Shown in pieces: positions 1 to 46,570 of a DNA stretch of 46,570 nt. Origin of the DNA: Candidatus Aminicenantes bacterium (GTDB lineage: Bacteria > Acidobacteriota > Aminicenantia > UBA2199); the NCBI GenBank assembly GCA_011772425.1, contig WVZO01000394.1:1-46570 (forward strand), given 5' to 3'. Positions within the stretch are counted from its first letter, which is position 1. The number at the start of each line of letters is the position of its first letter. The notes beneath the pieces are model-generated. The model did no database searches and was not told where the DNA came from. It saw nothing but the letters and a program-made list of their open reading frames with translations. The position numbers and the translations under genes are program-made.

Positions 1-151
1 CAAAGACCAATGTAAAGAAAACAATACTCCATTTTTCTTTAAACAATGGGGAGGAACTCGAAAAAAGAAAAATGGACGTATATTGGATGGAAAAATATGG
101 GATGAACTCCCTTTAAAAAGTGAGGAAGTGTCCTTCGGACATGTTTATTAA
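1..151 (+). CDS. C-terminal fragment of a DUF5131 / phage Gp37/Gp68-family protein (runs off the window start)
   Basis: Translation from nt 2: KDQCKENNTPFFFKQWGGTRKKENGRILDGKIWDELPLKSEEVSFGHVY*. The FFFKQWGG...GRxLDG..WDE.P tail is characteristic of this family. Not in the ORF track. Confidence 0.8.
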   Translation, partial: KDQCKENNTPFFFKQWGGTRKKKNGRILDGKIWDELPLKSEEVSFGHVY

Positions 152-237
152 CGCCTTCAGTGAAAAGAAAAAGAGTTTCACCCAGGCCCCGGAATTTCCC
201 GCCGCAGGCGTCTAAAATATGCCCGAAGGGCACCGCT
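124..237 (-). repeat. ~115-bp dispersed REP/MITE-like element, family A, copy 1
   Basis: The reverse complement (AGCGGTGCCCTTCGGGCATATTTTAGACGCCTGCGGCGGGAAATTCCGGGGCCT...) aligns with 43277-43393. Contains a GCCC-TTCG-GGC hairpin. Confidence 0.85.
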
Positions 238-297
238 GTCAGGGAAAAATAACCTCATGTAACACAATTGTAAGCCCATGTAACGGAAACGTAAGGC

Positions 298-525
298 GTG
301 TTTCAACAAAAATATCCGATTGTTCCGGCAAAAAATGGAGATGTTCCAATAAAAAATGCAATTGTTCCGGCAAAAAATGGAGATGTTCTTACTAAAAATG
401 CAATTGTCCCGGCCAAAAATGGAGTTGTTCCGACAAAAACCCCGATTGTTCCGGCAAAAGTTAAAGATGTACCGGTAAAAGCTCCGATTGTACGAGCAAA
501 AGTTGATGCTGAATTTCTTGACTGA
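298..525 (+). CDS. Possible small tandem-repeat protein (14-aa unit PIVPAKNGDVPxKx)
   Basis: ORF built from 42-nt repeats. Several differences between units are synonymous (GTT/GTC/GTA, GCA/GCC). No clear SD, and the antisense frame is also open. Confidence 0.35.
   Translation: MFQQKYPIVPAKNGDVPIKNAIVPAKNGDVLTKNAIVPAKNGVVPTKTPIVPAKVKDVPVKAPIVRAKVDAEFLD
316..510. repeat. Tandem repeat, ~4.6 x 42 nt (underlying 21-nt period)
   Basis: Units start at 316, 358, 400, 442 and 484; first unit CCGATTGTTCCGGCAAAAAATGGAGATGTTCCAATAAAAAAT. Confidence 0.9.
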
Positions 526-538
526 GCCTTTTTGCCTT

Positions 539-949
539 TCACAAATTTACGATAATATCGTACTGAAACCCAATCCTCTGCCCCATCGCCTCAAAATGCT
601 TGTCTTTTGCGAAAATGATTAGATTATTTAATTTGGCATGGGTGGCTATCATAATATCAGTCATGGGTAAGTTTATACCCGAACTCCTTAGTTGACTTGC
701 TATTCTTGAACTTTGAATAAAAAATCCCTGGTCCATTTCCAGGTATTTAAGCCCTGAAAAACTATCGATGATAAACTCAGTTTGTTTTTTGCTTCTAGCA
801 CCGGTTAATAATTCATGGATAATGATTCCATTGTAATAAATCCTGTTATTGGAAATCATTTCCATGATTCGATTTTTAATTGCTTCAGATTTTCCACGAA
901 AAAAATCCACCCATACGGACGTGTCTATAAGATAATCGAAATTACTCAT
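539..949 (-). CDS. vapC: VapC-family PIN-domain toxin
   Basis: LIDTSVW, HELLTGA, TDIMIA and KDKHF motifs carry the PIN acidic residues; overlaps the upstream antitoxin. Confidence 0.9.
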   Translation of the reverse strand: MSNFDYLIDTSVWVDFFRGKSEAIKNRIMEMISNNRIYYNGIIIHELLTGARSKKQTEFIIDSFSGLKYLEMDQGFFIQSSRIASQLRSSGINLPMTDIMIATHAKLNNLIIFAKDKHFEAMGQRIGFQYDIIVNL

Positions 950-1163
950 ATAACTCCTTCATTTCTTGTAATTCCCTGTTTCTTAACTCCCTGACATCCA
1001 GGTCCAAGTCTATCTTACCATATGCATTCATAAGGTTTTGTCTGCGAATCTTACCCAGGTATTCGGATAGTGCATTATTGATGATTTCAGTCTTGTTGGT
1101 GCTCCCGGTATGCTTGCAAATGGCCTGTATTAACGAATCGTCGATGTTTAATGTTGTTCTCAT
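942..1163 (-). CDS. vapB: VapB-family antitoxin
   Basis: MRTTLNIDDSL...TNKTEIINNAL; start moved to ATG 1163, which follows a GGAGG SD; coupled to vapC. Confidence 0.88.
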   Translation of the reverse strand: MRTTLNIDDSLIQAICKHTGSTNKTEIINNALSEYLGKIRRQNLMNAYGKIDLDLDVRELRNRELQEMKELYE

Positions 1164-1242
1164 CTGTACCTCCTGTGCATATAATAATGTCATCTCAATA
1201 ATCTGTCAAGTACTGTGAGAGAATATTTTTAATTTTTCTTTT

Positions 1243-1300
1243 TCTGCCTCCGGCGGCCAGGGGCTCTTTTTAGTAAAAACCGCCCCTGGACCCCGCAAAA
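1243..1300 (+). repeat. REP-like palindromic element, family B, copy 1
   Basis: TGCCTCCGGCGGCCAGGGGCTCTTTTTAGTAAAAACCGCCCCTGGACCCCGCAAAA; near-identical copy at ~44449-44510; CCAGGGG/CCCCTGG stem. Confidence 0.85.
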
Positions 1301-1408
1301 ATCGAAGGTGCCAGGTACTTTATTCTTGCAATAGCTAAAGGTAAAGGTAAGAAATTATGGTATAATCATTAAAAAACAGACTGGAATAGGTAAAAGCAGG
1401 ACGAATAA

Positions 1409-1858
1409 TTGAAACGAGAAATTAAAGATGATCAGTTCGGCAGCCGGTTAAAAGCCATCAGGAAGAGACTGAAAATGCTTCAGGCTGATTTTTGTGAGAA
1501 ACTGAACATCTCGGTGACCAATCTATCGGAGATCGAAAATAATAAAACCAGACCCGGTTATGATTTTTTCTACAAAATAGTAAAAGAGTTTGATGTAAAC
1601 CTGAACTATCTTGTGTTTGGCGAAGGTACGATGTTCAGGAAAATCGGAAAGGAAGAAGGTAAGGGAAAGGTATTGGGATTAGATATTAGCCGATTGGGTT
1701 ATCCGGTAAACAATGAGGCTGTCGAGGAGTTTTTATATTATTTTTTCAATTCCAGGTTTGTTCATTATCGTTTTATGTCTGAACTGGTCCGGGTATCGAG
1801 TGAGAATAAGAATATCATCGATGATGAGATCGAAAAAAAGAAAGCAATTAAGAAGTAA
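1409..1858 (+). CDS. XRE-family HTH transcriptional regulator
   Basis: RLKAIRK...QADF...LSEIENNKTRP...VNLNYLVFGEGTMF; paralogue of 26467-26946. Confidence 0.88.
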   Translation: MKREIKDDQFGSRLKAIRKRLKMLQADFCEKLNISVTNLSEIENNKTRPGYDFFYKIVKEFDVNLNYLVFGEGTMFRKIGKEEGKGKVLGLDISRLGYPVNNEAVEEFLYYFFNSRFVHYRFMSELVRVSSENKNIIDDEIEKKKAIKK

Positions 1859-2002
1859 TTTGGTGCCAGGAAAATTTTTTATTTATCGATTGATAACGGG
1901 TCATACATAGGATTTTATTGCCTGGCGACTTTCTCTTGTACCAGGATGAGGAAATCCACAAATATTGCACTGCAAGATCAGACCCCGTTATCAGTTATCC
2001 TG

Positions 2003-3352
2003 TTATCCGTTATCAGGGGTTACGCTTTCGGGGGCTGAGATCAGCATGACCCGGTCCCATTTGGGCTCGATATCTGTTACCGCGCCCAGCAAGGCTAAAC
2101 CGATACCCGCTGCTCCCTGGATAAAACCGGGGTCATATTGTTCCGCCAGCTCTCCGTCTTCGTTCATGCTGTACTTGCTGAAACCGGCGATACCGGTTCC
2201 CGGTTTTCGTATATTGATTGTATGATGAAACCATTTGCGTGCTTCTTCTTTAAAACGTTCGATCCGGATGGTTTGATATATCCGGTTGAAAAGATGTGCC
2301 AGGCCCGCGGTTCCGTGACACAACGTGGCATCGGGGTAGGTTGTCTTTTGCAGTAACTCATTAAGGTAATCGATGGAGGCATGGGCGGCTTCAATGGCTT
2401 TAGCTGTCCAGGAAGACTCACCGGTACAGCGTGCGGCGGAAAGCAGGGCTGCCGCTAAGCCTAAATCTCCATGGCACCAGCCAAAGGTACCGGATGATTT
2501 TGGTTTGTTATCAGGTGGCAGCAGGAGCAACGGGAAGAGTAAACCGAGATCGCTTCCCTGCTGCTGGGCCAGCAGCCAGGACACCGCACCATCAAGAAGC
2601 TTTCCGGTGACATCCGGCAAAATACCCAGGGCGTGAACACGGGAAAGAAAGGAAATCACTCCCGCAGTGCCGTGAGCGATACCCAACGCATAAAAGCCGT
2701 TGGGATATACCAGCCGCGATCGTTGCGGCAGTGTCTCTGTGGGAGTGAACCAGGTGACTCCCTTTTCGTTATGAGTCGCTAACCGGTCCAGTTGATTGAT
2801 CAATATTTCCAGGAGTGTTTTTGCACCGGGCTGCGGGTATCGCTCCAGTGCATAAACCCCCAATCCCACGCATCCCTCCCATAGATCGAATTTCTCCGGT
2901 TTGGACCAGTGGTCCAGCAGTAACCGGTCGATTTCTATATTGGGATCGGTCTCCGGATCATAGGATTCGTCTTCGTAAAGAAAACCCTGTAGGTGCTGCA
3001 CGACCCAGGCAATACCGCTTAAACCGCGGTATAAACCACCTTCCATCGGTACTGTTTCAAGAGCATCGCAGGCATGGGATATAAACCGGTCTGCTTCGTC
3101 GGCAAACAGGGGGCTGGCAGCGGGAACCCGGGAAAGATACGCATAAAAAAGGGCAATGCCGGAGGAACCATGGGCCAATGATGCACCGCGGGCGATACGA
3201 TACGGTTCTACTGCAACTTTCTCCCGGGGAATCCAGGCTGCAGGAGGATGATGAAGCGCTTTTGCGATCTCATCGACAACTTCAAAAACTTCTTCAGCCT
3301 CTGAACCTTCTAAAATCGGATGCCACTTGTTATCTATACTTTTCTTCTCCAT
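2003..3352 (-). CDS. lanC: Lanthionine synthetase C (class I LanC-type cyclase)
   Basis: Repeated GxxG barrel motifs, GIAHG (catalytic His), FGWCHGD and LCHG (Cys-Cys-His zinc ligands), C-terminal GFIQGAAGIGLALL...WD. Confidence 0.93.
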   Translation of the reverse strand: MEKKSIDNKWHPILEGSEAEEVFEVVDEIAKALHHPPAAWIPREKVAVEPYRIARGASLAHGSSGIALFYAYLSRVPAASPLFADEADRFISHACDALETVPMEGGLYRGLSGIAWVVQHLQGFLYEDESYDPETDPNIEIDRLLLDHWSKPEKFDLWEGCVGLGVYALERYPQPGAKTLLEILINQLDRLATHNEKGVTWFTPTETLPQRSRLVYPNGFYALGIAHGTAGVISFLSRVHALGILPDVTGKLLDGAVSWLLAQQQGSDLGLLFPLLLLPPDNKPKSSGTFGWCHGDLGLAAALLSAARCTGESSWTAKAIEAAHASIDYLNELLQKTTYPDATLCHGTAGLAHLFNRIYQTIRIERFKEEARKWFHHTINIRKPGTGIAGFSKYSMNEDGELAEQYDPGFIQGAAGIGLALLGAVTDIEPKWDRVMLISAPESVTPDNG

Positions 3353-3370
3353 CTTAATTCATAATCCCCA

Positions 3371-3405
3371 ATTCATCATTCATCATTCATCATTCATAAT
3401 TCATA
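3371..3405. repeat. Heptamer tandem repeat ATTCATC x3 + ATTCATA x2
   Basis: Read directly between the precursor gene and lanC. The same motif recurs at ~4999-5024. Confidence 0.9.
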
Positions 3406-3416
3406 GCTTGTCCCAG

Positions 3417-3467
3417 ATTGGACCTCAATCCTCCACAGCCTTTCGGCCATGGAGGTTCGAGGCCAAT
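3417..3467 (-). terminator. Long GNRA-capped stem-loop between precursor and lanC (attenuator or mRNA stabiliser)
   Basis: Minus strand: ATTGG-CCTC-GAA-CCTCCA-TGGCC[GAAA]GGCTG-TGGAGG-ATT-GAGG-TCCAAT. No U-tract follows, so read-through into lanC is plausible. Confidence 0.65.
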
Positions 3468-3482
3468 ACTACAACTACAGGA

Positions 3483-3722
3483 TCAATAGGTTCGGGGCCA
3501 CATACATATGCATGGCCATTTAAATTCTGTACAAGGGTTACAATGTGTTAAGCATGTACATACGGTATCGAAAGTACAATCCAGGGTACATTCATAGGTA
3601 CATGGATAATTGATTGTTTCAGTTTCACCGGCGAGCACTTTCTTGGTGCTTTCCAAACCCAACCTGGCAATGGTTTCTTTGGTTAGTGTAAGCTTACGCC
3701 CAAACTTTTTTTGTTTTTTCAG
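3483..3722 (-). CDS. lanA: Lanthipeptide-type precursor peptide, 79 aa, CTG start
   Basis: AAGGAGG-4 nt-CTG with an in-frame TAA just upstream. Translation: (M)KKQKKFGRKLTLTKETIARLGLESTKKVLAG|ETETINYPCTYECTLDCTFDTVCTCLTHCNPCTEFKWPCICMWPRTY*. KLxLxKETIAxL leader, AG double-Gly-like site, Cys/Thr-rich core, directly upstream of lanC. Confidence 0.88.
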   Translation of the reverse strand: MKKQKKFGRKLTLTKETIARLGLESTKKVLAGETETINYPCTYECTLDCTFDTVCTCLTHCNPCTEFKWPCICMWPRTY

Positions 3723-3787
3723 GTTTCCTCCTTGTTATATAAGAATTTTGGTTTTTGTTGGCAATAAAAGAAAAATATTGACGCCCT

Positions 3788-3796
3788 ATTATACCA
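3788..3796 (-). promoter_or_regulatory. Putative extended -10 promoter for lanA-lanC
   Basis: Minus strand TGGTATAAT (TGnTATAAT) about 65 nt upstream of the CTG; no good -35. Confidence 0.45.
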
Positions 3797-3847
3797 TCCC
3801 AGATTAATGTCCATAGTATATTAATTTACTGGTTTGATAACAAAAAG

Positions 3848-4924
3848 TCAAGTTTTTTTTCTTACCAACCGAATTCTTACGATCTCATTACTGGAAAACA
3901 GCCGCATGGGAACTTCCATGACACAGGTGCCGCAAGAGGTATAAATATACGAACCTTCCTCAACATACAAACCATAGGGATGCTTGTAGAGCAGGCGAAC
4001 AAACAGATCGCCAGGAGGAATTTGCCCCGCATGCGTGTGGCCGGAGAGTTGAAGATCAATCCCATAGGTTTTGGCTGCCTCGAAATATTCCGGCCGGTGA
4101 GAGAGCAGCACCACGGGCTGCGAAGGATTAATAGGTTCGAGGGCTTTGGAGAGGTTTGACCCTGGCAAATCATAATCTCTTCCTTTGCGGTCACAGATAC
4201 CCGCCACCTGGATGCACCCGGCCACGGTGACGGCTTGATTTTTCAGAAGAGTTATACCTGACTCCCGGGCAATCCGGAAAAAATCTTTACCGCCATTGAC
4301 AACATCATGGTTGCCGGTCACAGCCATGATGCCATATTTTGATTTTAGATGTTTTAGTTCTTCAATATAGGGTATCCAGGATTTGATGGTTTTATATCCC
4401 TCGATCAGGTCACCGGTAATCACGATCAGGTCGGGTTTAAGATGATTTACCTTTTCGACGGTATGCCGAAGCCATTTGGGTGTTGCTATGGCACCCAGGT
4501 GAAGGTCGGTGAGCTGGACAATGGTAAAACCGGAAAGCGTTCCCGGCAGTTTGGTATTTGGGATGGTAATTTCCCTAATTGTTGGCAGCCGGGTACCGTT
4601 GAAAATGGAGTAACTCGTGACCAGTATCAGTATCACCAACGCAGCAAATACAATGGTTTGCCTGTGTCTGGCAAACAGGGCTGAAATACCGGTAGAAACG
4701 ATATAGAAGACTAAGGTCATCCCCACCATCCCCAGCCATGTTCCTGTATAACCAAATAGGGCCAGCGGCTCCACCGCTGTCACACCTACAATGATGATCA
4801 CGGAAACCCCACCGCAAAAGAGAAGGAGGAGGGTTATTTTTTGATATTTGTGAAACTTCAAGTCAAGAGTAAAACCTCTATATAGAAGATAAAGCAGGCC
4901 TAACGAAACAATCGCTGCAACCAT
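3848..4924 (-). CDS. Membrane-anchored metallophosphoesterase (YkuE/YaeI-like)
   Basis: N-terminal TM helices; DLH, GDL, GNHD, SHRP and GHTHAGQ motifs. Confidence 0.92.
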   Translation of the reverse strand: MVAAIVSLGLLYLLYRGFTLDLKFHKYQKITLLLLFCGGVSVIIIVGVTAVEPLALFGYTGTWLGMVGMTLVFYIVSTGISALFARHRQTIVFAALVILILVTSYSIFNGTRLPTIREITIPNTKLPGTLSGFTIVQLTDLHLGAIATPKWLRHTVEKVNHLKPDLIVITGDLIEGYKTIKSWIPYIEELKHLKSKYGIMAVTGNHDVVNGGKDFFRIARESGITLLKNQAVTVAGCIQVAGICDRKGRDYDLPGSNLSKALEPINPSQPVVLLSHRPEYFEAAKTYGIDLQLSGHTHAGQIPPGDLFVRLLYKHPYGLYVEEGSYIYTSCGTCVMEVPMRLFSSNEIVRIRLVRKKT

Positions 4925-5246
4925 TTTTCACCTCATTTCATATTTTAAGCGGCCTTAAAAAACATTATTATATATGAAAAAGATATGGATTTCAAACCTC
5001 ATTCACAATTCATCATTCATCATTTAGCTTCCTTAGCAAAACGGGTGCCAATGTGCCGGTTTTGTATTGAAAAATGCATTTTGAGCTGAAATTTATCCTG
5101 GTGAATGATTTGTTATACTCCGGGCTTAAAATGAACGGATTTTTATAATCATTTTGAACTCTGGTTTATAAACTCCTTTTCTTTTTTATTACATCATATA
5201 GGCAGAATTAAAAAAAGAAAAAATTCTTTAAAAGGAGGAAAATAAA

Positions 5247-5852
5247 ATGACCCAGTCAGAAAGAAAACAAAACAGACGGATGAAGTGGGTTCTTTTTTAT
5301 GTTTTCGTGGCTATCTTCGTGGCCATTGTCACCCTAACGATTATGGTGGTCTTCTTTGGTTTCGGGGACACTACGGAGCAGGAAAGGGATTTTCTTTTTA
5401 AAGTATTCATCGGAGAAGTCGGTATTGCTATGATAACGCTATTTAAAGTGCTCTTTGGCTTGAAAAAGAAACCCGTGGGAGAAGAAACAGCGATACCCAG
5501 CGTTAACGGTAGATACAAATACGAGTTGAACCTCACCGGTAATAAAACCACATACCTGGGAGAATGCCGGGTAAAACAGGATGGGCGCGTATTAACTTTT
5601 AATGGTGAGCGGCAAAAAGAATGCAACGGGCTCAAAAAGAAAAAGGTTTCGGTTCATTGGTATTCCAACTGGGCAGAGTTGTGTGCCGACAATAAGGTAC
5701 GCTTAGACTACGCCATCACATTGAATGGAGGCGTTCGGGGTTATGCCATTTTGGATGTGGGAAGTAAAAACTCGACTAAGGGAATGGTTGGTGAATTTCA
5801 CCTGCTTCATGAACCCTATGTTTACGGTACCGTTAAATTCAAGAGAGCTTAA
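5247..5852 (+). CDS. 2TM + beta-strand-rich protein, Cap15/S-2TM-beta-like architecture
   Basis: Strong SD (AAGGAGG); two hydrophobic helices, then PSVNGRYKY...GECRVKQ...GYAIL...MVGEF...GTVKFKR. The CDS is solid; the family call is tentative. Confidence 0.6.
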   Translation: MTQSERKQNRRMKWVLFYVFVAIFVAIVTLTIMVVFFGFGDTTEQERDFLFKVFIGEVGIAMITLFKVLFGLKKKPVGEETAIPSVNGRYKYELNLTGNKTTYLGECRVKQDGRVLTFNGERQKECNGLKKKKVSVHWYSNWAELCADNKVRLDYAITLNGGVRGYAILDVGSKNSTKGMVGEFHLLHEPYVYGTVKFKRA

Positions 5853-5978
5853 ACCAGCCGGGCCTAAACCACAAGGACGACTGTTAGGTTAAGGTTAAGG
5901 AGGAAAACTATTCATCTTGATTTTTATGCCACTTAGCTGTAGTATAGATAAGGAGAAAAGAAAAAAAGGTGAATAAGC

Positions 5979-7991
5979 ATGAAGTTAGAGGTTAAAGTTT
6001 CAGTTATCCTGGTATTTATATTAATTTCCGGTTGGTTGGTGATTCCCGGCCTGGAGCAGGATACGGCAGGTACAAGCGGGAGTGATGAGCAGGAGACGTG
6101 GGTATGCCTGGAAAGCATTACGTTTAATCACGATCCTGTTTACAGTAGTTCCGATGCCATAAATATAAGAAAGAACCGCATGGAGCTGGTGAAAATTCCT
6201 GAGTGGACCAAAGAGGGGGCATCTTACCCGGCGGCTTACATTAGAAATAAAAGTATTACCGTAAAAGCGGTTTTCTCCGCTTCAGCCGATGTGGAAAGCG
6301 CTGAAATAAAAGCAGTAACCCTTCGCGGAAGTCTGGGCGATATATTGCCCAGGACTGTTTTTTTTAAAGATGGTGCCTCAAACCCGGTCCATTTCCAGGT
6401 ATCCACGCCTGCCCCGCGTGAAATAAAATCCTTTGACCAGGAATGGAAGTGGTCTATTCAAGATTTAAACTATATGGATTCTTCCCAGGAACCTATTGGC
6501 AATTCGATAAATAAAATATATATCGTGTTATCGGAGCCTCAATGTCCATGGACAACAAGGGGACCGACAGAACCCTGGACAGATGTGTTGAACTATGCCT
6601 GCGCCTGGGCAGACGGAGAAACCACCCCGGAAGGCGCTGCCGAAAAAATCACGCACCACCTTTACAATGATCTTGGCGGTTCTTATCAACAAGAAGGTTC
6701 CAATTATACAGGTTCTACTTCTGAAAGTTTCGATTTGACAGACTTTTTGGATAGTATTCCCGATATAGGTACGGTTAACTGCCATGATATGGGTAAAGCA
6801 TTGGCTGCCTTCTCCAATGTTGTGGGCTGTGCTTTAAATTATAGAATTAGTGACCCCTTTGGTGATAACCTTCACTGTATAAAACCCATTGGCAAAGATT
6901 CCTGGTGTTGTTCTAAAGAGTTTGCCAATCATGCCTTTGGCAGCATTGGCGATAATATTTTCGATGCCTGCCTGAAAGCGGATGTGGGCAGAGACCCGGA
7001 TCAACAACCGAATATTCCCGGCTGGATGACAAATATCTTATGGGAAGATTACAAAGAGAAGGTGGTAAAGGAGGGAGAACCATTTTATCCTAAAGCCTAT
7101 TCTTTTGGCATCGATGGCATGCCCTTGGAAATAAACGAAGGTTTTTACAGAAAGTGTCTGCAATGGGTAAAAGAGAAATATGATTTTGCCAACTGGGGTT
7201 CAGAAACCGAAAAGGTCATCCCCGGTCTGGCGATATCAGAGAAAACACTTCCACAACTCAGTGGTTTGGAAAAGGCATGGAAAGAGGACCACTATAGGAT
7301 TATAAAAATCCGGGAAACCGCTTTTTTGGTCATGCGCCAGTGGTGGAAGGCAGATGACCGCCAATTCGATGTAAAAATGGTGGTATGCCCGACGTTTGCT
7401 GCGGCTAAGAGATGCCTCATTTTCCATTATGCCGATACCACCAGGAAGACGCCGCTAATTAAACCACCCGGGCGTAAATTCGGCCTAGATATGGGTAACC
7501 TTTGTTTTGTGATGCCGGAGAAGACAGCAGCACCAGGACGAGACGGGAATTTTTCCTATGCCTTCTCAAGTATCGACTTTATCCGCCATAATGTTCTTTT
7601 CATGATGCGGGCCGAAGGCAGCCTCAAGAAAGAACTGGGAACCATGGCCGGGATACTTGATAATCATTTGTTAGAGAAAAAGCCTGTAACAACATATTCG
7701 CAGCTCAAGGATATTCCCTTGATTACTCGTTTTTCCTGTGAAAGGATAGATATTAAACGGGGAGAAAGCGTGCCTTTGCTCCTGGAAGTAAGCAACACGG
7801 GAAAAAGAGAATTACATTATTCCTGGAGAATGACCGGCGGCGGTATTGAGAAAGACGCCAACGGGAATTTTCTCTATTACGGGGGAGATGTTGGCAGCCA
7901 AACCATTACAGTTACCGTTTTGAACGATCTTGGCCTTTACAGCTCAAAATCCCTGGAAGTCAAAGTAAAAAGTAATCAGTGTATTTTTTAA
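5979..7991 (+). CDS. Exported multidomain protein with a transglutaminase-like/cysteine-protease domain
   Basis: N-terminal signal or anchor; VNCHDM...NHAF...IFDAC suggests a Cys-His-Asp triad; Ig/PKD-like C-terminus. Confidence 0.6.
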   Translation: MKLEVKVSVILVFILISGWLVIPGLEQDTAGTSGSDEQETWVCLESITFNHDPVYSSSDAINIRKNRMELVKIPEWTKEGASYPAAYIRNKSITVKAVFSASADVESAEIKAVTLRGSLGDILPRTVFFKDGASNPVHFQVSTPAPREIKSFDQEWKWSIQDLNYMDSSQEPIGNSINKIYIVLSEPQCPWTTRGPTEPWTDVLNYACAWADGETTPEGAAEKITHHLYNDLGGSYQQEGSNYTGSTSESFDLTDFLDSIPDIGTVNCHDMGKALAAFSNVVGCALNYRISDPFGDNLHCIKPIGKDSWCCSKEFANHAFGSIGDNIFDACLKADVGRDPDQQPNIPGWMTNILWEDYKEKVVKEGEPFYPKAYSFGIDGMPLEINEGFYRKCLQWVKEKYDFANWGSETEKVIPGLAISEKTLPQLSGLEKAWKEDHYRIIKIRETAFLVMRQWWKADDRQFDVKMVVCPTFAAAKRCLIFHYADTTRKTPLIKPPGRKFGLDMGNLCFVMPEKTAAPGRDGNFSYAFSSIDFIRHNVLFMMRAEGSLKKELGTMAGILDNHLLEKKPVTTYSQLKDIPLITRFSCERIDIKRGESVPLLLEVSNTGKRELHYSWRMTGGGIEKDANGNFLYYGGDVGSQTITVTVLNDLGLYSSKSLEVKVKSNQCIF

Positions 7992-8070
7992 CTTTTGCCT
8001 TGATTTTTTTTCCTGGCTGTGCTAAAGGATATGCATCATTAAAGAATAAAAAAACACAGGAGGTTAAAAG

Positions 8071-8391
8071 ATGGCCCTAAGTATTATAGTTTATAACGGT
8101 TTTGGCGAGGATACGGGCAAACTGGTTTATGCCCAGGTTAATTCCGGCGATCCTGAGAGTATAAATCCAAAGGATCAAAAAACATTTCCGCTTGGCCTGA
8201 GGGATACCCTGTATACCTGGGCAGAGAAAAATAATACACCTGTTTATTGTTCTCTCAAATATCGTATGCAAAATAGTGACAAGTTTGCATTGGATACGGA
8301 CATGGAAAAGTCTGAAAAGAAATGGAAGATAACAAATCCTTCTTCCGGTCAAACCAATGTGAATGTCACTGTGGGTGACGATGATCAATAA
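8071..8391 (+). CDS. Hypothetical beta-rich protein, 106 aa
   Basis: AGGAGG SD upstream of the ATG; fills the gap between same-strand genes. Confidence 0.75.
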   Translation: MALSIIVYNGFGEDTGKLVYAQVNSGDPESINPKDQKTFPLGLRDTLYTWAEKNNTPVYCSLKYRMQNSDKFALDTDMEKSEKKWKITNPSSGQTNVNVTVGDDDQ

Positions 8392-8417
8392 GTAGGGGCA
8401 ACTCTCAGTGGTTGCCC
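8392..8417 (+). repeat. GTAG-type REP-like hairpin
   Basis: GTAG-GGGCAAC-TCTCAGTG-GTTGCCC immediately after a stop codon. Confidence 0.6.
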
Positions 8418-8496
8418 ATAAAAGACATTATACGAGAATTGCTGAAAAAAGGAGGTATTACTTTACAATCTTTGGCGGTTATTATACAATAGGAGC

Positions 8497-11400
8497 ATGC
8501 CTTTAAAGACCGGTATGCGAGTTATTATTTTTGCGCTTTTCCTTTGGGGGTTCCTGTTTTTTGGTTTTTTCCGGGAATTTTTATTTTGCCAGGTGGCCCG
8601 GGATAGCGGTTTTAAATATTTCAAGAACTACAGTTCCGAAGATTATGGTCTCAGCCTCCAGAACTGGTGTATTTTACAGGATAAACGCGGGGTTATTTAT
8701 GTTGCCAACCAGACCGGGTTATTGGAATATGATGGGGTTTCCTGGCGGGCTATTAATATTCCCAACTTTATCGTACGTTCGCTGGCCTTTGAGGATTCCG
8801 GCACGATTTATATCGGCGGGATAAACGAAATCGGATTTCTTTCTCCTGCACGCAGTGGAACCAGGCAATACGTATCCCTGGTGAATCATATCGATAAGAG
8901 TAAACGAAACTTCTCCACCGTACTGAGAGCCCATGCTGCAAATGAGGGGATATATTTCTATACTACCAAATACCTGTTCCGCTGGAATCCAACTTCGAAA
9001 ACTTTCAGCGTATGGGAGCCGAAGGGAACGGGCGTTCGTTTCAATGCGTCCTTTACCTGTAATGGGAAATTCTTTATTCACCAGAGAAAATTCGGGCTTA
9101 TGCATATTGAAGACAACTCCTTGCAATTGATCCCCGGCAATGAGACCTTTGCGGAAGTAAAGATTTACATGATGGCTCCATACGACACCGGGAAGTTGTT
9201 GATTGGAACCCGGGAAAACGGGCTTTTTCTCTATGACGGCAAAAAAACCGTGCCTTTCCACACAAACGTGGATGATTATATAAAGGAGAATCAACTATAT
9301 CATGGCATCCGGTTATTGTTATCACCTGGTGATTTTGCACTGGCAACACTCAGGGGAGGCGTTGTTATTATCGATTCCCAGGGTCGCCTCAAACAAATTC
9401 TCGATAAAACCTATGGCCTACGGGTAAACAATGTAAAGTACGTTTTTGAGGATTTCCAGGGTAACCTGTGGTTGGCCATGGTTAAAGGAATAGCGAAAAT
9501 TGAATATGTTTCTCCCTTTTTGATCTACGATGACCAGTCAAACCTGCCGGAATTGGTGCTTTCGGTTGTCAAACACGGTCCTAAAAATGATTTATATGCG
9601 GGGACTACCAGTGGATTATATGTTCTGGCATCTCCATATTCTGACTCTTTCCGGCATGTTCCCGGGATATCTGCTAATTGCTTCTCCCTTCTTTCAGTGG
9701 GTGATTTCCTGTTAGCAGCAACTTCACGCGGTATTTTCCAGGTCGAAAATAAAAACGAAACCAGCAGCATAAGAAAGATTATTAATATTCGTTCTTATTT
9801 TTTACACCAATCAAAAGTAGAATCAAGCCGCGTCTGGGTGGGAACGCGGCAGGGATTGGTTTCGCTATATTTATCATCAAAAAGCGAAAACCAAAACAGA
9901 AAACAATGGGTAAAAGAATATCAATTTGAAAATATAACCGAAGAAATACGAACCATTGTTGAAGATAAAAAAGGAAATTTGTGGTTGGGACCTAGGGTAG
10001 AGGGGGTTTTAAAAGTCGATTTTCCCCTTGATGGGACAGTTGGGACAAGGAAAACCCGTATAATAAGGTATGATACGTCACATAAGCTGCCTCCTGAAGA
10101 GGTTCGTGTATTTATGGCAGCTGGGCATGTCATGTTTGCCACCGGGAAAGGAATTTTTCGTTTCAATGAGAAGACCGGGGAATTTCTCCCCGATACCACA
10201 TTAGGAGAGGAATTCGCCGGTGGTGAAAAAGGGAGAGCTGTTTTTCGCATCGTGGAAGACAAAAAGAAAAATATCTGGCTTCATTCAGATGTAAGAAACA
10301 TCCAGGCAATACCCGGACCGGGCGGGACTTATGTTATAAATAAAAAACCCTTTCTCAAGCTTTCTCGCACTCAGGTGGAGACCATTTACCCGGACCCTGA
10401 CGGATATATTACCTGGTTTGCAAGCCATGAGGGGCTGATTCGATACGATACCACAGTGGAAAAGAAATATGATATTGATTTCCAAACGCTTATCCGCGAG
10501 GTGGTGGTCAATGGAACACCTATGATGTATGATATCAGGGAAGGCAAATATAAAACAGGTCAGGATTGGAAGGTTGACTTTCCTGTGATTCCCTACAGGG
10601 ATAGAAACCTTCGCTTCGAGTTTAGCGCACTTTTCTTTGAAGATGAGTCCAAAATCAGGTATCGATATCTCCTGGAAGGCTACGATGAGAATTGGTCCGA
10701 TTGGGGTTCGGAAACCAAAATCGATTACACCAATCTCGATTCCGGTGATTATACCTTCCGGGTGCGGGCGAAAAATATTTACGAGAATGAAAGCCGGGAA
10801 GCGATTTTTCATTTTAAAATTTTGCTCCCCTGGTATAGGACATGGTGGGCGTATTTGTCTTATGCTATTGCGTTTTTACTGTTGACGTACCTCATTGTTA
10901 AATGGCGGCATGCAATTACACTAAAACTGGAAAAACAAAAACTTGAACGAATCGTTAAAGAAAGAACAAAGGAGATCGAAGAGAAAAATCGACAATTGGA
11001 AGAACAATCGGAAAAACTCAAGGAAATGGATAAAGTGAAATCCCGTTTTTTTGCCAATATTTCTCATGAATTCCGCACGCCCTTGACATTGATTATGGGG
11101 CCCCTGGAGCAAATGCTTTCCGGTTCCCGCGAAAGTGAGTTAGAACAGAAGAAGAGATTTAAATTGATGCTGCGGAATTCCCAGCGATTACTGGGATTAA
11201 TCAACCAGTTGCTGGAATTGTCAAAATTAGACAGTGGAGAAGTGAGATTGCAAGCCAGCCGGCAAAATATAGTTCCTTTTTTAAAGGGTATTGCGGCTTC
11301 CTTTGAAATGGCAGCCGCACAAAACGAACTGGATTTAATTTTTCACGCCGAAGAGGAAAACATAACGCTTTATTTTGATCCGGGAAAGCTGGAAGAAGCG

Positions 11401-12654
11401 ATCTGCAACCTTATTTCAAACGCCGTAAAATTTACCCCTGCCGGTGGAAGAATTTCCCTTTCAGTTAAAATTTCTCCTGGTTCGGATTTCGGGGAAATTT
11501 CTGTCTCCGATACCGGGCCGGGAATTCCCCGGGACCAGTTGGAGCATATTTTTGATCGCTTTTACCAGGCAGACAGCACCTATGAACATCACCGCAAAGG
11601 GTCCGGCATCGGTCTTTCCATTACCAGGGAACTGGTGGAACTTCATCATGGAACCATCGCTGCCCATACTGGTGAAGGTGAAGAGAGCGGCACTACATTT
11701 ACTATCCGGCTTCCTCTGGGAGACGCGCACCTGGAGCCGGAGGAAATCGTGGATTTATCCGAAACAGCACCGAGAATGCAGGAATACGGTAGAATTCCAG
11801 CCGCAGCCATGATGGAAAAAGAGGAAGAAGACCTCGAACCATTGGGTGAAGATGTTGAAAAAGAATCCGCCGCTGCTGAGAAAGATATTATTCTCGTGGT
11901 GGAAGACAGTGCCGATCTCCGGGACTACATGCGGAGAGCACTTGAACCGCATTACCGGGTTGTGGATGCCGCCGACGGAGAGGAAGGCATTGAAAAAGCC
12001 AAAGAGATTATCCCTGACCTTATTGTCAGCGATATCATGATGCCGAAAAAGGATGGGTATGAATTGTGTCGTAATCTAAAAAACGACATCGAGATCTGCC
12101 ATATCCCGGTTATCCTGTTAACGGCTAAAGCGTCGGAAGAAGATGTTCTCCAGGGTCTGGAAACCGGGGCGGACGATTATATTACCAAACCCTTTAATAC
12201 CATGCTGTTGATGGCACGGATCAAAAACCTCATCGATCTGCGCCGTCAATTGCAGTTGAAATTAAACCGGGAGATGACACGGCAGCCGGTTGAGATTTCC
12301 GTATCACCCATGGATAATGAATTCATAAAGGATTTGCAAGAAGTGATCGAGAAGAATTTGGGAGACCCGGATTTTAACGTGGAAGAGTTGTGTAAAAAGC
12401 TTTATATGAGCCGGCCCACCGTGTACCGGAAAATCCAGGCCTTAACCGGGGAATCTCCCACGGATTTTATTCGCTCGTACCGGCTTAAACGGGCGGCTCA
12501 ATTGCTGGAAAGCGGTTTTGGCTCGATCACGGAAGTGGCTTTTGAAGTGGGGTTTTCCAGCCGTGCCTATTTTACCAAGTGTTTTAAAGAAAAATTTCAT
12601 CAATTGCCTTCCAGTTTCCTGGAAGCAGAGTTTAGAGAGACGACGAATCATTAG
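8497..12654 (+). CDS. Hybrid two-component sensor/regulator (beta-propeller, Y_Y_Y, HisKA, HATPase, REC, AraC HTH)
   Basis: YRYLLEGYD (Y_Y_Y), SHEFRTPL H-box, NAVKFT/DTGPGI/GSGIGL, SDIMMP receiver, EVAFEVGFSSRAYFTKCFK AraC helix. Confidence 0.95.
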   Translation: MPLKTGMRVIIFALFLWGFLFFGFFREFLFCQVARDSGFKYFKNYSSEDYGLSLQNWCILQDKRGVIYVANQTGLLEYDGVSWRAINIPNFIVRSLAFEDSGTIYIGGINEIGFLSPARSGTRQYVSLVNHIDKSKRNFSTVLRAHAANEGIYFYTTKYLFRWNPTSKTFSVWEPKGTGVRFNASFTCNGKFFIHQRKFGLMHIEDNSLQLIPGNETFAEVKIYMMAPYDTGKLLIGTRENGLFLYDGKKTVPFHTNVDDYIKENQLYHGIRLLLSPGDFALATLRGGVVIIDSQGRLKQILDKTYGLRVNNVKYVFEDFQGNLWLAMVKGIAKIEYVSPFLIYDDQSNLPELVLSVVKHGPKNDLYAGTTSGLYVLASPYSDSFRHVPGISANCFSLLSVGDFLLAATSRGIFQVENKNETSSIRKIINIRSYFLHQSKVESSRVWVGTRQGLVSLYLSSKSENQNRKQWVKEYQFENITEEIRTIVEDKKGNLWLGPRVEGVLKVDFPLDGTVGTRKTRIIRYDTSHKLPPEEVRVFMAAGHVMFATGKGIFRFNEKTGEFLPDTTLGEEFAGGEKGRAVFRIVEDKKKNIWLHSDVRNIQAIPGPGGTYVINKKPFLKLSRTQVETIYPDPDGYITWFASHEGLIRYDTTVEKKYDIDFQTLIREVVVNGTPMMYDIREGKYKTGQDWKVDFPVIPYRDRNLRFEFSALFFEDESKIRYRYLLEGYDENWSDWGSETKIDYTNLDSGDYTFRVRAKNIYENESREAIFHFKILLPWYRTWWAYLSYAIAFLLLTYLIVKWRHAITLKLEKQKLERIVKERTKEIEEKNRQLEEQSEKLKEMDKVKSRFFANISHEFRTPLTLIMGPLEQMLSGSRESELEQKKRFKLMLRNSQRLLGLINQLLELSKLDSGEVRLQASRQNIVPFLKGIAASFEMAAAQNELDLIFHAEEENITLYFDPGKLEEAICNLISNAVKFTPAGGRISLSVKISPGSDFGEISVSDTGPGIPRDQLEHIFDRFYQADSTYEHHRKGSGIGLSITRELVELHHGTIAAHTGEGEESGTTFTIRLPLGDAHLEPEEIVDLSETAPRMQEYGRIPAAAMMEKEEEDLEPLGEDVEKESAAAEKDIILVVEDSADLRDYMRRALEPHYRVVDAADGEEGIEKAKEIIPDLIVSDIMMPKKDGYELCRNLKNDIEICHIPVILLTAKASEEDVLQGLETGADDYITKPFNTMLLMARIKNLIDLRRQLQLKLNREMTRQPVEISVSPMDNEFIKDLQEVIEKNLGDPDFNVEELCKKLYMSRPTVYRKIQALTGESPTDFIRSYRLKRAAQLLESGFGSITEVAFEVGFSSRAYFTKCFKEKFHQLPSSFLEAEFRETTNH

Positions 12655-12672
12655 CATTCTTAAGGAGGACCG

Positions 12673-13806
12673 ATGAAGATTAGACCTTTTGGTTTACTGG
12701 TATCGATAGTTTTGGTGGTGTTTGCTGCGGGAGGCATGCAGCTGCTGGGGGCACAGGAGCAGGTAATGGAGAACCCGGAGAATCCGCCGGCAAAGAATGC
12801 CGGGCGTAAAGTAAAAATCACCGAAGTGATACGCATTACTGATGAAGGGGGTGATTTTTACTTCAAGGATCCCGGCTATATTAAAGTGGCGCCGGACGGC
12901 AGTATATTCGTCGTGGATGACAAACAGTTCTTGAAGTTTGATAAAGAGGGGAAATTTGTGGCCAATCTCCAGAAAGTAGGGGAGGGGCCCGGCGAATATA
13001 CATATATGGCCGATTATCATCTCACCGCTGATCACCTGTGGATTCTAACTTTCATGCCCCCCAAGTTGCTGAAATGCGACCTTTCCGGTGGCCTGATTAA
13101 AGAGACACGGCTGAAAGCGGGACGCGGTTTTAAGCGAGTGCTGGGATTTTTTAGTGACAAATTCTATTACGTCATTACCGTTATTGATTTCAATAAAACA
13201 AAATCCGGTATCAGGGTGTTTAATCAAAACTTGCATGTTTCCACTTTTGACGATCAAATCACGGATTTGAAGTTGAATTTCCCCTTTCGCCGCTTTGTGG
13301 TAAAAAGGATTTATAAGGGGAGCCGCATGATGATGATGCGAAGTCTGGATTATTTTTGCTATGCCTTAGAGAATGAACATTCCCTGTTTCTATCTCATAC
13401 AGCACGGTACCTGGTCAAGCAAGTGGACCTGGCTAAGGGCAAAATAATCGCCCGGTTCAAGCGAACGTATAAACCGCTGCCTTATATCCCGGAAAAATCC
13501 GATATCCAGGAGAATGGGATTACGGATTTTAAGAAAAAATATTTTTCCGATATTACCGGGCTTTCTCTTTATAAAAACAGGTTATGGGTGTTTACCTCCA
13601 GGCTGGATGAGAAAAAGGGCATACTTGTGGACGTTTTCAGCTTTGCTGGAAAATACCTGGACAATTTTTACCTGCCGCTGCCCGGGCTTGAGCGGCCCGA
13701 CAGTATGGAAAGAAAACCTTTTACCATTGTAGGCGATTATCTTTACATCATGGAAAAGAATGAAGAGGAAGTCCCCACCATTGTCAAATACAAGATAGAT
13801 ATGTAA
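12673..13806 (+). CDS. Exported 6-bladed beta-propeller protein
   Basis: Signal peptide; GEGPGEY motif and ...DVFSFAGKYL...IVKYKI tail. Confidence 0.8.
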   Translation: MKIRPFGLLVSIVLVVFAAGGMQLLGAQEQVMENPENPPAKNAGRKVKITEVIRITDEGGDFYFKDPGYIKVAPDGSIFVVDDKQFLKFDKEGKFVANLQKVGEGPGEYTYMADYHLTADHLWILTFMPPKLLKCDLSGGLIKETRLKAGRGFKRVLGFFSDKFYYVITVIDFNKTKSGIRVFNQNLHVSTFDDQITDLKLNFPFRRFVVKRIYKGSRMMMMRSLDYFCYALENEHSLFLSHTARYLVKQVDLAKGKIIARFKRTYKPLPYIPEKSDIQENGITDFKKKYFSDITGLSLYKNRLWVFTSRLDEKKGILVDVFSFAGKYLDNFYLPLPGLERPDSMERKPFTIVGDYLYIMEKNEEEVPTIVKYKIDM

Positions 13807-13826
13807 ATTCCCTTTTCTTTCCCTGT

Positions 13827-14795
13827 TTATTCTTTTATAAATAATGGTGTTGCAGTGGTCTTATTTCTTCCTTCATGCTTCGATTGATAGAGGTTTTTAT
13901 CGGCTTGTTGGATCAAGGCGTCGAGGGTGATTTCTTTTTCAAAGGAGGCACCGTCGACAGCGGTTACACCAAAGCTGGCGGTGAGATGAATTATCCTTTC
14001 TTTCCATTTAATTTCCTTTTGGGCAACGAGCTTTCGAATTCTTTCGGCCACACAATAGGCGCCCTCCAGGTCTGTTTCAGGAAGTATGATTAAAAACTCC
14101 TCCCCCCCGTATCGGGAAACCCAGTCCAATTCGCCCCGGATCGAATGATGAATGCATTTGCAAAATTTTTTTAATACAAAATCCCCGGCCTGATGCCCGT
14201 ACGTATCATTTATATTCTTAAAATGATCGATATCACAAAAAATCAACGAGAGGGGATGCCCGTATCTCTTTACCCTATTTATCTCCTGCATAAGTTTTTT
14301 CATCATATATCCCCGGTTAAAACATCCGGTCAGGGGATCGGTAATGGATAAAATCTGGACTTTCTCGTTGGCTTCCCTTAAATTCTTTTCCAGTGCCAGT
14401 ATTCGCATCCCTGAATCCAAACGGGCGATTAATTCAGCATAGTTGATGGGTTTGGTTATATAATCATCGGCACCGGCTTCCAGGCCGGTAATAATGTCTT
14501 GTTTTGAATCCTTGGCTGTCAGGAGAACAATAAAAACATAACCTTTATTGGGGTTTTGCCTGATGGCCTCACATAATTCGAGGCCGCTCATCTCCGGCAT
14601 CATCCAATCTGTTAAAACGATAGGGAAGAATTTTTTTTTGAATAGTTCAAAGGCTCTTCGACCATTTTCCACTGATGTGACCGTGTACCCGGCATTTTTT
14701 AGTATCTTTTCAAGATATTTTCGTGAGATGTAATTATCCTCAACAATTAGGATGGGGAAATCAGGTTTCAATTTATTTAATTTATCTTCTCTCAT
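13827..14795 (-). CDS. Response regulator diguanylate cyclase (REC-GGDEF)
   Basis: TDWMMP receiver; DPLTG, DIDHFKNINDTYGH, RYGGEEF. Confidence 0.95.
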   Translation of the reverse strand: MREDKLNKLKPDFPILIVEDNYISRKYLEKILKNAGYTVTSVENGRRAFELFKKKFFPIVLTDWMMPEMSGLELCEAIRQNPNKGYVFIVLLTAKDSKQDIITGLEAGADDYITKPINYAELIARLDSGMRILALEKNLREANEKVQILSITDPLTGCFNRGYMMKKLMQEINRVKRYGHPLSLIFCDIDHFKNINDTYGHQAGDFVLKKFCKCIHHSIRGELDWVSRYGGEEFLIILPETDLEGAYCVAERIRKLVAQKEIKWKERIIHLTASFGVTAVDGASFEKEITLDALIQQADKNLYQSKHEGRNKTTATPLFIKE

Positions 14796-14832
14796 GTGGA
14801 TGCTACCGCTTCACCTCATTTGATTTTTAATA

Positions 14833-15099
14833 TTAATCCTTTTTTGCATCTCCACCGGAGATCAGATGGATAAAAGCAACAAACAGGGTTGCACCGATAA
14901 TGGACCAGATCACAGGAATTCCATTGATAATCAGGATTTGTCTCATTTGAAGTTTTTGGCTCAGCCAGCCGCCGATCAATGCACCGATAAACCCCAAGGC
15001 AATACTTGCCAAACAGCCTTTTTTGGAAGCACCGGCAATACTGGCTCCGATGGAGCCGCAGATAGCAGCGATTACAAGAAGAATCAAAATTTTAATCAT
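14833..15099 (-). CDS. GlsB/YeaQ/YmgE-family small membrane protein
   Basis: Three Gly-rich TM segments; GFIGALIGGWL...SIIGA pattern. Confidence 0.85.
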   Translation of the reverse strand: MIKILILLVIAAICGSIGASIAGASKKGCLASIALGFIGALIGGWLSQKLQMRQILIINGIPVIWSIIGATLFVAFIHLISGGDAKKD

Positions 15100-15124
15100 T
15101 GATCAACTCCTTACTTTAATTAAT

Positions 15125-15272
15125 GCCACAAAGACACGAAGAAACGAAGACACGAAGATAAATAAAATAAAATGATACTATATTTTGGAGAGAATTAAAA
15201 GACATCTTTTGCTATATTTGGTATAATCTAGGACTAAATTTATTTACCTTTGTGCCTTTGTGTCTTAGTGGC
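15125..15272. repeat. Inverted pair of octamer tandem arrays
   Basis: Left arm GCCACAAAGACACGAAGAAACGAAGACACGAAG (15125-15157); right arm CTTTGTGCCTTTGTGTCTTAGTGGC (15248-15272). Confidence 0.85.
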
Positions 15273-15293
15273 TAAAAAATTAGAGGTTGAAAA

Positions 15294-16142
15294 ATGAAAT
15301 ATGTAGGAGCTCATGTGAGTACCACCGGTGGTGTGCATCATGCGCCATTAAATGCCAGGAAAATTGGAGCCACTGCGTTTGCCCTGTTTACCAAGAACCA
15401 GAGGCAGTGGAAATCAAAACCATTAACCGAGGATGAAATCAGTAAATTTAAGGAATATTGTGAAAAAGAGAATTACTCTTCGGATTATATTTTACCCCAT
15501 GATACGTACCTGATTAACCTGGGAGCACCGGAGAAGGAAATGCTGGAAAAATCCCGGGAAACATTTATCGATGAATTGAGGCGGTGCTGTCAACTGGGAT
15601 TGAAGTACTTGAATTTTCATCCGGGCAGTCACAAAAAGAAGATGTCGGATGAGGAATGTCTGAAGTTGGTGGCTGAGAGTGTGAATATCTGCCTGGGAGA
15701 AACGCAATACGTGATGGCAGTGATTGAGGCTACTGCCGGTCAGGGAGGGAATGTCGGGTACCGGTTCCAACACCTGGCGGCATTGATCGAGATGGTAGAG
15801 GATAAAACCCGTGTGGGAGTTTGCCTGGACACCTGTCATATTTTTGCGGCGGGTTATGACATCCGCACGCCTGAAGCCTATGAAAAAACCATGAGGGAAT
15901 TCGCTGAGGTTGTGGGGTTTAACTATCTTGTCGGCATGCATTTGAATGATGCCAAAGTGGAATTGGGAAGCCGTAAAGATCGTCATCACAGTCTTGGGAA
16001 GGGGGAACTGGGCTGGGATACCTTCAAAATCATCATGCAGGACCCGCGTTTGGATGATATGCCGCTGGTTCTGGAGACCATTGATGAGGACCTGTGGGCA
16101 GAGGAGATCAAGCAGCTTAAAAGCTTTGTCAGCACCTCCTAG
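15294..16142 (+). CDS. nfo: Endonuclease IV
   Basis: [42 protein letters not shown] motifs. Confidence 0.96.
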
Positions 16143-16675
16143 GACAGCAGTTTTAATCCATATAAATTCAATTCTTTATCCAGTTGGCGGTAATTGGGGA
16201 ACTCTCTGGCAATAATGGTTTTGAATTTTCGATTGTGTCCCTTTACAATCAGGTGGGCCAACTCGTGAAAAATAATATAGGCAATCAGGTGCTCCGGTAC
16301 AAATTGCAAAAAGATGTTCAGTGTTATGATAGCGCCATTGCGGCAGCTGCCCCATCTGCGCTTCATTTTTCGGAATTTGACCTGGGAGATTTTCACTTTC
16401 AGCTGCCGGGAATACCGCTCCACGTATCGCGAAATAATCGCTTTAAACTCCTCCTCTGTCCAGTCTGTCATAGGGATCTTCCTGGCTGTTTCTATTTGTC
16501 CCATTAATCGCTGGTATTTTTTTAAAATGGAAGTCTTGTTGTCGTTTAGGACTTTAAACGGGTTGATGCCCGGGGGTACAATTACACGCAGCCTCCCGGG
16601 TACGGCTTTGAATTCGACCCGGGGATATTTCACCCGGCGGTGAATCACTTCAAGTGGTATGCCTTCAAATTCCAT
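16139..16675 (-). CDS. YgjP/DUF45-like zinc metallopeptidase-domain protein
   Basis: MKRRWGSC...[10 protein letters not shown]...HNRKF. Confidence 0.88.
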
Positions 16676-16679
16676 TTTT

Positions 16680-17561
16680 TTAATACAAATACGGTGCCAG
16701 GCACTCGTTCCACTTCTTTATATCCCCGGGTCGTAATATCGCTTTATCATTATCCTTTTGTAAGATGATCTTTTTTCCTTCAATCCTGATACTTGCCCTG
16801 GCCTCGTTAAGCTTGATCTCCCATATAAGTTTCCTGAATACAAAAACCATTAATCGCGTGGCGGTTAACACCAAATAACAGGCACTGCTTTTCCTCCTGT
16901 ACTTCTGTACGCTGGTGAAATACACAAAATTCTCTTCACAACGGATGGGGTCTCCTATAAAGTATTTTGAAGCGGGCTTTTTCCCGGACAGGGAAAAAAT
17001 AAGTACGATTATAAATACGGGCAGCAGCATCCCGAAAAAAAATATAAGATCAGTGATATAGGCTCTAAATGGTATCGAGGGTTTTAGCAGGGTGATTGGT
17101 TCGCCCTGGTAAAAATTATTCGCTGTTATTTTATCCAAAATGTGAACAGCAGAGAAAACCGAACCCGATGCCACACTGAAATAAACCGTCGTGTCCCCTA
17201 TGGTCTGCGCAAACACGACTTCATAAGATTTGCGCCGAGAGGAAATATAAAAAGTCCTCTCCGGGTTCGGTGAGGTTCGATAAATCATCTTCCGGCCGTC
17301 CCCGGGCAACCGGTTAACATCCATGGCCGGACCCAAGGCAATTTTTATACCAACGAATATCTTCCTCAGGGAATAGAATTCCCACTTTTTATCTTGACTC
17401 TGGTAAATACTGACCTTAAAACCCTCCGGTATGTTGGTCATTAGGCCTCTCCAGTCCAAAGGCTCGTAACTGCTGAAAAGCCCCGGACCAAAATAGATAT
17501 AAAAGGCCACAGCCACTATAATCATGTACGGGATAATGATGATTGCCACTATTTTTTTCAT
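16680..17561 (-). CDS. Hypothetical membrane protein (2 TM, possible PH-like C-terminus)
   Basis: Long ORF in operon context with two hydrophobic segments. Confidence 0.75.
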   Translation of the reverse strand: MKKIVAIIIIPYMIIVAVAFYIYFGPGLFSSYEPLDWRGLMTNIPEGFKVSIYQSQDKKWEFYSLRKIFVGIKIALGPAMDVNRLPGDGRKMIYRTSPNPERTFYISSRRKSYEVVFAQTIGDTTVYFSVASGSVFSAVHILDKITANNFYQGEPITLLKPSIPFRAYITDLIFFFGMLLPVFIIVLIFSLSGKKPASKYFIGDPIRCEENFVYFTSVQKYRRKSSACYLVLTATRLMVFVFRKLIWEIKLNEARASIRIEGKKIILQKDNDKAILRPGDIKKWNECLAPYLY

Positions 17562-17590
17562 CTCACTACCTACTTTGTTTTAGGGTTATG

Positions 17591-17667
17591 TGCCACGAAG
17601 ACACCTAGACACAAAGGGTTCTGAATATAAAATAATTTATACTTCGTGCCTTTGTGCCTTTGTGGCA
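17591..17667. repeat. Inverted pair of octamer tandem arrays (same family as 15125-15272)
   Basis: TGCCACGAAGACACCTAGACACAAAG ... CTTCGTGCCTTTGTGCCTTTGTGGCA. Confidence 0.85.
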
Positions 17668-17680
17668 TTTTTTCTTTTTC

Positions 17681-17986
17681 TTAAAACGGGTCATCTTCAC
17701 CGATATTGGTTGCGTTGCTGCCTGTGTCGTTATCTTCCTGTGGGGGTTCCTGGGAATCTGATTCCGATGAACTTCTCAGTAATTGGGAAAATTCAGTTTC
17801 CAGCTTCTTAAATTCTCCTTTTTGTTTATTCAATATTTCCATACAGGTACGGGCTGCCCCCAATGCTTCCCTGGTTTTTTCCACCAGGTCATCGATGCCG
17901 ATTTCATCTTTATTTAAGGATTCGGTGATTCTTTCTAAGATAGCATAATTGTCTTCATATTTGCGGGATTGCGAATCATCACTCAT
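17681..17986 (-). CDS. xseB: Exodeoxyribonuclease VII small subunit with an acidic tail
   Basis: YEDNYAILERITESLNKDEIGIDDLV...C..IL; overlaps the xseA stop. Confidence 0.85.
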   Translation of the reverse strand: MSDDSQSRKYEDNYAILERITESLNKDEIGIDDLVEKTREALGAARTCMEILNKQKGEFKKLETEFSQLLRSSSESDSQEPPQEDNDTGSNATNIGEDDPF

Positions 17987-19800
17987 TTTTCCTCCTTTTT
18001 TTTGATCTCCGTTGTTCCATCATGGAACTTTAAGGTGGCTTCTTTTTTTTGATTGAACTCTTTAACAGACTTGATGACGCGATTCTTTTCATCCAATGTA
18101 AGGGTAAATCCTTTTTTCAGGATCTGCTGGGGATCGCTGGCCTGCACCAGTTGAGTGTATGCATTGAGGGCTTTTTGGGTGGTGTTGATTTTTTTGAGAC
18201 CTTGAATCAAGAGGGATTGAACTGTTTTGCCAATCCCCTCCTGCTGCTGCCGGTTGTTCCGGTACAGCTTCTCAAAGTCAAGTTTTGCTATGGTCTTTTT
18301 TACCTGGTTAGCTTCCCGTTGCTGCAAGATATTTGTGCGGGTTAAGATAGAAGCGGCTAACGATTGGATGTCTTGTCTGCTTTTAAATTGAAGGTCTTGA
18401 TAATTTTTTTTCAGTTGAGTGCTGAGGGCGGCGATGCGCCGCTCCTGGTCGCGAACCGTATAAATAACCGATTGTTCCAGGCGGCGGGTCAACGAAAAGA
18501 ACCGCTCTTCCCTCCACTTGATATAACCGGAAACCCGGGACGGGATATTTTTTAAGAAGGCTCTTATCTTTTCCATTTCTCTGTGGTGAATCGTGGCAAA
18601 ATGATGAATCAGTTGAGTAATTGTGACGGCCAGCTGCTCCTGGAGGTTGAGATAGCGGTTATGCAGATGTTTGCCGACACCCGAAGGAGTGGAGGGGATT
18701 GGTGTTAACCAGGAGCACTGCTCAATGGCAGAGATATCTTTCTCGTGCCCGATAGCTGTAAGTATAGGGATGGGACAGAGGCAGACTTTTCGGCACAAGC
18801 GGAGGTCGTTAAATACGGCCAGGGATTGTTCACTGCCGCCTCCCCTGGCAATGATAATGGCATCAAGCTCTATGGTGGGGTTCTCTTCCAGGTGGGTAAT
18901 AGCCGCGATGATATTATCAACGGCATTGGCCCCTTCCATCCGGGAATCCACGAAAAAGAATTGATACTTATTGGCAAAGGGATGCAAACCTGCTTTTATA
19001 TCGCGAATAGAAGTGCCCTGCTCTGATGTGATCAGGCCGATACGGGATATGAAAGCGGGTACAAGCAATTTTTTCTGGTTTTCCAGGATGCCTTCTTCTT
19101 TTAAATTTTCCAGTGTTATCTCTCGCTGGTTCCTGATTTTGGACTGGGTATATTCGGGTAAAATATCCAACAAGCTTAAGCGAATATCTACTACATTCCG
19201 CAAGGGCAAATAAACCTCTACATTACAAAAAACCGGTAAATCCCGTTCTAAGGATTGGGCTACCCCGGATTCACTCAATTTCCGGTTGATTTTTTCCAGG
19301 AGAGGTTTCCTGATTTCCACCCGGAAGAAGATATTCTTGTTTTCATCCTCATCCTTTAAATCAAGATAAGACGCCCATTTATAATTTTTGACATCAGAAG
19401 CAATAACCCCGCGAACCCATATATTACCACGGATACCTTCGCGGATCAGTCGGTCGATGCGATTGCGGAGGTCTGCCACAGAATAAGATTCAGGAAATTT
19501 TGCCAGTTGGAATGCTGCTTTTGATTTTTCTTTTACCGTGCCTTCAACGTGCATCAGGGATGAGGTAAGTGAATCGCCTGAGGGATGTGAGCCAGGTGTT
19601 TGCAGGTTATTTTTCAGCACATCCATTTCAGTACCCACATTACCGGGGCGGATGAACCAGCTTTTATCTACCGGGTTCCAGCGATACCCCCGCAATTTCA
19701 GGTCATCTTTGATGGGGTAGGCATTGTATATATGAATACTGTTTTCATCAAAGGCAACGCTGACTTCTTGCCCATTGATTACCATTGTTACCCAGTTCAT
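17983..19800 (-). CDS. xseA: Exodeoxyribonuclease VII large subunit with an N-terminal extension
   Basis: OB-fold IWVRG..YLDLKD; IGLITS, IIIARGGGS..SLAVFN, TAIGHEKD, STPS, LKKGFTL. Confidence 0.92.
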   Translation of the reverse strand: MNWVTMVINGQEVSVAFDENSIHIYNAYPIKDDLKLRGYRWNPVDKSWFIRPGNVGTEMDVLKNNLQTPGSHPSGDSLTSSLMHVEGTVKEKSKAAFQLAKFPESYSVADLRNRIDRLIREGIRGNIWVRGVIASDVKNYKWASYLDLKDEDENKNIFFRVEIRKPLLEKINRKLSESGVAQSLERDLPVFCNVEVYLPLRNVVDIRLSLLDILPEYTQSKIRNQREITLENLKEEGILENQKKLLVPAFISRIGLITSEQGTSIRDIKAGLHPFANKYQFFFVDSRMEGANAVDNIIAAITHLEENPTIELDAIIIARGGGSEQSLAVFNDLRLCRKVCLCPIPILTAIGHEKDISAIEQCSWLTPIPSTPSGVGKHLHNRYLNLQEQLAVTITQLIHHFATIHHREMEKIRAFLKNIPSRVSGYIKWREERFFSLTRRLEQSVIYTVRDQERRIAALSTQLKKNYQDLQFKSRQDIQSLAASILTRTNILQQREANQVKKTIAKLDFEKLYRNNRQQQEGIGKTVQSLLIQGLKKINTTQKALNAYTQLVQASDPQQILKKGFTLTLDEKNRVIKSVKEFNQKKEATLKFHDGTTEIKKKEEK

Positions 19801-19985
19801 CGTTCTAATCTTTAATCTTCAATTCTTCTTAGAGTTAAAATATAAACCAATTTTCCCATAAAATCAATGAAAAACGTTAATTGTGATTACGAATTGCGAA
19901 AAAATCATCCGAAGACTTGACAAAAGATAAACATATTATTTATAATTAAACTTCAAACCGTTATGTTTACAATCGGAGGCCATCT

Positions 19986-21077
19986 ATGAATAAAAGAATT
20001 ACCCTCGTCACCATTCTGTTTTTGGTGGTTTCGGTTTGTTTGTTTTCGGCCCGCAAGGAAAAGCAAGAGTTATACCTCAAGGCTGTGGCTGAAAAAGACC
20101 TGACAACCAAAATAGAATTGTTGAAGGAGTACATCCAGAAGTATGGGGAGAAAAAAGATAAATTCTTACGATTCATTTATCTTAACCTCGCCGATGCATT
20201 TTACAAGCTAAAGAATTACGATGAAGGCATTCAATATGGTGAAACAGCACTGGGATTTGAAGAACTGGATGATAACAATAAGCTTAACTTGTTTTTCTCT
20301 CTTGCCAATTCATACTATGTCACAAAAAAGGACTTTGACAAAGCGTTAGAGTACGCCCGGTCTATTGTTGATCTTTCTTCTTCGTTGATTAAGCAGATGG
20401 GAGAATCAGGGCAAGACAAAGAAAAAGTAGACAATTTTGAAAAAAAATACCAGACCTATTATATTGCACCGGCATACCGGCTTCAAGCGTTGATCTGGTA
20501 TGCAAAAGGCAAAGACAATCCAGAGAATATCAAACAAGCAGCTGATTGTGCACTTAAGGCTTTTGATAACGATGAAGGGTCTGAGAATTCTGCCAAATTG
20601 GCTTTTTCATTAGCTGGGAACCTGTACAAAAAGAATTTACTGGACGAAGCGATTGCGGTTACCGAGAAAATCATCGATAAAGAAAATCCCAAGTATAAAG
20701 AAGTTTATTTCCTGGCAAGTATGTATAGTAAAAAGAAGGACAGGAATAAAGCCGTCCTATATTTTGAAAAGGCATACAAGTCCAAGCAAAAGCCTGACCT
20801 GGCAATGCGTATTGGACAGATGGTATATAAGAAAAATATCGATAAAGGGATTAGATACTTCGCAGATGCGTATATTCTCTTAAAACTCGACAAGGAATCC
20901 GATGCCTACAAGTACCTGGAGCATTTGTATTTCAATGAAAAAGCAAAGGATAAATCACCTGAAGAGAAAGAAGCAGGATTCAAAGCAATTGTTAATGCTG
21001 CGAAGGTGCGGTTGGGTATGAAGGTTGAGGAACCTGAAACAACCCACGCAGAAACAAAAGAAGGAATGTCTGTCTGA
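19986..21077 (+). CDS. Exported TPR-repeat protein
   Basis: Signal peptide and helical TPR-like repeats; GGAGG SD. Confidence 0.8.
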   Translation: MNKRITLVTILFLVVSVCLFSARKEKQELYLKAVAEKDLTTKIELLKEYIQKYGEKKDKFLRFIYLNLADAFYKLKNYDEGIQYGETALGFEELDDNNKLNLFFSLANSYYVTKKDFDKALEYARSIVDLSSSLIKQMGESGQDKEKVDNFEKKYQTYYIAPAYRLQALIWYAKGKDNPENIKQAADCALKAFDNDEGSENSAKLAFSLAGNLYKKNLLDEAIAVTEKIIDKENPKYKEVYFLASMYSKKKDRNKAVLYFEKAYKSKQKPDLAMRIGQMVYKKNIDKGIRYFADAYILLKLDKESDAYKYLEHLYFNEKAKDKSPEEKEAGFKAIVNAAKVRLGMKVEEPETTHAETKEGMSV

Positions 21078-21132
21078 GAATAGAATAATAAATCAACTGG
21101 ATTGCATCCGGTTCAGGGAACAGCAGCCCGGA

Positions 21133-22212
21133 TCACGTGGGAAGAAGTATCTTTCGCTGATTTTCAATCCGCCGGGTGATTCGTTGGTTATCAAAGTATT
21201 CCAGTAATGGGATAATGTGTTTCCTGGAGAAAAGGGTCAACTCTCTGAAAGCCTTGATATCGATCATTTCCCCCTCGTTTCTTTTGTACTTTTTGAGCTT
21301 ATTAACTATTTTATGCAAATCATCTCCAAAAATAAAGTATGTTTCATTCAACTGAACCACCTGTCCGGTTTCCACTAAAAACCAAAGAGAGTTATTCACC
21401 TCTTTGTATAATAAATTGGAATTCTTGATGATGCTTTCGATGCTAAAGATACTAATTTTGTTTTTTCTTAAAATGGTTTCAATTTCTACCAATGAATTTT
21501 TTTCCGTATCCGTCAGCGGCAATGTTTGGAATAAAATTTTATCTTTCAACAATTTGAAGGAGAAATGATGGGTTAAGTACTTCAACAGGTATTTGAGAAA
21601 TAGGGGCAATTGCGGCAATTTTAAGGTTGACTGGATTTCCGATAAGGCGATGGTTTTTATACGGCTGGTATAACAATTGGTAAAAATGGTATTCAGTTCT
21701 TTGAGATAACCCTGGAAATTTTCATACGAGGTGATGAACAAGTCGGTAAAATTGATTATTTTAACTGCTTTCCGGATTTCCTGTTCCACCAGGAACTCAA
21801 TCATTTGGTCTCGGGTGGTGGAGAAGAAGTCCAGCAGGTCCTGCACTTTTAGAAATTTTTCCACGGTTAGCAGATTTAATACGAGGTGGTTTTTTTTCCC
21901 CCCTTCCGGTGTGAATGGTTTGTGTGTGTTGTGTATATGTGCACTGAGGAATTTGGATATTTTGGTCAACTTTCGTTTATTGTACGTTGAGATCATGGGT
22001 AATAAGACGAGAATTACTTTATTCTTGTTTTTAAATGCTGCTTTTTCCAGGAATTTAAATTCTACCTGATTTTTAAAATTGGCGGCAAACAACTCCTTCC
22101 CGATTTTTTTGAAGTTTGCGGATACGGTTTTACCAGAGGTGATGAGACTTCCTGTAAAAATATTCTCTCGCTGTTTTAAACGGACAATATACCCGTTGAA
22201 TTTCATTTCCAT
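21133..22212 (-). CDS. SelB C-terminal winged-helix domain protein lacking the GTPase domain
   Basis: C-terminus FRELTLFSRKHIIPLLEYFDNQRITRRIENQR matches SelB WH4. No P-loop (GHxDHGKT) in 359 aa. Confidence 0.8.
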   Translation of the reverse strand: MEMKFNGYIVRLKQRENIFTGSLITSGKTVSANFKKIGKELFAANFKNQVEFKFLEKAAFKNKNKVILVLLPMISTYNKRKLTKISKFLSAHIHNTHKPFTPEGGKKNHLVLNLLTVEKFLKVQDLLDFFSTTRDQMIEFLVEQEIRKAVKIINFTDLFITSYENFQGYLKELNTIFTNCYTSRIKTIALSEIQSTLKLPQLPLFLKYLLKYLTHHFSFKLLKDKILFQTLPLTDTEKNSLVEIETILRKNKISIFSIESIIKNSNLLYKEVNNSLWFLVETGQVVQLNETYFIFGDDLHKIVNKLKKYKRNEGEMIDIKAFRELTLFSRKHIIPLLEYFDNQRITRRIENQRKILLPT

Positions 22213-22297
22213 TTTGGTTCTGCGTTTACTATGTTATGTTTCATATTTTATTGGTTCGGATCCTGATTCGCTTCATCTAGATAATATACACTAAAAG

Positions 22298-22329
22298 CCT
22301 ACTACCTACTACCTACTACCTACTACCTA
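22298..22329. repeat. Heptamer tandem repeat (CCTACTA) x4.5
   Basis: Read directly; it supplies the TAG stop of prc. Confidence 0.9.
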
Positions 22330-24437
22330 TTGTTCTCCGGCTTCTCCATCTGGATCATATCATTCAGTATTTCTACGGCTTCCCCAAGGGCGATATCTTT
22401 TTTAAGCTCTTTAAACCACTCCTGCTGCTGTTTTAATACTATTTCTTTCATCCTCTCCGGTTGTGTTTTTTCGTGTTCTGCAGACGGTAAGAGTTGAATA
22501 TGGGCCAGTTGGAATTGTGCGTTTTCCAGTTTTTCTCTTTCTTTTTTTAAAAGGTCTCGCCGTTTAAGTACTTCATCCAATTGCAGGCTGTACCGTGTTT
22601 GATCGCGCATTTGCTTTATTCTTTTTGCGTATTCTTTGATCTGTTTAAAACCGGGATTTTTTTGGATACGGGTCCTACTTTTTTCCACCAGTGCGGGTGA
22701 AGTGGGGGAATGGGGTTTCCATTTTTTGTGATTGGTGGCTGCGATGGTATCCCACTCCAGCGAATAATCCAGGTATCTTTCTCCGAATTCAAGGGAATCG
22801 TAGCGACTCGGTAAGACGATGTCCGGGGTAACTCCTTTCCATTGGATGGCTTTTCCGGTGATGCGGTAAAATTTTCGAATGGTAATGGTTAGTGCACCGT
22901 AAGAATCGTATTTTTCCCTTTTCTCAGAAACGAATTGGTCCAGGTTCACCATGGCTTGAACTGTTCCCTTACCGTAGGAGTGAGCGCTGCCCACGATGAG
23001 TGCCCGGTGATAGTCCTGGAGTGCACCAGCCAGGATTTCAGAGGATGAAGCACTGAGTTGATTGATCATTACCAGCAGGGGACCTGTATAGGTGATACCA
23101 GGGTCCGGGTCTGCCAATATTTTGATATGCTTTTCTTTATCTTTCACCTGGACAACGGGCCCTTTGGGAATAAACAGCCCGGACATATTTACCCCATCCC
23201 GAAGTGCACCACCGCCGTTATCTCTCAAGTCCAGGATAATTCCATCTACCTGTTTCAATTTGAGTTTTTCCAGCTCTTTTTTGACATCATCTGTGGAATT
23301 GCGTCCACCAGGGTTGAAATCATCGTAAAAAGTGGGTAAGTGAATGTAGCCGAAACGTTTGTTCGCTTTTTTATGGACCAGTATTACGGATTTAGCAAAT
23401 GTCTCTTCCAGTATCACCACATCGCGAACAATGGGAATCTCCACAATTCGGCCATCTGGTTTTTTAACTGTCAGCCGCACCAATGTCCCTTTTTTACCCC
23501 GAATTAATTTCACGGCATCCACTGTACGCATGCCAATGATATCTACCGGTTCTTCGTCACCCTGGGCCACTTTCAGGATCAGGTCTTCGGCTTCCAGTTG
23601 TTTTCCCCGCCAGGAAGGACCCCCAGGAATAATACGAACAACTTTCACATACTCATCCTCGTTTCGTAACAAAGCCCCGATCCCTTCAAAGGATCCTGCC
23701 ATTCCCATGTCATAAGACTCTTTGTCTACGGGTAGAAAATAGGTGCTGTGAGGGTCGAACACTTTGACAAAAGAATTCAGGTACCGGGAAAGAGAATCGC
23801 TTTTATTGGCCTGAAGCAGGCGGTTAAAGGTGGATTTAAGACTTTTAAGCACCGCCTGGCGTGATTCTTCCTCCAACTCCTTTTGACTTTTTTTCTTTCC
23901 TTTTTCCTCCAGGAGGTTAATATAACGCAGCAGTGCACGGTATTTGAGGGTCTTTCGCCAATATGCTTTTAATTCCTCCAGGCTTGAACAATACGCTCTC
24001 TTTTCAGGATCCATTTCCAGGTCTTCCTGTTGGGTAAAATCAAATGGCACTGCCAGCAGTTCCCCATAGAAATCCATTACCTGGTGAATCCGTTGGTCCA
24101 AACGCTGCGTGGCTTTTGCGATCAATAATGTGCTGCCTCCGACAAATTCTTTGTCAATGAAATTCTTGTACTTGCGAAGTTCATCGATATCGCTTTTTAG
24201 AAAGAAACGTTTGCTGTAATCCATGTATTCCAGGAATTCCTTAAATACCTTTTCCGAAAAGGTATCATCTATTTTTTTATCACTGTAATGCCATTGCTGC
24301 AATCCCGTACGGATGAGCTGAGCTAATAATTTATTTTTTGTGAAGCTGTCCGCCTGAGGATGATGAAAACCGCTTATCAATAACACCAATGCTGCTGAAA
24401 GGATTACCAGCGCTGTTATTTTTCCTTTTATTTTCAC
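22323..24437 (-). CDS. prc: Carboxy-terminal processing protease (S41A, Prc/Tsp)
   Basis: DPHSTY, PDZ GIGA, DLRDNGGG, SASSSEI (catalytic Ser), GKGTVQ (Lys). Confidence 0.95.
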   Translation of the reverse strand: MKIKGKITALVILSAALVLLISGFHHPQADSFTKNKLLAQLIRTGLQQWHYSDKKIDDTFSEKVFKEFLEYMDYSKRFFLKSDIDELRKYKNFIDKEFVGGSTLLIAKATQRLDQRIHQVMDFYGELLAVPFDFTQQEDLEMDPEKRAYCSSLEELKAYWRKTLKYRALLRYINLLEEKGKKKSQKELEEESRQAVLKSLKSTFNRLLQANKSDSLSRYLNSFVKVFDPHSTYFLPVDKESYDMGMAGSFEGIGALLRNEDEYVKVVRIIPGGPSWRGKQLEAEDLILKVAQGDEEPVDIIGMRTVDAVKLIRGKKGTLVRLTVKKPDGRIVEIPIVRDVVILEETFAKSVILVHKKANKRFGYIHLPTFYDDFNPGGRNSTDDVKKELEKLKLKQVDGIILDLRDNGGGALRDGVNMSGLFIPKGPVVQVKDKEKHIKILADPDPGITYTGPLLVMINQLSASSSEILAGALQDYHRALIVGSAHSYGKGTVQAMVNLDQFVSEKREKYDSYGALTITIRKFYRITGKAIQWKGVTPDIVLPSRYDSLEFGERYLDYSLEWDTIAATNHKKWKPHSPTSPALVEKSRTRIQKNPGFKQIKEYAKRIKQMRDQTRYSLQLDEVLKRRDLLKKEREKLENAQFQLAHIQLLPSAEHEKTQPERMKEIVLKQQQEWFKELKKDIALGEAVEILNDMIQMEKPENNR

Positions 24438-24463
24438 ACGTCCTCCTTATCCATTTAGATTAC

Positions 24464-24532
24464 AAGGTTAAGATTAAAGCTGAGGTTGAGGAAAAATTTT
24501 TCTTCCTTAACCTTAGCCTCAACCTTAACCTG
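24464..24532. repeat. Inverted pair of hexamer tandem arrays
   Basis: AAGGTT AAGATT AAAGCT GAGGTT GAGG ... CCTTAA CCTTAG CCTCAA CCTTAA CCTG. Confidence 0.8.
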
Positions 24533-24691
24533 AGCTTAGCCGAGTCCTTTTTGGTTTCGGCTCGGCTGGTTTTTGGAATTGTAATTATCCGCTTTTTTTT
24601 CATTTGGACTATTTTACCAGAAGTTTTACGGTTTGTACAGAGAGCGCAGGCCGCAGGGGGCAGGGGGGAAAGAAAAGATTAGTGCGCGAAA

Positions 24692-24735
24692 CGCTAAGTG
24701 CTATGCGCTGTGCGCTGTGCGCTGTGCGCTATGCG
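24692..24735. repeat. Heptamer tandem repeat CGCT(G/A)TG, ~6 units
   Basis: CGCTAAG TGCTATG CGCTGTG CGCTGTG CGCTGTG CGCTATG, directly after the acyltransferase stop. Confidence 0.88.
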
Positions 24736-25554
24736 TTAAACGGAGTTCTTGTCTTGCCATTCTTTAAGATGGGAGGTAATGAATTGGACAATTTGCTGGT
24801 GTTCTTCCTTTCCATTGCCCCGGATAGTCATAGGCTCAGCAAAGGTCATGTAAATGGGTTTTTGGCGTTCTAATGGGCCAAAACCTTTGATTCTTTTGCT
24901 TGGCCCCCAGAAATCGGTTTTAATAGCCGTGGGCAGTACCTTTACTCCTGTTTTTTTGGCCAACTTCACTCCGAGGGAGTTGAATTTTTCCGGGACAAAA
25001 TCGACGGAGCGGGTACTCTGGGGAAAGACAATCAGGGAATGCCCGTTTTTTAGAATTTTCTCACCCTCTGTCAGGACAATACGCAGATCGTCCCGGGGGT
25101 TTATTCGCCCCACGACAATGGGATTTCGTGACCGCATGATGGGGCCGAATACGCGGCCTTTTACCAGACTGTCTTTGACAACAAAGGTGGTGGGGCGAAA
25201 TGGCACAAAAATGCAAGGGAAGATGACGGTCTCCAGGGTACTCATGTGGTTACTGATAATCACCAGGGGTTCATTTGTTTTCCTCAGGTTGTCTAATCCT
25301 TTGAGATGAAAACGTCCACCGCATCCTTCAATACTTTTAAATATATCAAAAGAGGTTTTTATCCATTGTTCATCATCGTACCTGCCTTTAACTGCCAATC
25401 GGCTGCTTCTGATTACGATCCTGGCAAAAAGGAAGTAAAACCACCAGCGTGAATGAAAAAAAATCCTATCTCCAATGAAACGGCGGGTGTCGGCAGGGGT
25501 GTCGTAAGTATCGCCGGAAAAAGCCTCTCTTGCTGTTGATGTAATTTTGACCAT
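24736..25554 (-). CDS. Lysophospholipid acyltransferase (PlsC-like)
   Basis: SNHMSTLE (HxxxxE variant of HxxxxD) and IVFPQSTR. Confidence 0.88.
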   Translation of the reverse strand: MVKITSTAREAFSGDTYDTPADTRRFIGDRIFFHSRWWFYFLFARIVIRSSRLAVKGRYDDEQWIKTSFDIFKSIEGCGGRFHLKGLDNLRKTNEPLVIISNHMSTLETVIFPCIFVPFRPTTFVVKDSLVKGRVFGPIMRSRNPIVVGRINPRDDLRIVLTEGEKILKNGHSLIVFPQSTRSVDFVPEKFNSLGVKLAKKTGVKVLPTAIKTDFWGPSKRIKGFGPLERQKPIYMTFAEPMTIRGNGKEEHQQIVQFITSHLKEWQDKNSV

Positions 25555-25585
25555 ATTATAATTATAGCTTTTTTATAATATGACG

Positions 25586-25906
25586 TCAACCCTCCACCTT
25601 TTCCTCCAGCCACTTGGCATCAGGGTCGTAAAAGCAGCTCCACTCAGCCTTTACCTCATCTTTCCATGCTTTTTTCTTATACCTTTTGGAGAACGCGATT
25701 CGTGCTCCTTTAATTGTTTTATAGCGTGCATCTGTCAACACTATCCCATTATGAAGTGCCACCAATCGATAGTGATCATAACGGTGCAAAATGAAGACAC
25801 ACTCTATAAAATAATAAGCTGAATTGATTAACAGGGATATCTTTGTTGCTTTTTTCCCCTGATGCTTCGGCTGAGTCTGGGGTGTGGTGTGGTCCATGCT
25901 GTTCAT
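25586..25906 (-). CDS. Hypothetical protein
   Basis: GAGG SD before the ATG; globular composition; divergent from the XRE gene. Confidence 0.7.
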   Translation of the reverse strand: MNSMDHTTPQTQPKHQGKKATKISLLINSAYYFIECVFILHRYDHYRLVALHNGIVLTDARYKTIKGARIAFSKRYKKKAWKDEVKAEWSCFYDPDAKWLEEKVEG

Positions 25907-26466
25907 TGTTACCTCTTCATGCTTTTGTTTGCTTTTGCTTTGCTGTATTAGAAAAATATTTTCCTAATCACGAATGTATTATAATGCAAAAAATAGAATA
26001 AGTCAATAGTATATATGCGAAAATATTATTTTTTTTGAAATGAGGGCTGGGTGGAAATTTCCCTGATGATTGGTATTAAGGATGAATAAAGTATTATATA
26101 AAAATAAAATCCGGGCTTTGATTTTGGAGGTGACAACAAAGGAGGGGGTTGATTGACTCCTCCTGGGAAATTAAATATCCAGATATTGATATGAAAAATA
26201 TCATTTTTTTAGGGAATAATTTTTTGTTGTTCGGCGGTTGTTGTATTTTTTGCAGTTTAACTTTTTCAAATTTTTTTTTTTTTCATTCTTGAATTTAAAA
26301 TGAAATTGGGTTATATTATATTGTATGAAAGTAAGACATATTTGCTCTCAGCTTTTGCATTTTGCCAACGCCGGGGGAGTTTGTGTGCCCGGTTTTAATG
26401 GTAAAGAGTGGTGGGAGCATTTAATTGACGGAATCGAAAACAAAAAAATAAATAGAAAGGTATAAA

Positions 26467-26946
26467 ATGCTTAAAAAACTGAAAGAAGACGTTGGAGAAC
26501 GGTTTAAAGAGTTTAGGATTGACAAAAAGAAGCCGCAGCATGTGCTGGCTTCTGAATTGAAAGTCCATCAATCCACTATAACGAACATTGAACATGGGAC
26601 CACCTTTCCCAAGATCAACTATCTACAGTACTTTTATGAAAAGTACGGCTTGAATATCAATTGGCTGGTGACCGGGGAAGGCGAGATGTACATGCGAGGG
26701 CATCCCAAAGCTGGAGGGGTTTCCAAGATCATGTACCCCGAGGTTCAATATGGTGACCCGAGGTATGACCAATATGAAGATCTCACCGACCTCATGCAGA
26801 TTCCTGCCATTGAACAGGTGATACTGGCTAAGTTGATGGAGGCGAAGACTTTATTCAAGGAAGAAGTAAAACAATTTAAAGTTGATCGAGAAAAGAAGAA
26901 CCGCGAAAAAGCGAGACGGGCGTCAAGGGCCAAAGTTAAAAAGTAA
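26467..26946 (+). CDS. XRE-family HTH transcriptional regulator
   Basis: RFKEFR...LASELKVHQSTITNIEHGTTFP...NINWLVTGEGEM. Confidence 0.9.
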   Translation: MLKKLKEDVGERFKEFRIDKKKPQHVLASELKVHQSTITNIEHGTTFPKINYLQYFYEKYGLNINWLVTGEGEMYMRGHPKAGGVSKIMYPEVQYGDPRYDQYEDLTDLMQIPAIEQVILAKLMEAKTLFKEEVKQFKVDREKKNREKARRASRAKVKK

Positions 26947-27250
26947 TTTGTCCAATGCCAAAGATGTAATATGTGAAATGTACAACCAGTTATTTCTGTT
27001 TCTGGTGAAGTGGAATTGACAATTAGCAATTAAAGGGTTGATTGCTGAGAGTTGATCGTTAGTGGGTGATGTGTTGATAGGTGAGGGGAGGGTGTGGTCT
27101 GCTCGAAATATCTTCTCAAAAAATTATATTTTTTCAATTGGGGTTGTTTTTTGGGTAAAAATAAGTTATATTCTAGTTGATGAGATCAGAAAAAATGAAT
27201 AATTATTATTATTTGGCCCGGGAATATAAAACCGGTTTACCAGGGAGTAG

Positions 27251-27712
27251 GTGATGACCAAGAAAATGAATAGCAATGCGAACAACAAACGGGTGACCCG
27301 TACAGAAATGAATCGATTGATGGCAATCCCTGAAGTCCGGCAAATTATCGAAGCGAAATTTGCCGAACTTCGTTTGCTTTTTAAAGATAAACTCCAGGAA
27401 CCGGATGAACTGGAGCTTGCTTTTTCTGATAACAATTCCAATATCATCCGATTTCCTCTGCTTGAAGTGATAGGAGCGGGTAGTGAAATGAAACCAAAAC
27501 CGCAAGATCTACAAGGAAAAAACCAACGGGAAAATATGGGAAATTTAATTAAAATTGTCGATGCCTCCAGGTATAGAAGCGAACCGGAAGAGGAACAGGT
27601 TAACATTTTCATGGAGTATTTCGAGAACCATAAGGTTATCAGAAAAGCGGTACTGGATGAGTTCTTTTTGCGAATTTTGCCTTATTCGGACATTGGCATT
27701 GAGAATGGATAG
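27251..27712 (+). CDS. Hypothetical protein
   Basis: 153-aa ORF with a GGGAG SD; no recognised motif. Confidence 0.65.
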   Translation: MMTKKMNSNANNKRVTRTEMNRLMAIPEVRQIIEAKFAELRLLFKDKLQEPDELELAFSDNNSNIIRFPLLEVIGAGSEMKPKPQDLQGKNQRENMGNLIKIVDASRYRSEPEEEQVNIFMEYFENHKVIRKAVLDEFFLRILPYSDIGIENG

Positions 27713-27745
27713 TAAGTCTCTTCAATTGTTAATTGTTCATGTCAT

Positions 27746-29635
27746 TTATCTGAGGGATATGGCGTTTAGGTCGACGGTTACGAGGCGGAGATCTTCCATG
27801 GGCTGCTGATGACTCTCTTTGACGGTAACATCGAACAAGTGGCTTCCCAGGTAGATGATAATAGCATGGGGTTTGAGTTTATCGATGGCATTTTTGAAGG
27901 CCTGTTCAAACTCTTTTGAGACGCGATACAAGAAATCGTCGAACACATATATGTTGGCGTTTTGTGCCAGTTTTAATGCAAGATAGGCGCTGTAAAAAAC
28001 CTCGTTATCCAGGGCTTTGATTTTTTGATTCAACTGCTGCCTGGTGACACCCAGGGTTTGCAGGTTTTCCCTCACCTGGAAGTCATGAAAATTCGTATGC
28101 TTGTTTTGTTGGTATAGGCGGATTTCAAACTGCAGCCAGGAATTTAATGATGTTCCCGGGTCGTGGCGGGACGGGTCAGGCTTATCGATAATGACCGCAC
28201 GTTTTGATTCCAGGTAATTGATGATGCCGTTTTTTTGTTTGGGGTCCCGGGAATGGTAAAAGTAAGTTTTTCCCATTTCCAGTTGATGGATGTCCAATTT
28301 GATGGGTTCTGAGTTTTTTGGTTGTTTTGCTGTGCGCAGCAAACCCAGTAACGTTGGTCCCAGCAGTAAAAGACAGTAAAGAAGTGTAATTCCCATTCCT
28401 TGCCAATGATTGTCTGGTAAAGCGGCCTGTGACTGGAAAATATTTTCGTTGTTCTTTACAAAAGATTCTACCGATTGATCGATATGGTTGTACCGTTTGT
28501 CAAAATAGTATTTAAAGAAGTTGTCCTTTAATTCGATGATATATGATAAAAACGCTTGATAACCATAGTAGCCCATACCGGTAAATTCTTTGGATAAGAA
28601 GGAGTAGAATAGGGAAGGGAATAAGGTGGATTGTTTTTCATGACGGGTGATCAGTTCGTTGACTTGTTTGTTCAGGTTGTCTTCGATTGATTTGTTCAGG
28701 GGCAATATGTTTTGGATGTACTCTTCCACAAATTGCCTGGCAAGGGTCCTGATTTCTTTGACTTTTTTTTCCTGCAATCGTTTGAAATATGCTTCGCCTC
28801 TTTCTTCGAAGCGTTTGCTATTGTTTAGTTTCTTGATATTTACGATTTCATTGGATTGGATGGTTTTGGCTCTTTTTTCCAGGGCCATATTGTAGATAAT
28901 GGGAACAACAAAGATGATGATAAACCAGGTCAAATAGGCACTGATGAAGAATATTTTTTTATAGCGCAGGAGCGCCGCCATCCCGGTTCCCAGGATGTAG
29001 AAGAGGGTGATAAAGAGCATCACATAGAGAGAGTATTTGAAAAAAATCGCTGTATCGGTTTTGCTGAAGGATACCCCCAGTACCCTGGCAAAAAAGTAAG
29101 CGGCCACTGTGACCGAATAAAAGTAAAAAATCAGGATAGTGAAGCGGCAGCAAAGGGTATTGAAAATATAGGACCTGGTTTTGTGAAATTGAAGAGATTC
29201 GATACTGACGAAGGTATTGAGGCCGAAATGCAGCATCAGCAGGCTGCCCAATACCAGGAAGAGGGTGGAGAAATCACCCACCAATCCGTTATTGGTAAAG
29301 ATTTTTTGTCCTTTGTAAACAGATGAGATGTTTATAATACTTTTGGTATTGATATTGCCTTCGATGGACAATATTGAAGAGTGACAAAAGACAATTAAAG
29401 GAGAGGGCTGCAAAAGTACCCGGAATCCGGAGAAACCGTATTGTTCGTAATTGAGGTAATGACTAATTTTAAGGTTTTCATATTTCAGGAAATTTTGCTT
29501 TTCAATCAGAAACTCCCTGTATTTGGCGCAACCAAAGTAGACAAAATATAAGGATAAACCGAAGAATAACAGGAATACGGAAATATTTTTTAGACTGAGA
29601 ACCCGTTTGATTTCAAGCAAAAATGTGGTTCTCAT
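27746..29635 (-). CDS. ABC-2-type permease fused to a degenerate ABC ATPase-like domain
   Basis: About six TM segments with a large loop; C-terminal MGKTYF and IYVFDDF remnants. Confidence 0.65.
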   Translation of the reverse strand: MRTTFLLEIKRVLSLKNISVFLLFFGLSLYFVYFGCAKYREFLIEKQNFLKYENLKISHYLNYEQYGFSGFRVLLQPSPLIVFCHSSILSIEGNINTKSIINISSVYKGQKIFTNNGLVGDFSTLFLVLGSLLMLHFGLNTFVSIESLQFHKTRSYIFNTLCCRFTILIFYFYSVTVAAYFFARVLGVSFSKTDTAIFFKYSLYVMLFITLFYILGTGMAALLRYKKIFFISAYLTWFIIIFVVPIIYNMALEKRAKTIQSNEIVNIKKLNNSKRFEERGEAYFKRLQEKKVKEIRTLARQFVEEYIQNILPLNKSIEDNLNKQVNELITRHEKQSTLFPSLFYSFLSKEFTGMGYYGYQAFLSYIIELKDNFFKYYFDKRYNHIDQSVESFVKNNENIFQSQAALPDNHWQGMGITLLYCLLLLGPTLLGLLRTAKQPKNSEPIKLDIHQLEMGKTYFYHSRDPKQKNGIINYLESKRAVIIDKPDPSRHDPGTSLNSWLQFEIRLYQQNKHTNFHDFQVRENLQTLGVTRQQLNQKIKALDNEVFYSAYLALKLAQNANIYVFDDFLYRVSKEFEQAFKNAIDKLKPHAIIIYLGSHLFDVTVKESHQQPMEDLRLVTVDLNAISLR

Positions 29636-29641
29636 TATTTT

Positions 29642-30271
29642 TTATTGAGAGAGAATGGTCTGGGCTGTCATGGTGCAGTAATTACCGAAAAGTGATGATT
29701 CTGAAAACTGCTGGAGTAACTGCCATAGTAAGTAAATATCCGGTAATTGGTTGGCAGCCAGTTTTTCTTTGATTGGCACCAGGGTGAGTAAGATATCGTC
29801 GATATATTCCACCTGTTGTTGGTACGTGCCCAGGATATTCCCTTCGCTGAAATAAGCCTTTACCAACGCCATTACGTCGCTGTTTAATTGTTTGTCAGCG
29901 GTATAAGTGTCGTAATCAAACGTTTTAAACTTTTGAATCATTTCTTCCACATAGCCGGCTTGTTTTCCCAGGGTGTGCGCTTGCGCATAATTGTCCTTTG
30001 CTTTTTCCAGTTCAGTGATGGCTTTTTCCATATACTCCAATGCTATTAGGTAGTTGAGGGATTCTTTGGCAGACTTTTCATATTCTTTCATTAAAATGTT
30101 CGCGTGAGAATAAGCGTTAAAAAAGTGAATGGTTCCGTCAATAACCGAGCTCTCAATCTTTGACCTGTTTATTCCATCAGGAAAGACCGGCACGATGTCG
30201 TTCATGTTTATAAGGGCCTGCATTACGAATGCAAAACCTAATGTGATTAGGATAAAAATAGCTTTTTTCAT
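29642..30271 (-). CDS. Exported helical hypothetical protein
   Basis: Start moved to ATG 30271 (AGGAGG SD; MKKAIFILITLG signal peptide); 6 nt upstream of the permease. Confidence 0.8.
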   Translation of the reverse strand: MKKAIFILITLGFAFVMQALINMNDIVPVFPDGINRSKIESSVIDGTIHFFNAYSHANILMKEYEKSAKESLNYLIALEYMEKAITELEKAKDNYAQAHTLGKQAGYVEEMIQKFKTFDYDTYTADKQLNSDVMALVKAYFSEGNILGTYQQQVEYIDDILLTLVPIKEKLAANQLPDIYLLWQLLQQFSESSLFGNYCTMTAQTILSQ

Positions 30272-30512
30272 AAATCCTCCTGTTTTTGTATCCACATGAT
30301 AATTGAAAAAAATAGAAAAGTCAACCCCAATTCTTGAAAAAAATAATTTTATTTTCAAAACCATTAGGAATATCAATTTTTCAATCCATTAAACTCCAGG
30401 ATTGCTGTGGATTTCCGGGTGGTATGAAATCAATCTCAGCGGTGGAAGTTTTTTTCGCGCCGTTGCAAACTTTTGTTTTTTTGGTATACTAGAGCAGAAA
30501 GAAGGAGGTAAA

Positions 30513-31958
30513 ATGGAATTAAATGCAAAAGTCAAAATAGATGCCATCTTGAAAACATACCCGTTTTTACTGGAATTTATGGTAGATCAATGGCCGGCGT
30601 TTAAAAAACTGAAAAACCCCGTGCTGCGGAAAACCATCGGCAAAATGGCCACTATGGGTCAAGCAGCTGCAATGGCAGGAGTCGATGTGGGGGTTCTTTT
30701 AAATGATATTGCCTATAAGATAGAAAAACAAACCGGAAACCGTCCCACCGTCACAACAGGAGAGCCCGATACTCCCGAAGCGTTTATAGACAAAGAGGCG
30801 CGAGAGGAGGTTCTAAAAGATATTATTCGAGACCTGCACGCCGGCAAAGACCTGGAAGAGCTGAAACAGCGCTTTCGAAAACTCATCGAGGATGTAGCTC
30901 CTCATGAAATTGCCAACATGGAACAGCGGCTCATTGAAGAGGGCATGCCTGCAGAAGAAGTTAAGGAATTGTGCGATGTTCACGTTCAAATTTTCCAGGA
31001 ATCTTTGAAGAAACACGAAATTCCCGGTGCTCCTCCAGGTCATCCCATCCATACGTATATGAAAGAAAACAGACGGACTGAGGAAATTATCCGGGAGTTG
31101 GAAGATATGATGGAGAAAAAACAAGATAACGTCCAGGTTGCCAGCAAACTGGATGAACTGTCCCATATCAATTTCCATTATTTGAGAAAGGAAAACCAGT
31201 TGTTCCCCCTGCTGGAAAAGAAAAACGTATCCGGCCCTTCCACTGTCATGTGGGGTATTCATGATGACATTCGCGAAACCTTTAAAAAGCTCGAAAGCAT
31301 CCTGACAGATTCACCCGAAGCTGGAATACTTGAGAAAGAATTGACTAATTTGGTCACTCTTATTCGGGATATGATCTACAAAGAGGAACGGATTCTTTTC
31401 CCCATGGCTCTTGAAGTTCTATCTGAAGAGGAATGGGGAAGAGTGAAGCAAGGCGAGGAAGAAATCGGTTTCTCCTGGGTCCAACCGGATAAAGGATGGG
31501 AACCCAAAACAGGCGTTGAAAATAGAGGAAAGAAAGAAGCAGCGCAGGCGGGCCTTAACCTGGATACGGGAACCCTTACCCGTGAACAGGTCAACTTACT
31601 GATCAACCATCTGCCCATTGAGGTTTCTTTTGTAGACGAAAACGACGAGGTGCGGTTTTACTCTCACAGCGGCGGCAAACGAATCTTTCCTCGCAGTCCT
31701 GGTGTCATTGGCAGAAACGTGCAGAATTGTCATCCCAGAAAAAGTCTCGAGGCTGTGGAAAAAATTCTAGCCGAGTTCCGTGCAGGGAGAAGGGATACGG
31801 CTGAGTTCTGGATTCAAATGAGCGGCCAATTCATCCTTATTCGCTATTTTGCCCTCCGGGATGACAACGGAACGTACAAGGGCACATTGGAAGTGACCCA
31901 GGAAATCACCGATATCCGCAAACTGGAAGGAGAAAAACGACTCCTGGATTGGGAATAG
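30513..31958 (+). CDS. DUF1858/DUF438-hemerythrin-PAS domain protein
   Basis: Start moved to ATG 30513 (AAGGAGG SD). LCDVH, GHPIHTY, HYLRKENQLFP, MWGIHDDIR, YKEERILFP, VQNCHP. Confidence 0.92.
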   Translation: MELNAKVKIDAILKTYPFLLEFMVDQWPAFKKLKNPVLRKTIGKMATMGQAAAMAGVDVGVLLNDIAYKIEKQTGNRPTVTTGEPDTPEAFIDKEAREEVLKDIIRDLHAGKDLEELKQRFRKLIEDVAPHEIANMEQRLIEEGMPAEEVKELCDVHVQIFQESLKKHEIPGAPPGHPIHTYMKENRRTEEIIRELEDMMEKKQDNVQVASKLDELSHINFHYLRKENQLFPLLEKKNVSGPSTVMWGIHDDIRETFKKLESILTDSPEAGILEKELTNLVTLIRDMIYKEERILFPMALEVLSEEEWGRVKQGEEEIGFSWVQPDKGWEPKTGVENRGKKEAAQAGLNLDTGTLTREQVNLLINHLPIEVSFVDENDEVRFYSHSGGKRIFPRSPGVIGRNVQNCHPRKSLEAVEKILAEFRAGRRDTAEFWIQMSGQFILIRYFALRDDNGTYKGTLEVTQEITDIRKLEGEKRLLDWE

Positions 31959-31976
31959 GCACTTACAGTGCGGTAA

Positions 31977-31996
31977 GCATTTACAATGCGGTAAAA
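31977..31996 (+). repeat. 20-bp dispersed motif GCATTTACAATGCGGTAAAA
   Basis: Exact reverse complement at 44559-44578; partial TGCGGTAA copies flank it locally. Confidence 0.75.
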
Positions 31997-32049
31997 GGTA
32001 GAGGGGCGGTGCGGTAAAACGTCAAAGCATGAGACCCGGAACCTTTTTT

Positions 32050-33225
32050 TCATTGGGGTGGATGGGCAACATAGATGTCTACACCGTTTTCTGCCGGTAA
32101 TACAGCGGCGCCGGCTAAAACATCCACGTATGATAAAAAGTCTAGTGGAGCACCGGAACCAAAATTAAGATCTCTTATGGGTAAACGAGTTAAGTTGGTA
32201 ACGATTATACCATGATGTGGATGCCTGAGATGGATTTCTTCCATTGCATCCAGGCCTTTTTGTTTCCGAAGACTTTCCAGTGTTCCAAATGACCTCAATA
32301 TATAATCATTTTTTACCTTTCTTATCGAATTTCTAACTAAAATTGCCAGCTCTCCTATTGATGCCTCTAAAAGACCATTAAAATTAATGGCAGCCGTTCC
32401 AAAACTAAGGGCACAGCCAAAATAATTTCTCGGCAAACCGCTTAGTACTCTGCGAATGTCAACGGGGCAGGTGACATACGTTTTTTGATTTCTATTTTCT
32501 TTACTCCATAGTGGAATATATTTTTGCCAGAGAAGAGCAGTAATTATATCGTTATCTGTCAACGATATTCCCGGCTCATTTTTTGTATCCTCTAAAATGG
32601 ACCTGATCGTATCTTTTGAAAGGAAAAAACGTTCTTCATGAACCGGTTCGCTTTGTAATTCTCTGCGCTTTTCACCATAAAAAAGCCCGCAGTTGGTATA
32701 AATATCATTGGCTGTGATTATTTTTTCGCTCTTATTAAAATTTGCCAATAATACATCCCGCTGAAGGCTGGGTTTAATTATAGGTTCACCTCTGCATATC
32801 CTTGCCCAGGCGGAGAAAAAATGAAAATAACTAAAACCATCAACCAATGCATGTGATACACTAACCGCTAAAACAGAACCTCCCGACGTTTGGGTTAATG
32901 TTATTTTTGTTAATGGCTTTCCGGCAATGGAACTCACAGGAATTATATATTGCTCAATGCTGCCGGCTTCCTCAAAGTTTACCTCTGATTCCAGGACAGC
33001 AAACGTTAATCCCTCTTCTGAAATATGGAACTCATAATCCGTTTCGGAAATTCTGACTAATTTACTGCGTAATATGGGAAAATAATTTAGTGTCTCATGT
33101 AGACTTTTTTTCAATAAACCAGGATCAAGTATCTGATTATAAGAAAAAGCAAACGTTATTGGCTGAGAGCCAACACCTGTAAAGATATAATCAACCGGAC
33201 TAAGCGGAAAGACATTCATAAACAT
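32050..33225 (-). CDS. BAHD/Transferase-like CoA-dependent acyltransferase
   Basis: HALVDG (HxxxD), VDIRR..LPRNYFG and DLNFGSG (DFGWG-like). Confidence 0.8.
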   Translation of the reverse strand: MFMNVFPLSPVDYIFTGVGSQPITFAFSYNQILDPGLLKKSLHETLNYFPILRSKLVRISETDYEFHISEEGLTFAVLESEVNFEEAGSIEQYIIPVSSIAGKPLTKITLTQTSGGSVLAVSVSHALVDGFSYFHFFSAWARICRGEPIIKPSLQRDVLLANFNKSEKIITANDIYTNCGLFYGEKRRELQSEPVHEERFFLSKDTIRSILEDTKNEPGISLTDNDIITALLWQKYIPLWSKENRNQKTYVTCPVDIRRVLSGLPRNYFGCALSFGTAAINFNGLLEASIGELAILVRNSIRKVKNDYILRSFGTLESLRKQKGLDAMEEIHLRHPHHGIIVTNLTRLPIRDLNFGSGAPLDFLSYVDVLAGAAVLPAENGVDIYVAHPPQ

Positions 33226-33245
33226 AACCTCCTATAAGGGATGGA

Positions 33246-33287
33246 CTTTCAAAATTTGATTTTAAAGGAAATATTGTCATTTGTCAA
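33246..33287 (-). promoter_or_regulatory. sigma70-type promoter in a 42-bp duplicated block, copy 1
   Basis: Minus strand TTGACA-17 nt-TAAAAT; 41/42 identical to 37539-37580. Confidence 0.8.
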
Positions 33288-33446
33288 TTTTTCTTGCCTG
33301 TCCACTTTCCTTGTACCCTTTCCTTTTCCTGGAGAAGAAAAAAATATTCATTTAGCCTGTTGACTTTCTACATAACTTCCCCTATTATATTCTTATGGAA
33401 AAAACGCTTTTCCTGTCACCGATGTCACACAGGAGGAAATGCTGAG

Positions 33447-34874
33447 ATGAGAAAAAATATTCTTATAATAATAGGCTTCATACTTATATTCGTTTCGTGC
33501 AACCCCGCAAAAAAAGACTGGCAAAAAGCGGAGGAAAAGAATTCTGAAGCCAGTTACGAAAATTCCCTTAAAAAACATCCGGAAGGCCCGGAAGCTGCTC
33601 AAGCCCGGGCAAACATTGAAAAATTGGATTGGCAAAAATGCGGGGAAAAAGGCACGCTCGAGGCGTATGAAGAATTTCTGCGCAAGCATCCCCAGGGAGA
33701 ACTGGCTGATCAGGCCAGGGAGAACAAACAAAAAATCCTGGCCTCCAGAACTGATGATTTTCGCTTCACCAAAACCATCTATTTCGAGTTTAGGCAGCGT
33801 TTTTATAATTTAGACGAATTAGAATCGGAATTGATGGAAGTAAATCTGCCCGTTCTTGAAATCGCGCAGCGTATTGCAGGTTATGCGGGCCTAATCACTG
33901 TTTCAGATGAAACAGCAGATGTTCAGTGCCGGATTCAAATCACCGGTTTTAAAACCGGACTGGGAATGTCGAATTTACCGCATTATAACCGCGATTCCGG
34001 GCCGGTTCTGTTTGGAACGATTGTCCTGACAACACCAAAAACCGGTTATTACCGGACATTTATAGGAACAGAGAGCCATAACCAAACTCCCTCTGATTAC
34101 CCTGGTATCCCGGACCCCAAACTGGGATCCGCCTTTTATTTCGGCGATTATATTCCGCGACTCTTAGAAATGTTTGCCGAATATTACGGTCCTAGTGTTC
34201 TTTGGGGCGCCCTTCATGATGAAAATTTATGGATCAAAGGTTGGACTGCAATCGTCATTAGTGGGTGCAGCGGCAAAAACTTTAAAGGGCCCCGAGATGA
34301 AGACATTGATAATACTTCGAATATTATAGACACCAGGCGATACCTGGCAATAAAGAAAAAATTCTCCTCCTGGGGTGAGATAAGGCATGATAATGTTTGG
34401 GCGATATGGATTAAAAGCCCTGTAGGTATCCATCTGCTAAAAGGAGCTGGATTTGACCTGGAGGGTCAGGAACTTAGCGCCTGGGGAAAGACATTGGACT
34501 TACCTGAACTTTCAATAACTCAATTGAAATATTTCAAGCCAACCCATCTCTCCCAAAAAGTAGGCGATATTCGCTTGAGGGCAACTCCTTTTCTCCTGCG
34601 CACCCTCGAAGATGAACACTGGTGGGTACGAAAAACCACTGCCACTGCCCTTGGTGCCATAAAATCCCGTCAGGCAGTTCCGACACTTATTACCAAACTT
34701 CGCTCCGATCCAAATAGGTTGGTGCGTGGACGGGCTGCCCAGGCCCTGGGAAATATCGGGGATCCATCAGCGATTGATGCCCTGGAAGAAGCCGTAGAAA
34801 AAATGCTTATCTATGCCAAAGATGCATTAGAGCAATTAAAGGAAAAAAAAGGTTTGAAGGGGAGAGACCAATAA
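33447..34874 (+). CDS. Lipoprotein with helical repeats and C-terminal HEAT/PBS-lyase repeats
   Basis: Start moved to ATG 33447; FVSC lipobox; YEEFLRKHPQG repeats; VRKTTATALG and VRGRAAQALG HEAT units. Confidence 0.85.
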   Translation: MRKNILIIIGFILIFVSCNPAKKDWQKAEEKNSEASYENSLKKHPEGPEAAQARANIEKLDWQKCGEKGTLEAYEEFLRKHPQGELADQARENKQKILASRTDDFRFTKTIYFEFRQRFYNLDELESELMEVNLPVLEIAQRIAGYAGLITVSDETADVQCRIQITGFKTGLGMSNLPHYNRDSGPVLFGTIVLTTPKTGYYRTFIGTESHNQTPSDYPGIPDPKLGSAFYFGDYIPRLLEMFAEYYGPSVLWGALHDENLWIKGWTAIVISGCSGKNFKGPRDEDIDNTSNIIDTRRYLAIKKKFSSWGEIRHDNVWAIWIKSPVGIHLLKGAGFDLEGQELSAWGKTLDLPELSITQLKYFKPTHLSQKVGDIRLRATPFLLRTLEDEHWWVRKTTATALGAIKSRQAVPTLITKLRSDPNRLVRGRAAQALGNIGDPSAIDALEEAVEKMLIYAKDALEQLKEKKGLKGRDQ

Positions 34875-34929
34875 AACAACTGAGCAAGCACTTAATCATT
34901 TTAGTACTACTGGTATTTTCTTATCTGTC

Positions 34930-37485
34930 CTATTTTTTCTTTGTTTTTTTCCACCATTTTTTCCATTTCTTGTATTTCACGCCGTAGTCTTTCCCGGTTA
35001 TCGATTTCAACGCCTCTGCCGCTCTCTTTTTTTCCCATTTATCCTTACTATTTAGAATTTCAATCAGGGGCTCAACAGCTCGATAATCATTGGATTTTCC
35101 TAAAATATAAATGATTGCCCTCCTGACGTTAATATCCTCGCTTTTCAAAGAAGTAATGAGAACTTCGAGGGCACCGGGATTTTTTATCTTTACAAATAAA
35201 TCGCGTGCACTGTTTCTTACTTTATAATCTTTATCTTTAAGAAGCTCGATAAGGGGTTCCACCGGGAGGAGATCCGTCAGTTTTGCTAGTTGTGTGAAAG
35301 CATAAGTCCTGAGTTTTGAGTCCTGGCTTTTGAGGAGACCGATTAGCGGCTTAACAGCCCGGGGATCTTGTTGTTCAACCAATGGACCGGTAATCGATTT
35401 CAATGCATTTTGCGCATTCTGTCTTTCCCAGCGATCAGGGCTATTTAGAATTTCAATCAGGGGCTCAACAGCCCGAGGGTCTTTTAATTTTCCCAAAATG
35501 TAAATGATTGCTTTCCTGACGTTAGAATCCCCGCTTTTCAAAGAAGTGAAAAGAACTTCGACAGCTCCGGGATTTTTTATTTTTACCAATAAATCGCGTG
35601 CACTGTTTCTTACTTTATAATCCTTATCTTTTAGAAGTTCTATAAGGGGTTCAACTGGGAGGAAATCGCCCAGTTTTTCAAGTGCATTAAAAGCTGAAGT
35701 CCTGACTTTCCGGTCGCGGCTTTTGAGTAAATCGATTAGCGGTTTAACCGCACGGGGTTCTTTTCGTTCTCCCAGGACCTTTGCCGCTGCTTCTTTTACA
35801 CTGGTGCTCTTGTCGTTAAGGGCCGCAATCAGGGGTTCGATGACCCGGTTTTCCTTTTTTTGCCCCAGGGCTTCTACCGCACTTTTCCTGACGGACAAAA
35901 CCTTATCCTGCAGTGCGCCGATAAGGGGTTCTATTTCGACCGCTTCCGGGGTATGTAACTTTCCCAAAGCCTTTACAACAGCTTCCCTTACCCTCCGGCT
36001 CTTATCGTTAATAACACCAATTAAGGGTTTTACCACAGCGGGATTATCGCTCTCAGCCAGGGCCTTGACTGCAATTTCCTTGACTCTGTAACTTTTATCT
36101 TTTATCGCTTTAATCAATGGTTGAACAGTCTGGGGCCCCTTAATTCCCGCAAGTACACTTGCTGCATGGACCCTGGTGCTTTCTGATGGTCTTTGCAGGG
36201 CTCTGGCAAAGTAGGGGATTAGCTTCTGGGTCGCTTTGCTGCTTCCCCAGTCTTGATATTTTTTGTCCAGTGTCCGTAACGCAGCCTCTCTGACCGGTGC
36301 GTTTATGTCTTTTAATGCATTGATCAACGGTTCCAGGGCCCGGGGGTCCACAATCTCTGCCAGGGCTGAGATTGCTCCTTTCCTTGTATCGCTCGAAGGG
36401 CTTTTCAACGCCCCAATAAAATGCGGCACCAGTCCTGCTGCTTGCTCACCGGTTCTCCAGTTGGGATAATTTTTATCAAGAGCTTTAACAGCTTTCTTTT
36501 TGATACCAGCAGATTTATCCGTCAGTGTCATCATAAGAGGTTTCAGTGCCCGTTGATCGTGTATCTCTGCAAAAAACTCCACCGCCCCTTCCCGTATACC
36601 GTATTTTTTGTTTTTCAAGGCCGAAAGAAAAGATGGGATCAAGTCCTGGCAAGATTTTCTTTCTTTCCAACCTGGATCGATTTTATTCAATGCTTTACGC
36701 ACGGCATTTCTCACCCGTTGGTACTCATCCGGGAGAAGATAAATCAATGGATCAATGCTCAGGGGGTCCTTTATTTTTTCCAGTGCCTGGACCGCTTCAA
36801 CCCTCACATCTGAAAACTTATCTTTTAAAGCAGCTATCAGTGAATTTACTGCAGCCGCATCGTTTAATTTTAATTTCCCCAGCAAAATGGCTGCTCCTTT
36901 GCGGATTTCCCGGTCGTCATTCTCCAGGTATGCGTAAATCAAATCGTTGCCTTTGATCTCTCTAAAAATTTCTATTATCTTTATTTTAAAAGAAGACCTG
37001 GAAAAGGCCCCTTTAAAGGGAGCGGAAGAAGGGGATTTGTAACTCCCTTTAAATATGGAAAAGCTGGGACTTACCTTGCCGGAAAATGACCGTTTGAAAA
37101 ACTTCCTGTCACTTTTTTTTAAATAAATGGTTCCGGATACGCTGGCGCCGGTATAGCCGGTCTGCCCCCTGCCTCCACCGGAATAATAACGTGAAATTGC
37201 CCGGCCTCTGATTTCTATTTTAAGGGTAATGTCAGCATTAGACAAAACAAGTTTAAGGCCGGTAGGCGGCAGTAATTTCTCCACGGTTTCTTTTACCGGG
37301 AGAACAATATTTTTGGCACTCCCATAAGACTCTTCCAGGGTGATTTGAATTGTTTTTGCCGAACGCAGTTGGTCTGTTTCTTCGTCAATGGGTTTTGCCT
37401 GTGCCGATAAACCCGGGGAAAATGTGAAGATAAGAAGGGCTCCCACCAGGAAGTTCAATGGAATAATAAATCTTGATTTTTTCAT
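34930..37485 (-). CDS. Exported HEAT/PBS-lyase repeat protein
   Basis: Signal peptide; many AVxPLIxALxD...VR..A..AL units; 393-nt internal duplication near the C-terminus. Confidence 0.92.
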   Translation of the reverse strand: MKKSRFIIPLNFLVGALLIFTFSPGLSAQAKPIDEETDQLRSAKTIQITLEESYGSAKNIVLPVKETVEKLLPPTGLKLVLSNADITLKIEIRGRAISRYYSGGGRGQTGYTGASVSGTIYLKKSDRKFFKRSFSGKVSPSFSIFKGSYKSPSSAPFKGAFSRSSFKIKIIEIFREIKGNDLIYAYLENDDREIRKGAAILLGKLKLNDAAAVNSLIAALKDKFSDVRVEAVQALEKIKDPLSIDPLIYLLPDEYQRVRNAVRKALNKIDPGWKERKSCQDLIPSFLSALKNKKYGIREGAVEFFAEIHDQRALKPLMMTLTDKSAGIKKKAVKALDKNYPNWRTGEQAAGLVPHFIGALKSPSSDTRKGAISALAEIVDPRALEPLINALKDINAPVREAALRTLDKKYQDWGSSKATQKLIPYFARALQRPSESTRVHAASVLAGIKGPQTVQPLIKAIKDKSYRVKEIAVKALAESDNPAVVKPLIGVINDKSRRVREAVVKALGKLHTPEAVEIEPLIGALQDKVLSVRKSAVEALGQKKENRVIEPLIAALNDKSTSVKEAAAKVLGERKEPRAVKPLIDLLKSRDRKVRTSAFNALEKLGDFLPVEPLIELLKDKDYKVRNSARDLLVKIKNPGAVEVLFTSLKSGDSNVRKAIIYILGKLKDPRAVEPLIEILNSPDRWERQNAQNALKSITGPLVEQQDPRAVKPLIGLLKSQDSKLRTYAFTQLAKLTDLLPVEPLIELLKDKDYKVRNSARDLFVKIKNPGALEVLITSLKSEDINVRRAIIYILGKSNDYRAVEPLIEILNSKDKWEKKRAAEALKSITGKDYGVKYKKWKKWWKKTKKK

Positions 37486-37538
37486 TTTTTTATTACCTCC
37501 TTTTTAAAGCGGCTGGTTACCAGAGGAAACACAAACGG

Positions 37539-37580
37539 CTTTCAAAATCTGATTTTAAAGGAAATATTGTCATTTGTCAA
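37539..37580 (-). promoter_or_regulatory. sigma70-type promoter in a 42-bp duplicated block, copy 2
   Basis: TTGACA-17 nt-TAAAAT upstream of the 851-aa HEAT gene. Confidence 0.8.
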
Positions 37581-37720
37581 ACCAGCAGTGACTCCCAACT
37601 GAACCTCTTTATTACTTCCAATTTTATTTTTTTTACAAATTGACTTTCTTAATTCTATCCATTAAAATATACTTTTATCTTAAAAAAATATTTGCCTATT
37701 GTTGTGCAAAGGAGGACATA

Positions 37721-38149
37721 ATGAAGATTCTTATTCGAATACCTATCATCAGCGTGATAAGTATTGTTCATTTAGTTTTGGCGGTGAGTTGTACGAAGCA
37801 TCCTCAGTACAACCTAAGTGGTAAATGGAGAGGAACCGTTACCGAGAAGGGCAAATCCACATTGGTGGAGCTCAGTGTTCGGGAGCACCAGGGTGGTATT
37901 GAAGGGAGGTTCAAGATTCTTAGTTTGACGGACAATGACGTGGACAAGGGAATGGCCTTTGATATAGTTAGCATTGAACATTCCGGCGACAAACTGAAAT
38001 TCATTGTCCCTATTACTGGCAAAGTGGATGATGATGCGATTGCCTTCGAGTTGTCGGTCCAGGAAGATCGCTTAGAAGGTTACGGCCATGAATTACGTAA
38101 GGGGAGTAAAAAAATTCCTATTACTTTTACAAGGCAGAAACAAAATTAG
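37721..38149 (+). CDS. Putative lipoprotein, small beta-barrel
   Basis: Start moved to ATG 37721 (AAGGAGG SD); AVSC lipobox; LSGKWRG. Confidence 0.8.
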   Translation: MKILIRIPIISVISIVHLVLAVSCTKHPQYNLSGKWRGTVTEKGKSTLVELSVREHQGGIEGRFKILSLTDNDVDKGMAFDIVSIEHSGDKLKFIVPITGKVDDDAIAFELSVQEDRLEGYGHELRKGSKKIPITFTRQKQN

Positions 38150-38235
38150 AAGATTCCTAACAAATTTCTTGCCTGATAATCATATAGAAAGTTCCTGAAT
38201 CGAGTTCTTCGGAATTTCTTTAACACCAGGTTGGT

Positions 38236-38490
38236 ATGGAAAAGATAAAGACCAACACAGTGATTTCCAAGAGGCGTTGGAGCAAAGCTCGGTTTCCTCA
38301 AGGAGAAAGTAAACGGGTACCTTTCGTTTATTTATCTGGTTTATGGCTTGAGAATTTGGGTTTTGCAATTGGCCAAAGGCTTGATATTTATTCACCCGAA
38401 AAAGGTCAATTACTCCTCGAAGGCATGCCCCCTGGAAATCGAAGTGGTAGTAGGAGGAGTAAGAATTCAAAGCGGAGCTTAAGAGATTAA
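38236..38490 (+). CDS. SymE-family (AbrB-fold) toxin-like protein
   Basis: VPFVYLSGLWLENLGFAIGQRLDI...GQLLL matches the SymE P.I.L.G.WL..GF..G pattern. Confidence 0.75.
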   Translation: MEKIKTNTVISKRRWSKARFPQGESKRVPFVYLSGLWLENLGFAIGQRLDIYSPEKGQLLLEGMPPGNRSGSRRSKNSKRSLRD

Positions 38491-38967
38491 GAGGTGCCAA
38501 TTGCCAATGATTAAAGATTCATCGGTTACTCTAACTCTAAGTTTGATGCATCCGCATCAACGTATCAACGTATCAACGCATCGACGCATCGTTGCATCAA
38601 AGGTATGAGGTACCAGGTATCAGGTATCAGGGGCGTTGATTGTGTTTAAGCAAATGCCAAATGCCGAATGCCCCCAATCTAAGCCACAACAGACACGGTA
38701 CACCTAATCGCGTAATCATGTGTTATCATTAGCATTAGAATTAGCACAGTCGCTTGAATTTAACGGAATAACGGAAATGCCTACATAATCCATAATCCAT
38801 AATCCATGATACGCGATACGTGAAATGTGCAGTGTGGCGGGAGGCGAAGGGCGTCTTGGTCTTTGAAGGCATGGAGGCAAAGTGGAGGAGGATAATTGCC
38901 TTTAAAGCTAACGGGTGACAGGTGACGGGTGACGGCTTTTCGAGTTGGGTGTTGGGTGTTGGATGTT
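38479..38967. repeat. Mosaic of ~15 different short tandem motifs (6-8-nt periods)
   Basis: Motifs read directly (listed in findings); no ORF of 60 aa or more lies within it. Confidence 0.9.
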
Positions 38968-39269
38968 AAATTTTTACAACCGGTTGCTCTTGATTTTCTC
39001 TAAAACCTCCGATATAAATATAATCTAAAAATAAAAAAAAATTTGTCTGTCCCGTTTTTTATATTTCTGATGCGTTTTTTTACAGCTGGTTTAACTGCTA
39101 TTTATTTTCCAATAGCCTTTCTTCGTAGCCCCAACGTGAGTAATTTTTCCTTCTTTGGCCTCCTGTTTTGGTGTTTTGACAGAGTGTCACCCTTTTAAAA
39201 AATTTTTTGCTGCCCCTGGATTGACTTTGGATAAAGCTTATGGTATTTTGTGAAAATCAGGAGGCAATT

Positions 39270-39545
39270 GTGAATGAAAGTACAATTAAGCATTTTGATC
39301 TTGATATTGAACGTTTAAAACCCCTTAAAAAGTGTATGGAGAACTTCGAAATTGGAAAGTCTAATGCCGAGTGGCCAAATAACATCTTATCCAGAAAAAC
39401 CGTTGTTTGGCGGGCATATTTGGCATCGTCGCTCAAAGGTGGTAGTGGATTTCTTGCATGTCCCCTCTTTCTCCTTTTTCTCCCGGGAAAGTTAAAAAAA
39501 ATGATTGCTATTCCTTCTCTGTCTTTTCAGTTTTTCCCGGTTTGA
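39270..39545 (+). pseudogene. Possible 5' gene remnant or small ORF
   Basis: TTGACT-17 nt-TATTTT promoter, AGGAGG SD and GTG start; the ORF degrades into low-complexity sequence overlapping the convergent gene. Confidence 0.35.
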
Positions 39546-40722
39546 TTTTTTCTAACAAACGGGATAATTCCTCCTTAAATGCAGGCAACTCATCGTGCTT
39601 ATTCTTCTCCCCTATTTTAACGGCCATCTCTAAATTTTCCTTAGCTAACGCCAACTTCCCGGCAGCATCATACGCAAGCCCAAGATTAAAGTAAGCTTTG
39701 GCCGAACCGGGATAGCTGGCGACATTGTACTTCAGCATCTCGATGGCTTCCACGATCTTTTTCTCCAGGAACAATAATGACGCCTTGAAATCAATTGTCC
39801 TCTCAGGGACAGGAATTTCATAACCGTACTTCTTAGATAATTTCTTGTAATGCTTCCGGATGTCCTGCAGCGACATGTCGGACAATTGCTTGGGTGAAAG
39901 CTTCCAACCGGGATAAAGAGCCTCCAGTGCATTGTAAACCACCCGGTGAACCGTGGAACTGTGATCCTCTTTCTCCATAAATTGGAATTGCCATTCCAAT
40001 CCGCTGGGTGCTTTCTTTTTCAACAACCCGGCAAAATCTTTAGACGCAAAACGTATGGCATCTCTGTCTCCCCCGGCAGTGGTAAGGTATACGAATCTTT
40101 TCAAGCCGGGGTACTGCTGAAAAAAAGCCTCGGCTTTTTTGAACATCAGGCGATCGTCCCAGTACACGCTGGGACTAATAACAATGTATGCATGAAAAAG
40201 CTCAGGACTGTTTAATAAAGAATAGATACTAAACAAACCGCCGTAAGAGTGACCGCACAAGATTCGGTAAGGGGCTGTTCGATAATTTTTGTCCACCAGG
40301 GGAATCACCTCTTCCCTGAGAAATGTTAAAAACTTATCCGCTCCAGCAACAGGGGGAAAATTATCCACCCGGGTAGGTAACAGATCGCGGTTGCGGTCCT
40401 TGTTGGGGACGGCGATTACGATCATCCTGGGTATACGGGACGATTTGGTGAGGAAGTCGATAATCCCGGTCACATGATGAAAATGATAGTCTCCATCCAA
40501 CAGGAAAAGGATAGGATATTCCTCCTGGGAGGAGGCGTAGCCATCTGGTAGGTACACCAGAAGTGCACGGTCTTCATTCAAGACCCTGGAATGGATTTTT
40601 ATTGACTCCCCTATAACCAGGCCTTTGACTTTCTTTACAGCCGATACCTGGTGCGGGACAATAAACAAAACTGCCATTACCACCAAAACCAGTGCTATAT
40701 TTAACCGATTAAGTTTCATCAT
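39508..40722 (-). CDS. Exported alpha/beta hydrolase (IroE/Fes-like esterase) with C-terminal TPR
   Basis: Signal peptide, YLPDGY, LDGD, GHSYGG nucleophile elbow, EDH; AKAYFNLGLAY TPR. Confidence 0.92.
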   Translation of the reverse strand: MMKLNRLNIALVLVVMAVLFIVPHQVSAVKKVKGLVIGESIKIHSRVLNEDRALLVYLPDGYASSQEEYPILFLLDGDYHFHHVTGIIDFLTKSSRIPRMIVIAVPNKDRNRDLLPTRVDNFPPVAGADKFLTFLREEVIPLVDKNYRTAPYRILCGHSYGGLFSIYSLLNSPELFHAYIVISPSVYWDDRLMFKKAEAFFQQYPGLKRFVYLTTAGGDRDAIRFASKDFAGLLKKKAPSGLEWQFQFMEKEDHSSTVHRVVYNALEALYPGWKLSPKQLSDMSLQDIRKHYKKLSKKYGYEIPVPERTIDFKASLLFLEKKIVEAIEMLKYNVASYPGSAKAYFNLGLAYDAAGKLALAKENLEMAVKIGEKNKHDELPAFKEELSRLLEKIKPGKTEKTEKE

Positions 40723-40861
40723 TTAACCTCTTATTTTTGTCTGCCAGATTTCCTATTTACTTTTTTATTTTATATAACCGGGAGACAAAAGTCAAATATT
40801 TATCTTACATCCTTTGAACCGACTCTTATTTGATGATTGATGAAAATAAAACAAAGAGCGC

Positions 40862-40920
40862 AAACGAGTGAAAAATGATCGGCAACATTCGCACACTCGC
40901 AGGCACCGTCCCCTTTTCCC
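40862..40920 (-). repeat. Family C dispersed element, inverted copy
   Basis: CGAGTGAAAAATGATCGGCAACATTCGCACACTCGCAGGCACCGTCCC is the near reverse complement of 43172-43219. Confidence 0.85.
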
Positions 40921-41092
40921 CCAAAAATTGTTGCTATCAGATAATTGAAAGTTCGTGTTTTCTGAGAAACACGAATTTCATATAATAATAAGTTATGTTC
41001 AAATTATAGATAAATATAATGAAGTAAAAATGGACAAGAACTCAAACAAGGAGGACACAATGGATTCAGAGCAACTTGTCGAGACAGATAAT

Positions 41093-42373
41093 TTACCTGG
41101 CACTTCTTTTTGCCGCCGGTGTGAGGCTGCAAAAGGGCAGCATGGTCACAGGAATACAAAAGACGTTATCTCTCTTCTCAATGGTATCTTTAGTAATAAC
41201 GATACCTGTATCCGTTCCAAATTTATCTATAAAATTTAGTAAAGAAGAGGGTATCGATATTTTCTTACGAAATTTAACTTCAATGGGGGTAAATTGTTTT
41301 TCGTTTTTTATTATAAAATCGATCTCTGTTTTATCTTTAGTGCGGTAGAAGTATATCCCATCATCATACCGGTTTCTAAGGGTATTAAATACGAAATTTT
41401 CGATCACTTTGCCTTCCAGGGTGTCAAAGGTAATATCCAGCCCATAGTAATAGTAATAAATACCCGTATCATGGATATAAACCTTGGGCATCCGTGTCAA
41501 TTCTTTCCTGACATTAGTAAAAAAAGGCGTCACATAAGAGAAGATATAAGTCCCTTTCAAAATATCAAGGTAGTGTTCTACTGTCTTATAATTTAGGCCA
41601 AGGGAGTTTGAAAGTTCATTTTTGTTTACCAGGTTTCCTATCTGCCCGGCCAGGACTTTTATCATATTATTAAATGCAGAGATATTGGAAATCCGTAAGA
41701 AACCGGCAATATCTTTCTCTAAATAACTGGATATAATCTCTTTAAAAATGGTCTTTTTCTTAAAGAGATCAGCCTCGAGATAAACTTCCGGATATCCGCC
41801 CCAACGAAGGAAATTAACCAATTCACCTTCGATTTCATCTTTGTATATGGAATAAAAATTGATCAGGTCATTAAATTCAGAATAGATATCAAAGGTAACA
41901 GCATATTTTTTTTCTTCTGCCAGTGCTTCGGTTAGAGAAAAGGGAAAAAGGGTAAATTCCACCTTGCGACCGGTTAGAGATTCCCGGTTTTTCGAGATTT
42001 CAAGGCTGGATGAGCCGCTAACAACGAAGGTGATATTCTTATTTTCCCGTTTTGCCGTATCGTACAGGACCTTTATAAATAACCCGGCATCTTTAATATA
42101 CTGGAATTCATCGATTAAAATATGGACATCCTTCTCGACATGGTGTTCAAACTTTAAATATTGGAAAAAACGGGAAGGTGAATCGAAAACATTCTTAAAC
42201 ATCAAATCATCTGCTGAAATGTACACGGTCCTTTTGCCCAATGCAGTAAGGTGGTCTTTCAAATAAAGAAGCAGTGTAGTTTTCCCCACTTGCCTGGCGC
42301 CTTTGATGATAATAATCTTATTAGAATCGAGCCATCTGATTAGCTCGGTGAAAAGTGCTCGTTTTCTAATCAT
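41093..42373 (-). CDS. AAA_14/DUF4143-family ATP-binding protein
   Basis: GARQVGKTT, LIDEFQ, SGSS, SLTGR, GGYPE, DTG, EIDF..EVK nuclease-like tail; start moved to ATG 42373 (GGAGG SD). Confidence 0.93.
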   Translation of the reverse strand: MIRKRALFTELIRWLDSNKIIIIKGARQVGKTTLLLYLKDHLTALGKRTVYISADDLMFKNVFDSPSRFFQYLKFEHHVEKDVHILIDEFQYIKDAGLFIKVLYDTAKRENKNITFVVSGSSSLEISKNRESLTGRKVEFTLFPFSLTEALAEEKKYAVTFDIYSEFNDLINFYSIYKDEIEGELVNFLRWGGYPEVYLEADLFKKKTIFKEIISSYLEKDIAGFLRISNISAFNNMIKVLAGQIGNLVNKNELSNSLGLNYKTVEHYLDILKGTYIFSYVTPFFTNVRKELTRMPKVYIHDTGIYYYYYGLDITFDTLEGKVIENFVFNTLRNRYDDGIYFYRTKDKTEIDFIIKNEKQFTPIEVKFRKKISIPSSLLNFIDKFGTDTGIVITKDTIEKRDNVFCIPVTMLPFCSLTPAAKRSAR

Positions 42374-42393
42374 TTTACTGCCTCCCAAAAATT

Positions 42394-42463
42394 TCCGAGA
42401 TTTTCGGTAGTTCACCACCGAAAAACTCCGAGATTTTCGGTAGTCTTGCACGAAAATCTTCGA
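42394..42463. promoter_or_regulatory. 18-bp direct repeat plus a partial inverted copy (putative operator)
   Basis: TCCGAGATTTTCGGTAGT at 42394 and 42427; CGAAAATCT at 42451. Confidence 0.5.
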
Positions 42464-42843
42464 CTATTTTAAATCATTTGTAAAAAAATTGCAAATAAAA
42501 TATAAAATATGGTTACCTAATATAACAGTTAAGCCCCAACCACAAGCCGCAAACACCAGCCATAGCTAAAAGCTGGAGCTTGAGGCTGGTGCTGGTGCGA
42601 ACAACTGTTGGAGCTTGCAGTTTTTTACTCTTATATAAGTAGAAATACTCATTTTTTCCGAAAAGAGTTGACTTTCTTTCTTAAAGTGTGGTAAAAAGTT
42701 ACTTCCGGGAAAGACCAGCAATGATTAGAAGGAGAACAACTGAGTTGGCATTGTTAAAGAGTTTTGAGATTCCGGAACATCCTCTAAGGGCGGAAGCTTT
42801 TGCAGATTAAGCGAAATAGCAAAATAAATTAAGGAGGTAAATC

Positions 42844-43161
42844 ATGGCTTTTAAGGCATTATTTCTGGCACATGCGCCTGATGCAGATTATGAAAAACAT
42901 AACAGTGCTATTGATACAGGTAAGTATAAGCTTTTTACAGTTGTGGTAAAAAATCAAAGCGAGGCAATAAAAGTGTCTAAAAGTATCTATGAAAAAGAGA
43001 AGATAGATGCTATTATGCTTTGCCCTGGTTTTACACATAATGATGTAGCAGAAATATTTCAGGCACTTGAAGGTAAAGTATCTGTCAATGTTTCCAGGGG
43101 AGATGGGCCTAGTAATAAAATTTCTCAGCCAGTGATTCAAAGAGAATTCTTCAATAAGTAA
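42844..43161 (+). CDS. DUF6506-like protein
   Basis: AAGGAGG SD; PDAD..KH...IDAIMLCPGF...V. Confidence 0.75.
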   Translation: MAFKALFLAHAPDADYEKHNSAIDTGKYKLFTVVVKNQSEAIKVSKSIYEKEKIDAIMLCPGFTHNDVAEIFQALEGKVSVNVSRGDGPSNKISQPVIQREFFNK

Positions 43162-43178
43162 AATGAGAAACGGGACAG

Positions 43179-43244
43179 TGCGTGCGAGTGTGCGAATGTT
43201 GCCGTTCATCTTTCACTCGCTTTGAAAAATATGGTTACCTATTT
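43179..43244 (+). repeat. Family C dispersed element, left direct-repeat copy
   Basis: TGCGTGCGAGTGTGCGAATGTTGCCGTTCATCTTTCACTCGCTTTGAAAAATATGGTTACCTATTT; internal GCGAGTG/CACTCGC stem. Confidence 0.9.
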
Positions 43245-43276
43245 GCCAGAAATTGACAAAAAAAGGGGAAAATTAT

Positions 43277-43393
43277 AGCGGTGCCCTTCGGGCAGATTTT
43301 AGACGCCTGCGGCGGTAAATTCCGGGGCCTCGCTGAACTCCTTTTCTTTTCGCCCAAGGCGTTAACCAATAATGTCCAAAGGACGCAAATTCC
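43277..43393 (+). repeat. Family A dispersed element, copy 2
   Basis: Aligns with the reverse complement of 124-237. Confidence 0.85.
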
Positions 43394-43515
43394 ATTTATA
43401 ATTAATAATTCCTTTCCTTTCTTTCTTTTTGGTTCTGGCTCGTCCAGGTTGCGGACAAAAGGAAAAAGGGACGGGCGCGAAGCGCCTTTATTACTATAGA
43501 ATAAAAGAGCCGGCG

Positions 43516-43782
43516 TCAAGTCTTCTGGAGCCTTTCAACTACCCACAGGTTGATCAATGTCTCCGGTGAAATACCACGGGTGCGAGCTTGAATCTCAACC
43601 TGCGCATAGATTTCCGGGTCAAGTGTTATACGCCGTCTTTGTTTGGCTCTGACTTCAAATTCAACTTCCCTTGTCTGATCCCGATAGTCTTCAAGACTAT
43701 GGGAATCCCAAAATTCGCCAATCTCTTCCACTGTGCTGGCCTTAGAGATGCCGGTGAGTTTTTTGTCTTTATTTTCGTTCAT
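43516..43782 (-). CDS. CopG/BrnA-like antitoxin
   Basis: EEIGEFWDSHSLEDY plus a C-terminal ribbon-helix-helix-like segment; overlaps the toxin. Confidence 0.85.
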   Translation of the reverse strand: MNENKDKKLTGISKASTVEEIGEFWDSHSLEDYRDQTREVEFEVRAKQRRRITLDPEIYAQVEIQARTRGISPETLINLWVVERLQKT

Positions 43783-44053
43783 AACGTTTTCGCTCCTTTT
43801 TATCCATATCCCGGGCGGTTATAATCAACGCCGTATTTCCGGGCTTATTAATGAAAATTACAGCCAGGTATCGACCGGAATCGGTCTGCCCGCAGGCGTA
43901 GTACACATCTTCTCCTGGCTGATACCCTGATTCAACAAAGCGATACTGTGGACGATCAAAAAATATTTCTTCCACTTCGTCTTGAGTGACGTGGTGCTTA
44001 ATAGATAATTTTTCAATAATACTGGGAAGCCAAATAAAATCATCAATATACAT
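43769..44053 (-). CDS. BrnT-family toxin
   Basis: IW...KHHVTQDEVEEIF...GQTDSGRYL...IITARDMDKKERKRY. Confidence 0.9.
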   Translation of the reverse strand: MYIDDFIWLPSIIEKLSIKHHVTQDEVEEIFFDRPQYRFVESGYQPGEDVYYACGQTDSGRYLAVIFINKPGNTALIITARDMDKKERKRYERK

Positions 44054-44211
44054 TAATGAGTTTCCTTATGTTTTCGCTGTCCTCGGTCCCGCGTTTTGTA
44101 AGAAAAACGAGCTGCTGTGGACACCAATTTTCAATCTCATTATGTCCTCCATGGTTAAATATAAACCCTAATTGCCTTTCTGTCAACATTTTTTTTAATA
44201 AATGGTGACGT

Positions 44212-44276
44212 TGCGTGCGAGTGTGCAAATGTTCCCATCATCTTTCACTCGCTTTGAAAAATATGGTTACCTATTT
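44212..44276 (+). repeat. Family C dispersed element, right direct-repeat copy
   Basis: Near-identical to 43179-43244, starting 1033 bp downstream. Confidence 0.9.
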
Positions 44277-44448
44277 CTTTCCTACTAAAGCTAATCTCTC
44301 GTACCGCACGGGCACTCTGAAAAAACTGATGCCCTCCGTGCGGATCTACTAACCACTATTTGTATCTACAGGATGGACATAAAAACTAAAAAACTTTTTG
44401 CATGTCCATCCTGAAACTCCTATTAGAACTCTATTAGAACTATTTTTT

Positions 44449-44510
44449 TGCCTTCGGCGACCAGGGGACTCTTTTGAAAAACCGCCCCCTGGACCCCCAC
44501 AAAACTTTTT
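44449..44510 (+). repeat. REP-like palindromic element, family B, copy 2
   Basis: TGCCTTCGGCGACCAGGGGACTCTTTTGAAAAACCGCCCCCTGGACCCCCACAAAA. Confidence 0.85.
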
Positions 44511-44642
44511 ATTAGGGTTATTTTAGGGAGCCTAATTTTCTTTGTGCCCCTTCGTGCTTTTTACCGCATTGTAAATGCCTTCGTGGCTAAAATTAGGTGG
44601 AGGAAGGGGACAGGCGCCAGATGCAAAGTAATTTCACAGTCC

Positions 44643-45926
44643 TTATTGTCTTACATACAATTTCCCACCCTTAATAACATACCGTATCTTCCTGACATTA
44701 CGAATGTCAGCGGAAGGATCTGCGGAGAGTATGACCAGGTCTGCGCGTTTTCCTTTTTCGATTGTCCCGGTACGGTCTTCGATACCCAGTGCTTCGGCAT
44801 TGATGCGTGTGGCAGATTGAAGGGCTTGAATGGGGCTCAGCCCGCATTTATCCACCAGCAATTCCATTTCATAATGAACGTTAGGAAAGGGGGCTCCCGG
44901 TTTGTAAATATAATCAGTGCCGGCTGCAATCTTTACCCCGTGCTGATGAGCCATTTTCGTCACCTCAATACAAAATTCCTCCATTTTTTTATCACCTTTG
45001 GCTATACGTTCCAAAAAAATGTAAACCGTGGCCTCCAGGATAGTATTCCTTTTTACCATTTCTTTAAAAAGTTTTTCATAGCTTTTGTCTTTGAGCAGCG
45101 CGATATCATATTGGGCCTCATGTCGGCGCTCATAAGATTGAGGTAATTCTGCTGCGGATTCCCAGGCCAGGAGACCGCAGTGGGATACTACATCCACACC
45201 TGCCAAAACCGCATCAATGGGTCTGGCGGGAAAAACAGTGGCATGACTCCAAATTTTTAATCCCTGCTTATGACCTTCGGCAGCAATGCGTTGAATTTCT
45301 TCTTTAGGGAGGTTGGCATAGATTTTAATACCTGCGGCGCCGGAGCCTTTAGCCTCGGCGATAACTTGCCGCATGTCCGTGGTTGGGGTAATTGCCCTTG
45401 CCCAGGGAAGCTTACCCGGGGTTTCACCTAATGTGGAACCAACGACCCTGAAGTCCGTAAAAAACGTGGGGCCACCCATAATCGCAGAATAATAAATATA
45501 AGGAGATTCGATTTCATGCAGCAGGGCATTCCGTCTTATCGTCGCAAGTTTTCGTACATCACCACCCATATCCCTAACCGCAGTAATTCCTCCCTTTAAA
45601 GCCCATGATAATACCATTCTCAACTCTTCCGCCGACATGTGGCTGATATGCACATGAGCATCAATCAAACCGGGAATAACATAATGTCCTTCAAGGTTAA
45701 GCAGAAAGGCTGCTCCGGTAATATCCTTTTCTCCCAGCGGATGGATATCTGTGATGGTATCGCCCTTGACCACGATGCAGTGGTTTTTCAATCTCTTATG
45801 GGTCTTCCCGTCGATGAGGTGAACATTGTTAAGCACCAGGGATTCTTCATCTTGAGGTTCCCGGGCCATAAGTGTAAAGAGACTGACAGTTAAAATCAAT
45901 ATAAATATGATGGCTTTCTTTTTCAT
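44643..45926 (-). CDS. Exported amidohydrolase-family protein
   Basis: PGLIDAHVH, GIKIY, WSHA, SHC, AGTD, GTIEKGKRADLV; start moved to ATG 45926 (AAGGAGG SD). Confidence 0.93.
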   Translation of the reverse strand: MKKKAIIFILILTVSLFTLMAREPQDEESLVLNNVHLIDGKTHKRLKNHCIVVKGDTITDIHPLGEKDITGAAFLLNLEGHYVIPGLIDAHVHISHMSAEELRMVLSWALKGGITAVRDMGGDVRKLATIRRNALLHEIESPYIYYSAIMGGPTFFTDFRVVGSTLGETPGKLPWARAITPTTDMRQVIAEAKGSGAAGIKIYANLPKEEIQRIAAEGHKQGLKIWSHATVFPARPIDAVLAGVDVVSHCGLLAWESAAELPQSYERRHEAQYDIALLKDKSYEKLFKEMVKRNTILEATVYIFLERIAKGDKKMEEFCIEVTKMAHQHGVKIAAGTDYIYKPGAPFPNVHYEMELLVDKCGLSPIQALQSATRINAEALGIEDRTGTIEKGKRADLVILSADPSADIRNVRKIRYVIKGGKLYVRQ

Positions 45927-46097
45927 GGCTATCCTCCTTTTATAATATATACAGGATGATTCCCCCAAAAGTCGATTTGTTTTGCGTCTTTTGGAATTAG
46001 ATAACAGGTTTCCACTTCACGGTGAACCAGGACAGTTCCAGGAGTACAGGGCTTGAAAAACATTGAAAAATAGGTGGATTTATATTATACTTTGGAT

Positions 46098-46570
46098 ATG
46101 ATAAAAAAAGCCAAACGCTATTTTAATACATCAGGCCATAATATACCTGCCAAACATTATACCTTGAAACGGGAATACTTAATCCCCAAAGGACTCCAAC
46201 TGGTAACCGACGACCGCTATTTCACCATTTGGGCGCCCCGCCAAACCGGCAAAACCACTTATTTCATTTCCCTGGCCGAAAAACTCCAATCCATCGGGTA
46301 CGAGGTCATTCATACCAACCTGGAAAATTTTAAAAGTGTGACGGAAAAAGATTTACTGGAATTTCTGGCCAGTGAGTTCAGACGAAGACTTAACATTCAG
46401 CTTCATTCACGAACATTTCCATTGTTCTATAATGAATTGAGGGAGATAAAAGACAGGAAGGTCGTTTTAATCATCGATGAGATTGAAGGCTTGAATGAAG
46501 AAATTTTCGGCCAGTTTCTTCATACCATCCGCAATCTTTACAGTTTCCGGCAGGAGCACAGTTTAAAATC
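46098..46570 (+). CDS. AAA-like ATPase, N-terminal part (runs off the window end)
   Basis: Translation MIKKAKRYFNTSG...APRQTGKTT...VVLIIDEIEG (Walker A and B). Not in the ORF track. Confidence 0.88.
   Translation, partial: MIKKAKRYFNTSGHNIPAKHYTLKREYLIPKGLQLVTDDRYFTIWAPRQTGKTTYFISLAEKLQSIGYEVIHTNLENFKSVTEKDLLEFLASEFRRRLNIQLHSRTFPLFYNELREIKDRKVVLIIDEIEGLNEEIFGQFLHTIRNLYSFRQEHSLK

What the first reader, a model, noticed from the sequence alone, without database searches (positions are those of the whole stretch)
2003..3733. Two-gene RiPP unit: hidden Cys/Thr-rich precursor plus LanC, with no dehydratase
Seen: a 79-aa ORF missed by the ORF track, with a 32-aa leader (KLTLTKETIARL...VLAG) and a 47-aa core ETETINYPCTYECTLDCTFDTVCTCLTHCNPCTEFKWPCICMWPRTY. 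The core has 9 Cys, 10 Thr and no Ser, with repeated C-T-x-x-C units. A hairpin and a LanC with intact GxAHG/WCxG/CHG motifs follow. The unit is bounded by a metallophosphoesterase and a convergent XRE gene. No LanB, LanM, LanKC, C39 transporter or radical SAM enzyme is recognisable in 46 kb. Established: class I LanC adds Cys to dehydroamino acids made by LanB, and LxLxKx5L-type leaders mark a group of class I precursors. Inference: either a satellite precursor+cyclase module that shares a distant LanB (giving a heavily cyclised, all-methyllanthionine peptide with up to 9 rings), or a LanB-independent route with different chemistry.
Basis: partly seen in the sequence, partly recalled or inferred. 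Interest (0 to 1): 0.88.

Follow-up and report, generated by a model that had tools for sequence, protein, structure and literature searches.

The report
Satellite lanthipeptide precursor-cyclase pair, dehydratase elsewhere
A small cysteine- and threonine-rich peptide gene sits beside a ring-forming lanthipeptide enzyme, while the dehydrating enzymes it should need lie elsewhere in the same genome; the pairing recurs in relatives, but this copy of the peptide gene lacks a normal start codon.

Summary
A 79-codon frame (3483-3722, minus strand) carries a class I lanthipeptide leader (NF038153, 26.8 bits against a cut-off of 22). Its 47-residue core has 9 Cys, 10 Thr and no Ser. A conserved hairpin and an intact LanC (2003-3352) follow.

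Three points change the reading.
1. The dehydratase is not missing. The 10.4-Mb MAG has two split LanB pairs (contigs C526 and C495) and one C39 ABC exporter (C453). It also has 78 leader-bearing peptides on 56 contigs.
2. The LanB-less precursor-plus-LanC unit is conserved. All 10 loci of this LanC clade (51-80% identity) have an adjacent precursor and none has LanB. All 5 genomes that hold the clade carry LanB on another contig. More distant LanCs (26-38%) sit directly beside split LanB.
3. Where the orthologous precursors with the same N-terminus have ATG, this window has CTG.

Best reading: a satellite precursor/cyclase module of a dispersed class I system, with dehydration in trans. The local precursor is probably weakly translated or recently silenced. 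LanB-independent chemistry is not needed to explain the locus. This is a new variant of a known kind, of moderate interest.

The parts
2003..3352 (-). lanC: class I-type lanthipeptide cyclase, 449 aa, intact frame
   Evidence: PF05147 at E 2.7e-41. H / C / CH motifs align with NisC and MadC chains. 64-80% identical orthologues in L060-L066 and 51-53% in L077/L078.
3355..3405 (.). 7-nt tandem repeat (ATTCATC/TAATTCA, about 5-7 copies) between the hairpin and the lanC start
   Evidence: Tandem Repeats Finder. The same words occur in very many contigs of four runs, with summed depth up to 2662, and Logan contigs of the source run break here.
3410..3475 (-). Conserved lanA-lanC intergenic hairpin with no U-tract in this copy: a likely attenuator or mRNA-stabilising stem
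   Evidence: MFE -50.2, z -6.95. Orthologues fold at z -3.78 and -4.10. 12 consensus pairs, 7 with changes on both sides, 94.4% of cells paired against 38-61% for slid controls. Not called a terminator by the consensus scan.
3483..3722 (-). lanA precursor frame: leader 3627-3722 (32 codons, first codon CTG), core 3486-3626 (47 codons), stop 3483-3485
   Evidence: Translation. NF038153 at 26.8 bits against a cut-off of 22. Orthologous precursors sit upstream of orthologous LanCs. ATG in the orthologues against CTG here.
3727..3733 (-). Shine-Dalgarno AAGGAGG, 4 nt before the CTG
   Evidence: Sequence. GGAGG and the start position are aligned in the two relatives. Other precursors of the genome show the same ggn/ggi + M context.

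Best explanation
This is a satellite lanA-lanC module of a dispersed class I lanthipeptide system of the split-LanB, LxLxKx5L/Gly-Gly-leader type.

**Shown**
- The peptide has a curated class I leader and a Cys/Thr-rich core.
- The neighbouring LanC has the Zn-ligand and catalytic motifs.
- A structured hairpin separates the two genes.
- The same arrangement, without LanB, recurs in every examined locus of this LanC clade.
- The genome holds two split LanB pairs, one C39 ABC exporter and 78 peptides with this leader on other contigs.

**Inferred**
- A LanB pair binds the shared leader and dehydrates Thr to Dhb in trans. The C526 pair is the more likely one, because its orthologue in G015 sits next to a precursor with the same leader family.
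- This LanC then adds Cys thiols to give methyllanthionine rings. These would include ring(s) in the clade-specific C-terminal motif CxCx[YW]PxT, where the Cys residues precede the Thr.
- The C39 exporter cuts after the Ala-Gly of the leader and exports the product.
- The hairpin sets the precursor:cyclase transcript ratio.

**This copy**
The start position is CTG, where the seven orthologous precursors with the same N-terminus have ATG. Translation is therefore probably only a few percent of normal, or the precursor has recently been silenced while lanC remains intact.
For: **Leader and cyclase**
- The leader is over the NF038153 cut-off.
- LanC domain and motifs are intact.

**Enzymes elsewhere in the genome**
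- LanB glutamylation domains: C526 at 538.5 bits and C495 at 114.2 bits.
- Elimination domains: C526 at 223.6 bits and C495 at 160.5 bits.
- Neither LanB contig carries a LanC match. Neither carries a leader over the cut-off among the 78.
- One Peptidase_C39 frame of 730 aa lies on C453.
- No DUF4135 match.

**Precursor repertoire**
- 78 leader matches over the cut-off on 56 contigs. 74 of 78 cores have at least 2 Cys and at least 2 Ser/Thr. Leader matches end in GG in 65 and AG in 5.

**Conservation of the LanB-less unit**
- The 10 loci of this LanC clade are the window, L060, L061, L062, L063, L064, L065, L066, L077 and L078. L062/L063 are duplicates and L065/L066 near-duplicates.
- 10 of 10 have a leader-bearing peptide next to LanC: directly upstream in 9, convergent in L077.
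- For the window, no LanB match lies on its contig.
- For L060-L066, tblastn found no LanB.
- For L077 and L078, the only LanB matches of G428 and G427 are on other contigs.
- By contrast, L069, L072, L073 (26-38% identity) and L076 show LanC immediately followed by LanB-N and LanB-C.

**Genome-level co-occurrence**
- The clade occurs in 5 of 72 genomes of the family: G000, G004, G015, G427, G428. All 5 have Lant_dehydr_N on a different contig.
- In the 41-genome relatives sample, all 11 genomes with a LanC match also have LanB.
- In G015, the LanB cluster on C17 carries a precursor with the same leader family, while this clade's LanC lies on C4, a 126.7-kb contig.

**Clade-specific core motif**
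- C.C.[YW]P.T is present in the adjacent precursors of 7 of the 10 loci. It is absent from the other 77 leader peptides of this genome.

**Phylogeny**
- In a quick tree of 37 hand-picked rows, the LanB-less LanCs form one clade (SH-aLRT 98) apart from the LanB-adjacent ones.

**Hairpin**
- Covariation as given under parts.

**Start codon**
- Alignment shows ATG in relatives and CTG here.
- A Logan contig of run X1 is identical over 3376-3800. X1 may be the source of this DNA, so this only excludes a MAG-assembly slip.
- CUG initiates at 1-2% (0.02-3% in other constructs) of AUG in E. coli (passages of bioRxiv 10.1101/063800).

**Predicted LanB-precursor complex (weak support only)**
- The query was LanB-N of C526 with this precursor, using my own alignments A6 and A5.
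- ipSAE 0.45 (runs 0.29, 0.45, 0.46) against a best control of 0.01.
- The mark was reached by 58 of 80 solved complexes and 2 of 110 mismatched pairs. At 0.60 or under it was reached by only 7 of those 80 and by both mismatches.
- Runs agree in at least 24% of contacts. Partner pLDDT is at least 33.
- A LanB-leader complex has been solved (recalled), so the pass may be from memory.
Against: - No experiment shows dehydration or rings.
- The MAG is fragmented: 768 contigs, 87.65% complete, 6.86% contamination. Physical distances between the LanB loci and this locus are unknown, and a binning error cannot be fully excluded. However, LanB of C526 is 62-68% identical to LanB of same-family genomes, and GC is similar.
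- The CTG start means the local precursor may not be made at all.
- Its leader end (GLESTKKVLAG) departs from the LEQxKVxGG of most orthologues.
- Which LanB pair acts is not known.
- The complex prediction gives only weak support.
- With about 150 or more radical SAM matches in the genome, some peptides that bear this leader may be substrates of other enzymes. The leader alone does not prove LanB processing.
- Kin genomes are not independent, so the co-occurrence counts overstate the support.
Confidence: 0.6

Rival explanations
1. The unit is a decaying remnant in this genome. The precursor is dead because its start codon was lost. LanC is either drifting or has been taken over by other precursors. 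The unit therefore makes no product of its own here.
For: CTG stands where the seven orthologous precursor genes with the same N-terminus have ATG. Among the 83 leader-bearing frames of this genome found by my own HMM, the precursor-like ones start with ATG or, in two copies on C352, with GTG; only this one has CTG. The leader's C-terminal third is divergent. CUG starts work at about 1-2% of AUG in E. coli.
Against: The 79-codon frame is otherwise open. It keeps the invariant leader and core positions K5 K6 R9 L11 L13 K15 T17 I18 L21 G32 T34 C41 C71 C73 P76 T78 and a strong Shine-Dalgarno site at the conserved spacing. LanC is full length with all motifs. A single substitution is very recent on this scale, or could be tolerated as a low-output start.
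Confidence: 0.22
2. The route is LanB-independent. The adjacent LanC works with an unrecognised dehydrating activity, or catalyses another thiol chemistry on this Cys/Thr-rich core, without any LanB.
For: No LanB lies in any of the 10 loci of the clade. The clade forms its own branch. The conserved motif places Cys before Thr, which is an unusual order.
Against: Every one of the 5 genomes with the clade has LanB. No other enzyme is conserved next to the pair: tblastn with the metallophosphoesterase and the XRE protein found nothing in L060-L074, and only VapBC recurs, in L061. The leader belongs to the family seen beside LanB in G015. LanC keeps the canonical Zn/acid-base motifs used for Michael addition to dehydro residues.
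Confidence: 0.08
3. The peptide is not a lanthipeptide. It is a Gly-Gly-leader secreted, disulfide-rich (or otherwise modified) peptide, and the LanC-like protein has another role.
For: The leader type is also an export signal for C39 transporters (passages of PMC7268733). Stand-alone LanC-like genes without LanB are reported in Bacteroidales (passages of PMC10352776). The genome has at least 150 radical SAM matches, some near leader peptides, for example on C377.
Against: The Bacteroidales stand-alone LanC-like proteins lack the Zn triad, whereas this one has it. Thr is enriched threefold over background in these cores while Ser is not, as expected for methyllanthionine substrates. Precursor and LanC have stayed adjacent through 51-80% divergence.
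Confidence: 0.07

Closest known systems
Bacteroidetes-type class I lanthipeptide clusters (pinensin-like: LxLxKx5L leader ending in Gly-Gly, split LanB, LanC, C39 protease/transporter), as described by Walker et al. 2020, PMC7268733 (passages read)
   Same: Same leader motif, confirmed by NF038153. Gly-Gly-type leader end, split LanB glutamylation and elimination proteins, LanC with a CCH zinc site, and a C39 ABC exporter are all present in the genome.
   Different: The parts are not clustered here. This LanC clade always travels with precursors only, and LanB and the exporter lie on other contigs. The precursors carry a clade-specific C-terminal CxCx[YW]PxT motif. The host belongs to an uncultured lineage. 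The NCBI title of same-genus G004 reads Candidatus Deferrimicrobium sp.. I could not see the paper's supplementary tables, which may list comparable LanC-only neighbourhoods.
Prochlorosin system of marine picocyanobacteria (class II: one ProcM, many dispersed ProcA precursors)
   Same: There are many precursor genes with a conserved leader and highly diverse cores, scattered away from the modifying enzymes (78 on 56 contigs). Dispersed prochlorosin precursors are described in passages of PMC7268733 and PMC11251773.
   Different: This is class I machinery (separate LanB and LanC) and not a fused LanM; no DUF4135 match was found. The leader is different (not Nif11). There are several LanC paralogues, at least one of them tied to its own precursor subfamily.
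NisC and MadC, solved class I lanthipeptide cyclases (2g02_A, 8byk_A)
   Same: Same fold family by sequence (E 1.7e-11 and 7.7e-15). The His, Cys and Cys-His motifs align.
   Different: Similarity is low. In the nisin system the cyclase is encoded beside its dehydratase and transporter (recalled). The residue after the first Zn Cys is His here (WCHG) against Tyr in NisC (WCYG).
Stand-alone LanC-like genes of Bacteroidales (PMC10352776, passages read)
   Same: A LanC-family gene with no LanB in the neighbourhood, and nearby peptides with Gly-Gly-type leaders.
   Different: Those proteins lack the Zn triad, sit near CAZymes, and their genomes have no LanB at all. This protein has the triad, sits beside a conserved precursor, and its genome has two LanB pairs. 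Two other LanC-like proteins of this genome (C26, C573) do resemble that non-RiPP kind, with weak glycoside-hydrolase family matches and, by my reading of their N-terminal sequences, apparent signal peptides.

Membership tests
Class I lanthipeptide biosynthesis (LanA + LanB + LanC) | LanC cyclase domain with Cys-Cys-His zinc ligands and the catalytic His | tested here: met
   PF05147 at E 2.7e-41. GIAHGTAG, GWCHGDLG and LCHGTAG align with the corresponding NisC/MadC motifs. The residue numbering of NisC is recalled, not tested.
Class I lanthipeptide biosynthesis (LanA + LanB + LanC) | Precursor with a class I leader and a core holding both Ser/Thr and Cys | tested here: met
   NF038153 at 26.8 bits against a cut-off of 22. 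Core has 9 Cys, 10 Thr.
Class I lanthipeptide biosynthesis (LanA + LanB + LanC) | Glutamyl-tRNA-dependent LanB dehydratase encoded in the same cluster | tested here: not met
   No Lant_dehydr_N or Lant_dehydr_C match on the 63.6-kb contig C626. The matches are on C526 and C495. None in the other 9 loci of the clade. LanB is present in the genome, so the pathway may still be complete in trans.
Class I lanthipeptide biosynthesis (LanA + LanB + LanC) | Product contains dehydro residues and (methyl)lanthionine thioethers | not testable with these tools
   Needs mass spectrometry of a native or heterologous product.
Class I lanthipeptide biosynthesis (LanA + LanB + LanC) | Precursor gene is expressed | tested here: inconclusive
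   The start position is CTG. One wetland metatranscriptome (X17) holds a 265-nt contig over 3668-3750 with 5 differences, and three pieces over lanC with 11-14 differences each. It therefore comes from a relative, and DNA carry-over is possible.
Bacteroidetes-type class I subgroup (LxLxKx5L, Gly-Gly, C39) | LxLxKx5L leader motif and Gly-Gly-type cleavage site, with a C39 peptidase transporter | tested here: met
   KLTLTKETIARL fits the motif. The leader ends in Ala-Gly, as do 5 of the 78 leader matches in this genome. One Peptidase_C39 ABC frame exists, but on contig C453. The motif definition is from PMC7268733.
Prochlorosin-like combinatorial lanthipeptide systems | Many dispersed precursors with a shared leader and diverse cores | tested here: met
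   78 matches over the cut-off on 56 contigs. 30-40 matches in four relatives and 1 in a fifth.
Prochlorosin-like combinatorial lanthipeptide systems | A single fused LanM (ProcM-type) synthetase | tested here: not met
   No DUF4135 match in the genome, which is 87.65% complete. The control genomes did not ring either, so this search is weak. The LanM NCBIfam score of this LanC is 91.4 bits against a cut-off of 304.

The most novel reading that the evidence does not exclude
This uncultured lineage may run a class I counterpart of the prochlorosin system. Thirty to eighty dispersed precursors share one leader. One or two split LanB dehydratases and one C39 exporter serve them in trans. Paralogous LanC cyclases have each co-evolved with their own precursor subfamily. 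On this reading the LanC clade found here is a dedicated cyclase, kept beside its substrates because it makes an unusual C-terminal ring or rings in CxCx[YW]PxT, with Cys N-terminal to the dehydrated Thr, that the core-cluster LanC cannot make.
Probability: 0.4. Interest if true: 0.7.

Novelty: new variant of a known kind. Interest (0 to 1): 0.5.

Why it matters
Class I lanthipeptide mining normally anchors on LanB and LanC lying together and looks for precursors a few genes away. Here the cyclase and its precursors form a conserved unit of their own. The dehydratases, the exporter and dozens of further precursors are scattered.

Cluster-based tools would therefore split or miss the pathway and greatly under-count its products.

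If one leader really feeds two LanB pairs and several specialised cyclases, the system would be a natural example of modular, trans-acting class I biosynthesis. It would also be a source of leader-compatible enzymes for peptide engineering, and of heavily cross-linked Thr/Cys-rich scaffolds.

The CTG start is a useful caution: a well-formed RiPP locus may be silent in the very genome where it is found.

Tried and rejected

**Papers.**
- Bothwell et al. 2021 on Pedobacter lusitanus (PMC9845027) is not held. Caetano et al. 2020 was seen only as a reference entry. These two papers could describe related unclustered class I architectures.
- Four full-text searches for a dispersed or unclustered class I system and a fifth returned nothing that describes LanA-LanC modules separated from LanB. 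One search, which added the genus name, found no paper that names it (the listed rows all show 0 occurrences).
- Supplements of papers were closed.

**Reads.**
- All four runs are contigs, not raw reads.
- The list of differing letters was cut (149 rows not shown), so I could not see whether relatives in X2, X4 and X17 carry ATG at the start position.
- X2 and X17 show no depth over 3443-3622. X4 shows none over 3503-3622 and a depth of 3.76 in the 3443-3502 bin. The single joint 3405>3665 in X2 has only 21 letters on its shorter side. I draw nothing from this gap.
- Core variability is argued from the orthologue alignment instead.
- Logan contigs of X1 break at the 7-nt repeat and do not bridge lanA to lanC. 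The join rests on the MAG assembly and on the same gene order in the other 9 loci.

**Radical SAM link.** By hand count, 16 of 78 leader genes lie within 10 kb of a Radical_SAM match. With at least 150 matches in 10.4 Mb this is no more than chance, so no association is claimed.

**Promoters and terminators.** Promoter-like sites upstream of the precursor (3851-3815, minus strand) are no more frequent than in shuffles. The hairpin is not a canonical terminator here, because it lacks a T-run.

**Flanking genes as partners.** tblastn with the metallophosphoesterase and the XRE protein found no match in L060-L074, which include seven of the nine other loci of the clade. L077 and L078 were fetched later and were not searched this way. 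Both genes are rejected as part of the module.

**Phylum-wide search.** This LanC was found in 0 of 400 other sampled genomes at E<=1e-90. The sample did not include G004 or G015.

**Tree.** The careful treekit search did not finish in 268 s. The quick tree (SH-aLRT only, midpoint root) is used. It has 37 rows: 17 taken from loci and the genome, and 20 of the 120 listed homologues picked by hand across the identity range.

Full report
**What is there**

On the minus strand, 3483-3722 is a 79-codon frame. It reads LKKQKKFGRKLTLTKETIARLGLESTKKVLAGETETINYPCTYECTLDCTFDTVCTCLTHCNPCTEFKWPCICMWPRTY. Its first codon is CTG, which is why an ATG/GTG/TTG ORF list shows only a 59-aa TTG fragment. AAGGAGG sits 4 nt upstream.

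The first 30 residues match NCBIfam NF038153 (lant_leader_L1a, named 'class I lanthipeptide') at 26.8 bits against a cut-off of 22. Pfam has no match. The 47-residue core after Ala-Gly has 9 Cys, 10 Thr and no Ser.

A strong hairpin follows at 3410-3475 (MFE -50.2 kcal/mol, z -6.95). Next come a 7-nt tandem repeat at 3355-3405 and a 449-aa LanC at 2003-3352 (PF05147, E 2.7e-41). The His, Cys and Cys-His motifs of this LanC align with those of NisC and MadC chains.

The flanks are a membrane metallophosphoesterase and a convergent XRE-type HTH gene.

**The rest of the window**

Nineteen further ORFs of at least 180 aa were scanned. They include a hybrid histidine kinase/AraC regulator, a GGDEF response regulator, exonuclease VII, a tail-specific protease, HEAT-repeat proteins, an esterase and an amidohydrolase. 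None is a RiPP enzyme.

**The dehydratase is elsewhere, not missing**

The window is the first 46.6 kb of contig C626 (63.6 kb). The MAG is 10.4 Mb in 768 contigs, 87.65% complete with 6.86% contamination.

- Lant_dehydr_N matches lie on C526 (538.5 bits) and C495 (114.2 bits). Each is followed by a separate Lant_dehydr_C protein, so there are two split LanB pairs.
- Neither LanB contig has a LanC match. Neither has a leader over the cut-off among the 78.
- One Peptidase_C39 ABC frame lies on C453.
- No DUF4135 (LanM) match was found. The controls did not ring either, so this search is weak.

Five LanC-family matches exist:
- this one;
- a 31%-identical LanC on C463;
- a 711-aa form with a C-terminal extension on C70;
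- two on C26 and C573 with weak glycoside-hydrolase family matches and, by my reading of their N-termini, apparent signal peptides. These look non-RiPP.

**A very large precursor family**

NF038153 finds 78 matches over its cut-off, spread over 56 contigs.

- 74 of 78 cores have at least 2 Cys and at least 2 Ser/Thr.
- Cys is 15.4% of core residues against 0.9% in long ORFs of the genome. Thr is 14.9% against 5.1%. Ser is not enriched (5.5% against 5.8%).
- 65 leader matches end in GG and 5 in AG.

Four relatives carry 30-40 such leaders and a fifth carries one. Only the peptide in this window lies beside a LanC.

My own leader HMM over all six frames found 83 frames. Among the precursor-like ones, two copies on C352 start with GTG and this one has CTG; the others start with ATG.

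**The pair is conserved, and always without LanB**

Relatives of this LanC at 51-80% identity were found in:
- two species-representative genomes (G004/L060 and G015/L061);
- five metagenome contigs (L062-L066);
- two more genomes of the family (G428/L077 and G427/L078).

L062/L063 are duplicates and L065/L066 near-duplicates.

All 10 loci, the window included, have at least one leader-bearing peptide next to LanC. It is directly upstream in 9 and convergent in L077.

None of the 10 has LanB:
- the window's contig has no LanB match;
- tblastn with both LanB pairs found nothing in L060-L066;
- the LanB matches of G427 and G428 are on other contigs.

L061 covers 8 kb on each side of LanC within a 126.7-kb contig, and G015's LanB matches are all on contig C17.

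In contrast, more distant LanCs (26-38% identity: L069, L072, L073) and the C463-type LanC of G001 (L076) are immediately followed by LanB-N and LanB-C. In G001 a C39 exporter and a 459-aa ORF that I read as HlyD-like (not scanned) follow as well.

In G015 the two LanB pairs lie in one row with a precursor and a C70-type extended LanC.

A quick tree of 37 hand-picked rows puts all LanB-less LanCs in one clade (SH-aLRT 98), apart from the LanB-adjacent ones.

At genome level, the clade is in 5 of 72 family genomes, and all 5 have LanB. In the 41-genome relatives sample, all 11 genomes with any LanC match also have LanB. Kin are not independent, so these counts are descriptive.

**Precursor subfamily**

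The precursors beside this LanC clade share an N-terminus. Six begin MKKQKK and two begin MKKKFGRKL. Invariant positions are K5 K6 R9 L11 L13 K15 T17 I18 L21 G32 T34 C41 C71 C73 P76 T78. The last four form a C-terminal motif, CxCx[YW]PxT: CPCEYPIT, CPCQYPLT or CPCQWPFT in relatives, and CICMWPRT here.

The motif occurs in adjacent precursors of 7 of the 10 loci. The exceptions are L065, whose copy is out of frame relative to L066, and L077 and L078. It occurs in none of the other 77 leader peptides of this genome.

Between the leader and this motif the cores differ widely in length and sequence. The window's core is the longest, with repeated C-T-x-x-C units.

**The hairpin is a conserved element**

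Intergenic regions of six loci give a 12-pair consensus stem.
- 7 pairs have changes on both sides.
- 94.4% of cells are paired, against 38-61% when the partner is slid by 1-3 columns.
- 0-1 of 500 shuffles reach the observed paired percentage, covariation score or count of pairs changed on both sides; 5 of 500 reach the count of further pair types.

Two orthologues have a T-rich tail after the stem and the window does not. I read it as an attenuator or stabiliser that sets the lanA:lanC ratio. That function is inferred.

**The start codon**

Aligned with G004 and G015, the Shine-Dalgarno site, the spacing and the following 20 bases are conserved. The start is ATG in both relatives and CTG here. 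The seven other precursors of the subfamily all begin with M.

A Logan contig of run X1 is identical over 3376-3800. X1 may be the source of this DNA, so this excludes a slip of the MAG assembly, not a population variant.

In E. coli, CUG starts give 1-2% (0.02-3% in other constructs) of AUG (passages of bioRxiv 10.1101/063800). The local precursor is therefore either a low-output gene or freshly silenced.

**Expression**

Runs from marine sediment (X2), marsh (X4) and a wetland metatranscriptome (X17) hold contigs about 90-95% identical to parts of lanC and to the leader/promoter part. In the RNA library, one 265-nt contig covers 3668-3750 with 5 differences. This shows close relatives in such samples. 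It is a weak hint of transcription at most, because the runs are contigs and DNA carry-over is possible.

**Mechanism**

- *Shown:* the parts listed above and their conservation.
- *Inferred:* a LanB pair recognises the shared leader and dehydrates Thr. This LanC cyclises, with a probable special role at the C-terminal motif where Cys precedes Thr. The C39 exporter removes the leader after Ala-Gly.

A complex prediction of LanB-N (C526) with the precursor gave weak support only:
- ipSAE 0.45 (runs 0.29, 0.45, 0.46) against a best control of 0.01;
- the mark was reached by 58 of 80 solved complexes and 2 of 110 mismatched pairs, but at 0.60 or under by only 7 of those 80 and by both mismatches;
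- runs agree in at least 24% of contacts, partner pLDDT is at least 33, and my own alignments were used;
- a LanB-leader complex has been solved (recalled), so the pass may reflect memory.

**Comparison with what is known**

Known features (passages of PMC7268733):
- the LxLxKx5L leader;
- Gly-Gly leader ends with C39 proteases;
- split LanB enzymes.

Dispersed precursors are known for class II prochlorosins. Stand-alone LanC-like genes in Bacteroidales lack the Zn triad, and their genomes lack LanB (passages of PMC10352776).

I found no description of conserved LanA-LanC modules separated from LanB, or of a class I system with tens of dispersed precursors, in the searches. One search found no paper naming the genus. 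Two relevant papers on Pedobacter lusitanus and all supplements could not be read.

**Verdict**

The locus is a real, conserved, LanB-less precursor/cyclase module of a dispersed class I lanthipeptide system. It is a new variant of a known kind. New chemistry is unlikely. The local precursor is of doubtful expression. Interest is 0.5.

Noticed in passing
G000 genome-wide (e.g. C497:27452, C47:101800, C471:43641, C741:3167): At least 150 Radical_SAM matches at E<=1e-8 (150 of 206 candidates were scored). Many lie inside open frames of 2000-6151 aa. This is an unusually rSAM-rich genome with many giant genes.
   Followed up: no
G000 C377:23284-34275: Four L1a-leader peptide genes flank three consecutive Radical_SAM frames of about 750 aa (27562-32947). 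This is probably a separate rSAM-type RiPP cluster that uses the same leader family.
   Followed up: partly
window 3355-3405: The 7-nt repeat (ATTCATC-like) between the hairpin and lanC occurs in very many contigs of all four runs laid (summed depth up to 2662). Logan contigs of the source run break there.
   Followed up: partly
window 299-491: A 42-bp (21-bp sub-period) tandem repeat of about 4.6 copies at the contig start. It overlaps repetitive small ORFs on both strands.
   Followed up: no
L067:10-3640: A metagenome contig carries three tandem LanC genes (36-38% identical to this one), followed by a weak leader-like match with a Cys/Thr/Ala-rich core.
   Followed up: no
L064:3091-3387: A 98-aa peptide near the orthologous LanC has a different leader ending in KGG and a core made of repeated T-C-x-x-T-C units.
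   Followed up: no
G000 C70:16984-19119 and L075:2039-4078: A LanC-family protein of 679-711 aa has a C-terminal extension of about 270 aa. In G015 it directly follows the second (C495-type) split LanB pair. It forms a very distant branch of the LanC tree.
   Followed up: partly
L041 (G000 C495):6512-7636: An APH-family phosphotransferase gene lies directly after the second split LanB pair.
   Followed up: no
window 539-1193 and L061:10141-10775: A VapC (PIN)/VapB pair lies a few genes beyond lanC in both this window and the G015 locus (37% and 47% identity). This is the only conserved neighbour of the module.
   Followed up: partly
window 32050-33225: An ORF matches Pfam 'Transferase family' PF02458 (E 2e-29), which I recall as mainly a plant/fungal acyltransferase family. 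It lies next to two HEAT-repeat proteins.
   Followed up: no
taxonomy of G000/G004: The NCBI title of same-genus G004 reads Candidatus Deferrimicrobium sp. However, the phylum from which genome search sampled spans at least 97 families and 228 genera. The public label may therefore not reflect the placement used here.
   Followed up: no
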